Source of the DNA: a phage
Length of the DNA: 64,000 nucleotides
Sequence record: OZ413489.1
Direction: 5' to 3' (one strand)
The notes beneath the pieces were generated by a model. It saw nothing but the letters and a program-made list of their open reading frames with translations, did not search any database and was not told the origin of the DNA. The position numbers and the translations under genes were made by a program. Positions 1 to 64,000 of this stretch are shown here, in pieces (within the stretch, counting starts at the first letter, position 1; every line of letters begins with the position of its first letter).

Positions 1-1
1 C

Positions 2-340
2 ACACTGTGGCGTAAACCTGATTACCGTTTTCATCCTTCTGACTATGGTGGGTATTTACCGGAGGATGATGTAAACCCTTGGTTTCCTGAATTTATAGCT
101 CCACGTGATGCCTATCCAAAAATAACTTGCGGCTGGATAGGTAATGGATTTATAATCCCGCCCACAAAACCTGTCCCGCAAATAGTTGACGCGGTTAGCG
201 GGTATTCCATGCAACACGCCAAGCTGGGTGGAAAGAGTGCAAGAACGAAGATGATTCGAAGCCTCACACCACGTGGCTGGGCAAAAGCCGTATTCTTAGC
301 AAACGAGCCTGTAGTAAGGAGCAGAATTAATGGGAAGTAA
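2..340 (+). CDS. 3' end of upstream gene (partial, start outside window); hypothetical protein
   Basis: Open frame from window edge to TAA at 338-340, overlapping the helicase start; same polarity as the block. Confidence 0.4.
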   Translation, partial: TLWRKPDYRFHPSDYGGYLPEDDVNPWFPEFIAPRDAYPKITCGWIGNGFIIPPTKPVPQIVDAVSGYSMQHAKLGGKSARTKMIRSLTPRGWAKAVFLANEPVVRSRINGK

Positions 341-2408
341 ATTTATGGCATCTGCATACAACCGTTTCGGTGAGCCAAACCCGAAAGCAACTAAGTATAA
401 AAGTGGGGGAAGTGTGAAACGAGACTATCGTGATGAAAAAGAGATTGAAACTGTAGAGACTGTTTTAGAAAATACTAAAATCGTCCCTGTCCCACAACAA
501 AATATCGGTCTGATGGCTGCACAATATTTTGGTGTGCGATCAGCATTGTCCCAAGAAGACGGTGTGACAGTTACTGCAACATATTTCCCATATTACGACC
601 GCTACGGGAATCTGTCCGGTTTCAAAAAGCGTGACTGGACGATTCCTAAAGAGCAAAGGGGCCATTTCTCCGTTGTTGGCATAGTAAAGGCCAACTCCCA
701 GATGTTTGGTCAAAAGCTGTGTGCATCTTCCAACAACCGTAAGCAGATTAACGTTTGTGAGGGGGAAGGTGATGTTATTGCAGCATGGCAGGCTGCATAT
801 CAGATACAAGTAAAAGGGATTCTCACCAACGCTAAAGCCCCGGCAAAGGTGAAGCAGTGGGCTAAAGAAGTCCAGGACGGGATCGATGCAGTTATCAACG
901 GTGGTGATCTGGCAGGAAAACCATGCCTGCCTTTTGTTGGAATTAACTGTGGATGTGCAAACGCAGTAGATACTTTTGCAAACAATGAGAAGTTTATCCG
1001 TAGCTATGGAACAGTTGTGCTGGCAATGGATAACGATGCAGCTAACGAGGTAGAGAAGCAAAAACACGTCATTAAAGGTGTTGAGGCCACGCACAATATC
1101 GCAGCATTTTTGATGGCTGATAACGTTTACCACGTAGAATACCCTGGTGAAGTAAACGACCCTGACGGTGTAAAAGATATCCGAGACATGCTGAAGGCTA
1201 AAAAGCTGGAAGATATTGTCAACATGTTCCGGCATCCTGTTAAATATGTGCCTGATGCGGTGTCGGATTTAGAAGACTTCTCTATCGAGTCTTTGCGGAA
1301 AAAGACTTCCAACGGGGTAGATATCAGCGCAGAGTTCCCAAAACTGCAAAAAATGCTAAAAGGCTTGCACAAAGGGACACTCGTAATGCTTACAGGTCCA
1401 TCAGGTGGCGGTAAAACAACCGTAGCTAAAAAACTGGAACACTGTATTGCAAGATACCTAATGGACCCGACATGCCCGAAGGCTGATGACTATGAAGAGG
1501 ATGATCGTCTATGTATGATCCATCTTGAGGAGGACCCAGAGGAAGCAATTAACTCCTTGTATGCAAACCAGTTAGGGTTTGATGTTAAAGAGTTTGTTGA
1601 AGATCCTAGCCAGTTTTTAACTGATCAAGAACACGCAGAGATTCACCAATCATGGGCAAAAGCTGGAAAAATCAAAGTGTTCAAACATTTCGGGTCTATT
1701 CCGGTGGATGAGTTGATTACCAAGCTTAAGCAAATGGTTTGCCTGTACCATTGCCGTTATATTGTGCTGGATCACCTGTCCATGGTAATTTCAGGGCTTA
1801 ATGTTAAGGATGAGCGAAAAGAACTGGACATGGCTATGACTCAGCTGGCTGCGTTTTGTAAGCAGTTTAACGTGTTTATCTTGGTGATCGCTCACCTCAA
1901 ACGTACAGAGATTGTGCCTCCTAAGGACAAGGATGGTAACCCGTTACCTTTCTGGTATCCTGTGCGAAAAGAGAATTTGCGAGGATCGGCGGGGCTTGAA
2001 CAGTTGAGTTGGGTAGTCATAGGTGTCGAGGCCGAAGAAATGGTGGATCGTTCTCGTGGACGTGTCCGTCTGGTAGGTCTTAAAAACCGTCCAGCAAAAA
2101 CTCTAGGTATTGCTGACACTTTGGTTATGGACCCGCACACAGGTAAGTTCCATGATGCCAGTAATTGGTACTGGGACAAAGAAATGCAGATGTTTACAGA
2201 CGGAGAAGGTGGGGAGGTTGTTTGGAGACCTCAGGCCATGTTTGAGGACCAAGAGCATGCAGTTGTAGAAACACCTATGGGCAAGGTTGTAGCCGATAAG
2301 GTTGTAACTCCTACTATTAAGCCTGTTGACACGCAGGAAGACCTCCAGTACGATGATCCATCCTCTGATCCGGTCCCCGGTTTTGAGGATGATGAAACAC
2401 CTTTTTAA
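330..2408 (+). CDS. T7 gp4-type primase-helicase (TOPRIM + DnaB-like helicase)
   Basis: 692 aa; TOPRIM-like CEGEGDV; Walker A LTGPSGGGKTT; Walker B-like IVLDHLS; RBS AGGAG upstream. Confidence 0.8.
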   Translation: MGSKFMASAYNRFGEPNPKATKYKSGGSVKRDYRDEKEIETVETVLENTKIVPVPQQNIGLMAAQYFGVRSALSQEDGVTVTATYFPYYDRYGNLSGFKKRDWTIPKEQRGHFSVVGIVKANSQMFGQKLCASSNNRKQINVCEGEGDVIAAWQAAYQIQVKGILTNAKAPAKVKQWAKEVQDGIDAVINGGDLAGKPCLPFVGINCGCANAVDTFANNEKFIRSYGTVVLAMDNDAANEVEKQKHVIKGVEATHNIAAFLMADNVYHVEYPGEVNDPDGVKDIRDMLKAKKLEDIVNMFRHPVKYVPDAVSDLEDFSIESLRKKTSNGVDISAEFPKLQKMLKGLHKGTLVMLTGPSGGGKTTVAKKLEHCIARYLMDPTCPKADDYEEDDRLCMIHLEEDPEEAINSLYANQLGFDVKEFVEDPSQFLTDQEHAEIHQSWAKAGKIKVFKHFGSIPVDELITKLKQMVCLYHCRYIVLDHLSMVISGLNVKDERKELDMAMTQLAAFCKQFNVFILVIAHLKRTEIVPPKDKDGNPLPFWYPVRKENLRGSAGLEQLSWVVIGVEAEEMVDRSRGRVRLVGLKNRPAKTLGIADTLVMDPHTGKFHDASNWYWDKEMQMFTDGEGGEVVWRPQAMFEDQEHAVVETPMGKVVADKVVTPTIKPVDTQEDLQYDDPSSDPVPGFEDDETPF

Positions 2409-2466
2409 TGTTTAACAAAGAGTGGGAGGGGTAGTACAACCGCCTCCCCTTTAAGGAGAACTGTAT

Positions 2467-4896
2467 ATGAGCATGTGGTCGTTCGACTTTGAGTCATCCG
2501 GTTTGCTGGAAGACCCAGATCTTTATTATCACTGCGGCCTGTTTAAAGAGCTGAATAAGAACCGTTTTATGCTGTTCCTTCCTCTAAATGACCGCACACA
2601 CTACTCCGAGGAGGATATAGAAAAGGCTAAGAACTTCATTCTGGCAAAGAAAACTCTTTATAAAGATTTTGAAGTTCGCATAGCAGATTTTTCAGAGTTG
2701 GAAGGTTGGCTTACAGGAAATTCTGACTGGTCACCAACAGCTTTGAACTGCCATAACTGCTACAGTTATGACTTTATGCTGATGGAAAGATTATCTGGTA
2801 TTCATTTTGATATGTTCCGTGATCCTAAATGTATGGGGACTATCAACGATCACCAGGTTAACCTGTTTGATACGTTGGCGATGAGCCGAATCTTGTGGCC
2901 TGATCGCCCTTTACCAAAAGGTTGTCCGGACTCTGTATTCAACCCGGTTACTAAGAAAATGCAGCCTGTTGGTCCTCACGGCCTTATGGCATGGGGCTAC
3001 GCCCTTGGTAACCAGAAAGTTCAAATTGATGACTGGCGCGATCTTCCGTTGTGGAAGTATGTGGATCGTGTATTCGAGGACGTTATCATCCAGGAGCTGC
3101 TCTGGAAAGAGCTGGTAGCGGAATCAAAAGGTGTATTCTACGGCAAATCTGACATGCAGAACTTTATGTACGATCCGGCCAAAGAGAAGCCGAAAGGGTT
3201 CAAGAAGATCACCTGGAAGAACGCATTACGTCGAGGCATGCTGCAGCACTTCCTGATGGAGCTGCAGGCCCGTCAGGGTGTATACTTCGACATAGATGGA
3301 GCTATTGCTTTACGTGACCGTTGCGATGCGTGGATGAAAGAAATCGCTGATCGTGTTGAACCACAACTACCTTTAAAAGAGCTGTCAATGTCTCAGCGGC
3401 CCAAGTTCCCTGAAAAGCCGTTTAACCAAGACGGGACAATCTCTAATAATGGTTGGAAATGGTTAAAAGATAAGCTTGGCTATCCTGTAGACATGAGTGC
3501 TTTAGAGTTCAAAGCCCTGCCTAAGCGAGCATTTACCTCTACAGGAGATGTCAGCAAGATGGGGATAAAATGGTGTGAAGAGATGGGCTGCAAAGACCCC
3601 GATAAGATGGCTGATTTCTTGAGAGGCTATATTAAGGGCACCTCCACACCACAACCCTTACCTAAAGAGCTGATGGATCAGGCAATAAGTGATCTGCAGC
3701 AGAAGCGAATGCCTGACTGCAAGATACCTATGAAAATCAGCAATCAGGACGACATCAAGCGATACCTAATCAGTGCTGGTTGGCTCCCAACAATGTGGAG
3801 AACTAAAGATGTAACTAAAGACAGCAAGAAGAAAGCTTTACCTGATGCAGATGTTGATGCACGAGTATATGCATATATGGACGAGCTTTTGGAGTCAGAG
3901 TATTGTGACCTAATTATCAACTTCTGGAACAAAACTGATGCTAAGTTCCAGACAACCGTGCACAAGTTCCGAAGCTTTCCTAACTCCGAAAGGATTAAAA
4001 AGGAAGTATTCGGGAAAATACGTAGAAAAGCCAGGGCACTTATTACTTCTCCGCAACTGAAAGATACGTTTGGACACCTATGCCCAAATCTTGAAAAATT
4101 GAACGGAGAGATGGCTAAAGATATCGTCTTGTGGTTATCATTGCGAAACCGCAGATCGGTCCTTGATCCAATCAAGGAGGATAAGGTTGATACTGGTCTT
4201 CTTAATCACCCACGTTTGAAGATTGACCATAAGCTTCCTGCTAAAAGCTCTGGATTAACAAACACTTCCAGACAGAAACACAGTATTTGTGCAAACATGC
4301 CTAAACCATCTCCTAAAGTAGTTATGGGTAAAGAGATGCGTAGTCTGTGGGGTGTTCCTCCAGGATACTTTGAGATCGGTATTGACGGGTCCAACTTAGA
4401 GCAGCTCATCGGGGCTTGGGGTGCCTTTGAGTTCGACAACGGCTTGTATTATGATGTTGTAAGTAACGGAGACGCACACCAAAACAATGCTGAGGCATAT
4501 ACAAAAGTGGCAGGCAGAGAGGTGTCCCGTAACGACGGTAAACCTATCACGTATGGGGTTATGTACGGGGCACAAAAAGATAAAGTTGCAGATATGCTGG
4601 ACATCTCCCCAGAGTTGGGACAAAGGGTAATCGATGCACTCTGGGATGCCAACCCAGGTCTTAAGGGGCGCAAAGAGGATCTGGAGAAATTCTGGGAAGC
4701 AACAGGTAAGAAGTTTATCTACTCTTTTGATGGTCATGCTATCTGGACCCGATCTAAACACTCTTTACTTAATGCATACCAACAAAATGGCGGTGCATCG
4801 TTGTGTGACTTAGTTGGAATACTCATGCACCACCAGATGGTGAAGCGTGGGTGGTACGATGAAGGTGTTCGTCGTATTATTTATTACCATAAATAA
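2467..4896 (+). CDS. DNA polymerase, family A (T7 / Pol I type)
   Basis: 809 aa; N-terminal exo motif FDFESSG; motif A-like IGIDGSNLEQL; motif B-like KPITYGVMYGAQ. Confidence 0.85.
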   Translation: MSMWSFDFESSGLLEDPDLYYHCGLFKELNKNRFMLFLPLNDRTHYSEEDIEKAKNFILAKKTLYKDFEVRIADFSELEGWLTGNSDWSPTALNCHNCYSYDFMLMERLSGIHFDMFRDPKCMGTINDHQVNLFDTLAMSRILWPDRPLPKGCPDSVFNPVTKKMQPVGPHGLMAWGYALGNQKVQIDDWRDLPLWKYVDRVFEDVIIQELLWKELVAESKGVFYGKSDMQNFMYDPAKEKPKGFKKITWKNALRRGMLQHFLMELQARQGVYFDIDGAIALRDRCDAWMKEIADRVEPQLPLKELSMSQRPKFPEKPFNQDGTISNNGWKWLKDKLGYPVDMSALEFKALPKRAFTSTGDVSKMGIKWCEEMGCKDPDKMADFLRGYIKGTSTPQPLPKELMDQAISDLQQKRMPDCKIPMKISNQDDIKRYLISAGWLPTMWRTKDVTKDSKKKALPDADVDARVYAYMDELLESEYCDLIINFWNKTDAKFQTTVHKFRSFPNSERIKKEVFGKIRRKARALITSPQLKDTFGHLCPNLEKLNGEMAKDIVLWLSLRNRRSVLDPIKEDKVDTGLLNHPRLKIDHKLPAKSSGLTNTSRQKHSICANMPKPSPKVVMGKEMRSLWGVPPGYFEIGIDGSNLEQLIGAWGAFEFDNGLYYDVVSNGDAHQNNAEAYTKVAGREVSRNDGKPITYGVMYGAQKDKVADMLDISPELGQRVIDALWDANPGLKGRKEDLEKFWEATGKKFIYSFDGHAIWTRSKHSLLNAYQQNGGASLCDLVGILMHHQMVKRGWYDEGVRRIIYYHK

Positions 4897-4920
4897 CATT
4901 GTGGCTTCATAGAGTAATCT

Positions 4921-5079
4921 ATGTCGAATAACCTCTTTAACTGCGGGAAGCCTAAACCTTATGGCAAGGTAATCCGCAACGAAGCGCTCAAAAGAGCGAA
5001 CGCTCAGAGGCCATTCCGAAAGGAAGTAGACCAGCAAGTGCGGTCGAAATGGGAGGATTCCTGTGGTTGCTTATCATAG
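4921..5079 (+). CDS. small hypothetical protein (52 aa)
   Basis: ATG ORF below the track size cutoff in the gap after the polymerase gene; weak RBS. Confidence 0.3.
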   Translation: MSNNLFNCGKPKPYGKVIRNEALKRANAQRPFRKEVDQQVRSKWEDSCGCLS

Positions 5080-5163
5080 GAATATGAGATGGTCCGATCC
5101 TACGTGAAAACGTATGGCTATGCACGTAATGGTGCGGGGTAGCTTAACGACCTACCTGAACTA

Positions 5164-5520
5164 TTGGATGAGTACCAACTTCAAGTGCCTGACACACCGA
5201 AGTATAAGACTGTGTACACCTTCGACACAATTGAAGAACTGGAAGCATTTAAGGCAGAGCAGGAAGCCAAACTTCATGTGTTCGACGGTCATAAGTACAA
5301 AAAGGCACGCAAGGATGAGGACGGAAACGAAGTGGTTGACAGAGACGGAAACACGGTGTACGATCCTATCCTGAACGATGACGGAAAGCTTGAACTTATC
5401 TGGAGCCCTGTGGGTGAAATGGTGGTACATTGCTTCTGGCAAGCTTCTAAAATGATGGGAGTCCCGTTCCAGATCACAGGTGAATACTTGTGTGGTCGTA
5501 ATTGGGGTGATTGTCACTAA
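5164..5520 (+). CDS. hypothetical protein
   Basis: 118 aa ORF; track start is TTG, true start uncertain. Confidence 0.45.
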   Translation: MDEYQLQVPDTPKYKTVYTFDTIEELEAFKAEQEAKLHVFDGHKYKKARKDEDGNEVVDRDGNTVYDPILNDDGKLELIWSPVGEMVVHCFWQASKMMGVPFQITGEYLCGRNWGDCH

Positions 5521-5569
5521 TGTAAACTATCAACACATGGAAGTGTTGTTGAGCAAAGAGGAGACTTTT

Positions 5570-5854
5570 ATGGTAGTAGAACCAACAAAAACATTTACAT
5601 CCATGACTATCCCTGTTATTATGCAGGTGGAGTGTGTTCAGGTATCTCAAGTGTGGCCTGGCACCAAAATCCCAACAGGGCCTGATTTCTTTCAGGTTGG
5701 GAAAGTGTACAATGTCTGGAAGGCACCAGATTGTTACCCTTTCATTAAAGATGACCGTGGGATGCTGTGGTACCTTGGAAATGACTTGACACTGCACCTT
5801 GGGAATACTATTATTGCAGTATTCAGACTTAACAAGAAGGAGACCGATCAATGA
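5570..5854 (+). CDS. hypothetical protein
   Basis: Track ORF 5480-5854 trimmed to internal ATG preceded by AGGAG. Confidence 0.45.
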   Translation: MVVEPTKTFTSMTIPVIMQVECVQVSQVWPGTKIPTGPDFFQVGKVYNVWKAPDCYPFIKDDRGMLWYLGNDLTLHLGNTIIAVFRLNKKETDQ

Positions 5855-6078
5855 CGACTTTGGTTAAAGCTACCTTTGTAGAAGAAAAGATGACAGACCT
5901 GTCATTCTTTAAAGAAGGAAAGACCTACGAGGTTTATTACGATAAAGCTCGTGCAAACAAAATGATTAAAGACGAGGAAGGGGTTGCCTGGTATATCTCT
6001 CACCTGGCAAACGGTGAGTATCATATCTACGGAACCACTTTGCTTGCCAAGTTTGTAGTTGTTGAAGAGGACCTATGA
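5851..6078 (+). CDS. hypothetical protein
   Basis: 75 aa ORF, start overlaps upstream stop (ATGA). Confidence 0.5.
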   Translation: MTTLVKATFVEEKMTDLSFFKEGKTYEVYYDKARANKMIKDEEGVAWYISHLANGEYHIYGTTLLAKFVVVEEDL

Positions 6079-6269
6079 AAGTAAAGTATCTTGCTGAAGG
6101 TATGAATAGGTATTTTACCCTTGGTGAAGAATATTGGCCCTTTACAAACAACGGCGATGTCTACGTGAAAGATAATTTCGGCACGCCGTGGTTTCTGCAC
6201 TCTAATGGGCTGGGATACTCCATTTACTGCGGTGCAGTGAACAACACAACTCTTGCAGAGTTCGTTTAG
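6075..6269 (+). CDS. hypothetical protein
   Basis: 64 aa ORF, overlapping start/stop with neighbour. Confidence 0.5.
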   Translation: MKVKYLAEGMNRYFTLGEEYWPFTNNGDVYVKDNFGTPWFLHSNGLGYSIYCGAVNNTTLAEFV

Positions 6270-6279
6270 AGGAGGTAGG

Positions 6280-6651
6280 ATGTTAGTAAAAGGTACCCAC
6301 ACAGTCAAACAACGTATTGAAGTTGAGATTGATGATTGTGAGCTGAAGCATATTTTACGGTCATGCTCCAACGTTTTGCTCCTTAGTATTCTTCAGGAGC
6401 GAGCGGAGAACGAGTTCTTAAATGCATTGGCAGGCCGTCCCGGTGACTTCTGTGTGCGTAAGCGTGGTGACAACAAGTCGTGGTTGTGGGAGATCGATGC
6501 CGACTGGGATTACCACAAAAATGAGGGTATAGATGAGCCTATTCGTGAACTGACGGACAAAGAGATTCAGATGTACAATGAAGTTTGTCATTGGGCAACA
6601 CGCCAACAAATTTACCTAGACCCTGTGTGGCTGATTGAAAATAGTCGTTGA
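6280..6651 (+). CDS. hypothetical protein
   Basis: Track ORF 6253-6651 trimmed to ATG after GAGGAGG RBS. Confidence 0.5.
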   Translation: MLVKGTHTVKQRIEVEIDDCELKHILRSCSNVLLLSILQERAENEFLNALAGRPGDFCVRKRGDNKSWLWEIDADWDYHKNEGIDEPIRELTDKEIQMYNEVCHWATRQQIYLDPVWLIENSR

Positions 6652-6676
6652 CAAGAAGTAAGGCTAGATGTAAGAT
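6648..6676 (+). promoter_or_regulatory. sigma70-type promoter (TTGACA-17-TAAGAT)
   Basis: Near-consensus -35/-10 hexamers upstream of the 6728 gene; preceded by AATAGTCG also seen at 15229. Confidence 0.55.
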
Positions 6677-6727
6677 ACTCCCCACAAACAGAGTATTGAT
6701 TGTTAAATAATTAAGGAGACCTCTAAG

Positions 6728-6982
6728 ATGAAAATCATGTTGAAACCAGAATGCGTTGCAAACGACCGAGCTTTTAAAGATTGCACACTTGGCGCTACTT
6801 ATGAAGCAGAGTTTTGTGAGAACCCTTTGGTAAAAGCCCTTTTGGAAGAAGGGGCCCCTCTATCACAAGAAGAGCTTGATGAGCTGGAAAACTCAGCACA
6901 GTGCCTTACCTTTAAAGATGATGAAGGAGACTCTGTCTGGTGCACTGTTAATGAAGTAGTTTTTGTAAAACCTGAACATTAA
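6728..6982 (+). CDS. hypothetical protein
   Basis: 84 aa ORF with AAGGAGA RBS. Confidence 0.55.
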   Translation: MKIMLKPECVANDRAFKDCTLGATYEAEFCENPLVKALLEEGAPLSQEELDELENSAQCLTFKDDEGDSVWCTVNEVVFVKPEH

Positions 6983-6985
6983 TAC

Positions 6986-7014
6986 TTGACAACAGTGATG
7001 GGGCCTAATATAAT
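6986..7014 (+). promoter_or_regulatory. sigma70-type promoter (TTGACA-17-TATAAT)
   Basis: Perfect consensus hexamers with 17 bp spacer. Confidence 0.6.
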
Positions 7015-7045
7015 GGCCCTATCAAAACGAAAGGGGACCACAGCA

Positions 7046-7306
7046 ATGACCAAACAATATCAACGAATTAAAGCCAAGGTTAAGCCAGACTATCTGGAGA
7101 AAGACTCTGCTTTTCGGGACTGCACAGCCGACAAAGTTTACACAGGGGCTGTCCTGTTGAACGATAAACTTGAAGTAGATGTGCTGGGTAAAGAGGCCGT
7201 TATCGAGGATGACAACGGTGACTGGGTTTTCTGCACCACACGAGAGCTAGAAGTCTTAGAATATTTCGGTGAAATCTTCAACTCCTTAGACGACGAGGAA
7301 GCGTGA
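7046..7306 (+). CDS. hypothetical protein
   Basis: Track ORF 6986-7306 trimmed to first ATG downstream of the promoter; RBS AAAGGGGA. Confidence 0.5.
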   Translation: MTKQYQRIKAKVKPDYLEKDSAFRDCTADKVYTGAVLLNDKLEVDVLGKEAVIEDDNGDWVFCTTRELEVLEYFGEIFNSLDDEEA

Positions 7307-7695
7307 TGAAAAATATTTGGGATATCGATATCTTTGAAGCCTCTAAGCTTGACGGTGCTGATGGAGTGATTATGGTGTCTGATGGCAAGGCAACACTAAC
7401 TTCCGGAGATATCATCTATGCCTTGGACGAGCTGGCGCTTCTGAAATCTACCGGTAACACTTTGGAGGAGCGTCTTCAAGGATTCGCTTTCAAAGAAGGT
7501 ACAAATACAGCCATGATGTGCACCACACGGACAGTTCAGGTTGGTAACGGTGTCTATATGATTATTGCTGTGTGTCCTAAATTCAGCAACGTCAACAAAG
7601 ATGATGCTGACGCGGTCAACGATGTGGTTGTTCTCTTCGTGGGTGACGCTATGGCAGATCTGATGAATGCAGGAGAAGCAGCAAATGAAGACTGA
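7303..7695 (+). CDS. hypothetical protein
   Basis: 130 aa ORF, ATGA overlap with upstream gene. Confidence 0.5.
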   Translation: MMKNIWDIDIFEASKLDGADGVIMVSDGKATLTSGDIIYALDELALLKSTGNTLEERLQGFAFKEGTNTAMMCTTRTVQVGNGVYMIIAVCPKFSNVNKDDADAVNDVVVLFVGDAMADLMNAGEAANED

Positions 7696-7987
7696 AAACA
7701 TCACCCCAGCAGGGTTCTTAAAAGTATACCGTGAACTGCTATATACTACAGAGGACAGTGTTCTAGAGTATCCAGAATATCTTTTGCTGTATAAGTATCT
7801 GCAGGAGGCTGGTGAAAATCTGCCAGTTAGTGCAGAAGGTGGTCCAAACTGGATATACAGCGCATGGAGAAAGGTTGACATTCTCCCAGACCCAGGTAAA
7901 GATATGGTAGTTTGGCAGCTTATCAACAACATCGGGATTCCAATCTTTGATGAAGCTGTTAAAATCTATTTTGAACTTGACGATTAA
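7685..7987 (+). CDS. hypothetical protein
   Basis: Track ORF 7667-7987; second ATG preferred because of AGGAGAAG RBS. Confidence 0.45.
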   Translation: MKTENITPAGFLKVYRELLYTTEDSVLEYPEYLLLYKYLQEAGENLPVSAEGGPNWIYSAWRKVDILPDPGKDMVVWQLINNIGIPIFDEAVKIYFELDD

Positions 7988-8004
7988 TATCAGGAGACCT
8001 TAAG

Positions 8005-8250
8005 ATGACTGAAGCAGTTGCTCGCGCAGGACAGAAAGTACGTTGTGTTGAAGTAGGTTTTGGTGGCAAAGGGTGTCAAAACTTGACTCAAGGTAAGGAA
8101 TACGCTGTTATCTCTGGGGGTGGAGACGAAAGTATTGTGTTCGAGGGCCACATCCTGGATGCTGAAAACTTTGAAATCTTTGACGACGATGGGGACCCGA
8201 TCACCTGCCTGCTGGACGGGAATTGGGGAACTTTCGAAGTGATTGGCTAA
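8005..8250 (+). CDS. hypothetical protein
   Basis: 81 aa ORF with CAGGAGACC RBS. Confidence 0.55.
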   Translation: MTEAVARAGQKVRCVEVGFGGKGCQNLTQGKEYAVISGGGDESIVFEGHILDAENFEIFDDDGDPITCLLDGNWGTFEVIG

Positions 8251-8333
8251 CAAATACCTATTGTAATTTACAGAAGGGGATGCTAAAATAGTGTCTCCTT
8301 CTATGTTGTTCAAATAAAATCGGAGATTCCATA

Positions 8334-8699
8334 ATGGAACAAATGAACGATCAAGCGTCGGTTGCGATGAACGAGCAAGAACAACCTCAAGAATTTTTCT
8401 TAGGGTTAAGTAAAGATCAAGTGTCTCTTCTGCTAGTGCTTTCTTCTTTCATGGGAAGACTTCAGGAGCTTACACAACAGCCAGAGGCTGAACAATTATT
8501 CCAGGCTCTGCGTGAAGAAGAAAAATATCGTCGTTTGGACTATGCCTTAGGTTGGGTAGCTCAACAACGAGATATGCTGATGGCCCTCTCTGGGACCACA
8601 AGTTTTGCAATGGGCCTGTTGGCTCAAGTTCAGGACAAATTAATTCAAGCAGGGTTTGCACACACGGCAAACACTAACGAAGAACAAGGAGATAAATAA
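8334..8699 (+). CDS. hypothetical protein
   Basis: 121 aa ORF. Confidence 0.5.
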   Translation: MEQMNDQASVAMNEQEQPQEFFLGLSKDQVSLLLVLSSFMGRLQELTQQPEAEQLFQALREEEKYRRLDYALGWVAQQRDMLMALSGTTSFAMGLLAQVQDKLIQAGFAHTANTNEEQGDK

Positions 8700-9925
8700 T
8701 GAGCGTTATTCAACAATTCGCTAACCCGATGAATCCGCGTGAAACTGTTTTACTAGCTCACGGCATGATTAAACGTGTCAGCATCAAGCCTATCAAAGGT
8801 GCTGATCCTACAACAGGTATTAAAACCACTGTGTGGCAAGGTAAGAAAATTGAATCCAGCCACACCATCTCTTTACTGATTTCTGAACTGGATTCCTCTG
8901 ATAACCTACTTCAAGGTGGTGAAGAAGTTTGGATCAGTATGGGCGATAAGCTGCTTAAACCAGGTCATCAAGACTCTGTCTCTGTTAAAATTGATGACAA
9001 GTGGGAAACCGTAACGCCAGGATGGATCGTAAATATCCCTTTGAAGGCAAACGAGCATAACGGTAAGACCTACTACAAAGGCTCACTGGCTAAGATGGTT
9101 AAGCTGGGTGCAGGAGAGGCTCCAGCAGCGACTCAGCAGCAAAAACAGCAACAAGGTGCACAATCACAAGGCCAGAAGCAGAAACCTCAGCAGAATGCCA
9201 ATCAGGACGTTTTACGCATCTATGGTGATGTGACTCAGATTGTTGGCAACGTGGTTACTGTTAATGACCACAAGATTGGCGAAGGTGCTATGGTTGTCAC
9301 TGATGAGCAGCTTAAAGACCTGGTGGTAGGTGGTCGTGTTGCAGCCATTGTTGACAAAGACACCGGAAACATTATCAGTGGCTTCAAGGCCTATCCTCCT
9401 AAGGCAGAGAACGGCACTCAAGGCTCTGGTGGCAAGCGTAAATCCTCTTACGACCCTATCGGTGTGGAGACGGGACATAGCATCAATGCGTTGCAGATCA
9501 TCCTGGATCGCGGGTTTAAGGTGGACGACCCACTAGGCGTGGCTAAAACACTGCACGTAGTCACCATTGAGCTTAAGAAAGAGTATGCTCAAGCCACCAA
9601 CCGAACTGAAGATGAAGTAGGTGCCAGTGTCGGCAATGCGGTGTTGAACGCTTGTCGCCGTATTGACAAGAAAACGAAAGTTGATGATTTTGCAGCGGCA
9701 ATTACTGCAGAAGCAAAAGATGTCTTGACTAATCTGGCTGAGCCGTTGTACGATTGGATCAAGAACGGTGCTGGGTCCACTGACCATCAAGAACCTCAAG
9801 CTGCCAAACAGGAAGCAGCTCCACAGCAAAACACTGTAGACGCTCCTCCTGTAAATGACGAGGAAGATGACCCGATGGATCAGAATCCAGCACAGTATGA
9901 GTTCGATGACTCGATCCCTTTCTGA
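8699..9925 (+). CDS. putative ssDNA-binding protein with SSB-like C-terminal acidic tip
   Basis: 408 aa; Gln-rich linker; C-terminus ...EFDDSIPF resembles the bacterial SSB tip DDDIPF. Confidence 0.45.
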   Translation: MSVIQQFANPMNPRETVLLAHGMIKRVSIKPIKGADPTTGIKTTVWQGKKIESSHTISLLISELDSSDNLLQGGEEVWISMGDKLLKPGHQDSVSVKIDDKWETVTPGWIVNIPLKANEHNGKTYYKGSLAKMVKLGAGEAPAATQQQKQQQGAQSQGQKQKPQQNANQDVLRIYGDVTQIVGNVVTVNDHKIGEGAMVVTDEQLKDLVVGGRVAAIVDKDTGNIISGFKAYPPKAENGTQGSGGKRKSSYDPIGVETGHSINALQIILDRGFKVDDPLGVAKTLHVVTIELKKEYAQATNRTEDEVGASVGNAVLNACRRIDKKTKVDDFAAAITAEAKDVLTNLAEPLYDWIKNGAGSTDHQEPQAAKQEAAPQQNTVDAPPVNDEEDDPMDQNPAQYEFDDSIPF

Positions 9926-9933
9926 GGTCAGTT

Positions 9934-10512
9934 ATGAAATGCAAACGTTGTGGAGAGGACAAGGAGGCCTCCGACTTCTACACCAGTAACAAATCAACGT
10001 GCAAAGAGTGTTGCAAGAAGGCCAGCAGGGAGGCTGACCAATTTGCTAAAGACTCTTCAGAAAAAGGTGTAATACGTGTGTTGTACAAGGCTCAAAAGTG
10101 CAACAGCAAGCAAAGAGGTCACCCTCCTCCGACTTACACCAAAAAAGAGTTTAAGGAGTGGCTATACCTTAACGGTTACAAAGAGTTGTATGATCAGTGG
10201 GTAGCCAGCGGATACGACAAAAGGAAAAAGCCTTCTTGTGACAGGATAGATGATTTCAAAGGGTACTCTTTTGATAATATCCGTTTAACGACTTGGGGAG
10301 AAAATAAAGACAAGCAGACAGAGGATATTCTGTTACATAGAAGCACCAGCGGTAGACGGTGCAAAAATGTAAGGAGGTTGGACATGAATGGTAACGTTCT
10401 TAAAGAATGGGTATCTCACAACTCTTGTAGCAGAGAAACCGGAATATATATTGGTTACTACATTCATGAAAAAATTCCAGCTCCAGATGGATACTTATAC
10501 GAATACTTTTAA
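9934..10512 (+). CDS. hypothetical Cys-rich protein (possible zinc-binding N-terminus)
   Basis: 192 aa; N-terminal CxxC...CxxC pattern. Confidence 0.45.
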   Translation: MKCKRCGEDKEASDFYTSNKSTCKECCKKASREADQFAKDSSEKGVIRVLYKAQKCNSKQRGHPPPTYTKKEFKEWLYLNGYKELYDQWVASGYDKRKKPSCDRIDDFKGYSFDNIRLTTWGENKDKQTEDILLHRSTSGRRCKNVRRLDMNGNVLKEWVSHNSCSRETGIYIGYYIHEKIPAPDGYLYEYF

Positions 10513-10528
10513 CACATAACTAACATAG

Positions 10529-10556
10529 CCCTGCCCGAAAGGGTGGGGCATTTTTG
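10529..10556 (+). terminator. putative rho-independent terminator
   Basis: GC hairpin CCCTGCCC-GAAA-GGGTGGGG followed by CATTTTTG. Confidence 0.45.
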
Positions 10557-10574
10557 TATAAGGAGATCTGAAAA

Positions 10575-10991
10575 ATGACATTAGAAGATATCATTGTTAA
10601 ACCTGAGAACTATGACCAATACAACCTGTCAACTCAATCTGTAGACCTTGGATGCGCCACAGTTAGTGCGTGGCTGGTTAATGGAAAAGAGCTGGACAAG
10701 TGCTTAGAAGCTCACATGTCTGTTAACAAGTTTCTGGATGAAAATACTCACTGGCTTGAGGGTGCTGGAGTATATGCTTCATGGTTGGAGAGCATGGGCT
10801 TTGACTATCAATCTGATGAAGGGTGGTGGAGCTATCTGGCTATCTGTCCAGAAACACTGCAATGCTTCATGAAATACTCTGAAGATCTTGAGTACCGAGC
10901 GGTGGTTGATAGTGCTATTGCCCGTTATAGCCGTAAACCTTTTTCCCATGACATTAAAACTGTGGAAGAATTTGTTGAAGTTTTCTGTTGA
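10575..10991 (+). CDS. hypothetical protein
   Basis: 138 aa ORF with AGGAGA RBS. Confidence 0.5.
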   Translation: MTLEDIIVKPENYDQYNLSTQSVDLGCATVSAWLVNGKELDKCLEAHMSVNKFLDENTHWLEGAGVYASWLESMGFDYQSDEGWWSYLAICPETLQCFMKYSEDLEYRAVVDSAIARYSRKPFSHDIKTVEEFVEVFC

Positions 10992-11016
10992 CACAGGTTG
11001 AAAGGTGTGCAATTAT
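10988..11016 (+). promoter_or_regulatory. sigma70-type promoter (TTGACA, extended -10 TGcAATTAT)
   Basis: -35 hexamer overlaps the stop of the upstream gene. Confidence 0.45.
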
Positions 11017-11087
11017 AACTTCATAAAACGGGAGGACGCGATGAACGAAGAAAACTGGGATGTATAACTAACAGGAGACCACTGCCC

Positions 11088-11285
11088 ATGATTTATCGAA
11101 TCCGTGTAAGAGAAGATGCACCAGGCTGTTACTTTGACTGGCGTGGGTGGTGGTTTCTCCACCCGATGGATGGACTCACAGATAGAATGCTGGATGCTGC
11201 CCTTTATACAGATACCGACATAGAATATAATCTTTATCTGAAGGACGGTATAGATAACGGCCTATTTGAAGCAATTCCTGTGTAA
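11088..11285 (+). CDS. hypothetical protein
   Basis: 65 aa ORF with AGGAGA RBS. Confidence 0.45.
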   Translation: MIYRIRVREDAPGCYFDWRGWWFLHPMDGLTDRMLDAALYTDTDIEYNLYLKDGIDNGLFEAIPV

Positions 11286-11353
11286 GAGACTGCGATAGCC
11301 ATGTTTTATGATCTTCCTGTAGCACCACCACCTATTGAACCCGGAGAACCAAG

Positions 11354-11773
11354 ATGATCTATGAAATGCCAAAATTGATCCGTGACGATGCCCAAAACCA
11401 CACCATTATTATGGGTAAACGCATGAATATCCTTTGCCGTAACGATTTCTGTGGTGGAGAATACGTTGCAGACTACTTCGGTGAGAATGGTAAACACCCT
11501 GTTCAGTTCTTCCTTGACCATGAGGATAACATTATCTGGGAGTTTGAAACTGAAGATATCCGCAACCTCTTCATCTTCCTCGGTGTCAAGGTTAAGGCCA
11601 ATTTCGCAGAAGGTGAGTGCGACGATTGTGGATTTTATGAGGTGACAGACTTTTATCTCCCGAGTGGCAAGAACCTTTACTATGAGAGTCACTTCGGAAA
11701 CACCAACATGCCTCAAAGCTGGGAAGAATTTTTCAGTATCGTAGAAGAGGAGCTGGCATACCGTGATTATTGA
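11354..11773 (+). CDS. hypothetical protein
   Basis: 139 aa ORF. Confidence 0.5.
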   Translation: MIYEMPKLIRDDAQNHTIIMGKRMNILCRNDFCGGEYVADYFGENGKHPVQFFLDHEDNIIWEFETEDIRNLFIFLGVKVKANFAEGECDDCGFYEVTDFYLPSGKNLYYESHFGNTNMPQSWEEFFSIVEEELAYRDY

Positions 11774-12221
11774 TACTGTAAAGGGAGATTTAATCTCCCT
11801 TTTTAAGAGCGGTGCTGGTCACCTGATCCACGGTTGTAACTGCTTCCACACAATGGGTAAAGGTATAGCAAAACAGATTGCCCGTGAGTTCCCTCAAGCA
11901 TTGGCAGCCGACAAAGAGACGAGACACGGTTGCCTAAGTAAACTGGGTGCGTTCTCCCGATGGGAGCACTTATCTCCGATAGGTATTGTCTACGGAATCA
12001 ATCTGTATACTCAGTTCTACCCAGGGCCTAATGCTGAATATTTCTCAATCCTGAAAGGCTTTGAGCTAGTCAATGAGGTATTCAAGGGATCGACTTTACC
12101 ATTCTACATCCCTAAGATCGGGTGCGGCATAGGCGGTTTGAAGTGGGAGCACGTAGAGGACGTTATTAACCTCGCCACTTTTGATATAGATATTATCGTG
12201 GTGGAGTACAAAGAGTGTTGA
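11763..12221 (+). CDS. putative macro-domain (ADP-ribose binding / processing) protein
   Basis: 152 aa; N-terminal GDLISLF...GAGHLIHGCNCFHTMGKGIAKQI resembles the macro-domain Gly-rich loop; from memory only. Confidence 0.4.
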   Translation: MIIDTVKGDLISLFKSGAGHLIHGCNCFHTMGKGIAKQIAREFPQALAADKETRHGCLSKLGAFSRWEHLSPIGIVYGINLYTQFYPGPNAEYFSILKGFELVNEVFKGSTLPFYIPKIGCGIGGLKWEHVEDVINLATFDIDIIVVEYKEC

Positions 12222-12246
12222 CAGCTGGCTTTTGAGATGGTATAGT
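12218..12246 (+). promoter_or_regulatory. sigma70-type promoter (TTGACA-17-TATAGT)
   Basis: Consensus hexamers, 17 bp spacer. Confidence 0.55.
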
Positions 12247-12274
12247 CACCACAACGATTGAGAGAGGGAGCACT

Positions 12275-12475
12275 ATGGAGACTAAAATCTTAATTCTGGC
12301 TGTGATAGATACGACCGAAGGGGCCGTGTTCGAATCTGCAGGAGGGTATTTCTACCTGCCCTACGGAAAAAGAACTTCCGAACCGAGTAAAGATTCAATC
12401 CTTAAAGTGTTCCCTTGTGCTTTCTGGCTGGAGATTCTGGTAGAAGATTGCAGAGGATTGGGGAGAGAATTATGA
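12275..12475 (+). CDS. hypothetical protein
   Basis: 66 aa ORF with GAGGGAG RBS. Confidence 0.45.
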   Translation: METKILILAVIDTTEGAVFESAGGYFYLPYGKRTSEPSKDSILKVFPCAFWLEILVEDCRGLGREL

Positions 12476-12666
12476 GAAACAAGAAAGAGCTTTACTCTGG
12501 CGAGTGGATCAACGATCAACAGGTCGGAGAGGTAACCTGCTTCCGATGTTTTACCAGGTACAATCTTAAAACTGCACCAAAAAGTGTTCCAAAGACTGAT
12601 GGTTATTATATAAAAGAACCTCATTGCCCAAAATGTAAATGCCGATTGTACTGGAGCAATCTGTAA
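12472..12666 (+). CDS. small zinc-ribbon protein
   Basis: Track ORF 12415-12666 trimmed to ATG overlapping upstream stop; CxxC...CxxC. Confidence 0.4.
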   Translation: MRNKKELYSGEWINDQQVGEVTCFRCFTRYNLKTAPKSVPKTDGYYIKEPHCPKCKCRLYWSNL

Positions 12667-12670
12667 GAGG

Positions 12671-12699
12671 TTGACATCTGAAAACTGCAGTGTATAATA
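12671..12699 (+). promoter_or_regulatory. sigma70-type promoter (TTGACA-TATAAT)
   Basis: Consensus hexamers. Confidence 0.55.
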
Positions 12700-12729
12700 T
12701 ACGCATAAACTAACAGAGAGCGATGTATT

Positions 12730-12921
12730 ATGGTAATTTTTAACCGGGATGGTATCATAGTTAGACAGCACCCGTTCCTTGAATACTATCAAATTGAGCA
12801 ATGGTGCTACGGGGATTGCAGTCACTCCTATGGGCAAAGTTGGGGATACCGTACAGTTTTTGAATCCACAGACCTTGACAAAGTAAGACAGAAAGTTTTA
12901 GAACTTATTAACAACAAGTGA
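12730..12921 (+). CDS. hypothetical protein
   Basis: 63 aa ORF. Confidence 0.4.
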   Translation: MVIFNRDGIIVRQHPFLEYYQIEQWCYGDCSHSYGQSWGYRTVFESTDLDKVRQKVLELINNK

Positions 12922-12928
12922 GTATGAT

Positions 12929-13261
12929 ATGGTAACATTAGAAAGACGTAAAGCTATTGCCGCCACACTGGCAGACATCTTTTGGGATTGTAATTTAAAA
13001 TCTACCCGAAATTGTGGCGCATCTGTAGATGTATTATTCCCACGGCCTACTATTGTTGCAATGGGCAACCTTCTTGATGTGGTATATGGAGCATGGGACA
13101 AGGAAGGTGGATTCTATATCTGGCAACCTGACTACGGGACTTGGAAAGAGGTTAGTGGTTCTACGGACTTCACTCCTGCAGTGGCTAAAATGGATGGCTG
13201 GAAAATCTATGTCGGTAACGACATGGAACTGAAAGGCGAAATTGTTTACTGGTTACCTTAA
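12929..13261 (+). CDS. hypothetical protein
   Basis: 110 aa ORF. Confidence 0.5.
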   Translation: MVTLERRKAIAATLADIFWDCNLKSTRNCGASVDVLFPRPTIVAMGNLLDVVYGAWDKEGGFYIWQPDYGTWKEVSGSTDFTPAVAKMDGWKIYVGNDMELKGEIVYWLP

Positions 13262-13282
13262 GAGAATGCAGGAGATAAAGTT

Positions 13283-13528
13283 ATGAACAAAGGGTGGACA
13301 TTTGTAGACGGCGTTAAAAACATGCCTCTAGGAAAGTATATTGTAGCCATGGCTGATGAGGATGGCAATGTGGATTTCGGAGCTTGCGAGGTTGTTCTTG
13401 CAGGATCTGGTAACTATGTGGACAAAACCGGGATAATTAACGGTCAGTTCTACTTTGATCACAACCCTGTTGTAGCGTATATGGCTATGCCAGAGTTTAA
13501 GTTCCCAAAGGATGGTGCTGATGTTTAA
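13283..13528 (+). CDS. hypothetical protein
   Basis: 81 aa ORF with AGGAGA RBS. Confidence 0.5.
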   Translation: MNKGWTFVDGVKNMPLGKYIVAMADEDGNVDFGACEVVLAGSGNYVDKTGIINGQFYFDHNPVVAYMAMPEFKFPKDGADV

Positions 13529-13718
13529 GCTTAAATCCGCATGGAGCATTGCTGTGGGTGATGAGATCCGTATCCCCGGTGGGAAGACCATTATGAAGAT
13601 ATCTCGTATTGAGTACGAAGGTGACCGTGTATTCCACATCTTCGCAGAAGATGGTCGAGAAATTTATATACAGGCAGGTTCTCACATTTATATCCGTAAG
13701 AAAGGGGACGACAAATGA
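13512..13718 (+). CDS. hypothetical protein
   Basis: 68 aa ORF overlapping neighbours. Confidence 0.45.
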   Translation: MVLMFKLKSAWSIAVGDEIRIPGGKTIMKISRIEYEGDRVFHIFAEDGREIYIQAGSHIYIRKKGDDK

Positions 13719-14044
13719 CAGAAATCATCATTTCAACTGCAGGGTATGTGTTCCTGACAATCATTGCACTGACTATTTTGGTGACAGTGTATGGGTTTGT
13801 TATCCTTCCTATCCTTGAGACATTTAGTTTGTGTCGGTGTTGGAGAAAAGCTTACGGTCCACAACCATGGAAGGACTGGCCCCACCTGGTGCGCTTAGCG
13901 TTCTCTTATGCTTACGATCACTCCAGTAGTGCATGCATAACCGGATACCACGCCCACAACTGGAGCTGGGAAGGGTTGAGGAAATGGAATGTTACAAAGA
14001 CCATACCTCTGCGCATGTACAAACCTAAAAACAAAGACAACTGA
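13715..14044 (+). CDS. hypothetical membrane protein
   Basis: 109 aa; N-terminal hydrophobic segment. Confidence 0.5.
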   Translation: MTEIIISTAGYVFLTIIALTILVTVYGFVILPILETFSLCRCWRKAYGPQPWKDWPHLVRLAFSYAYDHSSSACITGYHAHNWSWEGLRKWNVTKTIPLRMYKPKNKDN

Positions 14045-14079
14045 TACTTGAAAATTCTTGGCATATCAAGTATAAGGGG

Positions 14080-14540
14080 GATTTCTAAAATGGATTTCCT
14101 CCTTTTGATATTTCACCGGGCCGGATATTTTAAAATTCTTAGAAAATCAGAAAATGGATCGAAAACTAAAATGGATTTTTCAGAGTAGGCGCGACAAGCT
14201 GAATAACTCATCCTATCGTTTGCACCATATTCCAGGCCACCATTATAGATTTCCCACACATGCTAACCTCCCTCTACTAGAACTTCCTCCACTTACCCTT
14301 GACCTTCTATGGTAACAATCTAACCGCTATCTTGAAGTTGCTGTGCAGCTTTCCAGGTACTCGATCTACTTTTCATTTCAGGGCTTGGATTTTCTGAAAA
14401 TTTTTCTCGATAAATTTCTCAGTACTCGATCTGTTTTTCGTTTTCTGAATCGGATTTTCTGGAAATCGTTCCGGCTCTCGACCTGAAATTTTTGGGGACG
14501 AAATCGATTTTTCGTTTTCAGAAATGGATTTTTAAAATTT
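14080..14540. repeat. iteron-like direct repeats (AAAATGGAT x4; about 35 bp TCGATCT...GGATTTTCTG unit x3)
   Basis: AAAATGGAT at about 14087, 14151, 14168, 14522; longer units at about 14358, 14422, 14501; AT-rich, no ORF. Confidence 0.6.
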
Positions 14541-14646
14541 CTATATGGGAATATTTTATGGGATACTGTTTTATAGGAAATTGTTACGGAGGGTAATTAG
14601 CGTGCTAATTAAATTTATTAAATGCGAGGAGTTCTCATTTAGAATT

Positions 14647-14838
14647 TTGAATGATAATCATTCTCGTTTGCAGAATAACGGGCAGGCCCGGTGATTGTCT
14701 CCCGGCCCCTACTGCCCCGGCTTGTTATTATAGTATCACACAGGACAAAGAAAGCAAGGATTTTTTGCATAAATTTTTAAATGATAATGATAACCGTTCT
14801 CATTTTATGCAGCGCCCATCCCCGGTGGTTGTCTCCCC
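14647..14838. repeat. two tandem units: Fur-box-like AT core + TTCTCRTTT..GCAG + GC-rich tail
   Basis: Unit 1 14647-14703, unit 2 14779-14838; cores match the Fur consensus at about 15-16 of 19 positions by hand alignment. Confidence 0.5.
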
Positions 14839-15060
14839 CGTCACCGGTGCCTGCCGTCCTTTCGATAGGTATATCGTGCCACCTGGCGGGGCCGCTGTCA
14901 ACACTTTTCAAAAAATTTTTCTAACCTGATGCGCTAACCGCTGCAACCTGGCGGGGTCAGCCTGGCAGGACCTAACTGACCGGGTAGGAGAGAATGAAGG
15001 CTTGTAAACCTGGTGGGCCTATGCTACAGGATAGGTAACAATTGAAGAGGAGGTACAAAA

Positions 15061-15228
15061 ATGAAAGGTAATATGATCCCCCTAGAAAATGTAGCTATTA
15101 ATGACGCTGAGGCTATCGCCCTGGTTGAAAAGGCTATGGCGGGAGCGTTGGAACATAAAGAAGAGTACGAAAAATGGTGGTTAACCTGGCGGGGGCGGCA
15201 GGTGGATTCTATCATAAAAATAATTTAA
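15061..15228 (+). CDS. small hypothetical protein (55 aa)
   Basis: ATG ORF below track cutoff with strong RBS GAAGAGGAGG. Confidence 0.4.
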   Translation: MKGNMIPLENVAINDAEAIALVEKAMAGALEHKEEYEKWWLTWRGRQVDSIIKII

Positions 15229-15236
15229 AATAGTCG

Positions 15237-15266
15237 TTGACAACAAGGTTAATCATGGTATTATTA
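15237..15266 (+). promoter_or_regulatory. sigma70-type promoter (TTGACA, -10 TATTAT)
   Basis: Preceded by AATAGTCG as at 6641. Confidence 0.5.
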
Positions 15267-15314
15267 CCCTACAAGGTGAACAACACCGCACTAACCAGTA
15301 AAGAGGATAAATTT

Positions 15315-15512
15315 ATGAACGCATACGGGATCAAAGTACGTCGCAACACTCGCCAGGTGGTCACCAATCAAGTGATTTGCCGGGTGGATGTAACCATCAA
15401 CAACGGGCAAGGCCTTTATAAATTTCGTCGCGGTCATAGCTATACCCTGCAACAGCTTAATCGTTGCGCCCTGACAAAAGGTCAGATCAACCATTGGTTT
15501 AATAAAAAATAA
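15315..15512 (+). CDS. hypothetical protein
   Basis: Track ORF 15237-15512 (TTG = promoter -35) trimmed to ATG after AAGAGGA RBS. Confidence 0.45.
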   Translation: MNAYGIKVRRNTRQVVTNQVICRVDVTINNGQGLYKFRRGHSYTLQQLNRCALTKGQINHWFNKK

Positions 15513-15515
15513 GTA

Positions 15516-15544
15516 TTGACATACAGTCCGACACCAAATACACT
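15516..15544 (+). promoter_or_regulatory. sigma70-type promoter (TTGACA-17-TACACT)
   Basis: Upstream of the 15577 gene. Confidence 0.5.
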
Positions 15545-15576
15545 AAAAGCACAAAAGACACTAAGAGGATAAAATC

Positions 15577-15975
15577 ATGAAAACCACTACCTTTAATTTT
15601 GATAATGCAGACTTTTCTTTTTCTGATGTCAAGAACTGCCGCCGTGATCGTGGATTTTACAAGGCTTATAATCTGGTGGGCCTGGACGATGACAATAATT
15701 TGCACGAAGTAGCTGAGATCCGGTATTATGCCGCCGCCAGCGGTAACACTAACTACTGCGTTTTTTGGATACACGACAACAAGAACAATAAGTACGGTTA
15801 TACTGGTGGCAAGGCTAGCGGTCACGGTTATGATAAAGCCAACGCTGCACTTGAAAGCGCATTAAATGCCATGGGAATCACTGCCGACGGCTGGATCTAT
15901 GAAGAAGAGTTTTTGGCGGCACTTGCTGCCCACCTGGGCTATAAAAAGCACATTGTAACATGCGCCCACGAATAA
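15577..15975 (+). CDS. hypothetical protein
   Basis: 132 aa ORF with AAGAGGA RBS. Confidence 0.5.
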   Translation: MKTTTFNFDNADFSFSDVKNCRRDRGFYKAYNLVGLDDDNNLHEVAEIRYYAAASGNTNYCVFWIHDNKNNKYGYTGGKASGHGYDKANAALESALNAMGITADGWIYEEEFLAALAAHLGYKKHIVTCAHE

Positions 15976-15986
15976 AAAAAAAATTA

Positions 15987-16015
15987 TTGACACGCTGCAA
16001 AATTCAAGTAAACTA
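15987..16015 (+). promoter_or_regulatory. sigma70-type promoter (TTGACA, -10 TAAACT)
   Basis: Upstream of the 16063 gene. Confidence 0.5.
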
Positions 16016-16062
16016 GGCACAAAAGGCGGGAATGTTTCCCGCCAACACGAAGGAAAAAGATC

Positions 16063-16458
16063 ATGAATAAAAACGTACGCCGCATCATGAACGAACTGGC
16101 AAACGATGAAAAAATTATTGATATGCATTTGGTCAACATTTGCCGCCGTTGTGTAACATATAACAACCGCGCCGCAAAAGCGCGTGAGATGAACGCAAAA
16201 GGCACCTTAAAGCCCTTTCAGGTGGTTGTAAAATCTATGACCAGTGCAGCAGGCCAGGCGCATGACCACAACAACGGGAGCACTAATATTGATCCATCTT
16301 ACGTAATGAAACGGATCCGGACTTGCAAGAATAAAGAGCAGGTGTATAACGTCATAGATTGGCTGGACTCCCTGGGTGACGTGGTTTACAATAGGTTTTC
16401 TGCAGCTATTGAAATTCAGTTAGACAGGTTGGACGGGAAAGTACTGAAAACTTACTGA
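16063..16458 (+). CDS. hypothetical protein
   Basis: 131 aa ORF with AGGAAAAAGA RBS. Confidence 0.5.
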   Translation: MNKNVRRIMNELANDEKIIDMHLVNICRRCVTYNNRAAKAREMNAKGTLKPFQVVVKSMTSAAGQAHDHNNGSTNIDPSYVMKRIRTCKNKEQVYNVIDWLDSLGDVVYNRFSAAIEIQLDRLDGKVLKTY

Positions 16459-16460
16459 GT

Positions 16461-16506
16461 TTATTTTTAGATGGCCTTGACTCCAGGGCCATCAATAAAG
16501 TAAACT
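16461..16506 (+). repeat. conserved stem-loop element, copy A
   Basis: TTTTTAGATGGCCTTGACTCCAGGGCCATCAATAAAGTAAAC; 7 bp stem GATGGCC/GGCCATC; immediately 3' of stop codon. Confidence 0.6.
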
Positions 16507-16538
16507 AATCCCAGTTAAGCGAAAAAGGAGGCTTGAAG

Positions 16539-16658
16539 ATGAGCACTACACGCCAGCACACAAAGGTAACTATTATCGTTTGCATCATTGGTTATATCCT
16601 GGCGCAAATGTTGATGGGTAGCGCTAACGGTGTCGCAAAATTTTTCTTAAACTTTTAA
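16539..16658 (+). CDS. small hydrophobic peptide (39 aa)
   Basis: ATG ORF below cutoff with strong RBS AAAAAGGAGG; predicted single TM. Confidence 0.35.
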   Translation: MSTTRQHTKVTIIVCIIGYILAQMLMGSANGVAKFFLNF

Positions 16659-16687
16659 TTGACAAGCTAACTTAGATCAGTATACTA
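16659..16687 (+). promoter_or_regulatory. sigma70-type promoter (TTGACA, -10 TATACT)
   Basis: Upstream of the 16736 gene. Confidence 0.5.
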
Positions 16688-16735
16688 AACACATAAACGG
16701 GAAAACTTCCCAGAACACCAAAAGGAGAAAACATT

Positions 16736-17086
16736 ATGAATACTTCCATCACTATGACCGCCGAAGAAAAAGCCCTGCAGATCGCCGCTCTGAAAAAACA
16801 GATTGCAGAACTTGAAGACAAGATCGACAATTTTGAAATCGACGAAGACAAATACGACGATAAATATGATGAATGGTTGGACGAGATCTACGGCGAAATT
16901 ATGATCGGAAACATTTCTTTTCTTCCGTCGCGTATCCTCAAGGAGCTAGATCCTATCGCTTACCGCTGCGGATTTAGCGACTACATCGACAGCCTGGATA
17001 TTGAGGACGATGAAGAATACCAGGAATTGCAGACAGAGCTTGAAGAAGTGAAAGAAGAGCTTGCAGAACTGGAAGAAAACGAGTAA
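16736..17086 (+). CDS. hypothetical acidic coiled-coil protein
   Basis: 116 aa, Glu/Asp-rich, heptad-like; RBS AAAGGAGA. Confidence 0.5.
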   Translation: MNTSITMTAEEKALQIAALKKQIAELEDKIDNFEIDEDKYDDKYDEWLDEIYGEIMIGNISFLPSRILKELDPIAYRCGFSDYIDSLDIEDDEEYQELQTELEEVKEELAELEENE

Positions 17087-17097
17087 GATTATTTTTA

Positions 17098-17135
17098 GAT
17101 GGCCTTGACTCCAGGGCCATCAATAAAGTAAACTT
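17098..17135 (+). repeat. conserved stem-loop element, copy B
   Basis: Near-identical to copy A; immediately 3' of stop codon. Confidence 0.6.
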
Positions 17136-17175
17136 TATACTGTTAACACTGAACTAATGCATAGGAGTTAAAACC

Positions 17176-17421
17176 ATGGCAGCACTAATCACCAAATATT
17201 ATGCCCCTACCAACACCAAAAGCGCCCGTATCATGGTAAAAGGCTTCGGACGTAAAAAGGTTTACACTTGGGATTATTCCCTAGACATGGAAGACAACTA
17301 CACCAACGCGATGACCGATTTTATTAATGAACTAAATAAGCAGATCTTAACCAATTATAAGGTGACCGACATCGCCTATGTTGGGGAAGGTGGGATCTGT
17401 TTTGTCGGTATTGTCAAATAA
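17176..17421 (+). CDS. hypothetical protein
   Basis: 81 aa ORF with TAGGAG RBS. Confidence 0.5.
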   Translation: MAALITKYYAPTNTKSARIMVKGFGRKKVYTWDYSLDMEDNYTNAMTDFINELNKQILTNYKVTDIAYVGEGGICFVGIVK

Positions 17422-17431
17422 GCTGTTTTTT

Positions 17432-17470
17432 CGGTGGTCCTGGTGGCAGGGCCATCTATAAAGATAGTTT
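17432..17470 (+). repeat. conserved stem-loop element, degenerate copy D
   Basis: GGTGGTCCTGGTGGCAGGGCCATCTATAAAGATAG; shares the GGGCCATC...ATAAAG core. Confidence 0.4.
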
Positions 17471-17496
17471 ATTAACACCATGAAAGGAGAAAGTAC

Positions 17497-17850
17497 ATGA
17501 TCAGCGGGGCTAGTTTTATTATTGGCGCTATTGCTACAGCTTTAATTGTAAACAAGATCCAGGATAAAAAGGAAAGAGGAAGTACCGCCCTTGCAGAATA
17601 TCCATTTTGGACATTCAACGATAACGAAGATTATATTATAAAGTATAAAAATAAAGAAGGTGACCAAGTAACACCGCGACCGATCCCGGCTTACAAGATG
17701 CAGGAAACACTATACCGCTTGGAGGCAGGGGGCGCAAAAATTGTGGACTTTTGGGGATACGATCACACAGATCAGGAAGTTATAAAGCGCCGTATCCGGG
17801 CTATTCAGGCCAATATTGAAGTTAGCAAGGGGGGAATATATGAAGATTAA
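17497..17850 (+). CDS. hypothetical protein
   Basis: 117 aa ORF with AAAGGAGA RBS. Confidence 0.5.
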   Translation: MISGASFIIGAIATALIVNKIQDKKERGSTALAEYPFWTFNDNEDYIIKYKNKEGDQVTPRPIPAYKMQETLYRLEAGGAKIVDFWGYDHTDQEVIKRRIRAIQANIEVSKGGIYED

Positions 17851-18037
17851 TTTTGAGAAAATTGTAAAGCGATCTCATGATTCCGAAGAGCTGCCGGAAC
17901 GCCGCCAGCGTAACAATAAACTGAATAAGCCAAAAAGATTTGGGAAGATCTGGCGGAATCATTATGATCGTAAATTGCCGGGCCTCCTTTTGGAACGTGA
18001 ACGGCAGGCGGAACGATACCGCCACAAAGGCAACTAA
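17840..18037 (+). CDS. hypothetical basic protein
   Basis: Track ORF 17816-18037 trimmed to ATG after AAGGGGGGA RBS. Confidence 0.45.
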   Translation: MKINFEKIVKRSHDSEELPERRQRNNKLNKPKRFGKIWRNHYDRKLPGLLLERERQAERYRHKGN

Positions 18038-18045
18038 CAACCAAC

Positions 18046-18072
18046 GCCCCGCCATCGTGCGGGGCTTTTTAT
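18046..18072 (+). terminator. rho-independent terminator
   Basis: GCCCCGC-CATCGT-GCGGGGC followed by TTTTTATTT. Confidence 0.65.
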
Positions 18073-18195
18073 TTCTACCCTACGAATAGCGCCCCTGGTT
18101 GGCCCCACAACGCCCTAAAAGCCCCCTACCCATGCAATCCCATTTCTTAACCTGAAAACATCGTCAAAGGCTGTTTTAAAGCGTTAAAAATATTG

Positions 18196-18224
18196 TTGAC
18201 ATCTAAAATATTCTAGATATACTA
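18196..18224 (+). promoter_or_regulatory. sigma70-type promoter (TTGACA, -10 TATACT)
   Basis: Upstream of the 18259 gene. Confidence 0.55.
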
Positions 18225-18258
18225 ATCACATCAAAGCGAGAAGTAAGGAGTAAACGCC

Positions 18259-18519
18259 ATGCGTAAATTAAAAAATTTTGATAAAGTTGATATTGTCCTG
18301 AATAATTTTTACTACTGCAATAACAAGGCCGTTTGGTGGCGTGATAGTTCCACCGATAAAGTCAAGGCGCGCTTTCTCCAGGGGCACTGGCAAGGCCGCC
18401 CAGTGATTAAAATCATGGGGCAATTGGTAGCGTTTAAAAATTGCCGCCGTGTTGATGACGTTGAAGAGATTTTAAACATTTTGCGCCACAATAATTTAAA
18501 AAATAGTGTTGACAAGTAA
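18259..18519 (+). CDS. hypothetical protein
   Basis: 86 aa ORF with TAAGGAG RBS. Confidence 0.5.
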   Translation: MRKLKNFDKVDIVLNNFYYCNNKAVWWRDSSTDKVKARFLQGHWQGRPVIKIMGQLVAFKNCRRVDDVEEILNILRHNNLKNSVDK

Positions 18520-18537
18520 ATCTCAATAAGTATAATT
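18509..18537 (+). promoter_or_regulatory. sigma70-type promoter (TTGACA, -10 TATAAT)
   Basis: Consensus hexamers; -35 overlaps upstream stop. Confidence 0.55.
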
Positions 18538-18593
18538 AAAAACACAGGCGGGAAAACTTCCCGCCACTAACAAAGAAAACAGGAGAAAATATC

Positions 18594-19217
18594 ATGACCA
18601 CCGTTAACATTACCACAGGTTACAATTTATCTTTCGACGTGCTGACCGACGAACAAAAAGAAAAAGCCGTGGAAATGGTCCGCGAAAGAGAAGAACACAG
18701 CGGGGATAACTTTTTTGCAGAAAGTGTAATTGAGTACTATAAAGAATATGTTTTTCCAGAGTACGGCCTTGAAGATACCGATGTACATTGGTCAGGCTTT
18801 TGGTGCCAGGGTGACGGCGCGTCAATCAGTGCGGAAAACGTGGATTTAGAAAAATTCTTGCGTAAAGTCAAGTCTCTGACTAAATTCCGCTCAATTCGTC
18901 ACTTGTTCGGCACAATGCACGATGGCGAGTTATCCGCAAGTGTTGAGCGTGATCCATATAGCCGCTATAGTCACGAAAACACTGTAAACGGATACATCGA
19001 TACTACATGGCTAGACCTGACCACCAAACAAGAAAACAAAGTGGAAGATCTGGAAGAGCTGATCACCGAGACGGTACGGGAGTTATCCCGCAAGGTTTAC
19101 GTAGACCTGGAGGAGGCCTATCTTGAACAATTCACCGCCGAAAACTTGATCGGCCTTATCGAGGCCAATGATTGGCGGTTTGATGTCGATGAACACGGTA
19201 AGATGACTTTTTCATAA
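18594..19217 (+). CDS. hypothetical protein
   Basis: 207 aa ORF with CAGGAGAAA RBS. Confidence 0.5.
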   Translation: MTTVNITTGYNLSFDVLTDEQKEKAVEMVREREEHSGDNFFAESVIEYYKEYVFPEYGLEDTDVHWSGFWCQGDGASISAENVDLEKFLRKVKSLTKFRSIRHLFGTMHDGELSASVERDPYSRYSHENTVNGYIDTTWLDLTTKQENKVEDLEELITETVRELSRKVYVDLEEAYLEQFTAENLIGLIEANDWRFDVDEHGKMTFS

Positions 19218-19225
19218 ATAAAGTG

Positions 19226-19254
19226 TTGCAATAACCTAAAAACCTGCTATATTA
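19226..19254 (+). promoter_or_regulatory. sigma70-type promoter (TTGCAA, -10 TATATT)
   Basis: Upstream of the 19306 gene. Confidence 0.45.
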
Positions 19255-19305
19255 AAACTCAAGGGGCAAGACGTTTGCCCCACACAAAACAAAGAGGTAA
19301 ACATT

Positions 19306-19686
19306 ATGAAAAACACTACTAAAGCTATTGACACCGTTATGTTTAACCTGGTTACATTCCGTGAAGATATGAAAGATCTTCCACGTGAAACAGTGTGCGA
19401 TCACATTGAAAACTATCGCAAACTAATCAAAGAGTTGCCTTTAAAACGTGACCAGTATGCGGCTAACGCTATGCTTAACGCCATGATCAAAAAGATGATT
19501 CAGTGTGATTTAACTCTGGCCTATGATTATGCAGGTGGTCGTTTTGCAGTATACAATCAGCCCGTGCCTGGTATGAGCACCACCGAAGAATTGCACGCGT
19601 TAAATCTGAAACAAGATGTATGGGATAACATGCCCCGCGTGGTGGTGTGGGCAGAAAGCGGAAAGATTTACGGCGATAATTTTTAA
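19306..19686 (+). CDS. hypothetical protein
   Basis: 126 aa ORF with AAGAGG RBS. Confidence 0.5.
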   Translation: MKNTTKAIDTVMFNLVTFREDMKDLPRETVCDHIENYRKLIKELPLKRDQYAANAMLNAMIKKMIQCDLTLAYDYAGGRFAVYNQPVPGMSTTEELHALNLKQDVWDNMPRVVVWAESGKIYGDNF

Positions 19687-19696
19687 TCAGGTAACA

Positions 19697-19722
19697 GGCG
19701 GCATATTTGCCGCCTTATTGTT
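19697..19722 (+). terminator. rho-independent terminator
   Basis: GGCGGCA-TATT-TGCCGCC followed by TTATTGTT. Confidence 0.55.
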
Positions 19723-19750
19723 AAACAGAACTGCAAAAGAGGTACATAGA

Positions 19751-20122
19751 ATGGAATTTATTATTTTGGCTGTAGTAGTTGCCTTGTTCAACGCCTGGAT
19801 CGCTGGCAAGATAGGTAGATCCGCTTTTCTATGGTTTGTTATATCTATTTTCCTGGGAGTGGTTGCAACTATTGTATTGGTTATCCTTGCAATTGTTGAC
19901 AAGGGCGATAATAGAAAGGGTAAAGTGTTTTCCGACCTGTATGACGCACAAACGTTTGTCAACGCCTATTATAGTGATCTTCCAGTCTCCCTACGCTGCA
20001 GCCTGGCACAACAGGTTTTTGATGAGGCTAAAACCAGAGACCAAGCCCATGAGATATGTTTAACTGAAGCGGATCGCCTATTTGAGAGGAATAGAAAATA
20101 TGTGGACCAGCCGTTTAAATAA
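19751..20122 (+). CDS. hypothetical membrane protein
   Basis: Track ORF 19616-20122 trimmed to ATG after AAGAGG RBS; two hydrophobic segments. Confidence 0.5.
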   Translation: MEFIILAVVVALFNAWIAGKIGRSAFLWFVISIFLGVVATIVLVILAIVDKGDNRKGKVFSDLYDAQTFVNAYYSDLPVSLRCSLAQQVFDEAKTRDQAHEICLTEADRLFERNRKYVDQPFK

Positions 20123-20321
20123 CGCCACGTTAATTAATCCCTTTAGTGAAGATTTGAAGCCAGCCGCCTGGCGTGACGGATTCAATAACGAACGCTTTAT
20201 TTTCAGGCCTGATCTTGAGGAATTTTATAACAATGGATCGAACAACAGCGGAGATAATTTTTCTTGTGGTGTGCGTGGTGATAGGACTCCTGGGGGCCAT
20301 TGTAAACCACGTCACTACTAA
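20100..20321 (+). CDS. hypothetical protein (alternative to the overlapping 20173-20358 frame)
   Basis: Track ORF 20082-20321 trimmed to ATG; frame choice unresolved. Confidence 0.3.
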   Translation: MWTSRLNNATLINPFSEDLKPAAWRDGFNNERFIFRPDLEEFYNNGSNNSGDNFSCGVRGDRTPGGHCKPRHY

Positions 20322-20341
20322 CAGGAGGGAAGGGGGAGACG

Positions 20342-20461
20342 ATGACAACCAAAGATAAGCCATGCGCTGATAAGGTGCGCCGTGTTATGGTATGGCTTGA
20401 GATTATCGCCCTTGAAATATTGTTAGGCGTAGGGATGTACTTTATCGCTGTAAGTAACTAA
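20342..20461 (+). CDS. small hydrophobic peptide (39 aa)
   Basis: ATG ORF below cutoff with strong RBS AGGAGGGAAGGGGGAG; followed by terminator. Confidence 0.4.
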   Translation: MTTKDKPCADKVRRVMVWLEIIALEILLGVGMYFIAVSN

Positions 20462-20465
20462 GAGC

Positions 20466-20495
20466 GGCCCCCGATCATGGGGGCCTATCTTTTAA
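20466..20495 (+). terminator. rho-independent terminator
   Basis: GGCCCCC-GATCAT-GGGGGCC followed by T-rich run. Confidence 0.65.
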
Positions 20496-20599
20496 AAAAT
20501 TTTTCTTCCGGGGTGTTGCAATCCGGTCCGGAATGTGGATAATAACAATCAACGGGGAGCTAATCCCCACCACCACAAAAACCAGAAAGGAGAAACAAA

Positions 20600-20800
20600 A
20601 TGAGCAACAATATCCGCGTTATTAACTTCAAAAAAGAAGAAAAAATTGCCGTGCTGATTGACGGTCAAGAAATCTTCAAGGGCGACTATGAAGATCATCA
20701 AACGGCGATTAGTATCACTCGCGTGATTGGTTATCATAATTTCTACCCCCAAGGCGCTGAGGCAGCAGTTAAACGAATCAAAGAGATTGTAGGCCTGTAA
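20600..20800 (+). CDS. hypothetical protein
   Basis: 66 aa ORF with AAGGAGAAA RBS. Confidence 0.55.
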   Translation: MSNNIRVINFKKEEKIAVLIDGQEIFKGDYEDHQTAISITRVIGYHNFYPQGAEAAVKRIKEIVGL

Positions 20801-20812
20801 AATTTATTTTTA

Positions 20813-20850
20813 GATGGCCTTGACTTCAGGGCCATCGATAAAGTAAATTT
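20813..20850 (+). repeat. conserved stem-loop element, copy C
   Basis: TTTTTAGATGGCCTTGACTTCAGGGCCATCGATAAAGTAAA; immediately 3' of stop codon. Confidence 0.6.
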
Positions 20851-20893
20851 AAACCCTGTTAAAATACCACGCAGTTAACAAGGAGTGATAGAC

Positions 20894-21193
20894 ATGTTTA
20901 TCCAGGCTAATAATCTTTATTTCTTTGATGGTCAGATCGTAGATGGTGTGGAAGTGGAGATCACCGGGTGCCCTGGCGGTCAGGCTATGACTTTTCGGAA
21001 TAATGCCTTTGATGATTCTCATATCGTTATAAGAATGGAAGTTACGAAGCTGGACGACAAGAAAACACTTATTGACTATTCTGTGAAAGATCATCCAGAC
21101 TACCGCATGATCCATGGTGATTTGTGCATTGTTGACCGTGACAAGGTGGGCGGCATTGTGATCGCTATTGTGAACGATGTTTTCTCAAACTAA
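20894..21193 (+). CDS. hypothetical protein
   Basis: Track ORF 20885 (GTG) trimmed to ATG after AAGGAG RBS. Confidence 0.5.
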   Translation: MFIQANNLYFFDGQIVDGVEVEITGCPGGQAMTFRNNAFDDSHIVIRMEVTKLDDKKTLIDYSVKDHPDYRMIHGDLCIVDRDKVGGIVIAIVNDVFSN

Positions 21194-21210
21194 TTTCAGC
21201 AGGCGATTTT

Positions 21211-21561
21211 ATGAAAGTCAAACTATATTACCTTAATGAGCTTAACCCCCTTGCCCAGGTCCGCGCCCTAGCTAATACCTTGATTTGTGAGAAATCTGTA
21301 TATTGTGTTGAGCTTAACGCCATGCGTGAACGTCTCAAAGGTGGTTACTTTGACATCCATGCTGCAATCAACGGCCTGAATATGGAATTTATACGCTTAC
21401 GTAACAGCCGCCGGAATCTGGCAAGAATGGAACAAGATCCGGCCCACCTTCGTAAACTGGTTATTGAAAATCATCTGATGTTTAATGCCGAGGGGGATTA
21501 TTACCATTTTCACCGCAAACGCTGGTACCGTGGCGGCAATACAGGCAAGAATGCAAAATAA
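21211..21561 (+). CDS. hypothetical protein
   Basis: 116 aa ORF. Confidence 0.5.
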   Translation: MKVKLYYLNELNPLAQVRALANTLICEKSVYCVELNAMRERLKGGYFDIHAAINGLNMEFIRLRNSRRNLARMEQDPAHLRKLVIENHLMFNAEGDYYHFHRKRWYRGGNTGKNAK

Positions 21562-21599
21562 GGCCCCTAGCAGGGCCTGCAGCAATATAATCACATAAA

Positions 21600-21630
21600 G
21601 GCCATGCGGTTGCATGGCCTTTATTATTTT
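21600..21630 (+). terminator. rho-independent terminator
   Basis: GGCCATGC-GGTT-GCATGGCC followed by TTTATTATTTT. Confidence 0.7.
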
Positions 21631-21678
21631 GGCGTTACAACGGCATACGGGGCGCTTAAAAAATTTTTAAAGAAGTAC

Positions 21679-21707
21679 TTGCATCATTCCCGACAATATG
21701 GATAATA
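21679..21707 (+). promoter_or_regulatory. sigma70-type promoter (TTGCAT-17-ATAATA)
   Basis: Precedes the GC-rich island 21720-22140. Confidence 0.45.
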
Positions 21708-22100
21708 AGAGTTGTCGAGGGGGAGGCCCCCAATCGTTGACCAGATAGATAGGAGTTAAAATCATGGCTATTGTTACCGCTGGCTATCTTCAAAGATGCG
21801 GAAGCAAAACAACGCCGGATCTCAATACATGAGATCATCAACCTTAACGCTGGAGGCACACCATACCGCCCAGGACCTGGCCGTGAGATGGACAATACGC
21901 TAGCGATCCTGAAGATACGCCGTAAACGGTCCTCCCTTACTCTGGACTCATTACACACAATGCAGCCTCCGTTCCAGGTGACCGGGAAACGGATCGCCAG
22001 GTCCTGGACAAAGGCCAATGATCGGACCGTATAAATAAAAGTGTTTTGGTACTGATTTTGGGGTTGACTTGTTCGGCCCCTTTTGCTATTCTTATTAAAC

Positions 22101-22123
22101 GGGCGGCACTTGGGAACAGGGGG
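22101..22123 (-). repeat. third, inverted copy of the GC-rich tail GGCAGGCCCGGTGATTGTCTCCC
   Basis: 22 bp exact reverse-complement match to 14682-14703. Confidence 0.6.
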
Positions 22124-22168
22124 AGACAATCACCGGGCCTGCCTGTCATATAAGAACTATAAAAACCG

Positions 22169-22197
22169 TTGACATCTGCCATGGGGTGGGGTAACAT
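22169..22197 (+). promoter_or_regulatory. sigma70-type promoter (TTGACA-17-TAACAT)
   Basis: Upstream of the 22252 gene. Confidence 0.45.
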
Positions 22198-22251
22198 TTA
22201 TCTTGAAGGGGCAAAAGTGCCCACACAACAACCAAGAGAGAGGAAAACACT

Positions 22252-22524
22252 ATGTCAAACTGGATTAATCAAGAAGTCGAATCACGTTTTAATGCTATTT
22301 GGGATCTCATCGAAAAAGAAGACGGCACATCAAGCCCCTACCTCAACAATTTGGAATTCCATTTTGTGGAAGCGATGAACGCAGAACATGATCACGAAGG
22401 TGGCGCGGATGAGTTCGCTAAAGGTTATGGCTTTAACAATGCCAACGAAATGATCGAGGCGGTAGTACTCCAGGCTGAGGAAGATTATCAACTAAAAACG
22501 CTTGAATTCTGCCGCCGCAAGTAA
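22252..22524 (+). CDS. hypothetical protein
   Basis: 90 aa ORF with GAGAGAGGAAA RBS. Confidence 0.55.
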   Translation: MSNWINQEVESRFNAIWDLIEKEDGTSSPYLNNLEFHFVEAMNAEHDHEGGADEFAKGYGFNNANEMIEAVVLQAEEDYQLKTLEFCRRK

Positions 22525-22584
22525 TAAGATAATGACACGGGCCAAAAGGCCCACTAATCAGAACCGCACAAAGAGGTAAACATC

Positions 22585-22848
22585 ATGAAACGTCTTGATC
22601 AGCTCAAATTAGTTCAATATATGGCTTATCGTGTTCTTGAAGTCCAGAAAGGTAGCAAAAAAGAGGTTTGCGAGAAAGCTTATAAGATCTTCACTCGCAA
22701 AAAAGATGACTGGATGCTACGCCAGACTAAAAAGGCTGACATCTTGGGGTACCTGGAAGAAGAGATCCGCCTTGAAGAGCAAGAAGAGATCCGCCGTAGT
22801 GAGGCAGATTATCAGGCAGCTTGGGAAAACTGGATGAGCAACAAATAA
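22585..22848 (+). CDS. hypothetical protein
   Basis: 87 aa ORF with AAGAGG RBS; last gene of the rightward block. Confidence 0.55.
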   Translation: MKRLDQLKLVQYMAYRVLEVQKGSKKEVCEKAYKIFTRKKDDWMLRQTKKADILGYLEEEIRLEEQEEIRRSEADYQAAWENWMSNK

Positions 22849-22867
22849 TACAACAAGGTGCACGGTC

Positions 22868-22893
22868 AGGGGCTTAAAGCCCCTTTCTTTTTG
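22868..22893 (+). terminator. rho-independent terminator ending the rightward block
   Basis: AGGGGC-TTAAA-GCCCCT followed by TTCTTTTTG. Confidence 0.65.
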
Positions 22894-23772
22894 TCTCCTC
22901 TTTTCCTACCACAAATGGCCCCGCCTGGCAAATGGAATAATCAACAAGCCAGCAATTAACCCCACTGTACAAACATACATATAAAATAACTATTGCATAA
23001 TTTTTCATTGTGTGGTAGCAGTGCCATTTTTACACGTTTTTCCTTCCAAAATTGCACGTAATGCAGCATTTGCACAAAATTTAACCTGATGCATATCTTC
23101 AATAGCTTGTCAACAACTAAAAATCTTTATAAGTCATACACTTACATAACTACAAAAACGTTTTCTACGTGAAAAATCGAGTATAACTATAGCCGCCAGA
23201 TCTCAGAATTTACGTACGCTCGCCATTCTATAGCCTGCTAAGCATTTATTCCAACCATAGAATAACGGAATAGTCAATACCTGCATAAAATAATTATTCG
23301 TGTAAACTGCATAACATAAATCGGCCCAGGTGTCAACATTTTTCGTAAACAGTCTGGAATTGTCACGTTAGGTTACCATAAGCAGAGAAATCTTTAGTCG
23401 TCTAATGTTTACTGTACATTACTATACTGACTGGAATCATTAGATGACTAAGAGAAAGATAAGAAATAATTAATAATGTAATTATTTTACCTGTAACAAT
23501 AAGGCAACTATGCAAACGAATGGCATGGCGCGACGGAGTCGCGACATAATATAAAAGCAGTAACCATCACCCCCGTGATAGTTTGTCTGCAAACTATTAA
23601 TCAGATCATAGTTGCCTTGTATTTAGTTAATCATGACATGACAAGCAAGGCAACTATAGATCTGCTAATAGTTGCCCTGCTTTTATATTATGTCATGCTA
23701 ATTATAATCAGTGCGATTATTGTCATGTATAATTATTGTCATGCAAACGAATGGCATGGCTGATTATCGGTG

Positions 23773-23859
23773 TGTAAACAGTCAATCATGTAAATGGTTA
23801 GCATGTGAACAATCAGGAATGTAAACAATCCAGTGTGTAAACTAATAGGTGTGTAAAAG
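23773..23859. repeat. iteron array: six TGTRAAMW octamers at about 16 bp spacing
   Basis: Copies start near 23773, 23789, 23804, 23820, 23836, 23852. Confidence 0.65.
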
Positions 23860-24001
23860 TGTCATGTTGTGTCAGTTAGGTCACATTATGTCAGACAAGT
23901 TTTTCTCCTCTTTGTCAAGTGCTGCATGAAAAATTTACAAGCTTGTATGGTAGCATTTTTGCGGCCCTGTTTACATTCAGTAATGTATGTATAATCCTTG
24001 T

Positions 24002-24165
24002 TGTGTGGGCGTTTAGACGTCTAGACGGTTGGAAGTCCACAGGTCAATATCTAATCTATCGGCTGCTAACTATATCCCACACATGTGTGGGCGTTTAGAC
24101 GTCTAGACGGTTGGAAGTCCACAGGTCAATATCTAATCTATCGGCTGCTAACTATATCCCACACA
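24002..24165. repeat. perfect tandem duplication of an 82 bp unit with 8 bp terminal inverted repeats
   Basis: Unit TGTGTGGG...CCCACACA at 24002-24083 and 24084-24165; internal palindromes AGACGTCT / GTCTAGAC. Confidence 0.8.
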
Positions 24166-25461
24166 AATAGTAAGAAATATGATTGTTATATGCGTAAACT
24201 GTAACTCATGTTATCAATCCCTGTATGGATCGCCAGTGGTGCGCATAATAGGTATTATGTTAAATTGCCCGTAATGATAACAGTTCTCACAATGATAGGT
24301 ATTCTCATTCATCCACACAAAATAGGTTGCAAATGTTGTGCCACTGTGTGAACGGCCTGGCCTATTAATTTCTCTCACTGCCTCGATATTTGAGAATTGT
24401 TATAAGAATGAGAAGTATTCCCATTCCGTCCGCCTGGCAGCACTCCTGTAGGTCCTGCAAGGACTCTAGCTGAAAGCTAGACCCTTCGGGCCTCCCTGTA
24501 GGTCAGGTCAAAATCGTGGTAGAATTGGGCCTGTTCAGATATTTCTGGCTGACTCTTCAGGTCTGTGTGGGAAAAGCCAACCTCTCCGGCGGGGCAGGGG
24601 GTCATGACGGGAAAATTGCAGGTCAATTAAAAAATTTACGTGGTGTATGAAGCGCTCTTCAGGTAAGGCATGTATTATGGGATGAAACCCTCTTCAGGCA
24701 ATGATATTTGTGGGTGTGATATTTGCTGGAAAGCCAGATATGACGGGACTCCCGGCGGGGATGGGGTAGTACAGACAGGGAAAATATGAGAATGTAGTTG
24801 GGGAAATTGATCAGACAGGTAGAGTATGGAATATGTTACAAGTATGTTAAATATGGAGGTTGAATATCTGTAGGATTTGTGTGTAAAATCAAAGACTTAA
24901 GGGGTGTTGTGGTATTTTCTATAAATAATTCAAGTTTAATAGGCAATATTTGTCTCTATCCGCTTTGTGTGGTAAACAGATTCAGATTAGATTGGTTTAC
25001 AAGTGTATACATAATATACAAATTAAAGATACAAGAAACCCCCCTCCCCCTTCGGCTACCATTCACCTTTTCCTCTGACTGGTACTTAAACACTTATTCA
25101 GACTCTTCAGGTTATCACCCATATATCATATGGCAGTGACTGGTGTCCTCCGGCCCCTCTTTCGTCACCCGTCCGCTTCGCCATGCTAATGCCATAGCCA
25201 ATGGTTCGGTTGTTCACTCTGTTCACTCAGGTGTATCTCCATACCCCTTCAAACCGAAGAGAACAGAAAACCCGAATTACTCGGTAAAAGAAAAGAGAAG
25301 AACTTAATTTTATCAGGATAGGCAAGAATGTCAAGGCATGACTGCTCACTAAACAAGCAAACAGTCATGTGTGGAAGGTAAGTGATTGTGGTGGTGGGAA
25401 ATTTAGTTGAAAGATGTGTTATAGGTGCTCCCAGCACTTTAGCCGGGTAGCTAATTGTGTG

Positions 25462-25677
25462 TCAGTCCAGTGGTTCATCACCTACTTCACTGAAATCAAT
25501 GTTCATGGTCTCCTCCCAACCATCAATCTCAGCACCAGAGTAGAGATCTTTAGGACTTACTCCCAAAGCATCAGCAACAGAGTCCATATTTAACACCTCT
25601 GGCAGGTATGATTCATCGAATTCAAGGTAAATCAGGCCACGAGTGTTGTCAGCTCCACCAAATATTTCTATCTTCAT
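25462..25677 (-). CDS. small acidic protein, MKIEI family
   Basis: Track ORF 25462-25743 trimmed to internal Met MKIEIFGG. Confidence 0.4.
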   Translation of the reverse strand: MKIEIFGGADNTRGLIYLEFDESYLPEVLNMDSVADALGVSPKDLYSGAEIDGWEETMNIDFSEVGDEPLD

Positions 25678-25797
25678 GAAATCTCCTCTGGGAATGAGAG
25701 TGTGAACAGGGTTTATACGTTCCAATGCGCTGGAATTATGCACGTTTGCCTCTTCAGGCCATGCTTCAGCATGAGGAACCTGTGTGGGCTCGGTGCT

Positions 25798-26010
25798 TCA
25801 TAGTCTACCACCCCTGAACTCTTCGTGCTCAGGCATAATAGAGAACCAGATATCTACGATGTCTTCCCACGTCAGGTCATCAGCCTCAGGATCTACCTGG
25901 AGCGAAGATGAAGAATCTTCAGAATCGAAGTTTTCCTCTTGCACTGGCTCAGTCAAGGGACATATAGTCACTCCTTTGGATGTCTCTTCAGATGCATGTG
26001 TGTTTATCAT
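25798..26010 (-). CDS. hypothetical acidic protein
   Basis: 70 aa ORF. Confidence 0.4.
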   Translation of the reverse strand: MINTHASEETSKGVTICPLTEPVQEENFDSEDSSSSLQVDPEADDLTWEDIVDIWFSIMPEHEEFRGGRL

Positions 26011-26370
26011 GTTCCACCCGTGAGTATTCCGGCAACAGCTGCTATGGACGTAATGATCATCAGGATCACCACTAAAACTTCGGACAATGTTCTCATTGTG
26101 TACTCCATATTCTACAAACTATGTGTGGATACTATCACTGGATCGGTAATGTGTCAACAGAAACGCCGCGAGGGTTTGGTTAAAATCCGAGCGTATGGTG
26201 ATTTGGGTCAAAACGGACGTGCGTTCTCGCTACGCTCGAAATATGGAGTTGTTTGTAGGGAGCTCTTAAACGCTCTGTAATGAAATTAACTACCCAAGGT
26301 ATGCAATCGTGCACCAGACAAAGAAAAGGACGCCACAGAGCGTCCTAGGTGTCTTAAATTTGATATTTTG

Positions 26371-26682
26371 CTATACCCACGAGGGCTTATCAAGGTTGGA
26401 GTAGCTGAAAGGTGTCAAAAGGTGACTGTCAAAATCTCTCAAACTATCCAAATCTTTTTCCTCGTCCTGACACCATCTGTGCCTACATTTGTTGTTGTAG
26501 TGCATGGAATGCATAGCGTTCTGCAACTTAACAGGCACAAGTGATTCAGGAGTAGATAGTATTGTTGGGTATGCCAGAACCACCTCAAACAGTGGAAACA
26601 CATCGAAACTAAAGTCTACCTCTGCAGAGGTTGATGGCATATAGGAGTATTTAGCCGCCTTTGTAGACATAATCCACCTCAC
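26371..26682 (-). CDS. hypothetical protein
   Basis: 103 aa ORF. Confidence 0.45.
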   Translation of the reverse strand: MRWIMSTKAAKYSYMPSTSAEVDFSFDVFPLFEVVLAYPTILSTPESLVPVKLQNAMHSMHYNNKCRHRWCQDEEKDLDSLRDFDSHLLTPFSYSNLDKPSWV

Positions 26683-27011
26683 ACAGGTTTGATAATACCT
26701 TCACCGAATAGCTCTTCGTATCTAATCTTGTCCGGATCCCACTCCTGTATAATTTCGAAGACAATATCCAACCCAGGAACAATCACTTCTCCAGTGTCAA
26801 GCTTAGCAAGAACAAAACCGGAAGGTTGAATGGTTTCCCAGTTACGGCGATCAGAATAAAATACTTCGAAAATATCACCAACCTCAATCCGTTTCTGTTG
26901 CTCAAGATGCTGAAGGTTCTCTTTCATACGGATGCAGCGTATTTTTCGTGCAGGCCATAGACCACCTGCATCACGTTCATTCAATTCTTTTACAGTGATC
27001 GGTATACCCAT
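26679..27011 (-). CDS. hypothetical protein
   Basis: 110 aa ORF with AGGAGA RBS. Confidence 0.5.
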   Translation of the reverse strand: MGIPITVKELNERDAGGLWPARKIRCIRMKENLQHLEQQKRIEVGDIFEVFYSDRRNWETIQPSGFVLAKLDTGEVIVPGLDIVFEIIQEWDPDKIRYEELFGEGIIKPV

Positions 27012-27031
27012 CTCAAGTCTCCTTCATGGAT

Positions 27032-27060
27032 AGTAAAAAGAGGGGCCTAAGCCCCCCTCT
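27032..27060 (-). terminator. putative rho-independent terminator
   Basis: GC hairpin AGAGGGGCC..GCCCCCCTCT with T-run on minus transcript. Confidence 0.5.
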
Positions 27061-27066
27061 TTGTCA

Positions 27067-27372
27067 TTATTCTACAGAGCGTTTGAACAGAATGTCTGCC
27101 TCAGACATGTGCTCAACCTCTTCTTCGATTTTAGCTCGACGTTTTTCAGCCTCATATCGAATATCGAACTCGGTAGCCACCAGAGATTTGATGAATTTAG
27201 GAGAATACAGATGATCCTGCTTCTCAACAAGAATGATATCCTTGATGGCATCTTTCAAATCTTTAATCTGAAGCTGGAGTTCCACCAGTTCTTCAATTGT
27301 TTTGCGAAGGCGATCACGTTCTGCAGTGTCAGAAGGAAGAGAGGTGAACAGTTCAACTTTAGATTTAGCCAT
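27067..27372 (-). CDS. hypothetical coiled-coil protein
   Basis: 101 aa, charged heptad-like sequence. Confidence 0.5.
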   Translation of the reverse strand: MAKSKVELFTSLPSDTAERDRLRKTIEELVELQLQIKDLKDAIKDIILVEKQDHLYSPKFIKSLVATEFDIRYEAEKRRAKIEEEVEHMSEADILFKRSVE

Positions 27373-27400
27373 AGTAAGAGTCTCCTTATGTTGTTTTAAA

Positions 27401-27718
27401 TTAACGTTCTACAAAAATACCGTTCAGTTCAATAACCAGGAATTTCTGGTCTTCACTATCGTCTCGTGCCAGCACCTCACAGACGTATCGGTCATCCCCA
27501 TCATCATCGCAGTCAAATACAAGACTGAGGACTTTATCATGGTAAACCTTCGCCACTACCGCCTCGTAAGTATTGCCGATTGTGAATCCAAGATAATCTC
27601 CGATGCATTTGACAACAACATGGTCTCCAGCATTTAAGTCAATCTTCGTCATTACTGCGCTCCTTGGGTAATAATACTGTATGTAAAACTTTAACCAGAG
27701 ATGTGAATAACGCCCCAA
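27401..27718 (-). CDS. hypothetical protein
   Basis: 105 aa ORF. Confidence 0.5.
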   Translation of the reverse strand: MGRYSHLWLKFYIQYYYPRSAVMTKIDLNAGDHVVVKCIGDYLGFTIGNTYEAVVAKVYHDKVLSLVFDCDDDGDDRYVCEVLARDDSEDQKFLVIELNGIFVER

Positions 27719-27807
27719 AACACACCGATAGCGCTAAAACAGACAAGGCCATCATTAAAGCTTCAGTAAAATCCGTCATTCCTCACCTCTTGTTAGTCAC
27801 TATACTA

Positions 27808-28071
27808 TCATTTATCCTTGTCGTCAAGAACTTTTTTAAATCTTTCAGGGATATCTCCCGTTCTTAGATAGTTCATGACCTCGCAAGGTTCCCACTTGAA
27901 TTTCTTACAGAGCAGGGCGGCTGAGATTGTTTCATTGCGAAAAGAAAGGATATTAATATCCCACTCTGAGAACCCCAACTTCCGAAGGGTAGCTACAGAA
28001 ATCCTCACCGCAACCCAGCAGCAAAAACATGCAACAAACGCCACTGCTACAACCCACATCAGGATGTTCAT
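27808..28071 (-). CDS. hypothetical membrane protein
   Basis: 87 aa; N-terminal TM segment. Confidence 0.45.
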   Translation of the reverse strand: MNILMWVVAVAFVACFCCWVAVRISVATLRKLGFSEWDINILSFRNETISAALLCKKFKWEPCEVMNYLRTGDIPERFKKVLDDKDK

Positions 28072-28160
28072 ATAAGCACCTTACTGAAATACAAGACACA
28101 GTGTTAAGGTTACTGACCAGCAAATAATTAACAGTGCCGTTGCAACCTTGGCAAGATTTA

Positions 28161-28448
28161 TCATAGTGCCTCTAAGATTTCATATCCTTCGGGTCGGAAT
28201 ACAAGCCACTCCGTGGCTCCGTTTGGTCGATACGCTTTATACAGAACAACCTGATCTCGGCACATGCACATGGCTACATAGTTTTCATCCACACCTGCAG
28301 CCTGCATTGCATCTTCTTCTCCGGCAACCGCTTTGCTTACAACTTCCTTGGTAGGCAGGTGTGCGATCAGCTCGTCACCATCATTAATTCCAAAATGGCT
28401 GAGTTCTCCATTGGTATCTTTGATCTTAATCTTAACCAGATCTTTCAT
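28161..28448 (-). CDS. small acidic protein
   Basis: 95 aa ORF. Confidence 0.5.
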   Translation of the reverse strand: MKDLVKIKIKDTNGELSHFGINDGDELIAHLPTKEVVSKAVAGEEDAMQAAGVDENYVAMCMCRDQVVLYKAYRPNGATEWLVFRPEGYEILEAL

Positions 28449-28777
28449 TAGTCTTTCTCCAGGTTCAAAGGTCCTAAGATTTCATATGCCAGATTAGAAG
28501 TTACAAGAGGGTCTTCTGCGTCTTTAGTATTATACCACCCGTGAATAACCAGAGTCCCACTTTGTTTCATGTCCAACTGTAACTCTTCTGCCGTTTCCTC
28601 ATCCAGCTCCAAGATTTCCATAAGGTATTTGATGTTAGGGAGGTATGCAGCTGTTACAGTCCCCTCTACCAGACCTTCAGGCCAACCTACATCTGGATGA
28701 CAAGTAGGAACCAGGTTGGTCAGCTTAATGGTGTACGCTTTTTCTGCACGAGCCTTCAGTAACGGGTCAATCTTCAT
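28448..28777 (-). CDS. small acidic protein
   Basis: 109 aa ORF. Confidence 0.5.
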   Translation of the reverse strand: MKIDPLLKARAEKAYTIKLTNLVPTCHPDVGWPEGLVEGTVTAAYLPNIKYLMEILELDEETAEELQLDMKQSGTLVIHGWYNTKDAEDPLVTSNLAYEILGPLNLEKD

Positions 28778-29127
28778 TATTCGTCCTCCTCTTCGGTACC
28801 TGCTTCCAGTAATAAGTTAAGAATATCTTCTGCACAAGGCTCATAGAACTCTTGGCCTTCATTATCGATGATTTTATAGTCATCTCCACGAATAATCAGG
28901 GGATCACTCTCAAAATTATCGAGACCTTTAACAACGACAACACGATCGATTGCCATCATTGTAAGAACTTTATCGACATCTTCCTCTGCTACACCATACT
29001 GCAGCAGAATGTCTTTGGTAGGAGGAACAGCATCCACCACAACGCCGTTACCAAAACCTTCTGGAAGTTTAGCTAAAATATCTTCCGGAACCACATTCAC
29101 ATCAAAACCGGTAATTTCTACTTTCAT
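28777..29127 (-). CDS. small acidic protein, MK(V/I)(E/K)I family
   Basis: 116 aa; MKVEITG start, C-terminus EEEDE. Confidence 0.5.
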   Translation of the reverse strand: MKVEITGFDVNVVPEDILAKLPEGFGNGVVVDAVPPTKDILLQYGVAEEDVDKVLTMMAIDRVVVVKGLDNFESDPLIIRGDDYKIIDNEGQEFYEPCAEDILNLLLEAGTEEEDE

Positions 29128-29385
29128 TTACAGCACCTCTTCGTCAACTACTTCATAAAAATGGCCTGGGATTGCAATAGCGTTCTCACCTTCACCTACA
29201 AACACAGTTCCGTCAAGAATCAACATCATAAGAATTTCTGTAATATCCTCTTCCGGAACGTTGCCAAAACCTTTAATCAGCTCGTAGGTTGGAATATTTA
29301 CCTCTAAGATGTCACCATCTTTAGAACGGAAATCAACACCGTCCTGAATCTCTGCCGTTTCAAGGTTTTTCAATTTAATCTTCAT
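29128..29385 (-). CDS. small acidic protein, MK(V/I)(E/K)I family
   Basis: Track ORF to 29388 (TTG), ATG at 29385 after AGGAGA RBS; C-terminus VVDEEVL. Confidence 0.5.
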   Translation of the reverse strand: MKIKLKNLETAEIQDGVDFRSKDGDILEVNIPTYELIKGFGNVPEEDITEILMMLILDGTVFVGEGENAIAIPGHFYEVVDEEVL

Positions 29386-29417
29386 CAATCGGTCTCCTGT
29401 CTTGTTAAGATGAAGGT

Positions 29418-29446
29418 ATTATTTCACACAGGGTTGGCGTTGTCAA
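29418..29446 (-). promoter_or_regulatory. sigma70-type promoter on minus strand (TTGACA-17-AATAAT)
   Basis: Read as reverse complement of the plus strand. Confidence 0.45.
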
Positions 29447-29464
29447 CACCTGTGTGCAAGAAAA

Positions 29465-29860
29465 TTACTGAAACAGTGCGGATAAATTACCTTCTGGTGG
29501 GAACTTATCTGCCAAAAACGGTGTTAGCACAGTAGCCCTCTGAAGATCTGGGGTCCACTCGTTGTTCAGAACATCCCAGTAGTACGCAATGTTGCTGTGT
29601 GGGTGCCGCATTACGAACTTTTTCCCTTCGTAGTCATCTGAAACCTCTACAGAAGAAATAACAACAGAATCTTCAAGGGTTTCTTCATAGAAAGATCCAC
29701 CTTCAAATTTCCAACGAGATGCAAGAGCCCCTGCCTTGAACGCTGCAGATAACGGACTGTCGGCAAGAACATACATTTCTTGCACTCTGTCGCTGCGATC
29801 TTTGCTTCTTACGTTGTATACAGTATCTGAGCTATACTCAACACGGTATAGGCTTACCAT
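29465..29860 (-). CDS. hypothetical protein, paralog of 31667-32065
   Basis: 131 aa; shared block HP.S...YW(D/N)....WTP..........P.L. Confidence 0.55.
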   Translation of the reverse strand: MVSLYRVEYSSDTVYNVRSKDRSDRVQEMYVLADSPLSAAFKAGALASRWKFEGGSFYEETLEDSVVISSVEVSDDYEGKKFVMRHPHSNIAYYWDVLNNEWTPDLQRATVLTPFLADKFPPEGNLSALFQ

Positions 29861-30219
29861 TACCGAACCTCCTCAATAACTTCCACATCTGAACCTACCA
29901 CAAATGCAAAAGGACAGGTTTCATGAAAGATATCCGGATCGCCGCCAAGCTTGCTAACAATTTCTCCACCACTAATAAACACAAGCTCACCGATATTCAT
30001 CAGATTGCTGAAATAGTACCCATAATGATTAAAGAATGCAGCAGGGTCAGGTAGACTAGTAGCCTCAAGCACTACATCGGTTGAGGTTACTTTCTTATCA
30101 TAACCTCTCGCCTTTTGAGATGCAAGATCTGCAGAATCCTCAGGCGACCGGAGATGCACAGGAATTGTTTCACCAATAAAGCGTACTTTCATATTATCAC
30201 CCAACAACCATAGCTTCAA
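29860..30219 (-). CDS. small protein, distant member of the MKVK..D..AAGA family
   Basis: 119 aa; MKVRFIGE and VFISGGEIVSKLGG. Confidence 0.5.
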   Translation of the reverse strand: MKLWLLGDNMKVRFIGETIPVHLRSPEDSADLASQKARGYDKKVTSTDVVLEATSLPDPAAFFNHYGYYFSNLMNIGELVFISGGEIVSKLGGDPDIFHETCPFAFVVGSDVEVIEEVR

Positions 30220-30460
30220 AAGGAGTCATGAACGAATAAACGGCATCATCATCTGCTTCAGGGAATGCTCCCAAAGACTTCATATCTGAGCCCTTGACAA
30301 ATACAAGGTTTTGATCAAAGGCTTCTTGGGGGTCAATCCGATACATATTTCGTAAAATATCGCTTACCTCCTCATCAAGAGGTGAGTATGCTGTGCACGT
30401 TTTTCCGATCAAGCTTTGAGAATCAGGGTATCCACCTGAAGTTTTAAAATAAACAATCAT
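30197..30460 (-). CDS. small protein, distant member of the MKVK..D..AAGA family
   Basis: 87 aa; VFVKGSDMKSLGA. Confidence 0.5.
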   Translation of the reverse strand: MIVYFKTSGGYPDSQSLIGKTCTAYSPLDEEVSDILRNMYRIDPQEAFDQNLVFVKGSDMKSLGAFPEADDDAVYSFMTPFEAMVVG

Positions 30461-30551
30461 ATAGTATCACCTCTGGTAAGAGATTGGGACTCCTTTCCCA
30501 CAAATAATTACAAATCTTCCTTAGCGAGGAAGTATGCTAATCCAAGCAGGA

Positions 30552-30821
30552 TTATTCCTCTACAATCTCATACACATCAGGAGTTACAATCAACTCTTCT
30601 CCGTTACCCGGTGCAACAAACACCACCAAACCTTCAGGTGTGTGCTTTTTAGCCATCTCGATAACATCTTCTCGCAGAGCTGGCTCCATCAGATCAAAAC
30701 CTTCACCTAGGGCATCACGAACCACCTTCATATAGTCCACTGGTTGTGCTTCAACAATCATGCCTTCAACCAGTCCACAATTTTTGTCTGCCAGCTCAGT
30801 TTGGAATAATTTAATTTTCAT
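30552..30821 (-). CDS. small acidic protein, MK(V/I)(E/K)I family
   Basis: 89 aa; MKIKLF start, C-terminus YEIVEE. Confidence 0.5.
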   Translation of the reverse strand: MKIKLFQTELADKNCGLVEGMIVEAQPVDYMKVVRDALGEGFDLMEPALREDVIEMAKKHTPEGLVVFVAPGNGEELIVTPDVYEIVEE

Positions 30822-30958
30822 TTAGAGGTCTCCTCAATTATTTGATATTAATAGCCGTAACCTAACACATTAACTACAACTGCGATTGCAAACATAATTT
30901 CAAAGCATGCAATCTCTACATTTGGGACTAATTTCTTAATCACACCCATTGTAGCACC

Positions 30959-31276
30959 TCATTCTCCAAAGTCAATCTTTACTTTGCCTTTCCCCTTACC
31001 TTTCTTTCCACCGCATTTAGCCAGCTGACGTGCTGCAACATCTACCATACGGTCAGTTGCCTCGTAAGCATCACTGCCTTTAGCCTTGGCAATAACTTCT
31101 TTTCCAGAATTGTCAAAAATGAACGCCATAACTTCCTGGTGATCATTTTCAACTTTTACACTCACACGTGCATAGTTGGCAGAGGGATGCAAACGCTCCA
31201 ACTTAGACATTTTGTGGGAAATGAAAGACACCATACCTTCAGTGATTTCTACGTTGCCAGTGATTTCAATTTGCAT
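30959..31276 (-). CDS. ribosome hibernation promoting factor / RaiA-like protein
   Basis: 105 aa; MQIEITGNVEITEGM..F...KMSKLERL.....ARVSVKVEN resembles HPF/YfiA; Lys/Gly-rich tail. Confidence 0.65.
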   Translation of the reverse strand: MQIEITGNVEITEGMVSFISHKMSKLERLHPSANYARVSVKVENDHQEVMAFIFDNSGKEVIAKAKGSDAYEATDRMVDVAARQLAKCGGKKGKGKGKVKIDFGE

Positions 31277-31323
31277 AACGTGTTCCTTTTAAAGAAGAGG
31301 GAACCGAACCCTCTTTGAAAACA

Positions 31324-31352
31324 ATGATACTAAATCTGAAGCGTTGTGTCAA
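31324..31352 (-). promoter_or_regulatory. sigma70-type promoter on minus strand (TTGACA-17-TATCAT)
   Basis: Immediately upstream of the HPF-like gene. Confidence 0.5.
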
Positions 31353-31358
31353 CAGTTT

Positions 31359-31649
31359 TTACAGATTGTTGTCGATAGTTTTTAAAATATCCACAGCAAG
31401 ATCTGCCATTTTTCGAACATACTCTGCAAACTCAACAGGATCCTTGATCAAAGAATTCACAGGGTCGTACCCTAGAGCGTTCAAAATGGCTGCAGCATCT
31501 ACAACCTTCTCATCATTTGCGAAGATCTCTCCATCAAACTTGTAGGTCCATTTTGAGTCAATCTTGGCAGGGAATGATTGGTCAACGCTTGTTACACCAT
31601 CCTTTTTAAACGCTCCGGTGTTATCAGTGTCTAGAACTAAATCCATCAT
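31359..31649 (-). CDS. hypothetical protein
   Basis: 96 aa ORF. Confidence 0.5.
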   Translation of the reverse strand: MMDLVLDTDNTGAFKKDGVTSVDQSFPAKIDSKWTYKFDGEIFANDEKVVDAAAILNALGYDPVNSLIKDPVEFAEYVRKMADLAVDILKTIDNNL

Positions 31650-31666
31650 GTTAGTACCTCACCGTT

Positions 31667-32065
31667 TCAGTTTAGCTTTTCTTCAACAACCCCATAGCTC
31701 GGGACAGAGTCAAGAGCTTTCTGGTTTAAAAGTGGTGTAGCAGAATCTGCAAACGGTGTCCAAGTTTTTGTTCTGGCGTTCCAGTAATGCTTCACTCTGG
31801 AATCTGGATGCACTATAACAAAAACTTTTTCACTTGTCAACACATTAATTTCTTCCACACCCCTGCTGATAATTTCTCCGTCATATCCCCCGGTCTGGTA
31901 TCCTTCGTACCAGGTTCTTGCATAGGCATAGCCAGCCTGCCAGCATGCAGCCTCCTCCGAGGTGGAGACTACGTAGAAGTCTTTCTCAAATTCTGGGATA
32001 CGCCCTTGCTTTACGCTCCAAGCTCCGCGAATTTTCATTGTAACTTTGAATAGTTTATTTTTCAC
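31667..32065 (-). CDS. hypothetical protein, paralog of 29465-29860
   Basis: 132 aa; shares the HP.S...YW motif block. Confidence 0.55.
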   Translation of the reverse strand: MKNKLFKVTMKIRGAWSVKQGRIPEFEKDFYVVSTSEEAACWQAGYAYARTWYEGYQTGGYDGEIISRGVEEINVLTSEKVFVIVHPDSRVKHYWNARTKTWTPFADSATPLLNQKALDSVPSYGVVEEKLN

Positions 32066-32077
32066 AACGGTTACCCA

Positions 32078-32332
32078 TCACAGTTCTACAATATCTGCAT
32101 CTGACCCTGCCCCAAAGGCATAATAGGACTCTTCCCCGAAATAATATTCCGGTGCACCAGCAGCGATCAGGTCTGATCCCAAAATGAATACCACGTTGTG
32201 GCCTACATAGCTGTGATTTTGCCGCACAGGATCATCCCACGGCAACCCTTCGAAGTATACCGCAGGGACGACCTTTCCTTTCAGGAAGGATTGCCCCAAG
32301 TAGACGTTAGAATCAAGAATTTTAACCTTCAT
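32078..32332 (-). CDS. small protein, MKVK..D..AAGA family
   Basis: 84 aa; MKVKILDSNVYLGQ...DLIAAGA. Confidence 0.55.
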   Translation of the reverse strand: MKVKILDSNVYLGQSFLKGKVVPAVYFEGLPWDDPVRQNHSYVGHNVVFILGSDLIAAGAPEYYFGEESYYAFGAGSDADIVEL

Positions 32333-32549
32333 GATCGTCCTCCACTATCTCTACATCCTCACCTAGGGCAAAGTTGTAGGTCCACTGACTGTCAAAGCAT
32401 TCCTGAGATGCACCAGCGGCAATAAGATCTGCCCCTTTTATTTTTAAAAGGTCAGGGTAATCTTCGTTAGGGACAGCAGTAAACACTTTCCCTACTAAAG
32501 GCTCCTGACCAATATAGAAGCTTGAATCTAAAACTTTAACTTTCATCAA
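32322..32549 (-). CDS. small protein, MKVK..D..AAGA family
   Basis: 75 aa; MMKVKVLDSSFYIGQ...DLIAAGA. Confidence 0.55.
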   Translation of the reverse strand: MMKVKVLDSSFYIGQEPLVGKVFTAVPNEDYPDLLKIKGADLIAAGASQECFDSQWTYNFALGEDVEIVEDDHEG

Positions 32550-32833
32550 CGGTCTCCATCAGGTGGTTGTGGGACGTAAACACTGTTACGAATATCGTCC
32601 GCAGTATAGTAATAAGTGTCTCCAACCCTATCTCTGGCTGCAATGTACTCTGCTATACCAATAAGTGCCATTGATTTGGTGGCGTATCTTCCCCACTCGT
32701 TAGCTCCCCAGTAGAATTTAGACCAGTAGGGAATAATACCGAACAAATATACCTTTTGACGAACTTCCCAGTAAGTGCCTTTTCCGACAAGTTTAAACTC
32801 TACTTCACTACTGTTAATCTTTTTCATTATCAA
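32546..32833 (-). CDS. hypothetical protein
   Basis: 95 aa ORF. Confidence 0.5.
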   Translation of the reverse strand: MIMKKINSSEVEFKLVGKGTYWEVRQKVYLFGIIPYWSKFYWGANEWGRYATKSMALIGIAEYIAARDRVGDTYYYTADDIRNSVYVPQPPDGDR

Positions 32834-33126
32834 TCTCCCTCTACCGTGGTCGGATTGTCAGTAAGAAATTGAGCATTGGCTGGAGGCACGCCTGACATTT
32901 TCCACACAACCATAAGTTTGTAACCAGGAACTCTATTAAGTGCAGATCGAGTAGAGTTTGTGCACGTATACTTTCGCTTTCCAAACCCGTTCTCCATCAT
33001 AATCCAGTACCCAGTATCTTTGTCACCAGGTATCGGTAGACCACCTTCATCAACCCACTGAATGGACCACGGCACGATGGCTACAGCTTTATATTTAAAC
33101 TTTTTAAACCACTCAAAAAGTTTCAT
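32830..33126 (-). CDS. hypothetical protein
   Basis: 98 aa ORF. Confidence 0.5.
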   Translation of the reverse strand: MKLFEWFKKFKYKAVAIVPWSIQWVDEGGLPIPGDKDTGYWIMMENGFGKRKYTCTNSTRSALNRVPGYKLMVVWKMSGVPPANAQFLTDNPTTVEGD

Positions 33127-33221
33127 AATTCAGCCTCGCATAGACATAATCACTATAAACAGGCAAACAATGAATCCGAATGCCACGCCACCCATAAACG
33201 TTAATATTGATGCAATCATAG

Positions 33222-33407
33222 TCAATCAGCCTCGCTTGGCAACTCTTCTACCTTAACATGCCGAAAAGTGTTACCGTAATGGTTGATCCATGACATCAGC
33301 TCGCTTTCTTGCTCTTCCTCTGGGATGAACTCTCGAATGCTGACAAGTTTTAAGAAAACCCAATCACAATCTGCACCCATTCTACCAGACAGGCAATAGT
33401 GCTTCAT
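33222..33407 (-). CDS. hypothetical protein
   Basis: 61 aa ORF. Confidence 0.4.
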   Translation of the reverse strand: MKHYCLSGRMGADCDWVFLKLVSIREFIPEEEQESELMSWINHYGNTFRHVKVEELPSEAD

Positions 33408-33425
33408 AAAAACCCCCCGCCTGGT

Positions 33426-33620
33426 TTAGAATATTGCTTCTTCCATTGCACCTGAGAGCAACAAAGAGGTGATCTGGCTAACATTCATCTCAGACTCTAC
33501 TTCCTCCCCTTTGAAAGGTTCGCGGCAGAATAGGACTGTTTCAGGACTTTTACTTCGAACAATATAATACAAATCATTCAATGTGTTGTAGTAATAAGTG
33601 TTAAAACGTAAGTTTTTCAT
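33426..33620 (-). CDS. hypothetical protein
   Basis: 64 aa ORF. Confidence 0.4.
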   Translation of the reverse strand: MKNLRFNTYYYNTLNDLYYIVRSKSPETVLFCREPFKGEEVESEMNVSQITSLLLSGAMEEAIF

Positions 33621-33904
33621 TTTCTAGTCCCCTTCTTAGATTTTTGTGTAGAAACGCTTTCTGCAATACGAGACAAACGTTCTTCTGAAGCCTTGCCTAT
33701 TCCAGGTTTTTTGAGTGGGTTATCTTTATGACCACAATCCAATTGGATATTGGATACCTCTCCAACCTTGTAAGTCAATTCTAGCAAAAGGTTGTCGTCC
33801 TTGTCAAATGTTCTTACGATAAATTTTTTATCGTTCTCCTGAACTTCGTATCGGGTACCCGCAGTATACAGCATGGTGCCATCCGCATAGGATATCCAGA
33901 TCAT
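33617..33904 (-). CDS. hypothetical protein
   Basis: 95 aa ORF. Confidence 0.45.
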   Translation of the reverse strand: MIWISYADGTMLYTAGTRYEVQENDKKFIVRTFDKDDNLLLELTYKVGEVSNIQLDCGHKDNPLKKPGIGKASEERLSRIAESVSTQKSKKGTRK

Positions 33905-34248
33905 TGAACCTCCTTCTGCTGCAACAGCATTAACTCTTTGTTGGAGATTTTTACTGCTGTTTTTATTGTTCCATCTTCACGAAACCACGACCAGAACTCT
34001 ACAGTGTCCCCACTGTCAAGCAAAGCATACCCGTGGTAGAAGTCTTTGTCCTTAGACAGTTTCTCATCTATGTCTGCATCGACACATTCGTGATCCATAG
34101 CATTTTGCCTGAATGCATCGGTTATACCAATGCACGCCTTGCTCTCAAGACTGGTATATCCGATATCTTTTAATTCAGTTTCCCAAGTCCAGTACCCTAT
34201 AAAAGCTAAAACAGCTACCCACATTAATAACGTTTTAATCTTTGGCAT
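33901..34248 (-). CDS. hypothetical membrane-anchored protein
   Basis: 115 aa; N-terminal hydrophobic segment. Confidence 0.5.
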   Translation of the reverse strand: MPKIKTLLMWVAVLAFIGYWTWETELKDIGYTSLESKACIGITDAFRQNAMDHECVDADIDEKLSKDKDFYHGYALLDSGDTVEFWSWFREDGTIKTAVKISNKELMLLQQKEVQ

Positions 34249-34310
34249 TCTCTCTACCTCTTTCTTAGTTTATTTCACTATGGCACATCCTTTGTGCCAT
34301 ATCTCAACCA

Positions 34311-34772
34311 CTACTTAAATAGTAGTCCAAAATAGTGCAAAATTAACAGAAGTTGAACTACACCTAGTGCAACGGCGAGTATGTTAATCTTAGAATCGAA
34401 AAACTTCTTAACTTTTACTCTAAAAGGTTCCTTAATGTCCTTTACGATCCTATTTATAGATGATTTCATATCCCTGATTACCATCCTAAACATTAGAGAC
34501 GGATCTTCCTTCTCTGTAATAGAATCGAAAACATACTCTCTTCGGTCATAAGGACCTCCAGATCTGCGTATTAACCTCTCCACAGAGACCTCGTACGACA
34601 CACCTGTAACGTAATCATCTATGATAAGTAGTGACGGGTCTTTATCGTCCAAGGGTATTAAAGTTATCTTTCCAGATTTTGTTAAAATTTCTCCTTTTTC
34701 AAGCAAGGTGTACCAATGCTCTCTACCAAGATTGTTGAGGCACGTTTTTACATATTTAACAAACATCGTCAC
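34311..34772 (-). CDS. hypothetical protein with C-terminal TM
   Basis: 153 aa; C-terminal hydrophobic segment. Confidence 0.5.
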   Translation of the reverse strand: MTMFVKYVKTCLNNLGREHWYTLLEKGEILTKSGKITLIPLDDKDPSLLIIDDYVTGVSYEVSVERLIRRSGGPYDRREYVFDSITEKEDPSLMFRMVIRDMKSSINRIVKDIKEPFRVKVKKFFDSKINILAVALGVVQLLLILHYFGLLFK

Positions 34773-34972
34773 CCCTCATCGCACGTCTGATATAACCACT
34801 CTATGAAATCTTGATACCATTCGCCCTCTGAGCGCTCCGTAGGCCAATAATCTTCACCCTCTCGTGCATTAAAATCTGAGTATTCAACTTTCCACTCCTT
34901 TACCAGCTCGTGGAGAAGGTTTTCAGCCTGCTCTAAAGATTTATTTTTTGCCATTGCTGTCTCCTTTTTCAA
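34769..34972 (-). CDS. hypothetical acidic protein
   Basis: 67 aa ORF. Confidence 0.45.
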   Translation of the reverse strand: MKKETAMAKNKSLEQAENLLHELVKEWKVEYSDFNAREGEDYWPTERSEGEWYQDFIEWLYQTCDEG

Positions 34973-35173
34973 GATAGTTATACATCAGAACTGCACCACC
35001 TAAGATGGCTACCAGTAACAATATCCCAGATAGCATCTCAATAAACATGGCTTGAAACACTGGAAGGTCTCCCTAAATTAACGCACCATTTTAAATACAT
35101 GCTCTTTTCCCATAAAGGTGCCTGGCTAAGATCTGCGTAGAACGCAATCTCTTTAAGAACAGTATAGATAGTT

Positions 35174-35401
35174 TTAGGTGCGGTCTCCATCCCTACTCTC
35201 CTTCCTGATATTCTTGTAGTAATCAACTAGGCACATTGTTACGATGAAGATAACAACAGGCCAAAAAGGTGCAGCAGTGATGATGGTGATAAAATCATCA
35301 AACTTCACCCTTCGTCTGGACACGATGCATACACCTGTCAAGAATGCCGCTGTTATAACGGACATTACCAGGTAACCTATTAGCACAACATTTATACTCA
35401 T
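35174..35401 (-). CDS. hypothetical membrane protein
   Basis: 75 aa; two hydrophobic segments; RBS GGAGGA. Confidence 0.45.
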   Translation of the reverse strand: MSINVVLIGYLVMSVITAAFLTGVCIVSRRRVKFDDFITIITAAPFWPVVIFIVTMCLVDYYKNIRKESRDGDRT

Positions 35402-35428
35402 TGGTCCTCCCTTTGTAGGTTAAATTGT

Positions 35429-35457
35429 ATACTACAAATGGTCGCTGAGGGTGTCAA
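35429..35457 (-). promoter_or_regulatory. sigma70-type promoter on minus strand (TTGACA-17-TAGTAT)
   Basis: Overlaps the 3' end of the upstream gene. Confidence 0.45.
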
Positions 35458-35965
35458 GAAAATTATCCCGTTCTTTCTCAGAGTTTTCATGTGTGTAGCT
35501 GAAAAACATATCGAGAATAACCTTATTGATATATTCCAGCTCCTCTGTGTTCAGATGCTTAGCAGGATCTACAATGACATCCCAAATATCATACAGACCA
35601 CACTCATGATACCCATAACGCCACTCAATTGTCAAGCTGAGCGGCAAATCTTTACCTTCACAAACAACCTTCCATCTACATATGTTGGTATCTGGTCGTA
35701 CCTGTGCACGGTACACCTGCACAAAATCCAATTTGAATTTGAGGTACTCGTCATACAATTTAAGCACAAAGCTCTCGATTTGTGGAGACACTTTTGCAGC
35801 AAACTGTGCGTATTTGTACTTGCACTGGATGATCTTTCTACGTTTTGCAGTTAAATTTTTTGCCGCCAGTTGTTCTTCAGTGTATCTCCACCTACGATCA
35901 ACAAACGCAACAGGGTCTTTGTCCCCATAGAGGTCTTCCCAGTTAATCAGAAGCATACCTGTCAC
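35432..35965 (-). CDS. hypothetical protein
   Basis: 177 aa ORF. Confidence 0.5.
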   Translation of the reverse strand: MTGMLLINWEDLYGDKDPVAFVDRRWRYTEEQLAAKNLTAKRRKIIQCKYKYAQFAAKVSPQIESFVLKLYDEYLKFKLDFVQVYRAQVRPDTNICRWKVVCEGKDLPLSLTIEWRYGYHECGLYDIWDVIVDPAKHLNTEELEYINKVILDMFFSYTHENSEKERDNFLDTLSDHL

Positions 35966-36195
35966 TCCTCCACAACTTCAAGGCCTTTACCGCCTCGCTC
36001 TGGCAGATTACTTAAAGATAGGTAATACATATAATCAGGAGAGATCCTGCCAGACTCTGCACCTGCAGCTAGTAAATCCTTCCCTTTAACCAGGACAACA
36101 TTCTCGTTTGCAGATAGCCGTTTTGCTTCCACAATTTTACCAACACAGTCAACCAAGGAAGGGTACCCTAAATCTGTAAGAAATTTAACTTTCAT
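35962..36195 (-). CDS. small protein, MKVK..D..AAGA family
   Basis: 77 aa; MKVKFLTDLGYP...DLLAAGAESG. Confidence 0.55.
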   Translation of the reverse strand: MKVKFLTDLGYPSLVDCVGKIVEAKRLSANENVVLVKGKDLLAAGAESGRISPDYMYYLSLSNLPERGGKGLEVVEE

Positions 36196-36232
36196 GCTAC
36201 CTCCTACCTACCGTCCCTGGTAAGATAAATTA

Positions 36233-36631
36233 TTACTGAACAGAGCGCGGTGCTGGGAAGGATAACTCCTCTAAAGAGAAGATTTCATTTCCTACCACCC
36301 AAGTTGCTGGGTCATCTGGATCAACAGGTTGGATAATCATTACCTCATCCGCCTCGCACACACGTTTCCCACCCATAGTAGCGTCAGCCACTAACATACG
36401 CGGCTCTTCAGAAATGCACAGGTAGCCACCTCGGCCCACTGTTCCTTCCACGGGATCCTGCCCTTTGACCACAATGAATACCTTCTCTCCTGTGGAGATA
36501 TTACTTTTCACACTAACAGTTTGACCAACTTTAGATGTACCGATCTTGGTGGCTTCAAACATTAAATCCCGAATTACTGTTGCATAGTTGCCGGACACTT
36601 TCTTACCTTCTTTAGTAATCTCAATCTTCAT
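36233..36631 (-). CDS. hypothetical protein (MKIEIT start)
   Basis: 132 aa ORF. Confidence 0.5.
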   Translation of the reverse strand: MKIEITKEGKKVSGNYATVIRDLMFEATKIGTSKVGQTVSVKSNISTGEKVFIVVKGQDPVEGTVGRGGYLCISEEPRMLVADATMGGKRVCEADEVMIIQPVDPDDPATWVVGNEIFSLEELSFPAPRSVQ

Positions 36632-36903
36632 AATCTAGGCTCCTTAAATGAATCTATGTAATCAATTAAATCCCAAGCATCGCGATGGGCTGTCAGAGGG
36701 TATACTTCTCCGAGAGGGATCATAGCAATAAGTCTATCAAAAACCCAGTCTGGACGCAACATTTTATGGTGATATTCCCACTCACCTTCCACAGATTTTT
36801 TCTGAGTTATCAGGATCTCTGTGTAGTGTTTCTCCTGTCTTGAGTAGATTGAAAATGACTTGTACATAAATGACCCCCTCTTGTTGAAAACAACAATACA
36901 CAA
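36628..36903 (-). CDS. hypothetical protein
   Basis: 91 aa ORF. Confidence 0.45.
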   Translation of the reverse strand: MCIVVFNKRGSFMYKSFSIYSRQEKHYTEILITQKKSVEGEWEYHHKMLRPDWVFDRLIAMIPLGEVYPLTAHRDAWDLIDYIDSFKEPRL

Positions 36904-37218
36904 CTACCAGGTTACTGTCAAGTAGGCAACCGTATTATTTTTCTCTGGGGAGATGCCAACAACATCTACCTGCAGACCTCCTGCCCTTAAATCTCCAACA
37001 ATGTGAGGGAAGTAATCTGAGAGATGCGAGGGTAGATTTATCGAAAATCCGCACCCCAGAAAGCCTGCTAACGCTTTATTTTGTATCTCCCCCACAATCG
37101 CATCATAAATGGAGTTAAGCTCGTCAGGGAGCGTTACAGGACGTTTTAGCGCTAACTGGTGTAATTTGTCCTTAGCACTCATTTTCATTTCAGGTCTACC
37201 TCTGGAGGTGCCAACCAC
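36904..37218 (-). CDS. hypothetical protein
   Basis: 104 aa ORF. Confidence 0.45.
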   Translation of the reverse strand: MVGTSRGRPEMKMSAKDKLHQLALKRPVTLPDELNSIYDAIVGEIQNKALAGFLGCGFSINLPSHLSDYFPHIVGDLRAGGLQVDVVGISPEKNNTVAYLTVTW

Positions 37219-37718
37219 ATAAACGGCGGCAAGTCTAAACGGTTTTTCTTATCCCACACAAAATATGCATATGCTTGCCCGTCAGTTCTGCCGTTTGATT
37301 GAAATGATGGACGCTTAGATATTGTGATCACAGTAGTAGGTGCATTATCAAGCCACCATTCAAATCTGGCTTTGCTTTCCAGAAAATTAAGACGCAAAAG
37401 CATAATAACTACGTCAGCATCTTTCAACGCCTTGTCTACAAACTCACGAGCCAGGCTGTATGGTGGGTTGGTGATAATACAGTCAACATGGTTGTATTCT
37501 GTATTCAGATAGTCAACACCTTCTTGTATTTCTCCCCATGCAGATCCTAACGGCATACGGGAGTAGAACACACCTGAGGCACTATTCCTGCAAGGCTCTA
37601 AGTAGGTCCAGTCTTCTGGGAACGGAATAAGGTCATACAGCCCTTCTGCACACCACTCCGGTGTCACATACTCATCGTAGGCGTTACGTTGTTCATCAGG
37701 TTTTCGAGCACAAGTCAT
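37185..37718 (-). CDS. DNA N6-adenine methyltransferase (small phage Dam-like)
   Basis: 177 aa; catalytic motif CIITNPPY. Confidence 0.7.
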   Translation of the reverse strand: MTCARKPDEQRNAYDEYVTPEWCAEGLYDLIPFPEDWTYLEPCRNSASGVFYSRMPLGSAWGEIQEGVDYLNTEYNHVDCIITNPPYSLAREFVDKALKDADVVIMLLRLNFLESKARFEWWLDNAPTTVITISKRPSFQSNGRTDGQAYAYFVWDKKNRLDLPPFMWLAPPEVDLK

Positions 37719-37736
37719 GCAAATCTCCAGATCATA

Positions 37737-37758
37737 AAAGCCCTCCGAAGAGGGCTTT
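37737..37758 (-). terminator. bidirectional-looking rho-independent terminator
   Basis: AAAGCCCTC-CGAA-GAGGGCTTT flanked by A/T runs. Confidence 0.6.
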
Positions 37759-37769
37759 AGAATTAATGT

Positions 37770-38819
37770 TTAAGCTTCTTCGACAATTCCTGCACCCAGG
37801 ATTTTTTCATTGAGCTCTTTTGCTGTTTTAATAATATTGTCCACCAGACGCTTGCGAGTCTTATCTTTTACCTTAACCTCTTCACCGCCGTTTAGGGTTG
37901 TCTTCAATTGGGACAAAATGTCTTGAAGTTCAACGACAGAGAATCGCTGCAGATCTTCTGAGGTAATCTCACCTAAGGCAATCTTAACGGTCTCACCACT
38001 TTCCATCTGCAGGTTCAGGAACACAGTGTGAACATCCCCTTTCGAACCACCCGCTTTTGCAGATTCAACAGCATGAACTAACTCATCTAAAGATGTGCAC
38101 TGGTGAATCTCCGGAAGACCTGCTTCACCTAACACGCCTTCTTCATCACCTTTTGCCAGAAGCTTTTTCGGTTTTTGTCCGTTCTGGATGCGTTGTATGT
38201 TGCCTTCATCCAGAATAATAGCTCCAGTGCGTGCTGCCAGCTCTTCTCCGTCCAACCACACTTCGCCACCAGCTGTGATGGATGCGATCTCATCTTCTGT
38301 CAGCACCCCACCGTAGTATTTTTCGATCAGGCGTTCAAAACGTTTTTTCCAGTAGCTGACCTGAGTATTCATGTTCACACCGTTACCATAAGTGCCACCT
38401 TGATAGTAGTGGAACATAAACTCTGTGTCCGGAGCCACAGTACGTTCTTTGCAACCCAGCCATAAGATTGTTCCCGCAGAGCAGCACATCCCTTCCGCAT
38501 GTGCAACAACGCTTGCCTGAGACTCGCGGAATGCCTGCAGATAAGCCATCGCAATGTGCACGCAACCACCAGGGCTGTTAATGATCACTCGAATGCTTTC
38601 TTCAGGCTGAGCCATACGGATCGTCTGCAGGCGAGACATATGATCCTGCAGGTCTTCCAAATCGTCGATATAAAGAACGTGGTCAACAACAGGTGTTGGG
38701 TAGCTGTATGTTTCCATGATACCGCCCGGCATACCAAACATTTTATTACTCATAGGTTCGAAACCGTTCTGTTTCTCTTTCATGCCGTGTACCATGGTGC
38801 TGCGAGGTGTTAAATTCAT
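37770..38819 (-). CDS. ClpP-like serine protease (S14 family)
   Basis: 349 aa; VIINSPGGCVHIAMAYLQAF and GMCCSAGT resemble the ClpP core. Confidence 0.6.
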   Translation of the reverse strand: MNLTPRSTMVHGMKEKQNGFEPMSNKMFGMPGGIMETYSYPTPVVDHVLYIDDLEDLQDHMSRLQTIRMAQPEESIRVIINSPGGCVHIAMAYLQAFRESQASVVAHAEGMCCSAGTILWLGCKERTVAPDTEFMFHYYQGGTYGNGVNMNTQVSYWKKRFERLIEKYYGGVLTEDEIASITAGGEVWLDGEELAARTGAIILDEGNIQRIQNGQKPKKLLAKGDEEGVLGEAGLPEIHQCTSLDELVHAVESAKAGGSKGDVHTVFLNLQMESGETVKIALGEITSEDLQRFSVVELQDILSQLKTTLNGGEEVKVKDKTRKRLVDNIIKTAKELNEKILGAGIVEEA

Positions 38820-38879
38820 GAGAAATCCTTAATATTGGAAGTTGAAAGCTATTTATTTAAACCTGATTCACATTTACCT

Positions 38880-39191
38880 TTATTTAGCAATCACTATGGA
38901 ATACTTACGATTGTCAGAAGCATCACAGCTCAATGATTGCCAGTCTACCACATACCACGTATCATTGTCAACAATTACTTTATCGCCTGTTCTGTAGCAA
39001 GTGCTGCTTTCAATAATTCGAGACTCGATAAAGAATCTGTGTCGGCGCTCACGTAGCAACGCTAAGTTAATTATATTACCACCGCTGTCCTTGGTCCACA
39101 CATTCTTGGATCCCTTATTTGCCAAAATTGTCTCGCCGTTATAGACAAACAGGCAGTATATTTTATTCAGTTTCTCTTGTATTGTAGCCAT
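38880..39191 (-). CDS. hypothetical protein
   Basis: 103 aa ORF. Confidence 0.5.
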   Translation of the reverse strand: MATIQEKLNKIYCLFVYNGETILANKGSKNVWTKDSGGNIINLALLRERRHRFFIESRIIESSTCYRTGDKVIVDNDTWYVVDWQSLSCDASDNRKYSIVIAK

Positions 39192-39219
39192 ACTGTCCTT
39201 CTCTCTGTTTTGTCCGATA

Positions 39220-39248
39220 ATAATATCTAAAGCTTACCTATTTGTCAA
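39220..39248 (-). promoter_or_regulatory. sigma70-type promoter on minus strand (TTGACA-17-TATTAT)
   Basis: Upstream of the 38880-39191 gene. Confidence 0.5.
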
Positions 39249-39292
39249 CAACTGTTTTAGATATTTAAGGGTGGAATAACCACCCTTCTGTA

Positions 39293-40081
39293 TTACTCGG
39301 AAACAGGGGTCCAAATATGATTTGCACGATCCTCAATAAGATTGAGTGCGATCTGACGACCCAACCCAGAACGAACGACATCGTCTGGACTATCAAAGCT
39401 GATCATTCCAACCTCAGGATCTGGATGACGAGTAAAGAAATCCGTCACCCATGCAAGGCCAGATTTACCAGGGATGTCACGTTGGCTATTATCACCCATA
39501 ATTACAAGGGTGGCTTGATCAGAGATCCTTGTGATAATTGACAACATTTCTTCAGGGTTAGTTTGCTGTGCCTCGTCAATCAGGACAAAGCATCGCTCAT
39601 CGAAACTACGACCACGAATGCTTTCAACTTCACAAATCTCGATACGACTGTTCTGACCGTCTCCCAGCATTGCGGCAAAAGCACCTTTGCCAACACGACG
39701 ACAAATCGTGTCCATCATGCTTCGAAGATAGGGCCACAGTTTCTGCATTGCATTTCCGGGTTTAAATCCTGAAGTCTTTCCTGTCTGGACGTAAGGACGT
39801 GCAACAATGATCTTATCAATCTCATTCTTACGCAGAAGATCACCTGCATATGCAGATGCCATGAATGTCTTACCGGATCCAAACACACCGTTTACAATAA
39901 TAATCTTACGTGACCCTAGATAATCAAGATACTTTTGCTGCTTTTTATTCATTGGTCGGAGAGCTGGAGCGGTGTGCTCTCGTTCGTCAGCAAATTTCTC
40001 AGCAGCCTTACGCAGGCGATCAGATTTGCGAGCCTCTCTAGCTTCATCACGCATGCGTTTTGTTTCTTTAGCTCGACCCAT
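39293..40081 (-). CDS. phoH: PhoH-like ATPase
   Basis: 262 aa; Walker A GVFGSGKTF and PhoH-like architecture. Confidence 0.75.
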   Translation of the reverse strand: MGRAKETKRMRDEAREARKSDRLRKAAEKFADEREHTAPALRPMNKKQQKYLDYLGSRKIIIVNGVFGSGKTFMASAYAGDLLRKNEIDKIIVARPYVQTGKTSGFKPGNAMQKLWPYLRSMMDTICRRVGKGAFAAMLGDGQNSRIEICEVESIRGRSFDERCFVLIDEAQQTNPEEMLSIITRISDQATLVIMGDNSQRDIPGKSGLAWVTDFFTRHPDPEVGMISFDSPDDVVRSGLGRQIALNLIEDRANHIWTPVSE

Positions 40082-40119
40082 GTTGGGACTCCTTTCAGAT
40101 TGAGATGTGCCAAGTACTT

Positions 40120-40470
40120 TTACTGCAACAGTTTTTCAATAGCCGCTTCCATGCTGCTTGCAACAGCCTGAACTCGGATATTCATCTCTTCTTGGTGGAT
40201 CAGCTCCTTAAGCTCTTTAATGGTAAATTCTTTAGAGAAACCTTCCACCATAATCTTGTGCAAGGCTTCTTGCGTGTCTACTTGCAAGAACTTTTCCAGT
40301 TTGTTGGCAGAGGCTTCTAAATCAGCCCGAATACGAGGGTCATCTGTGCGATTCAGCATTAGGCGTAAGCCATCAAGATTAGTAGAAATAGCGTCTGCAT
40401 GTTGAGTAACTAACCGTGGCAAAATGAGATCTACAAACTTATTAGCCAAATCGATACGTTCTTGTGTCAC
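40120..40470 (-). CDS. hypothetical protein
   Basis: 116 aa ORF (GTG start in track). Confidence 0.45.
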   Translation of the reverse strand: MTQERIDLANKFVDLILPRLVTQHADAISTNLDGLRLMLNRTDDPRIRADLEASANKLEKFLQVDTQEALHKIMVEGFSKEFTIKELKELIHQEEMNIRVQAVASSMEAAIEKLLQ

Positions 40471-40610
40471 TGTTGCACCCCCTCTTCATCCTCATGATAT
40501 TTCTTTTCACGCTTGTGTTTTTTCTTAAGCTCAAGCGCAATCTCTTTTTTGTACGCCTTCTTCAAGGCTTTTTTAGCCATTTGGCACCTCCTCTGCTCTC
40601 ATTACGCTAA

Positions 40611-40640
40611 TTATAACCAACTTAACAAAGCTTTGTCAAC
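40611..40640 (-). promoter_or_regulatory. sigma70-type promoter on minus strand (TTGACA-18-TATAAT)
   Basis: Just downstream of the nrdG stop. Confidence 0.45.
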
Positions 40641-40642
40641 GA

Positions 40643-41116
40643 TTAGTCAACCTGAACCCAACCATCTGCTACCTTTTTAAACATTCTTTGGTTATCACTA
40701 CCTCTGAATGGTTTTTTGGTGGGGTTATCTTTTTCGTACTTACCATCCATAATGTAATCGACACTATCTTTAATATAATCTGGGACTTCTTCAAACAAAT
40801 ACCCTGTGTACACCCAGATAGTTTTTGTGTTGCCGAAGCGTTCACGGATAGCGAGAATGATCGAGTACATACCATCGATATTGTAAGGCGCTAAAGGTTC
40901 GCCACCACACAATGTAACTCCGGTAATATGTTTCGGCTCTATAGAGTGAAGTATACTCTCAATTGTGTCATTTGTTAACGGTTCCCCTTTAGCGGGTGAC
41001 CAAACACTTTTGTTTTGGCAACCAACACAGTGATGTGGACAACCAGAACAGAACACCGTTGTCCTAATGCCTGGGCCGTCAACCATGCTACACTCTATAA
41101 TATTAACAACATTCAT
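40643..41116 (-). CDS. nrdG: anaerobic ribonucleotide reductase activating protein (radical SAM)
   Basis: 157 aa; Cys cluster CSGCPHHCVGC; upstream of nrdD. Confidence 0.8.
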   Translation of the reverse strand: MNVVNIIECSMVDGPGIRTTVFCSGCPHHCVGCQNKSVWSPAKGEPLTNDTIESILHSIEPKHITGVTLCGGEPLAPYNIDGMYSIILAIRERFGNTKTIWVYTGYLFEEVPDYIKDSVDYIMDGKYEKDNPTKKPFRGSDNQRMFKKVADGWVQVD

Positions 41117-41349
41117 TCCTTACCCTCTTTGAGGTAGGGATATTCAGGCCCACAATAAGCTCTATCTAAGAAAACAGCTTCTTCCCCTCTGGAATCAGTA
41201 GATCTATAATACCCATCACCCTGGTAACTAACGAACCAGTAGCACCCATCATCGCTTTCTACTGTTGTGGCTCTGTCCGAATGAAAGATAATTTCGTAAT
41301 CCTTGCCGAATGTAAACCATCTGTTAGCTTTTACACAGACACCTACCAT
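41113..41349 (-). CDS. hypothetical protein
   Basis: 78 aa ORF between nrdG and nrdD. Confidence 0.45.
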   Translation of the reverse strand: MVGVCVKANRWFTFGKDYEIIFHSDRATTVESDDGCYWFVSYQGDGYYRSTDSRGEEAVFLDRAYCGPEYPYLKEGKE

Positions 41350-41500
41350 AAGGAACCTCTCTTCTGTGGTGTGCTTCTATTCAAGATAAACTTATAAAAG
41401 TCCATTTGATGAAGCCGTATAACTTTTTATACTTACGCTTCAGTGCTAACAATTTTATCTTGAGTTTCTTGATAGATTTCCGCATTTCGACCCCTTATGC

Positions 41501-41617
41501 TTATAAGTACTCTGCATCGCATTCAGGACAATGCCAAATAAAATCGTCCAGTGCCTTGCACCAACGAAGATTGCAACGACAACCACACTTGCAAATTTTA
41601 TAAATACCTTTAGACAT
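41501..41617 (-). CDS. small Cys-rich zinc-binding-like peptide (38 aa)
   Basis: ATG ORF below cutoff with strong RBS GGAGGTACAGT; CxCGCxC...CPEC. Confidence 0.35.
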   Translation of the reverse strand: MSKGIYKICKCGCRCNLRWCKALDDFIWHCPECDAEYL

Positions 41618-41680
41618 ACTGTACCTCCTAGCTCACTGTGTGTCAATAATATGCCACATCCTTGTGGCTTTTGTCAAGTA

Positions 41681-43804
41681 TCAGCAAATACAACTTCCAT
41701 AGTGCTTAACTCGCTCGATAACTTCCGCTTGCTTACCTTTATTGTAAGGACGGGAGTTAGGACTGGAAAGGTATCCAGACACACGTCGAATTACACTGAT
41801 CGTTCCCTCTTCATGGTTTCCACACTCTGGGCATACAAAGCCTTTAGCTGTTGCACTGAACTCACCAGAGAAACCACACTTGAGACATTTATCCACAGGT
41901 TGGTTAATACCAAAATACATAATATGTTTATATCCGAAATCAACAAGAGTTTCCAAAGCATCTAAGTTGTTTTTCAGATTTGGTGTCTCTACGTATCCGA
42001 TGTTGCCACCAGAGGAGATCATAGCAAAACCTTCCTCATACTCCCACTTATCAAAAGGAGAGCTACTGATCCATACTGGCTGATGGAAACTGTTGGTGAG
42101 ATATTCATGCTCGTGCTTCAACACTTCCGGATATTCACGATCCAGACAGGTTGCAGCTTTATAGCATAGACTTTCAGAAGGGGTGCCGTACAAGCTAAAT
42201 GCTAGTCTACTTTCCTTCTTGTATCTCTCACAAGCATCTCTCATGTGCTGAAGGATTCCAAGAGCTAAAGCCTTGTCACCCTCTCTGCCCAAAATCTTAC
42301 AGGTTTCATACACACCAATATACCCAATACTGATGGAAGCGTACCCGTCATAGAAGAGTTTATCAATACTCTCTTCAGGATCCAGGCGAGCAAGAGCGCC
42401 TTCACACCACATGATAGGGTTCTGCCCTGCCTTGGTGCCTTTCAGACGGTTAACCCTTACAAGGTGAGCTTCATATGCCAAATCCAGATACTCGTCAAGA
42501 ACGGCAAAGAAATCAACACCTTCCGTCTTAGCTTTTGCCGCAATCATTGGTAGGTTAAGGCTAACAACACCCAAGTTGAATCTGCCGAGGTATTTCTCCT
42601 CACCTGTTTCCAAGTCATTGTATTTGCTAAGAAAACTCCGGCAACCCATACTCGTTACTTTGCCATCTGTCGAGCCTGTCACTTTACGATTTAGTGGAAC
42701 AGAAACAAAGTCAGGATAAATCCGCTCTGCAGAGCATTCCAGAGCTAATCGTTTCAAATCATAGTTGGGATCTCCAGGGTTCATGTTGACACCCTCTTCT
42801 AGGAAGAACAGCACTTTAGGGAACACAGGTGTGATACGTTCTTCACCAAGACCCATTTTGTGGACTTTCAAGTAGTTTTTGGTAATCATTCTACCAAAGA
42901 CTGAGGTGTCCAAACCTAAACTCAATGTGATGAATGGAGTTTGCCCGTTGACAGAAGTTAACGTATTGATTTGATAGAGCAAAGTCTGCATGCTGTCAAA
43001 TACGTCTTTATCTGTCATTTGCATTGCAACAGTCTCAGCATCTGGCAACCAATGTTCCTGGCAAAATTTAAGGTTCTTCTCATAAGTCGCCTCAACATAC
43101 TGTGCCAAATAATGGTCAATATGGCTCATAGTCTGACCCCCATATTGAGCACTAGCTACTGCACTAGAGATTTGGCTAAGGATTGTTGTTGCAACCCCTA
43201 TTGACTTCGGCTTACTGACATGGGCGTTACCAATGTTGAATCCGTTTTCCAACATATCTGGATAATTTACCAAACAACAGTTTGTTAACGGACTGATCAA
43301 GTAGTCAAGATCATGCACATGGATGAAGCCTTTATTGTGCTCTTCTGAGACACGGTCTGGCAGGATCTGTGTTGATGCAAGGTGTTTGCTAAGGATGCCT
43401 GCAAGCAGGTCACGATGAGTGTGTACATGATTGGTAGGCTTATTTGCGTTTTCTTTTGTAAATTCATCACAAGTTCGATCCAAGAAGCCACTAATATCTG
43501 CAAGCAGTTTTCCACCTGCCTCTCTGTTATTATCTCTTGTCTGTCTATACTGGATGTATTCTCTGGCTGCACATTTTAAACCCATATCCATAAGAGCATC
43601 TTCAACAAGGATATGGATATTTTTTACAGAGATCGTGCACTGGTCGGTTGGTAGATTGTTAGCAACAACTTCATTAACCGCACAAGCGATCCGGTAAGCT
43701 TCTTCTTCAGTATGTCCAGACTCAAGTAAGGCGGACTCTGCCGCCTTGATCACCTTAATTCCGTTATAGACCTCTTCTCTACCGTCCCGTTTTACAACTT
43801 TCAC
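41681..43804 (-). CDS. nrdD: anaerobic ribonucleoside-triphosphate reductase
   Basis: 707 aa; N-terminal ATP cone; C-terminal glycyl-radical motif RRVSGYL; CxxC zinc site. Confidence 0.85.
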   Translation of the reverse strand: MKVVKRDGREEVYNGIKVIKAAESALLESGHTEEEAYRIACAVNEVVANNLPTDQCTISVKNIHILVEDALMDMGLKCAAREYIQYRQTRDNNREAGGKLLADISGFLDRTCDEFTKENANKPTNHVHTHRDLLAGILSKHLASTQILPDRVSEEHNKGFIHVHDLDYLISPLTNCCLVNYPDMLENGFNIGNAHVSKPKSIGVATTILSQISSAVASAQYGGQTMSHIDHYLAQYVEATYEKNLKFCQEHWLPDAETVAMQMTDKDVFDSMQTLLYQINTLTSVNGQTPFITLSLGLDTSVFGRMITKNYLKVHKMGLGEERITPVFPKVLFFLEEGVNMNPGDPNYDLKRLALECSAERIYPDFVSVPLNRKVTGSTDGKVTSMGCRSFLSKYNDLETGEEKYLGRFNLGVVSLNLPMIAAKAKTEGVDFFAVLDEYLDLAYEAHLVRVNRLKGTKAGQNPIMWCEGALARLDPEESIDKLFYDGYASISIGYIGVYETCKILGREGDKALALGILQHMRDACERYKKESRLAFSLYGTPSESLCYKAATCLDREYPEVLKHEHEYLTNSFHQPVWISSSPFDKWEYEEGFAMISSGGNIGYVETPNLKNNLDALETLVDFGYKHIMYFGINQPVDKCLKCGFSGEFSATAKGFVCPECGNHEEGTISVIRRVSGYLSSPNSRPYNKGKQAEVIERVKHYGSCIC

Positions 43805-44079
43805 TTTTTCTCTCCAAAACCATTCTTAACAAAAGAGATGAAATCGTCGGCACCGCCTATATGGACACTTTCAAGATTGCTTTCTAAGAAGATCTGCGGC
43901 AACGTTCTGGGTACGATTGGACTGCACTTCTCAATAAGCTCTTCTTTTGTGTAACCCTCGCCAAGTGTCTTATATACAAAAGGCAGACCTTTACTGACTG
44001 CAAATTCTTTTGCTCTTACACAATGTGGGCAGTTATCTTTACCGTAAATAATAAAGAAAAAAGATTTTTCACAGCTCAT
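43801..44079 (-). CDS. glutaredoxin / NrdH-like redoxin
   Basis: 92 aa; active site CPHC; between nrdB and nrdD. Confidence 0.7.
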   Translation of the reverse strand: MSCEKSFFFIIYGKDNCPHCVRAKEFAVSKGLPFVYKTLGEGYTKEELIEKCSPIVPRTLPQIFLESNLESVHIGGADDFISFVKNGFGEKK

Positions 44080-44082
44080 GTA

Positions 44083-45171
44083 TTAAAACTCCCAAATTTC
44101 TTCTTCAGCGTCATTAACAGTTGTGTTGACGCGGTAGTCAGTGTTCGACATTTCTTGGTTCGCCGTCTGTTGCAATGAAGGTTTCATCCACACCTGCATA
44201 AACGGTAGAGGGTCCTTTGTTGGCGGCACAAAGTCTTTGTCGATGCCGTAGTAATCATAAATCGGTGAGCAGTTATAGTCAACCCATTCTTTAAGCAACG
44301 GTGAGTTAAGACCTATAATCGCTCTTCCTTCGCTGAAAATATAGTCACTCCAACCGTACTCTTTGGTTCGTACTTCATCAAGAATCTCTTTTAACTCCCC
44401 TTTTATCTCAAGGAAGCTTTTCTCCCATGCCGGATCATTAAGCAGGATATCAATGATGGCAAAATCACCTTTCGAGTGTAGCATTTCGTCAAGCATGATT
44501 TTTTGAACAAGCTGCGCCACCTGAACAAAAATACCCTGTTCAGCTACTGCGAAAGTGCATGCAAAACTTGCAATAAACTCAATACTTTCCAGGGCTAAAA
44601 GTGCAAAAAGCGCTCTAAGAATGCATTTCCGCACAATATCTTCTTCAACACTAGAAGGATCCAGTCGGTATTTTGCACCAATAACCTCAAGCTCTTGCAT
44701 GTATTTGACAATAACGCCAGATCTGCTCAGAACGTTTTGGTTTTCCTGAATCTCTTCTATAATCTCACGGGCATTGGGGAGGCATTGTCTAACAATCTCT
44801 GAGTAAGTTAGTGCGTGAAGAACTTCAATCTCTGACTGTTTCATCAATAGAGTGAAAAGCTCACTATTAGTGATGAATGGTGAAAAGAGGCAGATGATCG
44901 ATCTTGCCGCAACGCTATCAGCCTCCCATTGCCACATCAAGGTCTGCACCATCACGTCATAAGTTGACTTGGAGCATGTTACAAAATCTGAAATAGATTG
45001 CGACAAATCCACTTCATCCTCTGCCCAATCTTGCTCTTTTTGTTTTTTGTATAGTTCAAACAGTTGTGGATATTTTTTGTTGATAGAGTCATACATACCC
45101 ATTTGCTGTCCTAGAAACAGCGGATAGTCACCAGTTTTATGAGCGGTGTTCTCAGCATTAAATACAGCCAT
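44083..45171 (-). CDS. nrdB: ribonucleotide reductase class I small subunit
   Basis: 362 aa; ferritin-like helices with E..H pairs; downstream of nrdA. Confidence 0.75.
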   Translation of the reverse strand: MAVFNAENTAHKTGDYPLFLGQQMGMYDSINKKYPQLFELYKKQKEQDWAEDEVDLSQSISDFVTCSKSTYDVMVQTLMWQWEADSVAARSIICLFSPFITNSELFTLLMKQSEIEVLHALTYSEIVRQCLPNAREIIEEIQENQNVLSRSGVIVKYMQELEVIGAKYRLDPSSVEEDIVRKCILRALFALLALESIEFIASFACTFAVAEQGIFVQVAQLVQKIMLDEMLHSKGDFAIIDILLNDPAWEKSFLEIKGELKEILDEVRTKEYGWSDYIFSEGRAIIGLNSPLLKEWVDYNCSPIYDYYGIDKDFVPPTKDPLPFMQVWMKPSLQQTANQEMSNTDYRVNTTVNDAEEEIWEF

Positions 45172-45184
45172 TATTCTAACCTCT

Positions 45185-45208
45185 AAAATGGGGCCGAAGC
45201 CCCTTTAA
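45185..45208 (-). terminator. hairpin between nrdA and nrdB (possible attenuator)
   Basis: GGGGC-CGAA-GCCCC flanked by AAAAT and TTTAAAA. Confidence 0.45.
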
Positions 45209-45210
45209 AA

Positions 45211-47526
45211 TTATAGTGCACAACTTTCGCAATACGGATCTTCAACCGAACTATCTGCAATCAAAGGGTAGTTCTTTCTGGTTTCATCTTCAGCCTGTTT
45301 CTTGGCATGAAGTTCCTCTGCCAATGAGTCACCAGCACCAACCCTGGAGTTTAAATAATACCATGTCTTCATCCCGAATTTAGTGGCACGGATAAGGTAC
45401 CCTAGCTGCTCCTTCATTGAAATTTTACCATCTTTCAACTTGGTGTAGTCTATGTATAAATCCGCGCTGATTGCCTGACCTGTAAATTTTTGAATCACAG
45501 CATACATATCGATCATGTCGTTAGTATCAACGTCCCAAGCCGAGGTGTAATACTCTTTCAACTCATCATAGTCAGGAACGATAAACAGCACCTGCCCTTG
45601 TGGCGACTTTTTAAAGATAATGTGCTCACGGACAGGATAAACCCCGTTAGTGGTGTTTGTTGCCAGCGAAGAGCTTTCATTAGGCATATATGCTTCAAGA
45701 ACGCTATTACGTAGCCCACCATTTTCAATGATTTCTTTACGTAACCCTTCCCAATCCTGTTTAAGAGAAGGATCTTTCACCACGCTATCGACCTCTTTGT
45801 TATAGGTGTCGATTGGTAACCAACCTTCTGGATATTTTGTTTTATGCATCCACTCGCAGACACCACGCTCTTTTGCCAACCGTAAACTTGCCTTATGCAA
45901 GCTGTAGCTGTGAAGTTCTGCAAGATCGTGAACAAGCTGTTTACTTTCAGGAGATCCGTAAGTAACCTTGTGGCTGGCAATAAAATGTGCAACATTGGTA
46001 AGGCCAACCCCGATGGATCTGCGTTTTTTAACTGTGCTTTCCATATTTTCATACGGATATGTCATGATTTCCATAACATTGTCAATCATAAGCACCGTGT
46101 AGTATGCAACATCCTCATACTCCTCTGGAGTAACCCTTCCAGCTACAAGAGATGACAGGAAGCACAATGCAACCTCTCCATCATCAGCATCGTACTTGAA
46201 GATATTACGCATATCTGAATAGCCTTTTGTAGGGAGGGCTATTTCTGCACACAGGTTACTTGAATAGATCACATCTTTAAAAGGTGTATGTCTATTCATC
46301 TCATCTGTCCAGTATACATACAGCCTTCCCACCTCAGTACGCTGCGTGATCAGTTCAACAGCAAGATCTCTGGCTCGGATCCATGTTTTAGGAATACTGT
46401 CATCTTTAGCAATACGATCAACCTCTGCATCAAACTCCTCCATAGACATGGTGAAGATACCCTCATGCAGTTGAGGAGCGTGCTTATAAGAAACAAGCAT
46501 CCAATCTAAATTCTTAGCCACACGGTTGATAAACGACCTATTAATACCGATGGAGTAGTCCATGGTGTTGATTCTTTTTGAAGCAACAGTCATAGGGTTT
46601 CTCAAGCGGATTAGCTCATCAATCTGCGGGTCTAGTGCAAGGAATGATACTGTTGCAGAACCGCCACGTGATTGTTGTCTGTTCTCCTTAACACCAGCAT
46701 CAATACCTCGATAATATGGAATCTTACCCATGTGTTTAATAGTGTTACCGCGAACACCATCACCTGCAGATCTTGATGATAAATAGTAGCCGATACCTGC
46801 TTGGTTAACCGTCATTGTGTACGCAACTTCACGTGCCACACCAATAGATTTTGCTGTATCGTCAGCTTTTATTACACAACAAGATGCATACCCTGTCTTA
46901 CCTGTGCGCAGCCCGTTTAAGTACGGTGTCGGGGCATTGATCTTTAAGTCGGACAGATAAGTGTATAATTTTACAACATCGTTGATACGACGTTCTTTTG
47001 GCATATTCTTCATGACAGCCATTGCTATCCCCATAAACATCATCTGGGGAGATTCAAACAAGGTGTCTTTAAGAGTATCCTTGATCCCGTATTTGTCGCG
47101 AAACTGTTTAAGGACTGCATAGCCATAACCGAGATCTTTACTGTGGTCAATAACAGCGTCTAAAGTGTTTAGCTCGGTAAAGCTATATCCCATATCCTCC
47201 CAATACCCTTTCTCAACCATGTCGTTGTAAAATGATGGTAAGGAAGGGATCTTTGTAAACCCTCCAAAAGCCTCTTTATAAATCTGACCAATAAGAACAC
47301 GACCAGCCATACGGGAATGTGCTTCGTCTTTACGGCTAACACAGGAGTCTATGATAGCTTGGTTAACTTCTTTGGTTGTACATCCATCATACAGTCGTTT
47401 GTATGCATCCAGTGCAATATGTGACCAATTGCCGTTACCGTCGTCACCGAAAATAGCTGCCTTATTTAAACGTTCTGGATCGAATGCCACTTCACATCCG
47501 TTGCTTTTAATTACCTTGGTGATCAA
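45211..47526 (-). CDS. nrdA: ribonucleotide reductase class I large subunit
   Basis: 771 aa; N-terminal ATP cone; active-site region NLCAEIALPT. Confidence 0.85.
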   Translation of the reverse strand: MITKVIKSNGCEVAFDPERLNKAAIFGDDGNGNWSHIALDAYKRLYDGCTTKEVNQAIIDSCVSRKDEAHSRMAGRVLIGQIYKEAFGGFTKIPSLPSFYNDMVEKGYWEDMGYSFTELNTLDAVIDHSKDLGYGYAVLKQFRDKYGIKDTLKDTLFESPQMMFMGIAMAVMKNMPKERRINDVVKLYTYLSDLKINAPTPYLNGLRTGKTGYASCCVIKADDTAKSIGVAREVAYTMTVNQAGIGYYLSSRSAGDGVRGNTIKHMGKIPYYRGIDAGVKENRQQSRGGSATVSFLALDPQIDELIRLRNPMTVASKRINTMDYSIGINRSFINRVAKNLDWMLVSYKHAPQLHEGIFTMSMEEFDAEVDRIAKDDSIPKTWIRARDLAVELITQRTEVGRLYVYWTDEMNRHTPFKDVIYSSNLCAEIALPTKGYSDMRNIFKYDADDGEVALCFLSSLVAGRVTPEEYEDVAYYTVLMIDNVMEIMTYPYENMESTVKKRRSIGVGLTNVAHFIASHKVTYGSPESKQLVHDLAELHSYSLHKASLRLAKERGVCEWMHKTKYPEGWLPIDTYNKEVDSVVKDPSLKQDWEGLRKEIIENGGLRNSVLEAYMPNESSSLATNTTNGVYPVREHIIFKKSPQGQVLFIVPDYDELKEYYTSAWDVDTNDMIDMYAVIQKFTGQAISADLYIDYTKLKDGKISMKEQLGYLIRATKFGMKTWYYLNSRVGAGDSLAEELHAKKQAEDETRKNYPLIADSSVEDPYCESCAL

Positions 47527-47831
47527 TTTGCTTCCTCCACTTCATCAACGTATTTATCAAGGCAGGTATCAGTATCTTGCTGGATAAAGGTATCCTCTTC
47601 TACAGAGATATTTATAATTTTGCCTGTATACTCGTCATAATAAACATCATCATACATTTTAATATCGTTTGTCAGGCCGTTGAACCAAAGCCAACCAACA
47701 TACTCTGACCGACTTGCAAAACCAAGATCCTTCCACTTGGAGTTATGACTCATCTTCACCACCTTAGCTTTCAATACCGAATAATTTTTCCAGGCGATGC
47801 AGATCTTCAAAATTGAAAGGTTCATCAACAA
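47523..47831 (-). CDS. hypothetical protein
   Basis: 102 aa ORF. Confidence 0.45.
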   Translation of the reverse strand: MLMNLSILKICIAWKNYSVLKAKVVKMSHNSKWKDLGFASRSEYVGWLWFNGLTNDIKMYDDVYYDEYTGKIINISVEEDTFIQQDTDTCLDKYVDEVEEAN

Positions 47832-48264
47832 TATGAATATCTTCAGCCTTTTCAGATTGTTTTGTATACTTTCTTACATTAACACGATCCTCTACAGGAA
47901 TATCATACGGAAGATCTTGAACAAGCATTGCCTCACCAGGTGCTTTATCCACATCTAAAATATCTACACCGTTATACATTTGCGGGTATCTAAAGTCTGC
48001 ACGCATGACACCAGCAAATACATCTGCCTTTCGATAATGTGTTGGCTTATTTTTGCATCGAACGTTTTTTCCACGAAGAACATCAATACTTTTTAAATCA
48101 AACCCTACGGCAAAGAGTGCAGCTCGGAGACCGTTTCGTGTGCGAACGTTAAACCCGGGAACGGTAGATAGGAAATCCAAAGTAACTGAAATAAATGTCT
48201 TTTTAGGAATCATAACATTACTCATATCTGTCTCCATTTCTGGCTCACCAACAAAGTGAGCCAT
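47764..48264 (-). CDS. hypothetical protein
   Basis: 166 aa ORF; start may be an internal Met. Confidence 0.45.
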   Translation of the reverse strand: MAHFVGEPEMETDMSNVMIPKKTFISVTLDFLSTVPGFNVRTRNGLRAALFAVGFDLKSIDVLRGKNVRCKNKPTHYRKADVFAGVMRADFRYPQMYNGVDILDVDKAPGEAMLVQDLPYDIPVEDRVNVRKYTKQSEKAEDIHIVDEPFNFEDLHRLEKLFGIES

Positions 48265-48323
48265 TATTATAGATTATCTAATACTATTAGTCAACACAAA
48301 AGTTACCTATCGCTGTGATAGGA

Positions 48324-49307
48324 TTAACCTTTCACGAAGTGGTTATTAAGCAGTTGTCTGTGCTGAACCCACCCACAAAAGTTGGCAGACCAGAATTTAC
48401 CATCACGGTCTTGATGGGTTACACCTTCCTGCCAAGTACTGATGTCTTGTGTGATTTCACATGAAGACAGGTAGTAGTTTAAACGTTCCATTGCGTTATC
48501 GTGATCCATAGGTGTTGCCTGGTGCTCGTAAGGGCTTGCATGAATACGATCCCCACCAATCAATTTTTTAGCAACACTATCTGCCTTTTCAAACGTGCTG
48601 TCAATATTTCGATAAGATACTTGTGCACAGCAACTAGCACTGATAGACAGAGCTTCTTTAGTATCGAGAATGCAAAGCTTTCCTTCTGTGTCACGTACAG
48701 CGTAGTTAAACTCTCCGTCCAAATAAACGTGCTCTACATATGGGGTGTGCCATTGACCCGGTTTAAGGATTTCAGGAGTGCTATTCTCAAGAGCCTCCCA
48801 CATACAATTAGCTAACATCTGAATCGTAGGATCCGCATCGTGCCAGCAACGGAGGTGGAAAAAATTATTCCACTCGGTGCTTGTTACAACTGTTTTCATG
48901 CGCTGGAACGGCTCCACTAAGCGGTTACATACTTGCTTATGGTAACCAGCAAGGGCGAACTTCTCTGCATGCCAAGCGGCGTTTTTTGCAGCTTCTTTCC
49001 AAAACTCTTCAGGAGTTAGCTCCATGTCAGTGTACTCTACACGGATCTTTTGATCGTGTTCCCCACCATCTTCCATTCCTCGCTTATTTACACCGAAGCG
49101 AACTGGCATTGCCGGATTCTCCACAATCTGTTGCAGCATCTTTCCGACAGGCACTGCACGGGAAGACATGGCGTTTCGGCTGAACACTCGGTGCGTCATA
49201 AGCTCTGAGTGAATAATTCGAGGATACTCTAGCTCAAAAGTGGTGATGCGCTTACCTTTCTCGGAAATGCTGTCAGCAATGATCTTTGCAGTGCACAGTT
49301 TTAGCAT
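48324..49307 (-). CDS. thyX: flavin-dependent thymidylate synthase (ThyX-like)
   Basis: 327 aa; THRVFSRNAMSSR resembles the ThyX RHR..S motif; nucleotide-metabolism context. Confidence 0.55.
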   Translation of the reverse strand: MLKLCTAKIIADSISEKGKRITTFELEYPRIIHSELMTHRVFSRNAMSSRAVPVGKMLQQIVENPAMPVRFGVNKRGMEDGGEHDQKIRVEYTDMELTPEEFWKEAAKNAAWHAEKFALAGYHKQVCNRLVEPFQRMKTVVTSTEWNNFFHLRCWHDADPTIQMLANCMWEALENSTPEILKPGQWHTPYVEHVYLDGEFNYAVRDTEGKLCILDTKEALSISASCCAQVSYRNIDSTFEKADSVAKKLIGGDRIHASPYEHQATPMDHDNAMERLNYYLSSCEITQDISTWQEGVTHQDRDGKFWSANFCGWVQHRQLLNNHFVKG

Positions 49308-49507
49308 TATTTAGCTCTCCTTGTTTTAATTTTGGAAATTTCGTCTGGGTTTATGTTGGCCTTAAATGCAAGGTATCTGTTGAACATATCGGAGCACATG
49401 TCTTGGGTGATCCTAGAGGCATACACTAGCTTACCTCCTAGATCATACACCTCTAGCCAGTCACCGTATCTGACTACAGGATCGCCACCTTTAGAACATC
49501 TGCCCAT
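49307..49507 (-). CDS. hypothetical protein
   Basis: 66 aa ORF. Confidence 0.4.
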   Translation of the reverse strand: MGRCSKGGDPVVRYGDWLEVYDLGGKLVYASRITQDMCSDMFNRYLAFKANINPDEISKIKTRRAK

Positions 49508-49508
49508 T

Positions 49509-50102
49509 TCAAATACCTTCTAAAAATTTTCCTATTTTATACCAGCTATTAGCGGTATAGTCAACACTGACCTTTAACTCCTCGAATTGCTCATAAGGCG
49601 TATCTTTTAGGATTTTAATAACTTCAGGTCGTGAAGCGAATTGGTTCAGGTATTCATGCCTGTCATCAATTATAACATCTACAGCCACATTTCCTTTGAA
49701 ATGTGTGGCGTAGAATCCGTGGCCCTGGGTGTGATCGTCCAGATCCATAAAATCACTGGTCCAACGCTTTAAGAACCTTGATTTAGATGCAAGGTGACCT
49801 TTCTTGCATACCGAGATAAATGCAAGCTTGTGACCACGAGCCACCAAATCTTTCATAACCTCAATAGCCCCCTCTTCAGGCTTAAGGAAGTCGTAGAGGG
49901 ACGGATCACTCCAGAAATCAAAAGGTCCTATGATGTTTTCTTTGGGACGATCAGGCCAATACTTTGACAGATCGTAATACATTAGCCCATTAGAAGGTTT
50001 AGCTACTGTCTTACTGGCTGGACCATACAAACGCTCCAACCACTCCCACCATGCTGTTCCTGAATCTACCAGTGTCAGATCTACATCAATTCCGATTAAC
50101 AT
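49509..50102 (-). CDS. HAD-family phosphatase, possible 5'-deoxynucleotidase
   Basis: 197 aa; N-terminal GIDVDLT (DxD motif). Confidence 0.5.
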   Translation of the reverse strand: MLIGIDVDLTLVDSGTAWWEWLERLYGPASKTVAKPSNGLMYYDLSKYWPDRPKENIIGPFDFWSDPSLYDFLKPEEGAIEVMKDLVARGHKLAFISVCKKGHLASKSRFLKRWTSDFMDLDDHTQGHGFYATHFKGNVAVDVIIDDRHEYLNQFASRPEVIKILKDTPYEQFEELKVSVDYTANSWYKIGKFLEGI

Positions 50103-50710
50103 TCTTCTTGGGCCTCTTTAGCATCAATATACTTGCACACAATCTCCGATGCACACTCCCAAGGTGCACCTTCAGGGTTTACAACATCAAACTCAACCCC
50201 TTTTATTCCGTTCTTTTCCAGACTTAGATAGGTTCTGGAATCATTTCCCCAGTCATATCCTACACGGTGAATACGGAACAACAACAGATCTCCACCTGTG
50301 CTGTATGCGTACTCGCTAAGGCATGCCAGCTCCTCTTTGAATCCCCCATCGGAGTAAACAATAACCCCTTTACCTTCAGGGAAATCTTTCTTCAAAGATG
50401 CGACTGCGGCTTTACCGAAAGCATCTTCACCAAAGATAGGTTTAATCAGATTTTCACTACAATGGATCATCCATTCTCGCGGAGAAACATGCTTGCCGTC
50501 TATCATTAAGAAAGGGCAAGGCTCTTCTTTGTAGTGACGGTCATAAAGTGCATTCCAGAGTTGAGGAGTTACACCAGCTGCCTTAATTGCCACACTGAAG
50601 AGCATTTCCTTAACCTCGCGGTGGTGTGAGTTAGGAATAGCTTCCAACAAGAGATCTGCAATGTGATCCTTACCACTGCTGGGTGGGGCGTTAAGAACAA
50701 TAATATCCAT
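50096..50710 (-). CDS. deoxynucleoside monophosphate kinase
   Basis: 204 aa; MDIIVLNAPPSSGKDHIADLL resembles the T4 dNMP kinase N-terminus. Confidence 0.6.
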   Translation of the reverse strand: MDIIVLNAPPSSGKDHIADLLLEAIPNSHHREVKEMLFSVAIKAAGVTPQLWNALYDRHYKEEPCPFLMIDGKHVSPREWMIHCSENLIKPIFGEDAFGKAAVASLKKDFPEGKGVIVYSDGGFKEELACLSEYAYSTGGDLLLFRIHRVGYDWGNDSRTYLSLEKNGIKGVEFDVVNPEGAPWECASEIVCKYIDAKEAQEEC

Positions 50711-50913
50711 TAAAAACCTCCGTGGTATTCTTCAACTGCATCAATAATACTTTTACACTTATCTACCAGCTCGTTAGCCACTACAGAATCGTCTTCCCAA
50801 ACAGCCTCCTCAATCTGATCAAGCAATGATCGCATCTTACTCATCATTTCTGGGATAAAGTTTTCTGAAAAGTTGTCTGGAATTGTTAACTCTAGTGTCA
50901 TTTCGGTCTCCAA
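50710..50913 (-). CDS. hypothetical acidic protein
   Basis: 67 aa ORF. Confidence 0.4.
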   Translation of the reverse strand: METEMTLELTIPDNFSENFIPEMMSKMRSLLDQIEEAVWEDDSVVANELVDKCKSIIDAVEEYHGGF

Positions 50914-50928
50914 TCATACTATGCGTTA

Positions 50929-51387
50929 TTAGAAGTTTGTTTTTACACGTCCCTTCTCATCAACCTCGTTGTTAGCTAAAAGCGTTACAAAGTCTGTGAA
51001 ACGAACATGAAGAACCCTTTTCTTATCAAGGTATCCTAAAGCCACCCCTGAGAAATTTAGCATCAAAGGGGCTAAAGAAGCTCTGGCACTGAAATGCTGT
51101 TGTTCTACCCTTCCAACACCCTTAGTGTAGGATGGGTTAAGATTGTAAGTTCTGAATCCCAGTTTTGTTGGAGCTTTAGAATTAAAAACGACTTTATAGC
51201 GTTTCTTACTCAACTTATGCTCCAGGATAAGCATTCCCTTATCACCTTTGATAAGTTGAAAATCTGTAAAGTGCTCTTTTAAGACGAAAGGTAGTGCCAG
51301 TCCCATCGCCTGTCCTCTTTGTACCGCTGTCTCACCAAAAGCTTTTGCATCAGTAAGTTCTTTGGTCAAGTCTATGCTTTTGATCAT
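50929..51387 (-). CDS. hypothetical protein
   Basis: 152 aa ORF. Confidence 0.45.
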   Translation of the reverse strand: MIKSIDLTKELTDAKAFGETAVQRGQAMGLALPFVLKEHFTDFQLIKGDKGMLILEHKLSKKRYKVVFNSKAPTKLGFRTYNLNPSYTKGVGRVEQQHFSARASLAPLMLNFSGVALGYLDKKRVLHVRFTDFVTLLANNEVDEKGRVKTNF

Positions 51388-52168
51388 ACCTGGTCTCCAA
51401 AATGTATTGTAGTTCTTTCTTACCTATACTCTTCATTCCAGCAGTCTTACCTGCTTCTTCTTGAAAAGAAGAATAGCATTCAGCAAACACTCTGTCAACA
51501 CCGTTAACTAAAGATTTTATGAAATATGTTGATTCTTCAGATTTTGGGTCATCATCCCCCAATACTTTTCCAGCATTATACCCAACACGTCTTACACAGA
51601 AGTCGTAGTCATCTGGTGTGCTAAAAGAAAATAACTTATTCTCTCCAATCTCTACAGGATCCCTATTGCACGCCTTTTTCTCCCAAATTTGGAAAACACA
51701 TGGCACGTCATAAGGTTTGCCATTAAGTAAAAACGAATTCTTAGGGCACCTTTCGCTGTAGACAAGGTGCATCGACATGTCCAGTTTGTTTGCAAAAAAT
51801 ATTTTTTCAAATGTCCGTGGCAAGATGAAGGCTATAGCCCCTCCAAGCTCTAGCAATGATGCACAATGGTTAAAGAATTTGCAAGCTAAGGATGAATTCT
51901 TGCCAAATGGTGGGTTACCTATGAAGACATCTGCCTTGGGATGCACCTCCAAGAAGTTTGCCTGAATGCACGGTGTTGGTCCTTCAAATTCAGGATCTGG
52001 TACTAAATCGTACGACAGTATCTCTGAAAATAGTTTTGAAAAAGAACCCCTTCCAGCAGAAGGCTCAACGTATGCACAATTCCCATACTTATCTTTTACT
52101 TTACCAACAAGATATTCTGCATACTCAGGGTTTGTGTAGTATTTGTCGTTGGACTCTTTCTTGCTCAA
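51350..52168 (-). CDS. DNA N6-adenine methyltransferase (second, NPPF motif)
   Basis: Track ORF to 52198 (TTG inside a hairpin); trimmed to TTG at 52168 preceded by GGAGG; motif FIGNPPFGKN. Confidence 0.6.
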   Translation of the reverse strand: MSKKESNDKYYTNPEYAEYLVGKVKDKYGNCAYVEPSAGRGSFSKLFSEILSYDLVPDPEFEGPTPCIQANFLEVHPKADVFIGNPPFGKNSSLACKFFNHCASLLELGGAIAFILPRTFEKIFFANKLDMSMHLVYSERCPKNSFLLNGKPYDVPCVFQIWEKKACNRDPVEIGENKLFSFSTPDDYDFCVRRVGYNAGKVLGDDDPKSEESTYFIKSLVNGVDRVFAECYSSFQEEAGKTAGMKSIGKKELQYILETRYDQKHRLDQRTY

Positions 52169-52187
52169 AGTGCCTCCAAAAGGAAAA

Positions 52188-52205
52188 GGGAGGCGCAAGC
52201 CTCCC
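52188..52205 (-). terminator. rho-independent terminator
   Basis: GGGAGGC-GCAA-GCCTCCC with T-run on minus transcript. Confidence 0.55.
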
Positions 52206-52213
52206 TATAATTG

Positions 52214-53197
52214 TTAGATTATCTGAATCAGGGTATTTTTCATTTCTTCTCTGGTTCGGATGTTGTTACGGTCACGAACAACAGATCCACAACCTTCGCA
52301 GCGGTATGTTTTAAATGCACTCAGTTGAGTATACGCCAAAGCTTCTTCCTCGTGAAGGTGTTCTCCACCACAGCGTGGGCAACGAACTTTTGGCTCCTCA
52401 TCCTGGTAGTACAATGACATGTTGGGGTGCTGCTTAGCAAACGGGCGAGCCAGCAAATACAGGCCTTCCAGAGATAGGATATCGCCAACATTGTACTCCC
52501 GCATCTGTTTAAACGCCTCAAGATCACCGTGAACACACTTGATCCACATTTCAAATGTGTGGTCAATCAGTTTCTGTCGGGCAAGTTGGAAGTATTTGCA
52601 TGCATACTCCAAAGTGTTTGCATTCAAACGGAATGCCTTCTTGATCATTTTAAGGGTGTCAACCTCTTTGTAGGGGCTTGTTGGAGGCAATCCGTGAAAT
52701 GCAAATCGTTGGTTGGCCCACCCACAGTCAAAACCTGAATTGTGGGCTACTGCGACATCACATTTATCCAGATAATACCACAAATCCTGAATCAATTCGA
52801 GATCATTGTGAATATCCTCATCCCACATTTTGTAATCAGGAAGAGCGCAGTCAACCACACTAGGACTGTCTAACCACTTACCTGCGAAAGTTAGCATGTA
52901 GGGCATAATTTCAATACCACAGGTTTGAATGTTGGTCTTATAGTGCCCAAAGAACCAGCCGTTTGTTGGGGATGTCTCTGTATCATACACCCAAACTTTA
53001 GCACCTTTGTGCTCCTCAAGGAAGCGCTCCGTTGCCTCTCCTACAATCTCTGACATATTCTCTTGTGCACGTTTAAGCTGTAGTCGGATCCAGCTCTCAC
53101 GTGACTCACGGCCTAAAAATTCACGAGCAATTTGTCTATTAGTGTATCCCTGTTGCTTTAGTGTTAAAATTTGCTCAAGAGTTAACTTTGTCATCAT
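52214..53197 (-). CDS. DEDDh-type 3'-5' exonuclease with N-terminal HTH and C-terminal zinc ribbon
   Basis: 327 aa; Exo I YDTETS, Exo II AHNSGFDCGW, Exo III H..D; CPRCGG...CEGCG. Confidence 0.55.
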   Translation of the reverse strand: MMTKLTLEQILTLKQQGYTNRQIAREFLGRESRESWIRLQLKRAQENMSEIVGEATERFLEEHKGAKVWVYDTETSPTNGWFFGHYKTNIQTCGIEIMPYMLTFAGKWLDSPSVVDCALPDYKMWDEDIHNDLELIQDLWYYLDKCDVAVAHNSGFDCGWANQRFAFHGLPPTSPYKEVDTLKMIKKAFRLNANTLEYACKYFQLARQKLIDHTFEMWIKCVHGDLEAFKQMREYNVGDILSLEGLYLLARPFAKQHPNMSLYYQDEEPKVRCPRCGGEHLHEEEALAYTQLSAFKTYRCEGCGSVVRDRNNIRTREEMKNTLIQII

Positions 53198-53209
53198 CGT
53201 TAAGATTCC

Positions 53210-53431
53210 TTAGTAAAACTGAAGAATGTCTTTTAAAGCGAAGTCACGATATTCGCCCTTGTCTACATCGAAGGCACGCATCAACCACTGCTCTTCTTTA
53301 TGATACTCTGTAGAGCCAAACCATAAATTAGGCTCAGTAACGCAGCGATCTGCAACAACACCTTTCCAGTTACGGTATTTCATCCTGATCAGGACTGAGT
53401 CGCAAGGATTGAATACCTTTTTCATCCCCAT
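53210..53431 (-). CDS. hypothetical protein
   Basis: 73 aa ORF. Confidence 0.4.
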   Translation of the reverse strand: MGMKKVFNPCDSVLIRMKYRNWKGVVADRCVTEPNLWFGSTEYHKEEQWLMRAFDVDKGEYRDFALKDILQFY

Positions 53432-53975
53432 AGAAATCTCTCTCCTCAGTTTTCTTTATAAACTCTTGCATGTAGGACTCAATAGCCTCATGCTTGGTGC
53501 ACTCCGGATCAATGACAAGATTGAGATCTGATTCTGCTCGTGCAATAATCGTAGCTTTAGAGCATCTCCTCAAGAACTTTGTCATATCATCTCTGTAGTT
53601 TTTGTGGAGCGGGAAGTCGCTGTAGTCTTTCTCCAAATAGTCAGCCATCCGGCGCAACGCCTCTGATAAACTGCAATCTGTATACTCGTTACAGTATTTC
53701 ATCCAGTATTTAAGCACATACCCCTCAAAGGTATTAGTGCATTGAGACAAAACACCCCTGCAACGACCAGTCAGATGATCATGATCTAAACAAGGCTTAC
53801 GAAGTGGCTCGCACAAGATCGGATCAAGACCATCCTGCTCCTCTGACAATTCTTTTCGAAAGTTGGCTATGTCCTTAGAATCTTTTAACCACCCGTTATG
53901 AACTGGGGCTTTGACAGCTTTCTTTCTTATTTTACGCTTTGCGATAATCCCTCCAGATGAGCCCTGCCTATCCAA
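53370..53975 (-). CDS. recombination endonuclease VII-like junction resolvase
   Basis: 201 aa; CEPLRKPCLDHDH..GRCRGVLSQCTN matches the T4 endo VII zinc/His core. Confidence 0.65.
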   Translation of the reverse strand: MDRQGSSGGIIAKRKIRKKAVKAPVHNGWLKDSKDIANFRKELSEEQDGLDPILCEPLRKPCLDHDHLTGRCRGVLSQCTNTFEGYVLKYWMKYCNEYTDCSLSEALRRMADYLEKDYSDFPLHKNYRDDMTKFLRRCSKATIIARAESDLNLVIDPECTKHEAIESYMQEFIKKTEERDFYGDEKGIQSLRLSPDQDEIP

Positions 53976-54556
53976 TAAGCATCTGCGAGATCGGCCTTAC
54001 CTTGTACCAAATTGATCCCGTCTAGGAACCCAGGTTCAGATACTTCGCAGGCCTTAACCATCAACTTTTTATCCATTGTAACAGGTTTCTTCACAGTATG
54101 CTCTTTACCTGTCTTTTTGTCAAGCTTTTTCTTCTCCTCAAAAGCAAGTTCTTCAGGAAGATGACTACGAGCAAACTTTTTGGCAGTTGTTGGTGTCACT
54201 GTGTGGACCTTAAACAGGCCGTCATTTTCACAATCAGCTAAGGCATCCCAAAGCATAATTTCAAGACCGTAAAACAACCCAGCCAGTTCACGTGTGGCAT
54301 CCCCGCGTGATCCAAAGGAAAGCCCTTCCATAACCACGGTGTCAACGTGATGCGTGTGGATATAATATCTGACCTGTTTGCAGATCCAGTCAATACGCTC
54401 AGCAGCTGTTGCAAAAGAAACCGTCCCTGGTTTCTTCTCTTTTGCAGATGAGCTTTGAGTTCGTAACACAACCTTATGAACAGGCTTTCCATCGTCCCAT
54501 ACAACGCAAGCTGTGTGTGTCAACGACTGGTCTATGGATAATAGACGCTCTCTCAT
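53927..54556 (-). CDS. RuvC-like Holliday junction resolvase
   Basis: 209 aa; N-terminal LSIDQS, central MEGLSFG, C-terminal DLADAYWIGRAH. Confidence 0.55.
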   Translation of the reverse strand: MRERLLSIDQSLTHTACVVWDDGKPVHKVVLRTQSSSAKEKKPGTVSFATAAERIDWICKQVRYYIHTHHVDTVVMEGLSFGSRGDATRELAGLFYGLEIMLWDALADCENDGLFKVHTVTPTTAKKFARSHLPEELAFEEKKKLDKKTGKEHTVKKPVTMDKKLMVKACEVSEPGFLDGINLVQGKADLADAYWIGRAHLEGLSQSVK

Positions 54557-54888
54557 ACTTCCTCATCCTCCTCTCCTTCATCAGGAGCATAAGCCTTATC
54601 TTTGAACAAGACGAGAGAGCAAAGCTTAACATCTGTTTCCACACTGGTGAACATGCATAACCGCTCGCCCTCAATCAGTTCACAATCCTCTTTTAAAACA
54701 GCAGACCATACACGGTCATCTGCGTAATCATCAGTGTACAGGATGTATGAAATGGTGTCATCTTCATACAACCGCCACATACCTGTGGCAACAACGAATG
54801 TATTTTTTGTTTTAAGTGTCCCTGTTGTATGATCATCCTCAAAAACAGCTTCCATAATTGCACTATCTACAGAATTTTTAGTCATCAA
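54553..54888 (-). CDS. hypothetical acidic protein
   Basis: 111 aa ORF. Confidence 0.45.
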   Translation of the reverse strand: MMTKNSVDSAIMEAVFEDDHTTGTLKTKNTFVVATGMWRLYEDDTISYILYTDDYADDRVWSAVLKEDCELIEGERLCMFTSVETDVKLCSLVLFKDKAYAPDEGEEDEEV

Positions 54889-56024
54889 ATTGCTCCAACA
54901 TTTCTAAGAACGTTAACAAGTTTTGTTTGATCATTGAATGTTCGCTTCATATACAAACAGTCAAAAATTATACTCATCCATTGACCTACGGAAATTCTAC
55001 GATCAACACCATTGAAGTCAGTATACTTAACAACACCTTTCGGGAACCACTTCTTGTACTGATCAATAATAGCCACCCACATCTCCTTTGGAGTGCTGCA
55101 CTGAGACAGTAGGTAGAATGCTGAGGCATCTCCGAACTTACCCTTACCGATAAGTCCCTGATACGGCTTGATGTTGTCAGCAGAGTCACCACACAGCATT
55201 TGGTATCCGAAGAACAGCATTCCGTAACCACCAACCTCTCCATTAGGCTTCATGAAGATGTTCCCCATACCGTTATCGATCAGCATAGGGGTTTCTCTTA
55301 CAAAATCTCCCTTATCGTTTCGCATGGGATCGAACACAAGCCCCGGTAGTGTTCTTTGGTCCTTATCAATAGAGATAATAAACTTGTTGAACTTACCTGT
55401 TTTTTGGTAGTGGTTCCAACCTTCAAATTGCTGGATAGCTAACCAGTCGTCAGCCTCGATACCGTTGATCACTTGAGCATTATACTGCTTTTGGAGATAC
55501 TGTCTTGCATCTCCAAGCAGCAGTGGTCGAAGAGTATTGTTACGGTTGGCTTTATATCTTTCCGGCATGGGAAGATCTAGTCTGAAATTACCTGTGCCTC
55601 CAAGTACCCCCACGCACCGATCTTCCGGAATACCGAGATAATTAAGGACTGCATTAGCTTTACACTTAATTGTGTGCAAGCAGTTCTCTACAGGATCAGG
55701 GGTTTGGATATCCAAGACATCGAAATCTTCTCGTGTCCACGGAATAAACTCCTTGCCAGCCTTTTTACATGCAGCTTCACGGTTGGTATTCTCAGCTTTT
55801 AACCAACCACCAACGGTGTTCTTCTGCCGCCCCCAGAACTCTGTTCGTGTTTTAAACATCTTCTTACGTCCGGAGGCTTTGTGTGTTACCTCAATTGTCC
55901 TTTTTTCACAACTTGCTGCAGCTTGATATGCAACCTGATCGAAGTCATAATAAACTATAGCGTCAGGTTCAAGAAGATCAGCCAGACAATCTATGGACTC
56001 AATAAGTGGATATTCTCTACTCAA
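54885..56024 (-). CDS. flap endonuclease / RNase H-like 5'-3' exonuclease
   Basis: 379 aa; YKANRNN, GIEADDWLA and IISIDKDQ resemble T4 RNase H / T5 D15 motifs. Confidence 0.6.
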   Translation of the reverse strand: MSREYPLIESIDCLADLLEPDAIVYYDFDQVAYQAAASCEKRTIEVTHKASGRKKMFKTRTEFWGRQKNTVGGWLKAENTNREAACKKAGKEFIPWTREDFDVLDIQTPDPVENCLHTIKCKANAVLNYLGIPEDRCVGVLGGTGNFRLDLPMPERYKANRNNTLRPLLLGDARQYLQKQYNAQVINGIEADDWLAIQQFEGWNHYQKTGKFNKFIISIDKDQRTLPGLVFDPMRNDKGDFVRETPMLIDNGMGNIFMKPNGEVGGYGMLFFGYQMLCGDSADNIKPYQGLIGKGKFGDASAFYLLSQCSTPKEMWVAIIDQYKKWFPKGVVKYTDFNGVDRRISVGQWMSIIFDCLYMKRTFNDQTKLVNVLRNVGAI

Positions 56025-56325
56025 AGACCCTCCTGTTAGTTATTCTGCAAGATGGTTGGATGCTGTAATGGAAGGCATCATCACTCTCTGCAATAAGTGA
56101 CTCAACATCCCAATACTTTTCAAAAAGGAACGGATTAGACCCCCAGTGGTGGGTTATTTTCATCAAGGAGTCTGGTATCATATAACCACAGATCTTAATT
56201 ACATCGCCAGGTTGAATTGTGTTTTCATGAAGGTTGCTTGCCTTCTTCAGAATCATACCTTTATGATTCTCGTTTGCATACAACTGGACAATATCTTTAT
56301 CTTCAACAATAAAAATTTTAAGCAT
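56017..56325 (-). CDS. hypothetical protein
   Basis: 102 aa ORF. Confidence 0.45.
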   Translation of the reverse strand: MLKIFIVEDKDIVQLYANENHKGMILKKASNLHENTIQPGDVIKICGYMIPDSLMKITHHWGSNPFLFEKYWDVESLIAESDDAFHYSIQPSCRITNRRVFE

Positions 56326-56384
56326 ATCTAGTTCTCCTAGTTTATAGATATCTTACCGATAATATCAGATTAATAACACTTTTG

Positions 56385-56678
56385 TCAAGACTTTTTAGTC
56401 TTTCTTGGAGAGCTTTTTGTTGATCTTTTCCTTTTGTGGTAGATTCCAAGTGCAGCGTTTTCTTGGGCGCACGTTTTAACAGTTCTCAGACAAGAACTTT
56501 CAGCTTTAGGCAGGTTTAACTCCCACCAACCAAGCCAGTAAAGTTCTGATTCAGACAACTGCTCAGATTCAGCCTTCCGATACAAGGCTTGCATACCTCT
56601 GATGATATCGTCCAGAGGTGTATCGAATACAAAAGCTGTCTTATCGAATTTCTCTTTTACAGGTTTCTTAGCCATCAA
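56385..56678 (-). CDS. hypothetical basic protein
   Basis: 97 aa ORF. Confidence 0.45.
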   Translation of the reverse strand: MMAKKPVKEKFDKTAFVFDTPLDDIIRGMQALYRKAESEQLSESELYWLGWWELNLPKAESSCLRTVKTCAQENAALGIYHKRKRSTKSSPRKTKKS

Positions 56679-57132
56679 GGTAACCCTCTATCCACGAAAA
56701 GTCAGTCTTCCACTCTGGAACTTTACTAAGCTCACGCCACTCTGCAAAGCAGTCTCGGTAATACTCCTCTGCCATACCTTTGGTGATCTTATTCACCTTA
56801 GCCAACTGATTAACTGCCTGAGCATACTTTCCACGGATATTTGCTAACCCAGGGTGCACCGATGTGTGACAATCCGGGCACAACGCTATCAGTCCGACAA
56901 GCCGGATCACTCCCTCTTCGAAAGTGTAAAGTTCATGACACTCCACTGGGTGTTTGCTGCCTTTACCGCCGCACACCTCACAGGTGTAGTTGGCTTCTCT
57001 ATAGCACTTCTTGCGGATCTTATCCCACTCACTCTTCTTTACAGCGTTTCGGAGGTTATTATACCAAGCTGTTTCTGGGATCAGTTGCACAATAAGCCTG
57101 CGTTCAGACTTCATTAAACGTCCGTCTTCCAC
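56668..57132 (-). CDS. HNH endonuclease
   Basis: 154 aa; CEVCGG...HPVECHE...CPDCH. Confidence 0.6.
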   Translation of the reverse strand: MEDGRLMKSERRLIVQLIPETAWYNNLRNAVKKSEWDKIRKKCYREANYTCEVCGGKGSKHPVECHELYTFEEGVIRLVGLIALCPDCHTSVHPGLANIRGKYAQAVNQLAKVNKITKGMAEEYYRDCFAEWRELSKVPEWKTDFSWIEGYLDG

Positions 57133-57141
57133 GTATCCTCC

Positions 57142-57348
57142 TCATTCAAAGAAATGGGTACGAGGGCAGGAACCTGCCTCTCCTTGTTTCACAAGTTCGT
57201 AGAGCTCACCTTGGCTTGTCTCATAAAGGCAAATACGTTTACCATTGTCCCGATATACATCGACAAGATACGCTGTTTCACCTGCAAACACTACACCACA
57301 GGCCAGACATGCCGCCATGAACAAAATTGCCAACAGAAAATCTTTCAT
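57142..57348 (-). CDS. small secreted / lipoprotein-like protein
   Basis: 68 aa; N-terminal hydrophobic segment with Cys (FMAACLACG). Confidence 0.4.
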   Translation of the reverse strand: MKDFLLAILFMAACLACGVVFAGETAYLVDVYRDNGKRICLYETSQGELYELVKQGEAGSCPRTHFFE

Positions 57349-57416
57349 GGTTAAACCCTCTCAAACATTTTATGAGGTGACAATACCACGTCCGTGTGGT
57401 TATGTCAATGATACTG

Positions 57417-58115
57417 TTACAAGCTTTCAGTAAGAGCCTTTGCGTAACACGCTTCAGCAGACTCTTTGGTGTCAAACCTGCCTAACGTTTTTCCTCTGAA
57501 AGTTACTTTCCATTTGCCCCTGTCTGCTTCAAATCTGACACCTCTAGATTTATCCCTCCCTAAAGGCTGTCCACGATATTCCCTGACAAACGTGCCACTT
57601 TCAAAAGACTTTTGAGCAGCAATGGCCTCTTCTAAGGTATCGTATTCTCCTAAATCTTTCTTATAGTAATGACCTACCTTACCAAAAGCAGCATACCTTC
57701 CAGATCTAGCATGAAAATATACACCCAAATGTCCAGTATTGGATTTAGGTATCTTGCGTGCCAGGCATCCGTCATCTGCCGCCTTTTTTGCATTTTCTTC
57801 TGGTGTTAACAGTTGTAGGTTTTCTACCCTATCATCCGCAACACCATCGGAATAGAAAAGTGGCTTTATGTGATCAACTTCGTACCCTTCTGGGATTGGT
57901 CCATAGTGCATCTCCCACACCAATCTATGCCTGTAGTAATGCACGCCACAATAGACTATATCCCTGTACCCGTCCATGTTAGTACATCCAGCCTCCTTTC
58001 CCAGTAGTTGAGGTTTGTTTTTTGGCGGGGACTTCCAAAACAACCTTCCAGTTCCTGTATCGTATCTAAAGACACTCCACCAGTTAATCCCGTTACTCAT
58101 CTGTAACAACTCCAC
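57417..58115 (-). CDS. HNH homing endonuclease with AP2-like DNA-binding domain
   Basis: 232 aa; YRHRLVWEMHYGPIPEGYEVDHI; start overlaps the 3' end of the endolysin gene. Confidence 0.6.
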   Translation of the reverse strand: MELLQMSNGINWWSVFRYDTGTGRLFWKSPPKNKPQLLGKEAGCTNMDGYRDIVYCGVHYYRHRLVWEMHYGPIPEGYEVDHIKPLFYSDGVADDRVENLQLLTPEENAKKAADDGCLARKIPKSNTGHLGVYFHARSGRYAAFGKVGHYYKKDLGEYDTLEEAIAAQKSFESGTFVREYRGQPLGRDKSRGVRFEADRGKWKVTFRGKTLGRFDTKESAEACYAKALTESL

Positions 58116-58581
58116 CTGCCTTCTTAAAGATATCCAGCATCTTGTCTATACTTTCTGCTCGCTGATTGTACAGCTTTCCAGCTCCTGGCGGTGGTGGGAA
58201 GCTTGCCCAGCGGCTGCGGCATTTATAAATGGCCTGATGAATACGCCCTTCGTCAATGTCAGCGAGAGCCTTGCACTCACGGATCAGTTGCAACGCAATC
58301 TTGTCCTGACTGGCAGGGCCAAAATCTGGTAATCCTAACTGTTTCATGTAGTGTTTAGCAAACTTCTCCAAAACCTGGTAACGACCAGCAGCGGAGGAGG
58401 TAAGTTTAGCATTTAGCTTAACGTAAACACCTGGATGCTTGCTGTAATCGCTGAACAGCTTGCCGCCGACTATGACATCGTACCCCCGATCCTTGGTAGG
58501 TTGTCTACCATTATCTGTTCCTTCCGAATATGCGATCATATCCAAGAAAGCTTTTCGTTGAACATTTTTATCAAGTTTCAT
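58093..58581 (-). CDS. endolysin, lambda R-type lytic transglycosylase
   Basis: 162 aa; near-colinear with lambda R (QRKAFLDMIAYSEGTDNGRQ...GYDVIVGG...AAGRYQ). Confidence 0.85.
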   Translation of the reverse strand: MKLDKNVQRKAFLDMIAYSEGTDNGRQPTKDRGYDVIVGGKLFSDYSKHPGVYVKLNAKLTSSAAGRYQVLEKFAKHYMKQLGLPDFGPASQDKIALQLIRECKALADIDEGRIHQAIYKCRSRWASFPPPPGAGKLYNQRAESIDKMLDIFKKAGGVVTDE

Positions 58582-58705
58582 TTTTCATACTCTCCAGTTT
58601 GCTCATAACTAACCCGATCAACAACACTGCATAGTGTGGTTATGTAGGTGCCAATTGAAAAACCATCATTCAATTGGCTACCGTTACCTACTAAACCATC
58701 CTACA

Positions 58706-59989
58706 TCATTCCAGAACCTCCCAAGTGTCTGGGTCAACATTTCGGACGCAGATACCGACAGGGAATTGGTAGTTGTTGTCTTCTGTCCTTGATTGATATT
58801 TGAAGGTGACAAACTTGCCGATCATTTCCTGCATCCTGTCATAGCTACGCTCCTCGTGCGTGCCTTTCATCTTCATTTTAACAATAACACCTTCCTTGTC
58901 AACACAGATAAGAACACCTTCATCATTCTTATCTTTCTCAACGTCAATAACTTTCACCTCTGCGTCGTTGAACTTTTTCCATTTCAATGCTTCAGATGTT
59001 CGCTGACCGTACTCGTATTTACCGCAGAAATTACGCATGATAGTACCTTCATATCCTTCGGACATGAATATACCAACAGATTCTTCGCAATGATCAACTG
59101 TGTACGCAAGCTCTGCGTCAACAACCTTGATATGGTCAAGCATCAGAGTGGTAACGGTATCCTCTGCATCCATAAGATCCTTGCAGCGTCCAGACTCTGT
59201 TTCTGGATCCCACCACACCTTGTCGCTAGGAATATCAAAAATGTGATACTCCAGATCGTAGCTACAGTACCCACCGTAACGCAAATCATCACGAACAGGC
59301 TCAACATCGACAGGAATATCTACCTTGTTGAAGTTTTTGTATGTTGATAAGCCTGCCTTAATTGCTGCATGACGGCGTTTTTTATCTGCCTCATAGTCTT
59401 TATCGATCTCGGCCTGAATTTCTTCCTGTGTGCGCCACCGTTTAGCAAGAGACACTATTTTCTGCAGAGGAAGACCATGAATATAGAGCTCTCCGTCGAG
59501 CTGTTTAATCCCGGTGGTTAGGTGGAAAGAGCGAAGTTGCTCCAGAAGCTTTCCTTGAATAGGGTAGGACTTATTACCACGGGAAATAAATTTAGGCTCA
59601 CCATTTTGGAAAACAACAAGCAGACGAAGGCCATCTAACTTACGCAAGATCCAGCAAGGTAATTTAAGTGCCTTGCCACGCTTCAGGTAGTCATGCACCA
59701 GCATGGGTAAAAGATCAACACCCTGCTCGCAATCTTCCATGTTTTCAACATACCCCAGACGGACTTGTTTTTCCCACTTGCTGATAGCCTCAAGCTCGGC
59801 CTGTTGCTCAGCTGTAGTCTCGTTGGCACGACCTACGTTCTTAGGTGTGCATACCGTCTCTTTGTACTGCAGTTTACCATCAAGCTTGCCAAACTCTACG
59901 ATAACCTTATCACCATCCGTGAATACTTTCCACTGTTGGTAGCTGCCATCTTTATTCAGTGCGTACAGTGTTGTTTTGATCTGATGCAT
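58706..59989 (-). CDS. ATP-dependent DNA ligase
   Basis: 427 aa; motif I KLDGLRLL, motif IV EGTIMRN, motif V KWKKF. Confidence 0.8.
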   Translation of the reverse strand: MHQIKTTLYALNKDGSYQQWKVFTDGDKVIVEFGKLDGKLQYKETVCTPKNVGRANETTAEQQAELEAISKWEKQVRLGYVENMEDCEQGVDLLPMLVHDYLKRGKALKLPCWILRKLDGLRLLVVFQNGEPKFISRGNKSYPIQGKLLEQLRSFHLTTGIKQLDGELYIHGLPLQKIVSLAKRWRTQEEIQAEIDKDYEADKKRRHAAIKAGLSTYKNFNKVDIPVDVEPVRDDLRYGGYCSYDLEYHIFDIPSDKVWWDPETESGRCKDLMDAEDTVTTLMLDHIKVVDAELAYTVDHCEESVGIFMSEGYEGTIMRNFCGKYEYGQRTSEALKWKKFNDAEVKVIDVEKDKNDEGVLICVDKEGVIVKMKMKGTHEERSYDRMQEMIGKFVTFKYQSRTEDNNYQFPVGICVRNVDPDTWEVLE

Positions 59990-60258
59990 TACTCGGCCTC
60001 TTCCTTAAAAATTTTAAACATCTCTTCTTTACTCATTACCAACCAGTCTCCCATAAAGTCAACTAGCCAATCTCCCTGGTACAAGACAAGGTTACCAAAA
60101 GGCTCGACAAGCTCACACATGCGACGAAGATCTCTGGTCCGAACAGGTGACGATGTAAACACACCTGTATCAATCCACCGTTGCAGATCAGATACTGATG
60201 AAGAGCTTCCGTCAAACTGATGTGCTTCTACAGGTTTAGCAAGATTAAATAACGGCAT
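59989..60258 (-). CDS. hypothetical protein
   Basis: 89 aa ORF. Confidence 0.45.
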   Translation of the reverse strand: MPLFNLAKPVEAHQFDGSSSSVSDLQRWIDTGVFTSSPVRTRDLRRMCELVEPFGNLVLYQGDWLVDFMGDWLVMSKEEMFKIFKEEAE

Positions 60259-60583
60259 TGCAGTCCTCCTTCTGTAGTAGGTCTTTTATAGGATAAACAA
60301 GTAAGTGTGGGTCGTAATAACGTATAGTCCTATTCTGCCACACTATGAACTTTATTACAACCAAATTTACAATATCTTTATCACCATGTAGCCCAACACA
60401 CACATTTGTCCATATTTTGTGGTTGAAGACCTTGCTATCGATGTAGATTTTAGTGTCAAACTTATCCTCCATTCTACCAATAAGTTTAACCAACTCTTTC
60501 ATCTGATCCCCAAACACAGCATCGTTTTCAAGATCTCTAGAGTGCTTGTACATAACTATCTGCCTCACTTGCATACTTTCCAC
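60245..60583 (-). CDS. hypothetical protein
   Basis: 112 aa ORF. Confidence 0.45.
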   Translation of the reverse strand: MESMQVRQIVMYKHSRDLENDAVFGDQMKELVKLIGRMEDKFDTKIYIDSKVFNHKIWTNVCVGLHGDKDIVNLVVIKFIVWQNRTIRYYDPHLLVYPIKDLLQKEDCNAVI

Positions 60584-60616
60584 AACAAGTAAAGCCGGGT
60601 AATCCCGGCTATGTTG

Positions 60617-61330
60617 TTAAATATACTCTGTTACATCCTTGAAGCTCGAAGGCTTCATGATCTTACCTTTACTGTCAAGGAATATGATAACTTTATTACC
60701 GTTGTAGAATTCTTCCTTAGCAACAAAACCTTCATATCGACCATCAAAGCGTCGTTCAAGATCTTTAATCTCCAACTCGATGAGTTGTTCAGCAGGCATA
60801 TCTGCACTGGCACCGTGTGAATACCGTAGATGGTTGACCCGTGCAAACTTGCTGTCATTCGATTTGAGAACCTTACGCATCATCCCGCACACATCGCCGC
60901 GAAGCTGGAACAGCAAAGCTGTTGACAACTCTGCTAAGCGGTAAGCGGATGCTCTTTGCTTAGAGGTGTTTTTCGCAGCGATCAGTGTATCATAGAACTC
61001 ACCGATCTTGAACTTAAGACCTCGTGGATTATCAAACAGGTTTGACCACTTTTCGTGATTGTCATTAACAAGATAAGCGGCATAACTTGTGACAACGTGA
61101 AGATCGCAGGCCTCTTTTAGCAGGTGATCTCCACCATCCCCTTTCTCCAGCTCTTCCAAAACTTCATTGAACTCTTCCTCAATGAAGCTAAGCTGTAATT
61201 CGAACGGTATGTATGATTTTTTCACTTTAGCTGCCACACGGTTCCAGTTTTCCACCCAGTTGGCAGACCAAAGGTAGTTTTCAGGTTGGGACAGTTTTTC
61301 CAGGTTGTCAATTAATTTGGTATTCAGCAT
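60617..61330 (-). CDS. MazG-like nucleotide pyrophosphohydrolase (putative)
   Basis: 237 aa; acidic helix IEEEFNEVLEELEK...KEACDLHV. Confidence 0.45.
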   Translation of the reverse strand: MLNTKLIDNLEKLSQPENYLWSANWVENWNRVAAKVKKSYIPFELQLSFIEEEFNEVLEELEKGDGGDHLLKEACDLHVVTSYAAYLVNDNHEKWSNLFDNPRGLKFKIGEFYDTLIAAKNTSKQRASAYRLAELSTALLFQLRGDVCGMMRKVLKSNDSKFARVNHLRYSHGASADMPAEQLIELEIKDLERRFDGRYEGFVAKEEFYNGNKVIIFLDSKGKIMKPSSFKDVTEYI

Positions 61331-61343
61331 TAAAGGTCTCCTT

Positions 61344-62105
61344 TTAAAGTTCCATAAAGTTTTCTACGGTCTCAATGAATGTTTTATCAGAGAAGGCATC
61401 AACCGCACCGTTAAACCAAACTGGGATGCCGCGATCCTCATACTGGTAAATATCACTACGTGAAATGCCATTCTCCTCTAGATGCTGTGAGTCGTATTTA
61501 TTAACGATCAGTAGTTTGGTTCCCTTATTGCAGGCAGGGAATAGCTCCCAGTTAAAATTGATAACTGTGTTGGAACACCCTACAAGGATAACCATATCAT
61601 TGCTTGTAAGAGAAGTCAACAGGTCATACATGTCTGTATACTTCGGAGCTACTTCTCCGAAGAACACCACATTAGGTTTAACCCAGGTATACTTTCCTGC
61701 ATCTACCTCAGAGTATCCAATGTCCTTAATGACGTCACTTCCTTCATCGTCCTCATAGACTATTTCTGGCAAATACCCGTGAACATGTAAAATATCTTCA
61801 TGTTTTACACCAGCACGCTCCAGCAAATCATCTACATTGGTGGTAAGGTTGATCACACGACCAGACCAGCGGGAATACCACTCAGCGATCCGAAGATGTG
61901 CAAGGTTAGGCTCAACACCGCCTAGAGCTACACGACGTGCATTGTAAAAGTCATGCACCTTGTAGTAGTTCTTGGCAAAGGTGTGGATGTTGCACACCTC
62001 ATCGATGCTGAAATTCTCCCACATTGCAGTGCTACCAGATCGGAAAGTGGGAATACCAGATTCAGCGCTCAAACCAGCACCGGAGATAATAATCAGTCGT
62101 CGCAT
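61344..62105 (-). CDS. Sir2-family NAD-dependent deacylase / ADP-ribosyltransferase-like protein
   Basis: 253 aa; GAGLSAESGIPTFRS, TTNVDDL, VHGY, VVFFGE, ILVGCS; no obvious zinc ribbon. Confidence 0.7.
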   Translation of the reverse strand: MRRLIIISGAGLSAESGIPTFRSGSTAMWENFSIDEVCNIHTFAKNYYKVHDFYNARRVALGGVEPNLAHLRIAEWYSRWSGRVINLTTNVDDLLERAGVKHEDILHVHGYLPEIVYEDDEGSDVIKDIGYSEVDAGKYTWVKPNVVFFGEVAPKYTDMYDLLTSLTSNDMVILVGCSNTVINFNWELFPACNKGTKLLIVNKYDSQHLEENGISRSDIYQYEDRGIPVWFNGAVDAFSDKTFIETVENFMEL

Positions 62106-62113
62106 AAGTGTCC

Positions 62114-62464
62114 TCAGTAGATGTTTTGTTTAATCTCTATTCCAAACTTTTTAAACGAGTCAGCTGCAAGCATGAATTTACGAGCCGCTGATGGGTTAGA
62201 AGTATGCACGAAAATCTTCACGTTGTCAACTACAGGGGGCTTACCAAATACAAATTTTTCCTCCAACATAGATAGGCAATCGTACCCTTCGAACACCTCT
62301 CCAAGGTCGTTGTCCATGTGCCACTCAGAAACGCGTCTGTAGAGCTTTCCCCTATCGTTAATAAAATCTATAAACTCGGAGGAATTCTTTAGCCAAATAG
62401 CGTCTGGGAGCCCATAATTTGACGGATCTCTCAAGTCATCCAGCCACACAATCAACTTCTTCAT
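62114..62464 (-). CDS. hypothetical protein
   Basis: 116 aa ORF adjacent to the Sir2-like gene. Confidence 0.45.
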   Translation of the reverse strand: MKKLIVWLDDLRDPSNYGLPDAIWLKNSSEFIDFINDRGKLYRRVSEWHMDNDLGEVFEGYDCLSMLEEKFVFGKPPVVDNVKIFVHTSNPSAARKFMLAADSFKKFGIEIKQNIY

Positions 62465-63396
62465 TGCATATAGTTCTCGTTGTGGAAATAGTAATCAAGT
62501 ATCTCACGGCGTTCCTGCTCCAGGAGGCAGTTCCACACATCTTCTGTGTAATTGTTACGAATGAAGTTTACCATGCCGTAAAACTCTTCGTCAACACGTT
62601 TAAAGATATCATCATCCCAAATCCTCCAAGCTTTACCCCTCATTACGGCCTTCCGTGCCAGGTAGTATGGAGACTTGATCTTCAGCTGCAGGTCATAAGG
62701 GTAGTAAGGCTTACGGATCATATACCCTTCGCCCCTTGTTTCTGCGGCTAATTCTTTTGCATAGCTGAACGGGATTTCACGCACAGTGTGAGGACGTTTT
62801 GCACCAAGGTATTTGGCAATCCCATCTAAAGCTGCTTCTGGTAGCATTATTCCAGAATCATTATATCTGCAACCTATCAAATATGCGCCATGGTCTTCTT
62901 GAACAATATGCGGATCTGAAGGGTGACAAATTTCAAACATGAATGTCATGTTTTCATTGCCCATAACCTTCTTGATAAGATCTAAATTACCACATTGCTC
63001 TTGGATGGTTTCCTTTGCAAGGTTACAATATGGAGAATCAAGAGACCCGGTTGTTGAGAACAATAGGTCACCTTTATGAGATGATACCACACCAAGGAAT
63101 CCGTTCTTTTTCTCTACCGCAGTCACAAGCTTATTGTCAGGCAGGTTGGTGGAGTTTTCTCCCAAGTTAAACACTTTTGTGAAGGGCCATGCCACAACAT
63201 TTCCTTCATTACCTACAACAATGCCTCGACACTCCAGTAAACGAGGGGACAAATGCCATAAATTGTTGTAAAATACTTTTCTAGCATATTTATAGATCTT
63301 TAACCCAAGATCCGGGTAATATCTACTGGTTACAAGACCTTTGTCAACTAGGTCGTCTGCATTAAAATACTTCATCATACGTTCCTCATTTGTCAT
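62461..63396 (-). CDS. RNA ligase-like nucleotidyltransferase (putative)
   Basis: 311 aa; candidate motif I EKKNGF plus EGYMIRKP and LKIKSP; from memory only. Confidence 0.45.
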   Translation of the reverse strand: MTNEERMMKYFNADDLVDKGLVTSRYYPDLGLKIYKYARKVFYNNLWHLSPRLLECRGIVVGNEGNVVAWPFTKVFNLGENSTNLPDNKLVTAVEKKNGFLGVVSSHKGDLLFSTTGSLDSPYCNLAKETIQEQCGNLDLIKKVMGNENMTFMFEICHPSDPHIVQEDHGAYLIGCRYNDSGIMLPEAALDGIAKYLGAKRPHTVREIPFSYAKELAAETRGEGYMIRKPYYPYDLQLKIKSPYYLARKAVMRGKAWRIWDDDIFKRVDEEFYGMVNFIRNNYTEDVWNCLLEQERREILDYYFHNENYMQ

Positions 63397-63439
63397 TTTG
63401 TCAGTCTATCCTGCCACACAAATAACCTAGTGTCAACAC

Positions 63440-63468
63440 TTGAAATTAACAAAACAGTTAGGTATACT
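63440..63468 (+). promoter_or_regulatory. sigma70-type promoter (TTGAAA-17-TATACT) in divergent region
   Basis: Between the leftward ligase-like gene and the rightward kinase gene. Confidence 0.5.
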
Positions 63469-63496
63469 ATCGTTGAAATTAAAACGGAGTATTACT

Positions 63497-63907
63497 ATGT
63501 CTAAAATGCTATATATCGTGCGTGGTCTACCAGGGTCTGGCAAATCAACACTGGCAAATGCGCTATCTTTAGAAGGTCTGTATCCACATTTTGAGAACGA
63601 CATGTTCTGGTACGACGATGATGGAAATTACAACTGGGATGCAAGTAAAGTAACACTTGCAGCAAAATGGTGCAAAGATAACGTAGAAGATATGATGCGT
63701 ATGGGATACGACCGTATCGTGGTAAGTAATACGTTTACAAAAGAAAAATATGTGCAAGAATATATTGACATGGCGATCAGTCATGGGTATAGTTATACCG
63801 TGATCGTGGTTGAAAACCGCCATGGTAATAAAAGCATTCATGATGTTCCAGACAGGGTTGTGGATCGTATGGAACGCCAGCTTAAAAACTGCATTAAACT
63901 TAAATGA
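63497..63907 (+). CDS. P-loop kinase, polynucleotide-kinase-like
   Basis: Track ORF 63440 (TTG) trimmed to ATG after GGAG RBS; Walker A GLPGSGKST. Confidence 0.55.
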   Translation: MSKMLYIVRGLPGSGKSTLANALSLEGLYPHFENDMFWYDDDGNYNWDASKVTLAAKWCKDNVEDMMRMGYDRIVVSNTFTKEKYVQEYIDMAISHGYSYTVIVVENRHGNKSIHDVPDRVVDRMERQLKNCIKLK

Positions 63908-63915
63908 GGAATGTA

Positions 63916-64000
63916 TGAAATACTTTGTAACAAGCGACACACACTTTCTCCACCAGCGGGTCATGGAGTTCGATTCATGTCAAAAACACAGATCTCAGTA
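63916..64000 (+). CDS. calcineurin-like metallophosphoesterase (partial, runs off window)
   Basis: N-terminus MKYFVTSDTHFLHQ resembles phosphoesterase motif I. Confidence 0.4.

Follow-up and report, generated by a model that had tools for sequence, protein, structure and literature searches.

The open reading frame at 30959..31276 on the minus strand of the phage sequence studied here (record OZ413489.1; "the window" below is the whole analysed stretch of 64,000 nucleotides) is, with near certainty, the hpf/raiA-family gene of rV5-like coliphages, which encodes a single-domain "short" homologue of the ribosome hibernation factors and has a promoter of its own, for early transcription by the host sigma70 RNA polymerase. 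The gene, its annotation and its promoter have already been published, and their recognition in the window is a rediscovery, not a discovery. As to function, we give an even chance to the view that the protein docks on vacant host 30S/70S ribosomes in a salt-labile and RMF-independent manner, where it would play a RaiA-like role on idle ribosomes.

The gene, its phage and its promoter

30959..31276, minus strand: hpf-like gene (rV5 ORF144), coding for a 105-aa protein of the HPF/RaiA (Ribosomal_S30AE) family (open reading frame list and profile matches)
30961..30959, minus strand: stop codon TGA of the hpf-like gene
31284..31288, minus strand: Shine-Dalgarno sequence AAGGA, 7 nt 5' of the hpf ATG (read from the sequence)
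31296..31314, minus strand: hairpin AGAGGG-ttcggtt-CCCTCT with TCTTT directly after it, in the leader that separates P144 from the hpf Shine-Dalgarno sequence
31324..31352, minus strand: sigma70-type early promoter (rV5 P144), TTGACA-17 nt-TATCAT (consensus scan, 11 of 12 positions)
31352..31347, minus strand: -35 hexamer TTGACA of this promoter
31329..31324, minus strand: -10 hexamer TATCAT of this promoter

The reading frame starts with ATG, and the peptides MQIEITGNVEIT, KMSKLERL and ARVSVKVEN are all present in its translation. In the record of phage Murica a ribosome-binding site is annotated at a similar place, 7 nt 5' of the Murica hpf ATG. The 2.5 kb around the gene match 121 phage records, all of them Vequintavirus (rV5-like myoviruses), with Escherichia phage WalterGehring as the nearest genome (99.0% over 2.5 kb), and on this similarity the window is assigned to a Vequintavirus, that is, to an rV5-like coliphage. 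The hpf product is 100% identical to rV5 ORF144 (ABI79209), and a tblastn search of the phage collection recovered orthologues in about 118-119 phage records, with protein identities of 94-100%.

The original prediction had set the gene inside an array of small proteins and had given it its own minus-strand promoter at 31324-31352. The gene does lie within an array of small early genes, and the promoter agrees with the consensus at 11 of 12 positions, the same 29 nt being annotated as "Sigma70-type promoter; P144" in DQ832317. This rV5 record thus annotates both the hpf gene and P144. Nine aligned sequences, drawn from the Vequintavirus phages and from the sister lineage described below, all have the same -35 hexamer and flank, AAACTGTTGACAC.

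The hairpin in the leader was considered as a regulatory element and rejected. Although it appears as a local stem in both the MFE and the centroid folds, the 66-nt leader as a whole folds no better than its shuffles (z = -0.5). In addition, the hairpin is confined to the rV5 lineage. It corresponds to ~29 nt inserted in comparison with the sister lineage, in which the same GAGGG is itself the Shine-Dalgarno sequence, and two alleles carry an uncompensated mismatch in the stem. Such a structure could act as a 5' stabiliser or as a leaky terminator for upstream read-through.

Family membership

That the phage encodes a homologue of the ribosome hibernation factors, as originally predicted, is borne out by profile scores above the cut-offs, by sequence matches to proteins of solved structure, by the predicted fold and by the same annotation in more than 100 phage records. 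A profile search against the S30AE family, the check that had been proposed together with that prediction, gave matches above the curated cut-offs to Pfam PF02482 Ribosomal_S30AE (48.3 bits against a cut-off of 23.7, E=1.8e-12, profile positions 1-83 of 88) and to NCBIfam TIGR00741 "HPF/YfiA family" (45.9 bits against 40.9). The best sequence matches in the PDB were the E. coli HPF chains 2rql, 4v8h and 6h4n (E about 5e-12). Since these alignments span residues 1-89, the colinearity with HPF/RaiA that had been noticed at the N-terminus is real but is not confined to it, extending over the whole folded domain, and only the last 16 residues diverge from HPF. Sequence identity amounts to 43% with E. 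coli HPF (88 residues) and to 25% with RaiA, the RaiA query agreeing with the PDB at 112/113 residues.

The scores for the two named equivalogs were far lower than their cut-offs, with 55.8 bits against 125 for the short-HPF equivalog NF007780 and 17.6 bits against 158 for the RaiA/YfiA equivalog NF007654. The C-terminal dimerisation domain of the long (Gram-positive) HPFs is absent from the 105-aa protein, which contains a single Pfam domain and gave no further Pfam match. The protein is a member of the HPF/RaiA (S30AE) family, being neither an equivalog of E. coli HPF or RaiA nor a long HPF.

Predicted fold and C-terminal tail

31010..31276, minus strand: codons 1-89, folded beta-alpha-beta-beta-beta-alpha domain (AlphaFold2 model and Foldseek)
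30962..31009, minus strand: codons 90-105, Lys/Gly-rich tail GKKGKGKGKVKIDFGE (predicted disordered, pLDDT 38)

The AlphaFold2 model, built from an alignment of 50 sequences, has a mean pLDDT of 82.9, rising to about 90 for residues 1-80, and predicts strands at residues 2-7, 33-43, 46-55 and 60-67 with helices at 13-29 and 70-89. When this model was compared with the PDB by Foldseek, all 37 matches at E <= 1e-3 were HPF/RaiA/pY chains, the best of them with an rmsd of 1.0-1.1 A over 89 columns (1.0 A for V. cholerae HPF, 4hei, and 1.1 A for E. coli HPF in the 100S ribosome, 6h4n_x).

The tail GKKGKGKGKVKIDFGE stands where E. coli HPF has its C-terminus KDKLKQH, and carries a net charge of +4, the folded core having a net charge of -2, similar to the core of E. 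coli HPF. The sister lineage too has a basic tail, of different sequence, and the tail is truncated in a few isolates. An example is the Murica allele, cut to 99 aa within the KG tail, and the extreme C-terminus therefore seems dispensable. At the other end of the protein, some alleles (among those of phages nomo, V18 and Murica) have an extra Asn, TGNNVEIT, which brings the spacing at the beta1-alpha1 loop exactly to that of E. coli HPF.

Relatives and selection

Because a word-indexed homology search with the phage protein gave only 5 matches, an exhaustive HMMER search of 1.84 billion representatives (E <= 1e-3) was needed to show that it has no close cellular relative. This search returned only 22 proteins, among which the sole close one (P0004, 103 aa) is 65% identical, every cellular match having at most 45% identity. 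The gene for this close relative occupies the same position, within the same small-gene array, on metagenomic contigs of 124-126 kb. Along roughly one third of an 8-kb stretch these contigs match Vequintavirus, at only 73-76% nucleotide identity, and they represent an uncultivated sister lineage.

Alleles for the selection analysis were drawn from the phage collection, a scan of IMG/VR having given two loci. Among 12 Vequintavirus alleles (Nei-Gojobori) dN/dS ranges from 0.02 to 0.15, with dS up to about 0.9, which shows strong purifying selection on hpf. Synonymous sites are saturated when one phage lineage is compared with the other (pS about 0.8, with dN at 0.3), so that a between-lineage dN/dS is not computable and the within-genus values were used. 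The low identity to cellular proteins, the presence in two lineages, the dN/dS values and the conserved -35 hexamer argue that hpf is old in this phage group and not a recent capture from a host. No gene for RMF turned up when the window was searched by tblastn, or in any of the 50,697 phage records (E <= 1); the RMF query was identical to PDB 6h4n_v.

Neighbouring genes and record errors

The window contains no tRNA genes, and the ten open reading frames neighbouring hpf gave no Pfam match. Several of the small genes flanking hpf (29465..32549, minus strand) are paralogues of one another. The frame at 29465..29860 resembles that at 31667..32065 (E = 4e-10), those at 32078..32332 and 32322..32549 are alike (E = 2e-15, 42% identity), and those at 29860..30219 and 30197..30460 resemble this last pair more weakly. 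The resulting order, A-A-B, [ORF143, hpf, ORF145, ORF146], A-A-B, suggests that a module was duplicated on either side of the hpf block.

The hpf stop codon is followed, 9 nt further on, by a hydrophobic frame of 33 aa at 30848..30949 on the minus strand (rV5 ORF145, MGVIKKLVPNVEIACFEIMFAIAVVVNVLGYGY), which is preceded by a separate ribosome-binding site, GAGGTG. Several phage records annotate this frame, whose product is probably a small membrane peptide, co-transcribed with hpf. A promoter-like TTGACT-16-TACAAT with an upstream TG, at 30975..30948, overlaps the end of hpf and the ORF145 start codon. Another, strong sigma70-like site lies at 31812..31840 on the minus strand, inside the frame 31667..32065 (TTGACA-17-TATAGT with an upstream TG, 11 of 12 positions); the rV5 record, which annotates P144 and P150 (29446..29418 in the window), leaves this site unannotated.

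Mistaken labels are spreading through the public records of this locus. "ATP-dependent protease La type I", the label of the HPF gene in phages bov10K2 and the SA_NWU series, is a mis-annotation. In the Danish "nom", "nomo" and "nimi" series the name "sigma 54 modulation factor" is attached to the unrelated 89-aa ORF146 (30552..30821), which gave no S30AE match. In addition, 18 records of "Campylobacter phage" (MG0656xx, UNVERIFIED, with Campylobacter jejuni given as host) share 97-98% identity with rV5-like phages of E. coli in this region, which suggests misattributed hosts or contaminating coliphages.

Ribosome-contact residues

Beckert et al. 2018 (bioRxiv 10.1101/382572) and a 2025 cryo-EM preprint (10.1101/2025.10.07.680626) supplied the contacts made by enterobacterial HPF, which were mapped onto the phage protein by alignment. 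About 7 of the 16 reported ribosome/tRNA contact positions are kept or conservatively replaced, the remaining 9 being changed (E. coli HPF residue given first):

K23: kept, phage K22
K26: kept, phage K25
Q29: conservatively replaced, phage R28 (among diverse homologues, R occurs here most often)
H62: conservatively replaced by I (V is the commonest in diverse homologues)
R83: kept, contact to m4Cm1402
K87: kept
K91: kept
R33: changed to S (E-tRNA contact)
T53: changed to F (m2G966 contact)
H55: changed to F (contact to the uS9 C-terminus)
E60: changed to K (alignment-dependent)
K80: changed to V (T in the sister lineage)
T/N86: changed to A
K89: changed to G
K93: changed to G (E-tRNA contact)
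H95: changed to G (H95 stacks on G693)

Of the basic residues of helix 1 and helix 2 that contact 16S rRNA (E. coli K26, Q/R29, K80, R83, K87), the phage protein has K25, R28, R83 and K87, with K80 replaced by V, a position that is K in 103/103 enterobacterial and in 15/19 diverse homologues. The C-terminal K89/K91/K93/H95 segment of the short HPFs, which touches 16S rRNA, E-site tRNA and G693, has not been retained, reading G89, K91, G93 and G95 in a stretch predicted to be disordered. In S. aureus HPF, the combined substitutions K27A/R30A and K84A/R87A abolish ribosome binding (PMC4889938), and of these four binding residues (K27, R30, K84, R87) three are retained in the phage protein (K25, R28, R83).

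What was already known

The names given to the gene in sequence records vary between "sigma 54 modulation factor", "ribosome hibernation (promoting) factor" and "ribosome-associated translation inhibitor RaiA", RaiA being the RefSeq name for the phage protein. Mizuno et al. 2019 (Nat Commun, PMC6375957) counted rV5 HPF among the virus-encoded ribosomal proteins and tested it. The rV5 protein was produced from pBAD24 in strain NM522 of E. coli, with harvest at OD600 = 1, and was seen by MS in the crude extract; it was not recovered in 70S/100S ribosomes after a sucrose cushion with 500 mM NH4Cl, and its expression left the abundance of 100S unaltered. The authors name growth phase, a true loss of binding and dissociation in the salt wash as possible causes of the non-recovery, propose a competition with the host homologues and suggest, from sequence conservation, a relatively recent transfer. 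Mathieu et al. 2020 (PMC6969025) mention the gene in passing for five gut rV5 isolates. Beyond these two papers, full-text literature searches yielded no later functional work on the phage HPF and no data on expression during infection, binding or phenotype, and a 2025 preprint on the evolution of hibernation factors does not mention phages.

The further suggestion of the original prediction, that a phage copy could modulate host translation, is in this light a hypothesis with one weak negative result against it, since the published non-recovery may reflect the salt wash or the growth phase.

Proposed mode of action and its alternatives

The family, the fold, the selection, the syntenic retention in a sister lineage, the kept basic residues and the disordered basic tail all point to a protein that may still dock on ribosomes. 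In the proposed mechanism, the hpf product would enter the tRNA/mRNA channel (30S decoding site) of vacant host 30S/70S ribosomes, held there by the retained basic residues of helix 1 (K22, K25, R28) and helix 2 (R83, K87), with the flexible polylysine-glycine tail as an aid. With some nine contact positions and the entire C-terminal contact segment replaced, it would bind less tightly than host HPF does and be more sensitive to salt. Occupancy of the HPF/RaiA site on idle 70S ribosomes could then result in competition with the host hibernation factors or in shielding of rRNA from nucleases, and the ribosome pool would stay intact and readily re-usable for phage translation, instead of being driven into 100S dimers. 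Hibernation factors are described as guarding ribosomes against ribonucleases (PMC7913689, PMC8406268). A RaiA-like role is favoured over an HPF-like one because the phage searches revealed no RMF, the C-terminal contacts specific to HPF have been lost and 100S was not raised, and we infer that such a role would be protective or competitive. Against docking stand the presence of the protein in the extract but not in the purified 70S/100S fractions described by Mizuno 2019, the differences at 9/16 contacts (K80, K89, K93 and H95 included) and scores far below those of both equivalogs.

A more specific version of this proposal, which we regard as speculative and rather unlikely, would make the protein an anti-hibernation or ribosome-guarding factor, that is, a salt-labile, RMF-independent occupant of the HPF/RaiA site whose tail points toward the mRNA exit and the anti-Shine-Dalgarno region, blocking RMF/HPF-driven 100S formation or the entry of nucleases. 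If true, such a factor would leave ribosomes usable by the phage when its E. coli host grows slowly or is starved, for instance in the gut.

The main alternative, slightly less likely still, is that the fold has been neofunctionalised, with stable ribosome binding lost and the scaffold and basic tail serving some other target, be it a different RNA, a defence system or a host protein whose normal task is to sense or bind HPF. An expressed protein that is missing from salt-washed 70S/100S ribosomes, in the account of Mizuno 2019 (PMC6375957), would fit this reading, as would the change of 9/16 contact positions, the cellular identity of at most 45% across 1.84 billion representatives and the strong selection, which means that the protein does something; besides, a non-ribosomal partner, YwlG, is known for S. 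aureus HPF (PMC9522360). However, K25, R28, R83 and K87, the residues most tied to ribosome binding, are kept in both phage lineages, and the neighbouring genes, devoid of Pfam matches, suggest no other partner. The reading is further weakened by the conditions of the negative experiment, which used 500 mM NH4Cl and for which the passages describing it mention no host-HPF positive control (PMC6375957), high-salt washes being the standard means of stripping ribosome-associated factors (PMC4889938). A poorer prospect is canonical HPF action, whereby the phage protein would drive ribosomes, together with host RMF, into inactive 100S dimers and so aid the shut-off of host translation. Its closest solved relatives are short HPFs that work in this way, the identity to E. 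coli HPF reaches 43%, and RMF would be available from the host. Yet E. coli RMF is mainly a stationary-phase protein, the E-site tRNA and G693 contacts seen in the 100S structure (K93, H95) are now glycines, and an early global block of vacant ribosomes would hurt phage translation too; moreover, Mizuno 2019 reports no discernible 100S change upon expression of the phage protein in E. coli (PMC6375957).

The two remaining explanations are very improbable. A passenger gene, recently captured from a host and devoid of any phage role, would agree with the relatively recent transfer suggested by Mizuno 2019 (PMC6375957), but not with a cellular identity of at most 45%, a dN/dS of 0.02-0.15, a conserved promoter and retention in two lineages whose synonymous sites are saturated; a decaying passenger in particular is contradicted by the selection analysis. 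Modulation of RpoN-dependent transcription through sigma-54, as the original annotation has it, is almost certainly wrong. It is backed by the historical name in the rV5 record and its many derivatives, a name that appears to stem from the gene adjoining rpoN in enterobacteria, but the solved homologues that were retrieved are all either bound to ribosomes or described as ribosome factors, and the window holds no sigma-54 link. The sigma-54 modulator is accordingly a historical name only and, as a function, effectively refuted.

Significance

Phage copies of ribosome-binding proteins offer one of the few direct handles on the viral reprogramming of bacterial translation, and rV5 HPF, present in more than 100 isolates that include phages considered for therapy and biocontrol, is the best-sampled example. 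Earlier authors have already asked what the phage gains from an HPF copy. That question is sharpened, with the picture left unchanged, by what is added here, namely the residue map, the conserved basic tail, the lack of RMF in the phage records searched and the strong selection.

Comparison with known systems

The gene is the same as the rV5 ORF144 orthologues of other Vequintavirus phages (FV3, JES2013, Murica, BASEL phages), with which it shares its neighbours and P144. Other large myoviruses have an HPF-family gene independently, as shown by Cronobacter phage GAP32 (AFC21633) and by PHROG 8990. The window protein belongs to PHROG 12469, its match to phrog_8990 is weak (29 bits), and GAP32 was not retrieved with it by tblastn in the phage collection at E<=1e-3. 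GAP32 and PHROG 8990 form a separate group and represent a distinct, more divergent acquisition. A broader likeness exists with the phage-encoded bS21 and bL12, which are also copies of translation-apparatus proteins and were proposed to bias translation; unlike these, which were recovered in purified ribosomes, rV5 HPF was not (Mizuno 2019, PMC6375957).

E. coli HPF (YhbH; PDB 2rql, 4v8h, 6h4n) resembles the phage protein in having a single S30AE domain, about the same length and the same fold (rmsd 1.1 A), and the equivalents of its K23, K26, R83, K87 and K91 are retained. It differs in its helical basic C-terminus, which in the phage protein is replaced by a disordered KG-rich tail that is 10 residues longer, and in its effect on 100S, none being reported for the expressed phage protein (PMC6375957).

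The likeness to E. coli RaiA (YfiA, protein Y) extends to the family, the fold, the class of binding site and the presence of an extension beyond helix 2, and, judging by the single published experiment (PMC6375957), to the failure to promote 100S. YfiA is known to antagonise HPF (Beckert 2018, 10.1101/382572). The two proteins differ in their tails, that of RaiA being acidic and the 16-residue tail of the phage protein strongly basic, glycine-rich and unrelated in sequence. The RaiA tail is said, in work attributed to Polikanov et al. in 2012, to block RMF binding.

Follow-up and report, generated by a model that had tools for sequence, protein, structure and literature searches.

The closest described system is the type-2 sirtuin-centred RNA-repair neighbourhood, for which Escherichia phage V5 and Proteus phage Mydo serve as prototypes (Iyer, Burroughs, Anantharaman & Aravind 2022, Viruses 14:1977, PMC9503650). 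In that scheme the sirtuin is predicted to strip 2'-phosphates from RNA, as Tpt1/KptA does, a MazG-like pyrophosphatase is listed among the components of the neighbourhood, and the authors explicitly remark that these sirtuins are not linked to macro domains. The proposed logic, in which the cyclic phosphate is opened, the 5'-OH phosphorylated, the break ligated and NAD used to take off the 2'-phosphate, is that of Tpt1/KptA and Trl1-type healing and sealing in yeast and plant tRNA splicing, and the phage kinase and Rnl1-family ligase are homologous to those of the Trl1 modules and of T4, in which PNKP and Rnl1 repair PrrC-cleaved tRNA. The literature was searched for experiments on sirtuins of phages or other viruses and on sirtuins that act like Tpt1, and only this 2022 comparative-genomics paper was found. 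Two further phage proteins are relevant to the genes discussed here: the MazG-like protein Atd1, a (p)ppGpp-depleting enzyme that gives protection from both TIR-STING and retron-TIR (preprint 10.1101/2022.06.09.495361), and AdfM (anti-DarT factor Macrodomain) of T4, a member of a family for which a 2025 preprint reported protection of T4 from DarTG2, shown genetically for T4 only.

The window analysed here, 64,000 nucleotides of phage DNA (sequence record OZ413489.1), comes from a Vequintavirus (rV5-like coliphage) with 98% identity to published phages, among them its relative PMBT16. The original prediction had grouped a Sir2-like gene, an adjacent MazG-like gene, a 116 aa gene of unknown function and a distant macro-domain gene into a module of NAD / ADP-ribose metabolism. 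All three assigned genes (Sir2, MazG-like and macro) are genuine, and the finding is an ordinary one that was already known: the Sir2 cluster is the previously described accessory RNA-repair cassette of rV5-like phages, whose genes carry annotations in over 100 genomes of this group. We tentatively favour the reading that it repairs RNA along the lines of the 2022 scheme, with the sirtuin as an NAD-dependent remover of 2'-phosphates, and that the macro gene is a separate anti-DarTG2 factor.

Gene content and organisation of the cluster

All six components of the type-2 neighbourhood (sirtuin, T4-like RNA ligase, cREC, nucleotide kinase, MazG-superfamily protein and calcineurin-like phosphoesterase) were found between position 60617 and the window end at 64000 or just past it, so that the gene content is identical to that published by Iyer et al., who described exactly this neighbourhood with V5 as prototype; the window itself comes from a V5-like phage. 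The features are as follows.

60593–60610, minus strand: GC-rich hairpin directly after the stop codon of the MazG-like gene (7-bp stem, 6 GC pairs)
60617–61330, minus strand: all-alpha NTP pyrophosphatase of the MazG/HisE/dimeric-dUTPase superfamily, 237 aa (family profile and predicted structure)
61344–62105, minus strand: Sir2/sirtuin, 253 aa (Pfam SIR2, CobB match, AF2/Foldseek)
62114–62464, minus strand: cREC (cyclic-phosphate-processing receiver) domain protein, 116 aa (Pfam PF20274)
62461–63396, minus strand: Rnl1-type (T4 RnlA-like) RNA ligase, 311 aa (Pfam RNA_lig_T4_1, PHROG 562)
63397–63496, no strand assigned: divergent intergenic region between the ligase operon (minus) and the kinase–phosphoesterase pair (plus), with sigma-70-like hexamer matches
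63497–63907, plus strand: P-loop polynucleotide-kinase-like kinase, 136 aa (Pfam AAA_33, PHROG)
63915–64000, plus strand: 5' end of a calcineurin-like (Metallophos) phosphoesterase gene, starting MKYFVTSDTHFLH..., truncated by the window end
11763–12221, plus strand: stand-alone macrodomain of the TARG1/DarG/Poa1p class, 152 aa (Pfam Macro, DarG models, T4 Tk.4 homology)

The ligase, cREC, Sir2 and MazG-like genes form a densely packed minus-strand unit with operon-like spacing (overlaps of 4 nt and 1 nt, gaps of 8–33 nt), the 4-nt overlap being that of the cREC start and the RNA ligase stop. The unit ends at a stable hairpin (−17.6 kcal/mol, z = −4.2; none of 200 shuffles folded equally well), which is the only strong one, lies behind the MazG-like gene, has a weak U-tract and is likely the 3' end of the transcription unit. 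The kinase and phosphoesterase genes diverge from it on the plus strand, and the sigma-70-like hexamers in the region between are consensus matches only and no proof of promoters. In published Tn-seq data for the relative Bas54 (orthologs bas54_0206 to 0211), five of the six genes score as non-essential under laboratory conditions, with cREC intermediate, a pattern that fits a conditionally useful counter-defence function. A PADLOC search of the cluster found neither a defence-type SIR2 nor any other defence assignment. Beyond the published description, the present analysis adds residue-level detail for Sir2 (zinc-ribbon cysteines lost throughout the clade, TTNVD for TQNID and an invariant YxxR), the dimeric-dUTPase-like fold of the pyrophosphatase, the hairpin at the end of the transcription unit, and the Tn-seq non-essentiality.

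RNA ligase, cREC, kinase and phosphoesterase

The RNA ligase was assigned with 55 bits to Pfam RNA_lig_T4_1 (cutoff 28) and at 2.7e-66 to PHROG 562, and its KxNG adenylylation motif can be read directly from the sequence as EKKNG. The 116 aa gene is indeed present next to Sir2, and its product is a cREC protein (PF20274, 1.3e-14, 55.1 bits, cutoff 27) whose family conserves a receiver-type acidic active site (D9/D10, D51-x-D53-L-G, H87-T-S-N-P and K96); hydrolysis of cyclic phosphates by cREC domains is a published prediction. PDB sequence searches with the ligase and cREC gave chance-level matches only, which favour neither T4 Rnl1 nor Trl1, a ligase that requires a 2'-phosphate, as the closer relative of the phage ligase. 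The kinase matched Pfam AAA_33 (2.7e-10) and two PHROGs of polynucleotide kinases (2071 and 505), starts with an ATG preceded by a GGAG Shine-Dalgarno sequence and consists of the kinase domain only, the phosphatase domain being absent. The full-length ortholog of the truncated phosphoesterase in Bas51 matched Metallophos and Metallophos_2, and the gene is annotated as a phosphoesterase in relatives. In contrast to T4 PNKP, in which the phosphatase is of the HAD type, the phage has a Metallophos enzyme, and its activities are encoded by separate, unfused genes. With kinase, Metallophos enzyme and ligase, the heal-and-seal set is already complete even when no 2'-phosphotransferase is included, an observation that counts against an RNA-repair role of the sirtuin.

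Sir2 neighbourhoods in other phages

Eight Sir2 contexts, a convenience sample of related phages, were compared. An RNA-end-healing enzyme (Metallophos, HAD_SAK_2, HAD_PNKP or a kinase) was encoded within about 6 kb of Sir2 in seven of them, the family varying between HAD_SAK_2 in T5-like phages and Metallophos/Rnl/kinase in rV5- and Mydo-like phages; one context (L012) had no RNA-repair gene within 5 kb. As the phages sampled are related, synteny shared by descent inflates this co-location signal. A MazG-superfamily gene accompanied Sir2 in 4/8 contexts, an Rnl1 ligase in only three and cREC in only two, and the low counts for the last two speak against an RNA-repair role. A tight functional pair of Sir2 and MazG was considered and downgraded, since the MazG-like gene is missing from the other four contexts and elsewhere lies past the DNA ligase gene.

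The MazG-like protein

Searches with the MazG-like protein alone found no Pfam family at E ≤ 1, and those of NCBIfam and of PDB sequences were empty as well, so that its assignment needed a family profile and a predicted structure. These place it in the MazG superfamily by transitive homology (members of its family match Pfam PRA-PH and MazG), by the metal-binding signature EEExxE...ExxD, which is accompanied by the motifs SNDSKF and KGKIMKP, and by a helical-bundle fold; thus the MazG-like neighbour of Sir2 stands as a superfamily member, although direct searches gave no Pfam MazG or PRA-PH match for it. The best structural matches of the model were dimeric dUTPases (those compared were the phage enzyme 5myd, C. 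jejuni 1w2y and L. major 2yay), and the phage protein differs from these and from MazG/HisE by an added C-terminal beta-hairpin and by the invariance of KGKIMKP. As judged from sequence and model, its branch is one similar to dimeric dUTPases and PRA-PH, unlike that of the canonical MazG Atd1.

One possibility, which we consider a serious one if somewhat short of even, is that the protein is functionally apart from Sir2 and serves as a pyrophosphatase in dNTP house-cleaning (a dUTPase or dCTPase, for instance, that provides dUMP for the phage thymidylate synthase and keeps uracil out of DNA), grouped with DNA ligase and nucleotide-metabolism genes. Across the contexts compared, the MazG-like gene tracks DNA ligase as much as it does Sir2, and no canonical trimeric dUTPase was found in the phage, a weak negative given that the query was a single E. 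coli Dut sequence, with which a divergent dUTPase may have been missed. Against such a role, none of the family members matched Pfam dUTPase_2 at E ≤ 0.01, PRA-PH and MazG being matched instead, the gene follows Sir2 in the same orientation after only 13 nt with the only strong hairpin behind it, and Iyer et al. (PMC9503650) place it in the sirtuin neighbourhood.

The Sir2 protein

The Sir2 catalytic motifs recognised in the original prediction are intact: the protein scored 95.3 bits against Pfam SIR2 (PF02146, cutoff 24), its best PDB sequence match was E. coli CobB (4e-21), and its AF2 model (pLDDT 89.7) was matched to CobB by Foldseek with TM scores of 0.75/0.83 (E = 1.5e-18). By both sequence and fold its nearest relatives are CobB, SIRT5 and Sir2Af, and the phage protein is derived from class III (CobB/SIRT5-like) sirtuins, with the zinc-binding cysteines gone. 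In an alignment of 121 clade sequences (the window protein and 120 homologs), S16, F21, R22, Y54, R57, N90, D92, H109 and G110 were invariant, G9/A10/G11 were kept in 120 sequences and S13 in 119. The Rossmann fold with GAGxS, the FR motif, the N and D of QNID, the catalytic His-Gly and the Tyr-x-x-Arg pocket are thus held in common with CobB and SIRT5. The differences from these enzymes are that the canonical TQNID has become TTNVD in 121/121 sequences, with Thr in place of Gln and N and D kept, that the substrate-loop motif GTSxxVxP has changed to GCSNxVIN, and that the zinc cysteines are lost: as had been suspected, the four-cysteine zinc ribbon is absent, with no cysteine in the insert between HG and FGE (residues 111–148), where CobB has four, and none or one in this interval in 119/121 clade sequences. 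A three-stranded sheet of the small domain is still present in the AF2 model (strands 110–118, 124–128 and 142–146). The zinc site is typical of sirtuins, yet structural rather than catalytic, so that the zinc-less protein is still classed as a sirtuin. Loss of the ribbon and the invariant TTNVD argue for a substrate-binding small domain that is altered while catalysis is probably preserved. The residues Y54/R57 align with CobB FYNARR, the class III Tyr-x-x-Arg acidic-acyl pocket, and are probably equivalent to CobB Y92/R95, as calculated from the construct offset. In SIRT5 and CobB this pair holds the succinyl carboxylate. The genomic context also sets the phage protein apart from these enzymes, being RNA repair and not metabolism of the acetyl-CoA synthetase type.

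No cluster protein matched a Tpt1/KptA model in Pfam or NCBIfam, and the sirtuin fold is unrelated; as Tpt1 has the ART fold, the resemblance is by analogy only. The protein does not belong to the defence-type SIR2 NADases (ThsA/DSR/SIR2-HerA) either, PF13289 (SIR2_2) being matched under its cutoff with E = 0.16, and its sole PADLOC match was a weak, partial one to the candidate-system model PDC-S65 (E = 0.011).

We regard it as possible, though doubtful, that Sir2 is a CobB-like NAD-dependent lysine deacylase (deacetylase/desuccinylase) acting on host or phage proteins and that the RNA-repair synteny is merely inherited. The closest relatives named above are true protein lysine deacylases, and Sir2 lacks none of the features required of a deacylase, His109 and the YxxR acyl pocket among them; both observations count against an RNA-repair role. 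The residues concerned are invariant, all top NCBIfam matches were protein deacylase models, and more than 100 GenBank records annotate Sir2 accordingly. However, Sir2 falls far below every CobB equivalog cutoff (NF040867, 102.7 vs 320 bits; NF001753, 122.4 vs 243 bits), and the zinc ribbon that helps to shape the peptide cleft is lost clade-wide, along with the change in the substrate-loop motifs. Moreover, RNA-end-processing enzymes recur beside Sir2 in diverged lineages through different families, which is harder to explain by descent alone.

A proposed route of NAD-dependent RNA repair

The module is better read as one of NAD-dependent RNA repair, because the conserved partners of Sir2 are RNA-end repair enzymes. 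In the repair scheme, breaks with a 2',3'-cyclic phosphate and a 5'-OH would arise where host anticodon nucleases or other metal-independent RNases cut tRNA or other RNA. The cyclic phosphate would be opened by cREC, by the Metallophos enzyme or by both, the kinase would phosphorylate the 5'-OH, and the ligase would then seal the break. With NAD+, the sirtuin would remove the residual 2'-phosphate by ADP-ribosyl transfer in a Tpt1/KptA-like manner, yielding nicotinamide and ADP-ribose-1'',2''-cyclic phosphate, and the invariant Tyr54-x-x-Arg57 pocket would suit a phosphate. The weakest link in the scheme is the pyrophosphatase, which may break down the ADP-ribose by-product and so replace the Nudix enzyme of other sirtuin neighbourhoods. 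A more specific form, to which we give less credence, is that Sir2 is not a protein deacylase at all but an NAD-dependent RNA 2'-phosphotransferase, a counterpart of Tpt1/KptA with a sirtuin fold, the Tyr/Arg pocket receiving the RNA phosphate, with cREC and the MazG-like enzyme processing the ADP-ribose cyclic-phosphate by-product.

The macro gene

The macro-domain protein predicted from the sequence was confirmed by Pfam Macro (28.3 bits, cutoff 22), by the DarG models of NCBIfam (5.9e-13) and PADLOC (9.5e-14) and by the PDB DarG macrodomain 5m3i (4.5e-7). It aligned over its full length with T4 Tk.4 (AdfM) at 39% identity (E = 5e-41) and was 69% identical to RB49 tk.4, and 2,794 phage records were matched. 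The gene lies in a block of small genes 49 kb from the Sir2 cluster, on the opposite strand and in a separate transcription unit; its setting, downstream of the DNA polymerase gene, differs from that of T4 AdfM, which is found next to tk/vs. Its distance, strand and T4 homolog place the gene outside the Sir2 module. By analogy with T4 AdfM, the protein most likely acts as an ADP-ribosyl-glycohydrolase on DNA and so counters DarTG2, independently of the Sir2 cluster. A Poa1p-like role in the last step of a Tpt1-type pathway (hydrolysis of ADP-ribose-1''-phosphate) was set aside as less likely in view of the distance, the separate unit, the AdfM homology and the remark of Iyer et al. on the missing link of these sirtuins to macro domains.

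Of the NAD / ADP-ribose module first proposed, an NAD-utilising Sir2 and an adjacent pyrophosphatase therefore stand, membership of the macro gene does not, and the RNA-repair partners had been missed. That the three genes together form a counter-defence module against NAD-depleting or alarmone-dependent abortive infection, or ADP-ribosylate host proteins, is improbable: Atd1 offers a phage precedent for the alarmone idea, some sirtuins are ADP-ribosyltransferases (background in PMC9503650) and laboratory non-essentiality is usual for anti-defence genes, but Atd1 is a canonical twin-motif MazG from a branch other than that of the window protein, the macro family has its own reported target, and the cluster lacks any PADLOC or defence-type SIR2 signature. 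The suggestion that the genes counter NAD depletion is unsupported, since a sirtuin uses up NAD and does not restore it, the known NAD-reconstitution pathways run on other enzymes, and no NAD-rebuilding gene of the NARP1-3 types is annotated anywhere in PMBT16. A link of NARP3 to Sir2 or MazG was considered as well and proved unrelated, the NARP3 system consisting of NadR and PnuC.

Significance of the cassette

As a discovery the locus carries little weight: its genes are annotated, the neighbourhood and a proposed mechanism were published in 2022, and the macro family received its anti-DarTG2 role in 2025. As the 2'-phosphotransferase idea is already in print (Iyer et al. 2022), only its experimental proof would be new; if true, the phage enzyme would be the first of the sirtuins to use a nucleic-acid phosphate as substrate. 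The cassette is a well-defined experimental target, a largely dispensable set of six genes in a tractable group of E. coli phages (BASEL Bas49–59), and it could show whether a sirtuin can act on RNA, what cREC does, and which RNA-cleaving defences of the host these phages evade.

Gene content of the Sir2 cluster

The 4 kb around the Sir2 cluster matched over 100 rV5-like coliphages (Vequintavirus) at 97-98% identity, among them PMBT16 and the BASEL phages Bas49-59, in which the Sir2 gene is routinely labelled 'NAD-dependent protein deacetylase of SIR2 family' or 'sirtuin domain NAD-dependent deacetylase'. The cluster is real, conserved and ordinary for these phages, and has already been annotated and analysed in the literature with the same phage group as prototype (phage V5; PMC9503650). 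The original observation was confirmed, its ORFs included, and its interpretation is upheld in part. The original prediction had placed a MazG-like gene and an unknown 116 aa gene beside Sir2; the latter is present and encodes a cREC receiver domain, and three further genes (ligase, kinase and phosphoesterase) had been overlooked.

Genes of the Sir2 cluster
60617-61330, minus strand: MazG-like protein, 237 aa
61344-62105, minus strand: Sir2, 253 aa
62114-62464, minus strand: cREC, 116 aa (Pfam PF20274, 55 bits, cutoff 27)
62461-63396, minus strand: Rnl1-type RNA ligase (Pfam RNA_lig_T4_1, 55 bits), directly upstream of cREC with a 4 nt overlap
63497-63907, plus strand: PNK-like P-loop kinase, 136 aa (MSKMLYIVRGLPGSGKST), divergent from the ligase
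63915-64000, plus strand: calcineurin-like phosphoesterase, first 28 codons (MKYFVTSDTHFLH...), divergent from the ligase

The cREC protein keeps D9/D10, D51-x-D53-L-G, H87-T-S-N-P and K96. For the kinase, a mechanical ORF opens at TTG 63440 (155 aa, 63440-63907), whereas ATG 63497, preceded by a GGAG Shine-Dalgarno sequence, is most likely the start, in agreement with the annotation in relatives. The tight spacing of the ligase, cREC, Sir2 and MazG-like genes (-4, 8 and 13 nt), together with the region's only strong hairpin on their 3' side (60593-60610, -17.6 kcal/mol, z = -4.2), suggests a single transcription unit; since the U-tract of the hairpin is weak, termination there is presumed. 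Elsewhere in the window, a 232 aa ORF for an HNH_3 + AP2-like homing endonuclease (57417-58115, minus strand) overlaps the end of the endolysin gene (58093-58581); the homing endonuclease in the corresponding neighbourhood of Bas51 has only 148 aa and a different position, so mobile-endonuclease content varies between close relatives.

The Sir2 protein

The Sir2 assignment held in every comparison: 95 bits against Pfam SIR2 (cutoff 24), 3e-109 against PHROG 2162 and, among solved structures searched by sequence, E. coli CobB as nearest (4e-21), followed by SIRT5 and Sir2Af. The AlphaFold model (pLDDT 89.7) superposed best on CobB (TM 0.75/0.83), then on Sir2Af1 and SIRT5, and its predicted fold is that of a canonical class III deacylase, not of a defence-type SIR2. 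When the window protein was aligned with 120 homologs from the phage clade, S16, F21, R22, Y54, R57, N90, D92, H109 and G110 were invariant (121/121), G9/A10/G11 were retained in 120 and S13 in 119, and Thr replaced the glutamine of the canonical TQNID in all sequences. Tyr54/Arg57 presumably corresponds to the pair with which SIRT5 and CobB bind the acyl carboxylate. The zinc ribbon, correctly predicted to be missing, is absent clade-wide, because the insert between HG and FGE carries no Cys in 70 of the 121 sequences and one in 49, compared with four in CobB; the three-stranded sheet of the module is still present in the model.

Linkage of Sir2 in diverged phages

Seven further contexts with diverged members of the Sir2 clade (49-59% identical) were inspected, with profile searches for unlabelled genes.

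Neighbours of Sir2 in other phages
L004 (Mydo-like): Metallophos ... Rnl - cREC - kinase - x - Sir2 - DNA ligase - three ORFs - MazG-like
L013: Metallophos - Rnl - kinase - four ORFs - Sir2 - Toprim - methylase - DNA ligase - x - MazG-like; no cREC by profile searches
L012: Sir2 - DNA ligase - x - canonical short MazG (PF03819); no RNA-repair genes within 5 kb of Sir2
L005, L011 (T5-like): HAD_SAK_2 phosphatase - x - Sir2
L007: Metallophos 1.4 kb upstream of Sir2, HAD_PNKP 4 kb downstream
L006: Metallophos gene alone, about 6 kb from Sir2

Counting the window, an RNA-end-healing enzyme lay near Sir2 in seven of eight contexts, the RNA ligase in three, cREC in two and a MazG-superfamily gene in four, this being a convenience sample of related phages that are phylogenetically not independent. 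What argues most strongly for a functional link is that the sirtuin clade stands beside RNA-end processing by way of different enzyme families; the Sir2-MazG adjacency of the window is lineage-specific.

Other genes were seen in these neighbourhoods. In Mydo-like phages, NAPRTase and PRPP-synthetase genes (NAD salvage, NARP2-like) stand some 5 kb away from the Sir2 cluster, and a NADAR gene is found on its downstream side at a distance of about 6 kb; these genes lie at L004 1-1133 and 12214-12720 and at L012 1-2498. None of them was annotated in the parts of PMBT16 examined. In the phi92-like L006, an Acb2/Tad1-hairpin family protein (anti-CBASS/anti-Thoeris sponge family; 1940-2215) is encoded about 4 kb upstream of Sir2.

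The MazG-like protein

In several relatives this protein carries the label 'Sir2-like protein' (inoa, ime, nomo and nom list 'putative Sir2-like protein (x2)'; likewise BFVD entry A0A7H0XDZ2 of vb_EcoM_bov22_2), which looks like a misannotation carried over from the adjoining gene. Queried alone, it had no match in Pfam, NCBIfam or PDB sequence searches, and its only match was PHROG 671, 'nucleotide pyrophosphohydrolase'. An exhaustive profile search returned 165 relatives; among 84 aligned family members, 57 matched Pfam PRA-PH (HisE) and 19 MazG, and in comparison with solved structures the EExxE...D helices of the family profile aligned with those of HisE (E=0.005) and of E. coli MazG (E=0.009). 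The name is therefore right at the superfamily level, and the closest fold is the dimeric-dUTPase branch; the weakest part of the original prediction thus survives. Invariant residues are E53, D76, N158, K161, K223 and K226. After Sir2-DNA ligase, L012 encodes a canonical 120 aa MazG (PF03819, 7699-8061) at the place taken in other lineages by the 237 aa dimeric-dUTPase-like protein; this may be a non-orthologous replacement within one superfamily.

It is quite possible that the MazG-like protein is a dUTPase/dNTP house-cleaning enzyme. Besides its fold, this reading draws on the gene tracking DNA ligase as much as Sir2, and on a trimeric dUTPase not being detected across roughly 99% of the genome of PMBT16 (L008-L010), a weak negative that comes from a single E. 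coli Dut probe. PMBT16 encodes ThyA (thymidylate synthase) and two ribonucleotide reductases, aerobic and anaerobic.

The macro-domain gene

The macro-domain candidate (11763-12221, plus strand) passed Pfam Macro and was DarG-like by NCBIfam, PADLOC and PDB. Its proposed partnership with Sir2 fell away: Sir2 is 49 kb distant and on the other strand, the macro gene itself belongs to a long series of small genes that follows the DNA polymerase, and Iyer et al. state explicitly that sirtuins of this distinct clade are not macro-linked (PMC9503650). Homologs were found by tblastn in 2,794 phage records, with 69% identity to RB49 'tk.4' and about 40-45% to the T-even phage gene next to the modifier of valyl-tRNA synthetase; aligned directly with T4 Tk.4, the protein was 39% identical along its full length (E=5e-41). 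T4 tk.4, renamed adfM, is needed for growth on DarTG2 hosts (10.1101/2025.11.20.689424). This homology points to an anti-DarTG2 role, and the gene is best explained as a putative stand-alone anti-DarTG2 DNA ADP-ribosyl-glycohydrolase, not a Sir2 partner; a Poa1p-like role, clearing ADP-ribose-1''-phosphate, is possible. About 200 nt downstream, an 83 aa ORF (12415-12666, plus strand) matched Pfam 'Phage zinc binding domain' (PF23903, 1.6e-22).

Possible roles of the Sir2 cluster

Our best explanation of the cluster, a tentative one, is the published RNA-repair model, in which the distinct sirtuin clade was proposed to be KptA/Tpt1-like: when RNA is cleaved, its 2',3'-cyclic phosphates give rise to 2'-phosphates, which the sirtuin would remove (PMC9503650); a literature search for an experimental test of this idea found none. 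In this model, the cyclic phosphates would be resolved by cREC, the Metallophos enzyme or both, the kinase would phosphorylate the 5'-OH, Rnl1 would seal the break and the sirtuin would remove the 2'-phosphate with NAD. We add that the Tyr54/Arg57 pair would suit a phosphate and that the zinc-less, altered small domain and changed substrate loops would be consistent with a non-peptide substrate. The main rival, that Sir2 is simply a CobB-like protein deacylase, seems somewhat less likely to us; all features that a deacylase needs are conserved, and kinase, Metallophos and ligase already make up a complete heal-and-seal set. Improbable is the originally suggested countering of NAD-depleting or alarmone-based defences by the Sir2, MazG-like and macro genes; its single precedent is Atd1, a canonical phage MazG that depletes (p)ppGpp, and apart from it there is no support.

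HIDEN-SEQ transposon sequencing of Bas54 (Vequintavirinae) classed the orthologs of the MazG-like protein (35/40 insertion sites hit), sirtuin (48/51), RNA ligase (56/60), kinase (33/36) and phosphoesterase (26/27) as non-essential and that of cREC as 'intermediate' (16/21) (supplement of preprint 10.1101/2025.11.20.689424). On E. coli K-12 in rich medium, therefore, the phage can largely do without the cassette. A conditional role in counter-defence or repair would lead one to expect this, and these data do not tell the models apart.

Follow-up and report, generated by a model that had tools for sequence, protein, structure and literature searches.

Phages classically answer host anticodon nucleases with RNA repair, and in T4 the repair of tRNAs by Pnkp and Rnl1 (RnlA, gp63) counters the anticodon nuclease PrrC. 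Clostridium thermocellum Pnkp-Hen1 holds kinase, metallophosphoesterase (MPE) and ligase in one polypeptide, with a phosphatase of the lambda-phosphatase clade; for this lambda-phosphatase/CthPnkp clade, RNA end-healing activity is established. A further arrangement is Trl1 (ligase-kinase-CPD) with Tpt1, and in Mucorales a ‘sealing-only’ ligase is split from a stand-alone kinase (PMC10946435, PMC10946426). Iyer, Burroughs, Anantharaman and Aravind (2022; Viruses 14:1977, PMC9503650, section 3.7.3) described a sirtuin-centred RNA-repair neighbourhood, ‘type 2’, with Escherichia phage V5 and Proteus phage Mydo as prototypes, and predicted that its sirtuin acts as an NAD+-dependent remover of RNA 2'-phosphates.

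Setting and gene set of the locus

The DNA analysed here, a stretch of 64,000 nt hereafter called the window (OZ413489.1), comes from the genome of a Vequintavirus (rV5-like) phage of E. coli. Published phages are ~98% identical to it, V5-type genomes likewise. At its end it carries the same set as the type 2 neighbourhood, namely a T4-like RNA ligase, cREC, sirtuin, kinase, MazG-superfamily pyrophosphatase and calcineurin-like phosphoesterase; the phage is a close relative of V5, and nothing material differs. Where that study speaks of a ‘nucleotide kinase’ and calls the phosphoesterase ‘occasional’, the kinase here is T4-Pnk-like in fold. The cassette is thus already known, from GenBank annotation and from one comparative-genomics paper of 2022 (PMC9503650), and its rediscovery therefore adds little. 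Literature searches returned no experiment on any cassette member or on RNA repair in Vequintavirinae.

Six genes lie within positions 60617-64000. The sequence-only reading had described a three-gene cassette; its trio of ligase, kinase and MPE stands, but its extent does not, as the ligase operon continues with cREC, Sir2 and MazG-like genes. The trio comprises three separate genes on two strands, the ligase on the minus strand and the kinase and MPE on the plus strand. The features are as follows.

58706-59989: ATP-dependent DNA ligase, 2.5 kb away from the RNA ligase
60617-61330, minus strand: candidate MazG-like nucleotide pyrophosphohydrolase (rV5 gp081), 237 aa, phrog_671
61344-62105, minus strand: Sir2-family protein (Pfam SIR2, 5.5e-27)
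62114-62464, minus strand: cREC (cyclic-phosphate-processing receiver-like) protein (Pfam PF20274 cREC_REC, 1.3e-14)
62461-63375, minus strand: Rnl1-family ATP-dependent RNA ligase (rV5 gp078 equivalent), likely start ATG 63375
63109-63111, minus strand: predicted adenylate-accepting lysine codon of the ligase, first K of VEKKNGF, motif I KxNG
63376-63496: divergent promoter spacer of 121 bp, separating the kinase start from the likely start of the ligase
63497-63907, plus strand: stand-alone T4-Pnk-like P-loop kinase, predicted 5'-OH polynucleotide kinase (rV5 gp077, annotated ‘ATPase’)
63524-63550, plus strand: kinase P-loop GLPGSGKST
63915-64000, plus strand: binuclear MPE of 184 aa (rV5 gp076), first 28 codons, the gene being cut by the window end
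63936-63944, plus strand: MPE motif I (D-x-H)

The 4-kb stretch with the cassette is 90-99% identical in 122 phage records, which, together with the many homologues, argues that the ligase, kinase and MPE reading frames are not chance. We confirm that the gene set is real and intact, with an RNA ligase, a polynucleotide-kinase-like protein and a metallophosphoesterase.

The likeness to T4 lies in the Rnl1 ligase family, the lysine on K99, the kinase fold, Asp35 and the heal-and-seal logic. T4 Pnkp, however, fuses a HAD (DxDxT) 3'-phosphatase to its kinase, whereas here a separate binuclear MPE is found. In contrast to Pnkp-Hen1, kinase, MPE and ligase are separate genes, with some kinase-ligase fusions among relatives. 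For phages WalterGehring and rV5, the annotation of the corresponding regions lists no Hen1 2'-O-methyltransferase, which would set the cassette apart from both Pnkp-Hen1 and Capnocytophaga Pnkp1-Rnl-Hen1. The 2H cyclic phosphodiesterase and the Tpt1/KptA of the fungal and plant Trl1-Tpt1 system are absent here, with cREC and Sir2 as their predicted stand-ins.

Ligase, kinase, metallophosphoesterase and their predicted promoters

A leftward ligase-like nucleotidyltransferase had been placed at 62461-63396. The open reading frame is present on the minus strand (311 aa from its first ATG), but translation most likely begins at ATG 63375 (MKYF...) and not at 63396. The internal start is favoured because it is preceded, at 6 nt, by the Shine-Dalgarno sequence GAGGAA, because homologues begin MK(F/Y), and because the three differences from phage WalterGehring within 63379-63396 would all change an amino acid if coding. 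The ATG at 63378 also speaks for it, being ATA in WalterGehring and ATT in a diverged locus (L011).

The ligase has at least 550 homologues. On the question of RNA versus DNA ligase families, it matches Pfam PF09511 RNA_lig_T4_1 at 55.3 bits, above the gathering cutoff of 28.3, and phrog_562 at 3e-66. Single-sequence PDB searches with the ligase and with the kinase gave nothing useful, and the folds of both were assigned from family profiles and predicted structures. Searched against the PDB, the ligase family profile matches T4 Rnl1 at 4e-13; Rnl1 is its nearest fold, with Rnl2, Rnl3, Rnl5 and DNA ligases less close. The lysine-adenylate motif is in place: K-x-N-G-F is invariant among 22 homologues, and its lysine aligns with K99 of T4 Rnl1 (Met in the 5tt6 chain). 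Across the same 22 homologues, motifs I, III, IV and V are invariant (K90-x-N92-G93, E149, E217-G218 and K233/K235, in 305-aa numbering).

The match to NCBIfam TIGR02308, the T4 RnlA equivalog, reaches 38.6 bits against a cutoff of 242, and the protein is best regarded as a member of the Rnl1 family that is not an RnlA equivalog. T4 Rnl1 has 374 aa, whereas the ligase here, far below the RnlA equivalog cutoff, has 304 aa and a shorter C-terminal helical region. Because the tRNA-binding domain of T4 Rnl1 (residues ~255-374) is longer than this region, tRNA specificity of the ligase cannot be assumed.

The rightward P-loop kinase had been located exactly at 63497-63907; it has 136 aa and matches the annotation in relatives. 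At least 7,988 homologues were found. In the alignment with T4 Pnk (hhalign, 95.8%, E 7e-9), D35 falls on D35 and R108 on R122, so that the P-loop domain with the Pnk fold, the general-base Asp and the lid Arg are all present. A profile search of the PDB gave full-length matches to RNA and polynucleotide kinases only; nucleotide kinases match in the P-loop stretch alone. By profiles and modelling, polynucleotide kinases are the structurally closest relatives, which speaks for a polynucleotide and not a nucleotide kinase. T4 Pnk has Arg38 where the 136-aa stand-alone kinase has Trp38, and Asp85 of T4 Pnk is replaced by Asn78. Both side chains are essential in T4 Pnk. With these two substitutions, the substrate contacts of the phage kinase differ from those of T4 Pnk. 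The protein consists of the kinase domain only, with no C-terminal HAD (DxDxT) 3'-phosphatase domain.

For the third gene, the sequence-only reading was right in the enzyme class but not in the start, given as 63916; the gene begins at 63915, and the frame from 63916 has stop codons. The 28 codons in the window are identical to the N-terminus of the 184-aa protein of phage WalterGehring (L001:9916-10470). All five MPE motifs (DxH, GD, GNH(D), H and GHxH) are intact and invariant among homologues. Pfam Metallophos_2 matches at 1.2e-6, and NCBIfam matches are weak (PdeM and YfcE), the match to PdeM, a ligase-associated DNA-damage-response endonuclease, reaching 2.6e-4, far below cutoff. The closest solved relative is the uncharacterised Aquifex protein aq_1665 (1xm7, 2.7e-18), the sole strong PDB match of the MPE profile at E<=1; at that threshold no lambda-phosphatase or CthPnkp chain was retrieved. 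Unlike the phosphatase of CthPnkp, the MPE appears on this evidence to stand outside the lambda-phosphatase/CthPnkp clade.

A shared promoter region between ligase and kinase had also been proposed, and both predicted sites do lie in the spacer.

63440-63445 (-35) and 63463-63468 (-10), plus strand: rightward site TTGAAA-17-TATACT, from a promoter scan, 10/12 matches
63436-63431 (-35) and 63413-63408 (-10), minus strand: leftward site TTGACA-17-(TGg)CAGGAT, read by eye

The two -35 boxes stand back to back, 3 bp apart. In the diverged locus the boxes are conserved in this arrangement together with the TGTGTGGCA block, while the spacer is otherwise rewritten. The TGTGTGG block of the leftward promoter was also considered as a recurring phage-specific motif, and was unconvincing (8 matches where 3.1 were expected, dispersed along the window).

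Linkage, fusion and alternative explanations

We sampled 80 distant viral IMG/VR loci carrying the ligase (36-89% ligase identity) and recorded neighbours within 5 kb. The kinase is near the ligase in 64 loci and the MPE in 62. About 12 loci encode a single protein of 426-432 aa with an N-terminal AAA_33 and a C-terminal RNA_lig_T4_1 domain, a kinase-ligase fusion whose layout recurs in PHROG 8238. All five distant phages inspected have MPE, ligase and kinase in this order and in one direction, directly adjoining one another in four phages and separated by short ORFs in PE09. On unrelated freshwater viral contigs, the gene directly after a kinase homologue encodes a Metallophos protein, and an RNA ligase of the Rnl2 type lies 1.8 kb downstream. 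The MPE-ligase-kinase trio is a widespread conserved core, recurring as a set in hundreds of phages, among them those of Escherichia, Salmonella, Klebsiella, Pseudomonas, Vibrio and Aeromonas, and Sir2 and cREC are lineage-limited additions. Linkage and fusion support the view that ligase, kinase and MPE would act together, and the fusion lends indirect support to a kinase acting on 5'-OH polynucleotide ends.

With a probability of roughly 0.65, we read the end of the window as the promoter-proximal core of a phage module for healing and sealing RNA ends. This interpretation, first suggested with its functions split over three genes, is supported because the catalytic motifs are intact, because kinase and MPE are linked to the ligase in most loci, and because of the fusions and the conserved promoters.

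An alternative that serves the same purpose, RNA repair, is the Trl1-Tpt1-like (fungal/plant) chemistry proposed by Iyer et al. 2022 (PMC9503650), which we consider unlikely. In this scheme cREC would open the 2',3'-cyclic phosphate, giving 3'-OH/2'-PO4, and the 5' end would receive its phosphate from the kinase; sealing of the break by the Rnl1/Trl1-like ligase would leave the junction with a 2'-phosphate. Sir2 with NAD+ would then strip this phosphate, as an analogue of Tpt1/KptA, and the MPE and the MazG-like enzyme would clear the ADP-ribose cyclic-phosphate by-product. Besides having been published already, the proposal draws on one operon that runs from the ligase through cREC and Sir2 to the MazG-like gene, the cREC start overlapping the ligase stop by 4 nt. 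It also draws on Sir2 itself, which matches CobB (PDB 1s5p) at 4e-21. The alignment retains GAGxS, N/D and HxHG but has other residues at the Cys positions: NAD pocket and catalytic His are CobB/SIRT5-like, and the zinc-ribbon cysteines of the protein deacylases are missing. For the 237-aa MazG-like protein, the one match behind the label is to a PHROG (phrog_671, ‘nucleotide pyrophosphohydrolase’, 1.6e-21); Pfam gave none up to E<=5.

Within 5 kb of the ligase, Sir2 occurs in 11 of the 80 loci, a MazG-like homologue in 10 and cREC in 9 (cREC also in locus L002); in several lineages of ~145-150 kb, such as that of the PVP-SE1-like L012, all three lie near ligase and kinase in varying order. 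Against this, 69 of the 80 ligase loci have no Sir2, and most ligase-kinase-MPE loci have neither Sir2 nor cREC, so the core works without them. Sir2 homologues of 46-58% identity occur in 991 phage records, and a constant link to the ligase can be rejected: in Salmonella phage Stitch (Epseptimavirus) and Phapecoctavirus Ro121lw, the two checked, Sir2 has neither ligase nor kinase, MPE or cREC within 4 kb. Moreover, both the action of a sirtuin on RNA 2'-phosphate (PMC9503650) and the activity of cREC (PMC7824862, PMC9503650) are predictions, and literature searches found no experiment on a sirtuin acting like Tpt1.

Very unlikely, in our view, is the absence of any repair pathway, with the ligase serving mainly to catalyse tail-fibre attachment, as T4 gp63 does, and the kinase, MPE, Sir2 and MazG-like enzyme acting on small molecules (nucleotides, NAD+/ADP-ribose derivatives or cyclic-nucleotide immune signals) in an anti-defence or metabolic role. 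Many records do label the ligase ‘RNA ligase 1 and tail attachment protein’, but this label was copied from T4 by homology alone, and none of the catalytic motifs varies among 22 aligned members of a family of at least 550. A small-molecule role would agree with the kinase adjoining PRPP synthetase and NAPRTase genes in Pseudomonas phage PE09, with its weaker Pfam matches to Zeta_toxin and CPT, and with the phages that have Sir2 without the ligase; yet the kinase is closest in structure to polynucleotide kinases and is also found fused to the ligase. Nor does PADLOC assign the ligase, MPE, cREC, Sir2 or MazG-like protein to a defence family; for the kinase it returned weak generic P-loop matches only. 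Most improbable is that kinase and MPE heal DNA ends (5'-OH, 3'-phosphate) for the nearby DNA ligase, thereby protecting or processing the phage genome, with the RNA ligase incidental: a DNA ligase does lie within 5 kb in 29 of the 80 loci (and 2.5 kb away in the window), and the action of T4 Pnk on DNA too and the weak sub-cutoff PdeM match count for it, but linkage to the RNA ligase is much tighter and commoner (64/80 and 62/80), the fusions pair the kinase with an RNA and not a DNA ligase, and the kinase-MPE pair also stands beside an Rnl2-type RNA ligase.

A proposed end-healing and sealing mechanism

In the end-healing and sealing module that we favour, we infer which substrates are used, how the steps are ordered and that tRNA cut by anticodon nucleases is the target. 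Two back-to-back sigma70-like promoters would drive two transcription units, a rightward one with the T4-Pnk-like kinase and the MPE, and a leftward one with the Rnl1-family ligase followed by cREC, Sir2 and the MazG-like gene. The MPE, possibly helped by cREC, may open and remove the phosphate at the 3' end. The kinase would transfer a phosphate from NTP to the 5'-OH, with Asp35 as the general base assisted by P-loop Lys16 and the arginine of the ENRHG lid. The ligase would be adenylated on its KxNG lysine, pass AMP to the 5'-phosphate and seal the break.

Most likely, the cassette repairs RNAs that host defence nucleases have cleaved. A different client, an intron-bearing phage tRNA served by a protein-based tRNA splicing system, was considered and rejected: in phage WalterGehring an odd tRNA of 97 nt lies downstream, but its UUU anticodon loop has the normal 7 nt and no intron, and it is the variable arm that carries a long insertion.

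The cassette would represent a second, widespread phage solution to RNA repair, built from a stand-alone Pnk-like kinase, an aq_1665-type MPE and a short Rnl1-type ligase. Whether the zinc-less Sir2 and cREC extend it into a full NAD+-dependent pathway of Trl1/Tpt1 type, as predicted by Iyer et al. 2022, seems doubtful. If they do, this would be the first demonstration of a sirtuin acting on RNA, and the pathway would be a bacterial-virus counterpart of eukaryotic tRNA splicing chemistry.

Ligase, kinase and phosphoesterase genes

62461–63396, leftward strand: Rnl1-type RNA ligase reading frame
63497–63907, rightward strand: P-loop kinase
63915 onward, rightward strand: metallophosphoesterase (MPE)
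58706–59989: DNA ligase proper of the phage (Pfam)

The ligase gene is real. Its frame extends up to 63396, but translation most likely begins at the ATG at 63375: this codon has a Shine-Dalgarno sequence (GAGGAA) 6 nt upstream, ligase homologues begin with MK(F/Y), and three would-be non-synonymous differences from phage WalterGehring fall in the 18 nt upstream of 63378. In addition, the window's ATG at 63378 is replaced by ATA in WalterGehring and by ATT in the diverged relative L011. The protein matched Pfam RNA_lig_T4_1 (55.3 bits; cutoff 28.3) and none of the DNA-ligase families. The nucleotidyltransferase motifs K-x-N-G-F, F-E, E-G and K-x-K-S are invariant in an alignment of 22 homologues (42–51% identity); the first of them holds the predicted adenylate-accepting lysine. 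A profile of these homologues matched T4 Rnl1 across the adenylyltransferase domain (E 4e-13), and the motif I lysine aligns to T4 K99, where the 5tt6 chain has Met. The NCBIfam RnlA equivalog level was not reached (38.6 bits; cutoff 242), and the tRNA-binding domain of T4 Rnl1 is longer than the C-terminal helical region of the window ligase.

The kinase lies exactly where the sequence-only reading had placed it. It belongs to a very large family (at least 7,988 matches), with the generic AAA_33 as its only Pfam match and 'ATPase', as well as 'polynucleotide kinase' (3e-10), in PHROGs. The P-loop residues G13, G15, K16 and T18, together with Asp35, an S-N-T-F-T block and E-N-R-H-G, are invariant across the family alignment. 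In the PDB, full-length matches of the kinase profile were confined to PSTK, Pnkp1, T4 Pnk and CthPnk, all RNA- or polynucleotide-acting kinases, whereas adenylate, shikimate and gluconate kinases were matched in the P-loop stretch alone. Alignment by hhalign to the T4 Pnk kinase domain (sequence 100% identical to 1ly1) gave 95.8% probability and E 7e-9, pairing D35 with the catalytic D35 and R108 with R122; T4 R38 and D85, however, are W38 and N78 in the window kinase. As far as computation tells, these matches and this alignment argue against a nucleotide kinase, and they support a Pnk-like enzyme at the level of fold.

The phosphoesterase gene is also real, but its start is 63915 and not the proposed 63916, one base on, from which the frame runs into stops. 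The window holds only its first 28 codons, identical to those of the 184-aa WalterGehring protein. All five binuclear MPE motifs (D8-x-H10, G58-D59, G88-N89-H90, H123 and G141-H142-x-H144) are invariant among six homologues (32–45% identity), and the enzyme looks active. Among solved structures its nearest match is an uncharacterised protein, Aquifex aq_1665 (1xm7, E 2.7e-18), and no lambda-phosphatase or CthPnkp chain appeared among its PDB matches at E ≤ 1. RNA end-healing activity is proven for the lambda-phosphatase/CthPnkp branch; judged by these matches, the window MPE belongs to a different one.

Gene linkage and the proposed repair pathway

In five distant phages, chosen via ligase homologues at 43–49% identity, the order is MPE-ligase-kinase on a single strand, the unlabelled ORFs upstream of the ligase being MPE homologues (phmmer). 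In four of them neighbouring genes touch or overlap; Pseudomonas phage PE09 has short ORFs between them. In PE09 (L004, 9931–13944), the ligase-kinase pair is followed directly by PRPP synthetase-like and NAPRTase-like genes, part of NAD+ salvage; the fetched 8-kb flanks contain no Sir2.

Genes within 5 kb of the ligase at 80 IMG/VR loci (ligase homologue 36–89% identity; profile searches of 5-kb flanks)
Kinase: 64/80
MPE: 62/80
ATP-dependent DNA ligase: 29/80
Sir2: 11/80
MazG-like: 10/80
cREC: 9/80

At about 12 of the 80 loci, kinase and ligase are fused in a single 426–432-aa protein, with AAA_33 N-terminal and RNA_lig_T4_1 C-terminal (IMG/VR contigs L046, L047, L051–L053, L056–L058, L061 and L063–L065), and the fetched flanks hold no MPE homologue; PHROG 8238 has the fused layout too. 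The kinase homologues of unrelated freshwater viral contigs are directly followed, as in the window, by a Metallophos gene, and in two loci (L093 and L094, 4001–7977) an Rnl2-type RNA ligase (PF09414) lies 1.8 kb downstream of the pair. Since it occurs beside both Rnl1-type and Rnl2-type ligases, the kinase-MPE pair behaves, on gene-neighbourhood evidence, as a putative end-healing module travelling with two ligase families. Of all the findings, this one speaks most strongly for the heal-and-seal system proposed by the sequence-only reading.

We favour, at a probability of roughly 0.65, a T4/Clostridium-style pathway. The MPE would remove the 2',3'-cyclic or 3'-phosphate, the kinase would phosphorylate the 5'-OH, and the Rnl1-type ligase would seal via a lysyl-AMP intermediate, with cREC, Sir2 and the MazG-like protein as lineage-specific accessories. 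By T4 precedent, the pathway may be directed at anticodon-nuclease damage.

Accessory genes and competing explanations

61344–62105, leftward strand: Sir2, 253 aa (5.5e-27), after cREC

The leftward genes that follow the ligase had been overlooked. The start of cREC (116 aa) overlaps the ligase stop, and its product matches the Pfam 'cyclic-phosphate processing receiver domain' (1.3e-14), a name and prediction from PMC7824862. The 237-aa MazG-like protein after Sir2 has a 'nucleotide pyrophosphohydrolase' PHROG as its sole match. Sir2 retains the NAD-binding and catalytic His motifs (GAGxS, HxHG and an N/D pair). Its nearest relatives, CobB and SIRT5, have a zinc ribbon, whose four cysteines are replaced in the window protein.

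Exactly this neighbourhood was described by Iyer et al. 2022 (PMC9503650), who took 'Escherichia phage V5 and Proteus phage Mydo' for its prototypes. There the sirtuin was proposed to remove RNA 2'-phosphates in the fashion of KptA/Tpt1, and cREC or phosphoesterases either to open the cyclic phosphate or to dispose of ADP-ribose cyclic phosphate. The T4/Clostridium-style pathway has one main rival, a Trl1/Tpt1-like variant that depends on NAD+, which we consider rather unlikely. The published proposal is tempered because, among the 80 loci, Sir2 and cREC stand beside the ligase in only a few lineages of ~145–150 kb, and because Sir2 also occurs elsewhere: homologues are found in 991 phage records, close ones (46–58% identity) are common in T5-like phages, and it has no ligase, kinase, MPE or cREC within 4 kb in either Salmonella phage Stitch (Epseptimavirus) or Phapecoctavirus Ro121lw. 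Unrelated small-molecule or tail-fibre roles, and healing of DNA ends on behalf of the neighbouring DNA ligase, are both improbable, because the kinase-ligase fusions and the linkage statistics argue against both.

Promoters, tRNA genes and phage relatives

63440–63468, rightward strand: promoter site TTGAAA-17-TATACT, 10/12 positions matching (scan)
63436–63431 and 63413–63408, leftward strand: TTGACA and CAGGAT, 17-nt spacer ending TGG (by eye)
4881–5116, rightward strand: group I catalytic intron RF00028 (Rfam, 64.7 bits, E 4e-14)
24002–24165: perfect tandem duplication of an 82-nt unit, copies bounded by TGTGTGGG...CCCACACA
WalterGehring (L001) 13876–13972, ~3.9 kb beyond the window end: tRNA-Lys(UUU)-like gene, 97 nt (Rfam tRNA, 35.5 bits)

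The ligase-kinase spacer carries two divergent predicted promoters; the leftward candidate has a perfect −35 box and an extended but weak −10 box. The scan gave 5 promoter-like sites in a 400-bp region against 1.5 expected, and the rV5 record annotates no promoter at the spacer. L011 keeps the divergent gene layout and an 89% identical ligase, with −10 boxes CATAGT and TAATAT. Its spacer is mostly diverged but retains the core TGTCAA-GTG-TTGAC and the TGTGTGGCA block, which makes 'shared promoter region' a fair description.

The 64-kb window contains no tRNA genes; the tRNA cluster of the phage is found 3.4 kb past its end. In WalterGehring (L001 coordinate + 53999 = window) a seven-tRNA-gene cluster lies downstream of the kinase-MPE operon. 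Its tRNA-Lys(UUU)-like gene carries a ~26-nt insertion where the variable arm would lie, has a weakened anticodon stem, was miscalled by ARAGORN with a 4-base anticodon, and might encode a nuclease-resistant substitute tRNA. The intron lies at the 3' end of an 809-aa DNA polymerase A ORF (2467–4896); the WalterGehring polymerase CDS is annotated as two joined pieces with a homing endonuclease inside, which the window copy appears to lack. The duplication falls in an ORF-poor stretch (about 22850–24200) where rightward and leftward gene blocks converge, and the matching WalterGehring region has no annotated genes.

Many genomes of Vequintavirus, a group of rV5-like myoviruses of E. coli, match the last 4 kb over its full length at 97–98% identity; examples are PMBT16 and the BASEL phage WalterGehring/Bas51. 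The search matched 122 records altogether, 118 of them covering ≥80% of the query. Four window queries against the phage collection also matched 16 to 25 'Campylobacter phage' records with Campylobacter jejuni in the host field, one listed example having a Sir2 93% identical at the protein level; these host labels look doubtful.

In matching records the three genes are already labelled 'RNA ligase', 'polynucleotide kinase' or 'ATPase', and 'phosphoesterase'. The gene annotation dates from the deposit of the rV5 genome (ligase, kinase and phosphoesterase as gp078, gp077 and gp076) and the system-level interpretation has been available since 2022; the finding is correct but already known. Our literature search found no experimental work on the cassette. 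What is added here is modest: a kinase that is Pnk-like at fold level, an MPE set outside the lambda-phosphatase clade, the linkage counts, the kinase-ligase fusions and the conserved, predicted divergent promoters.
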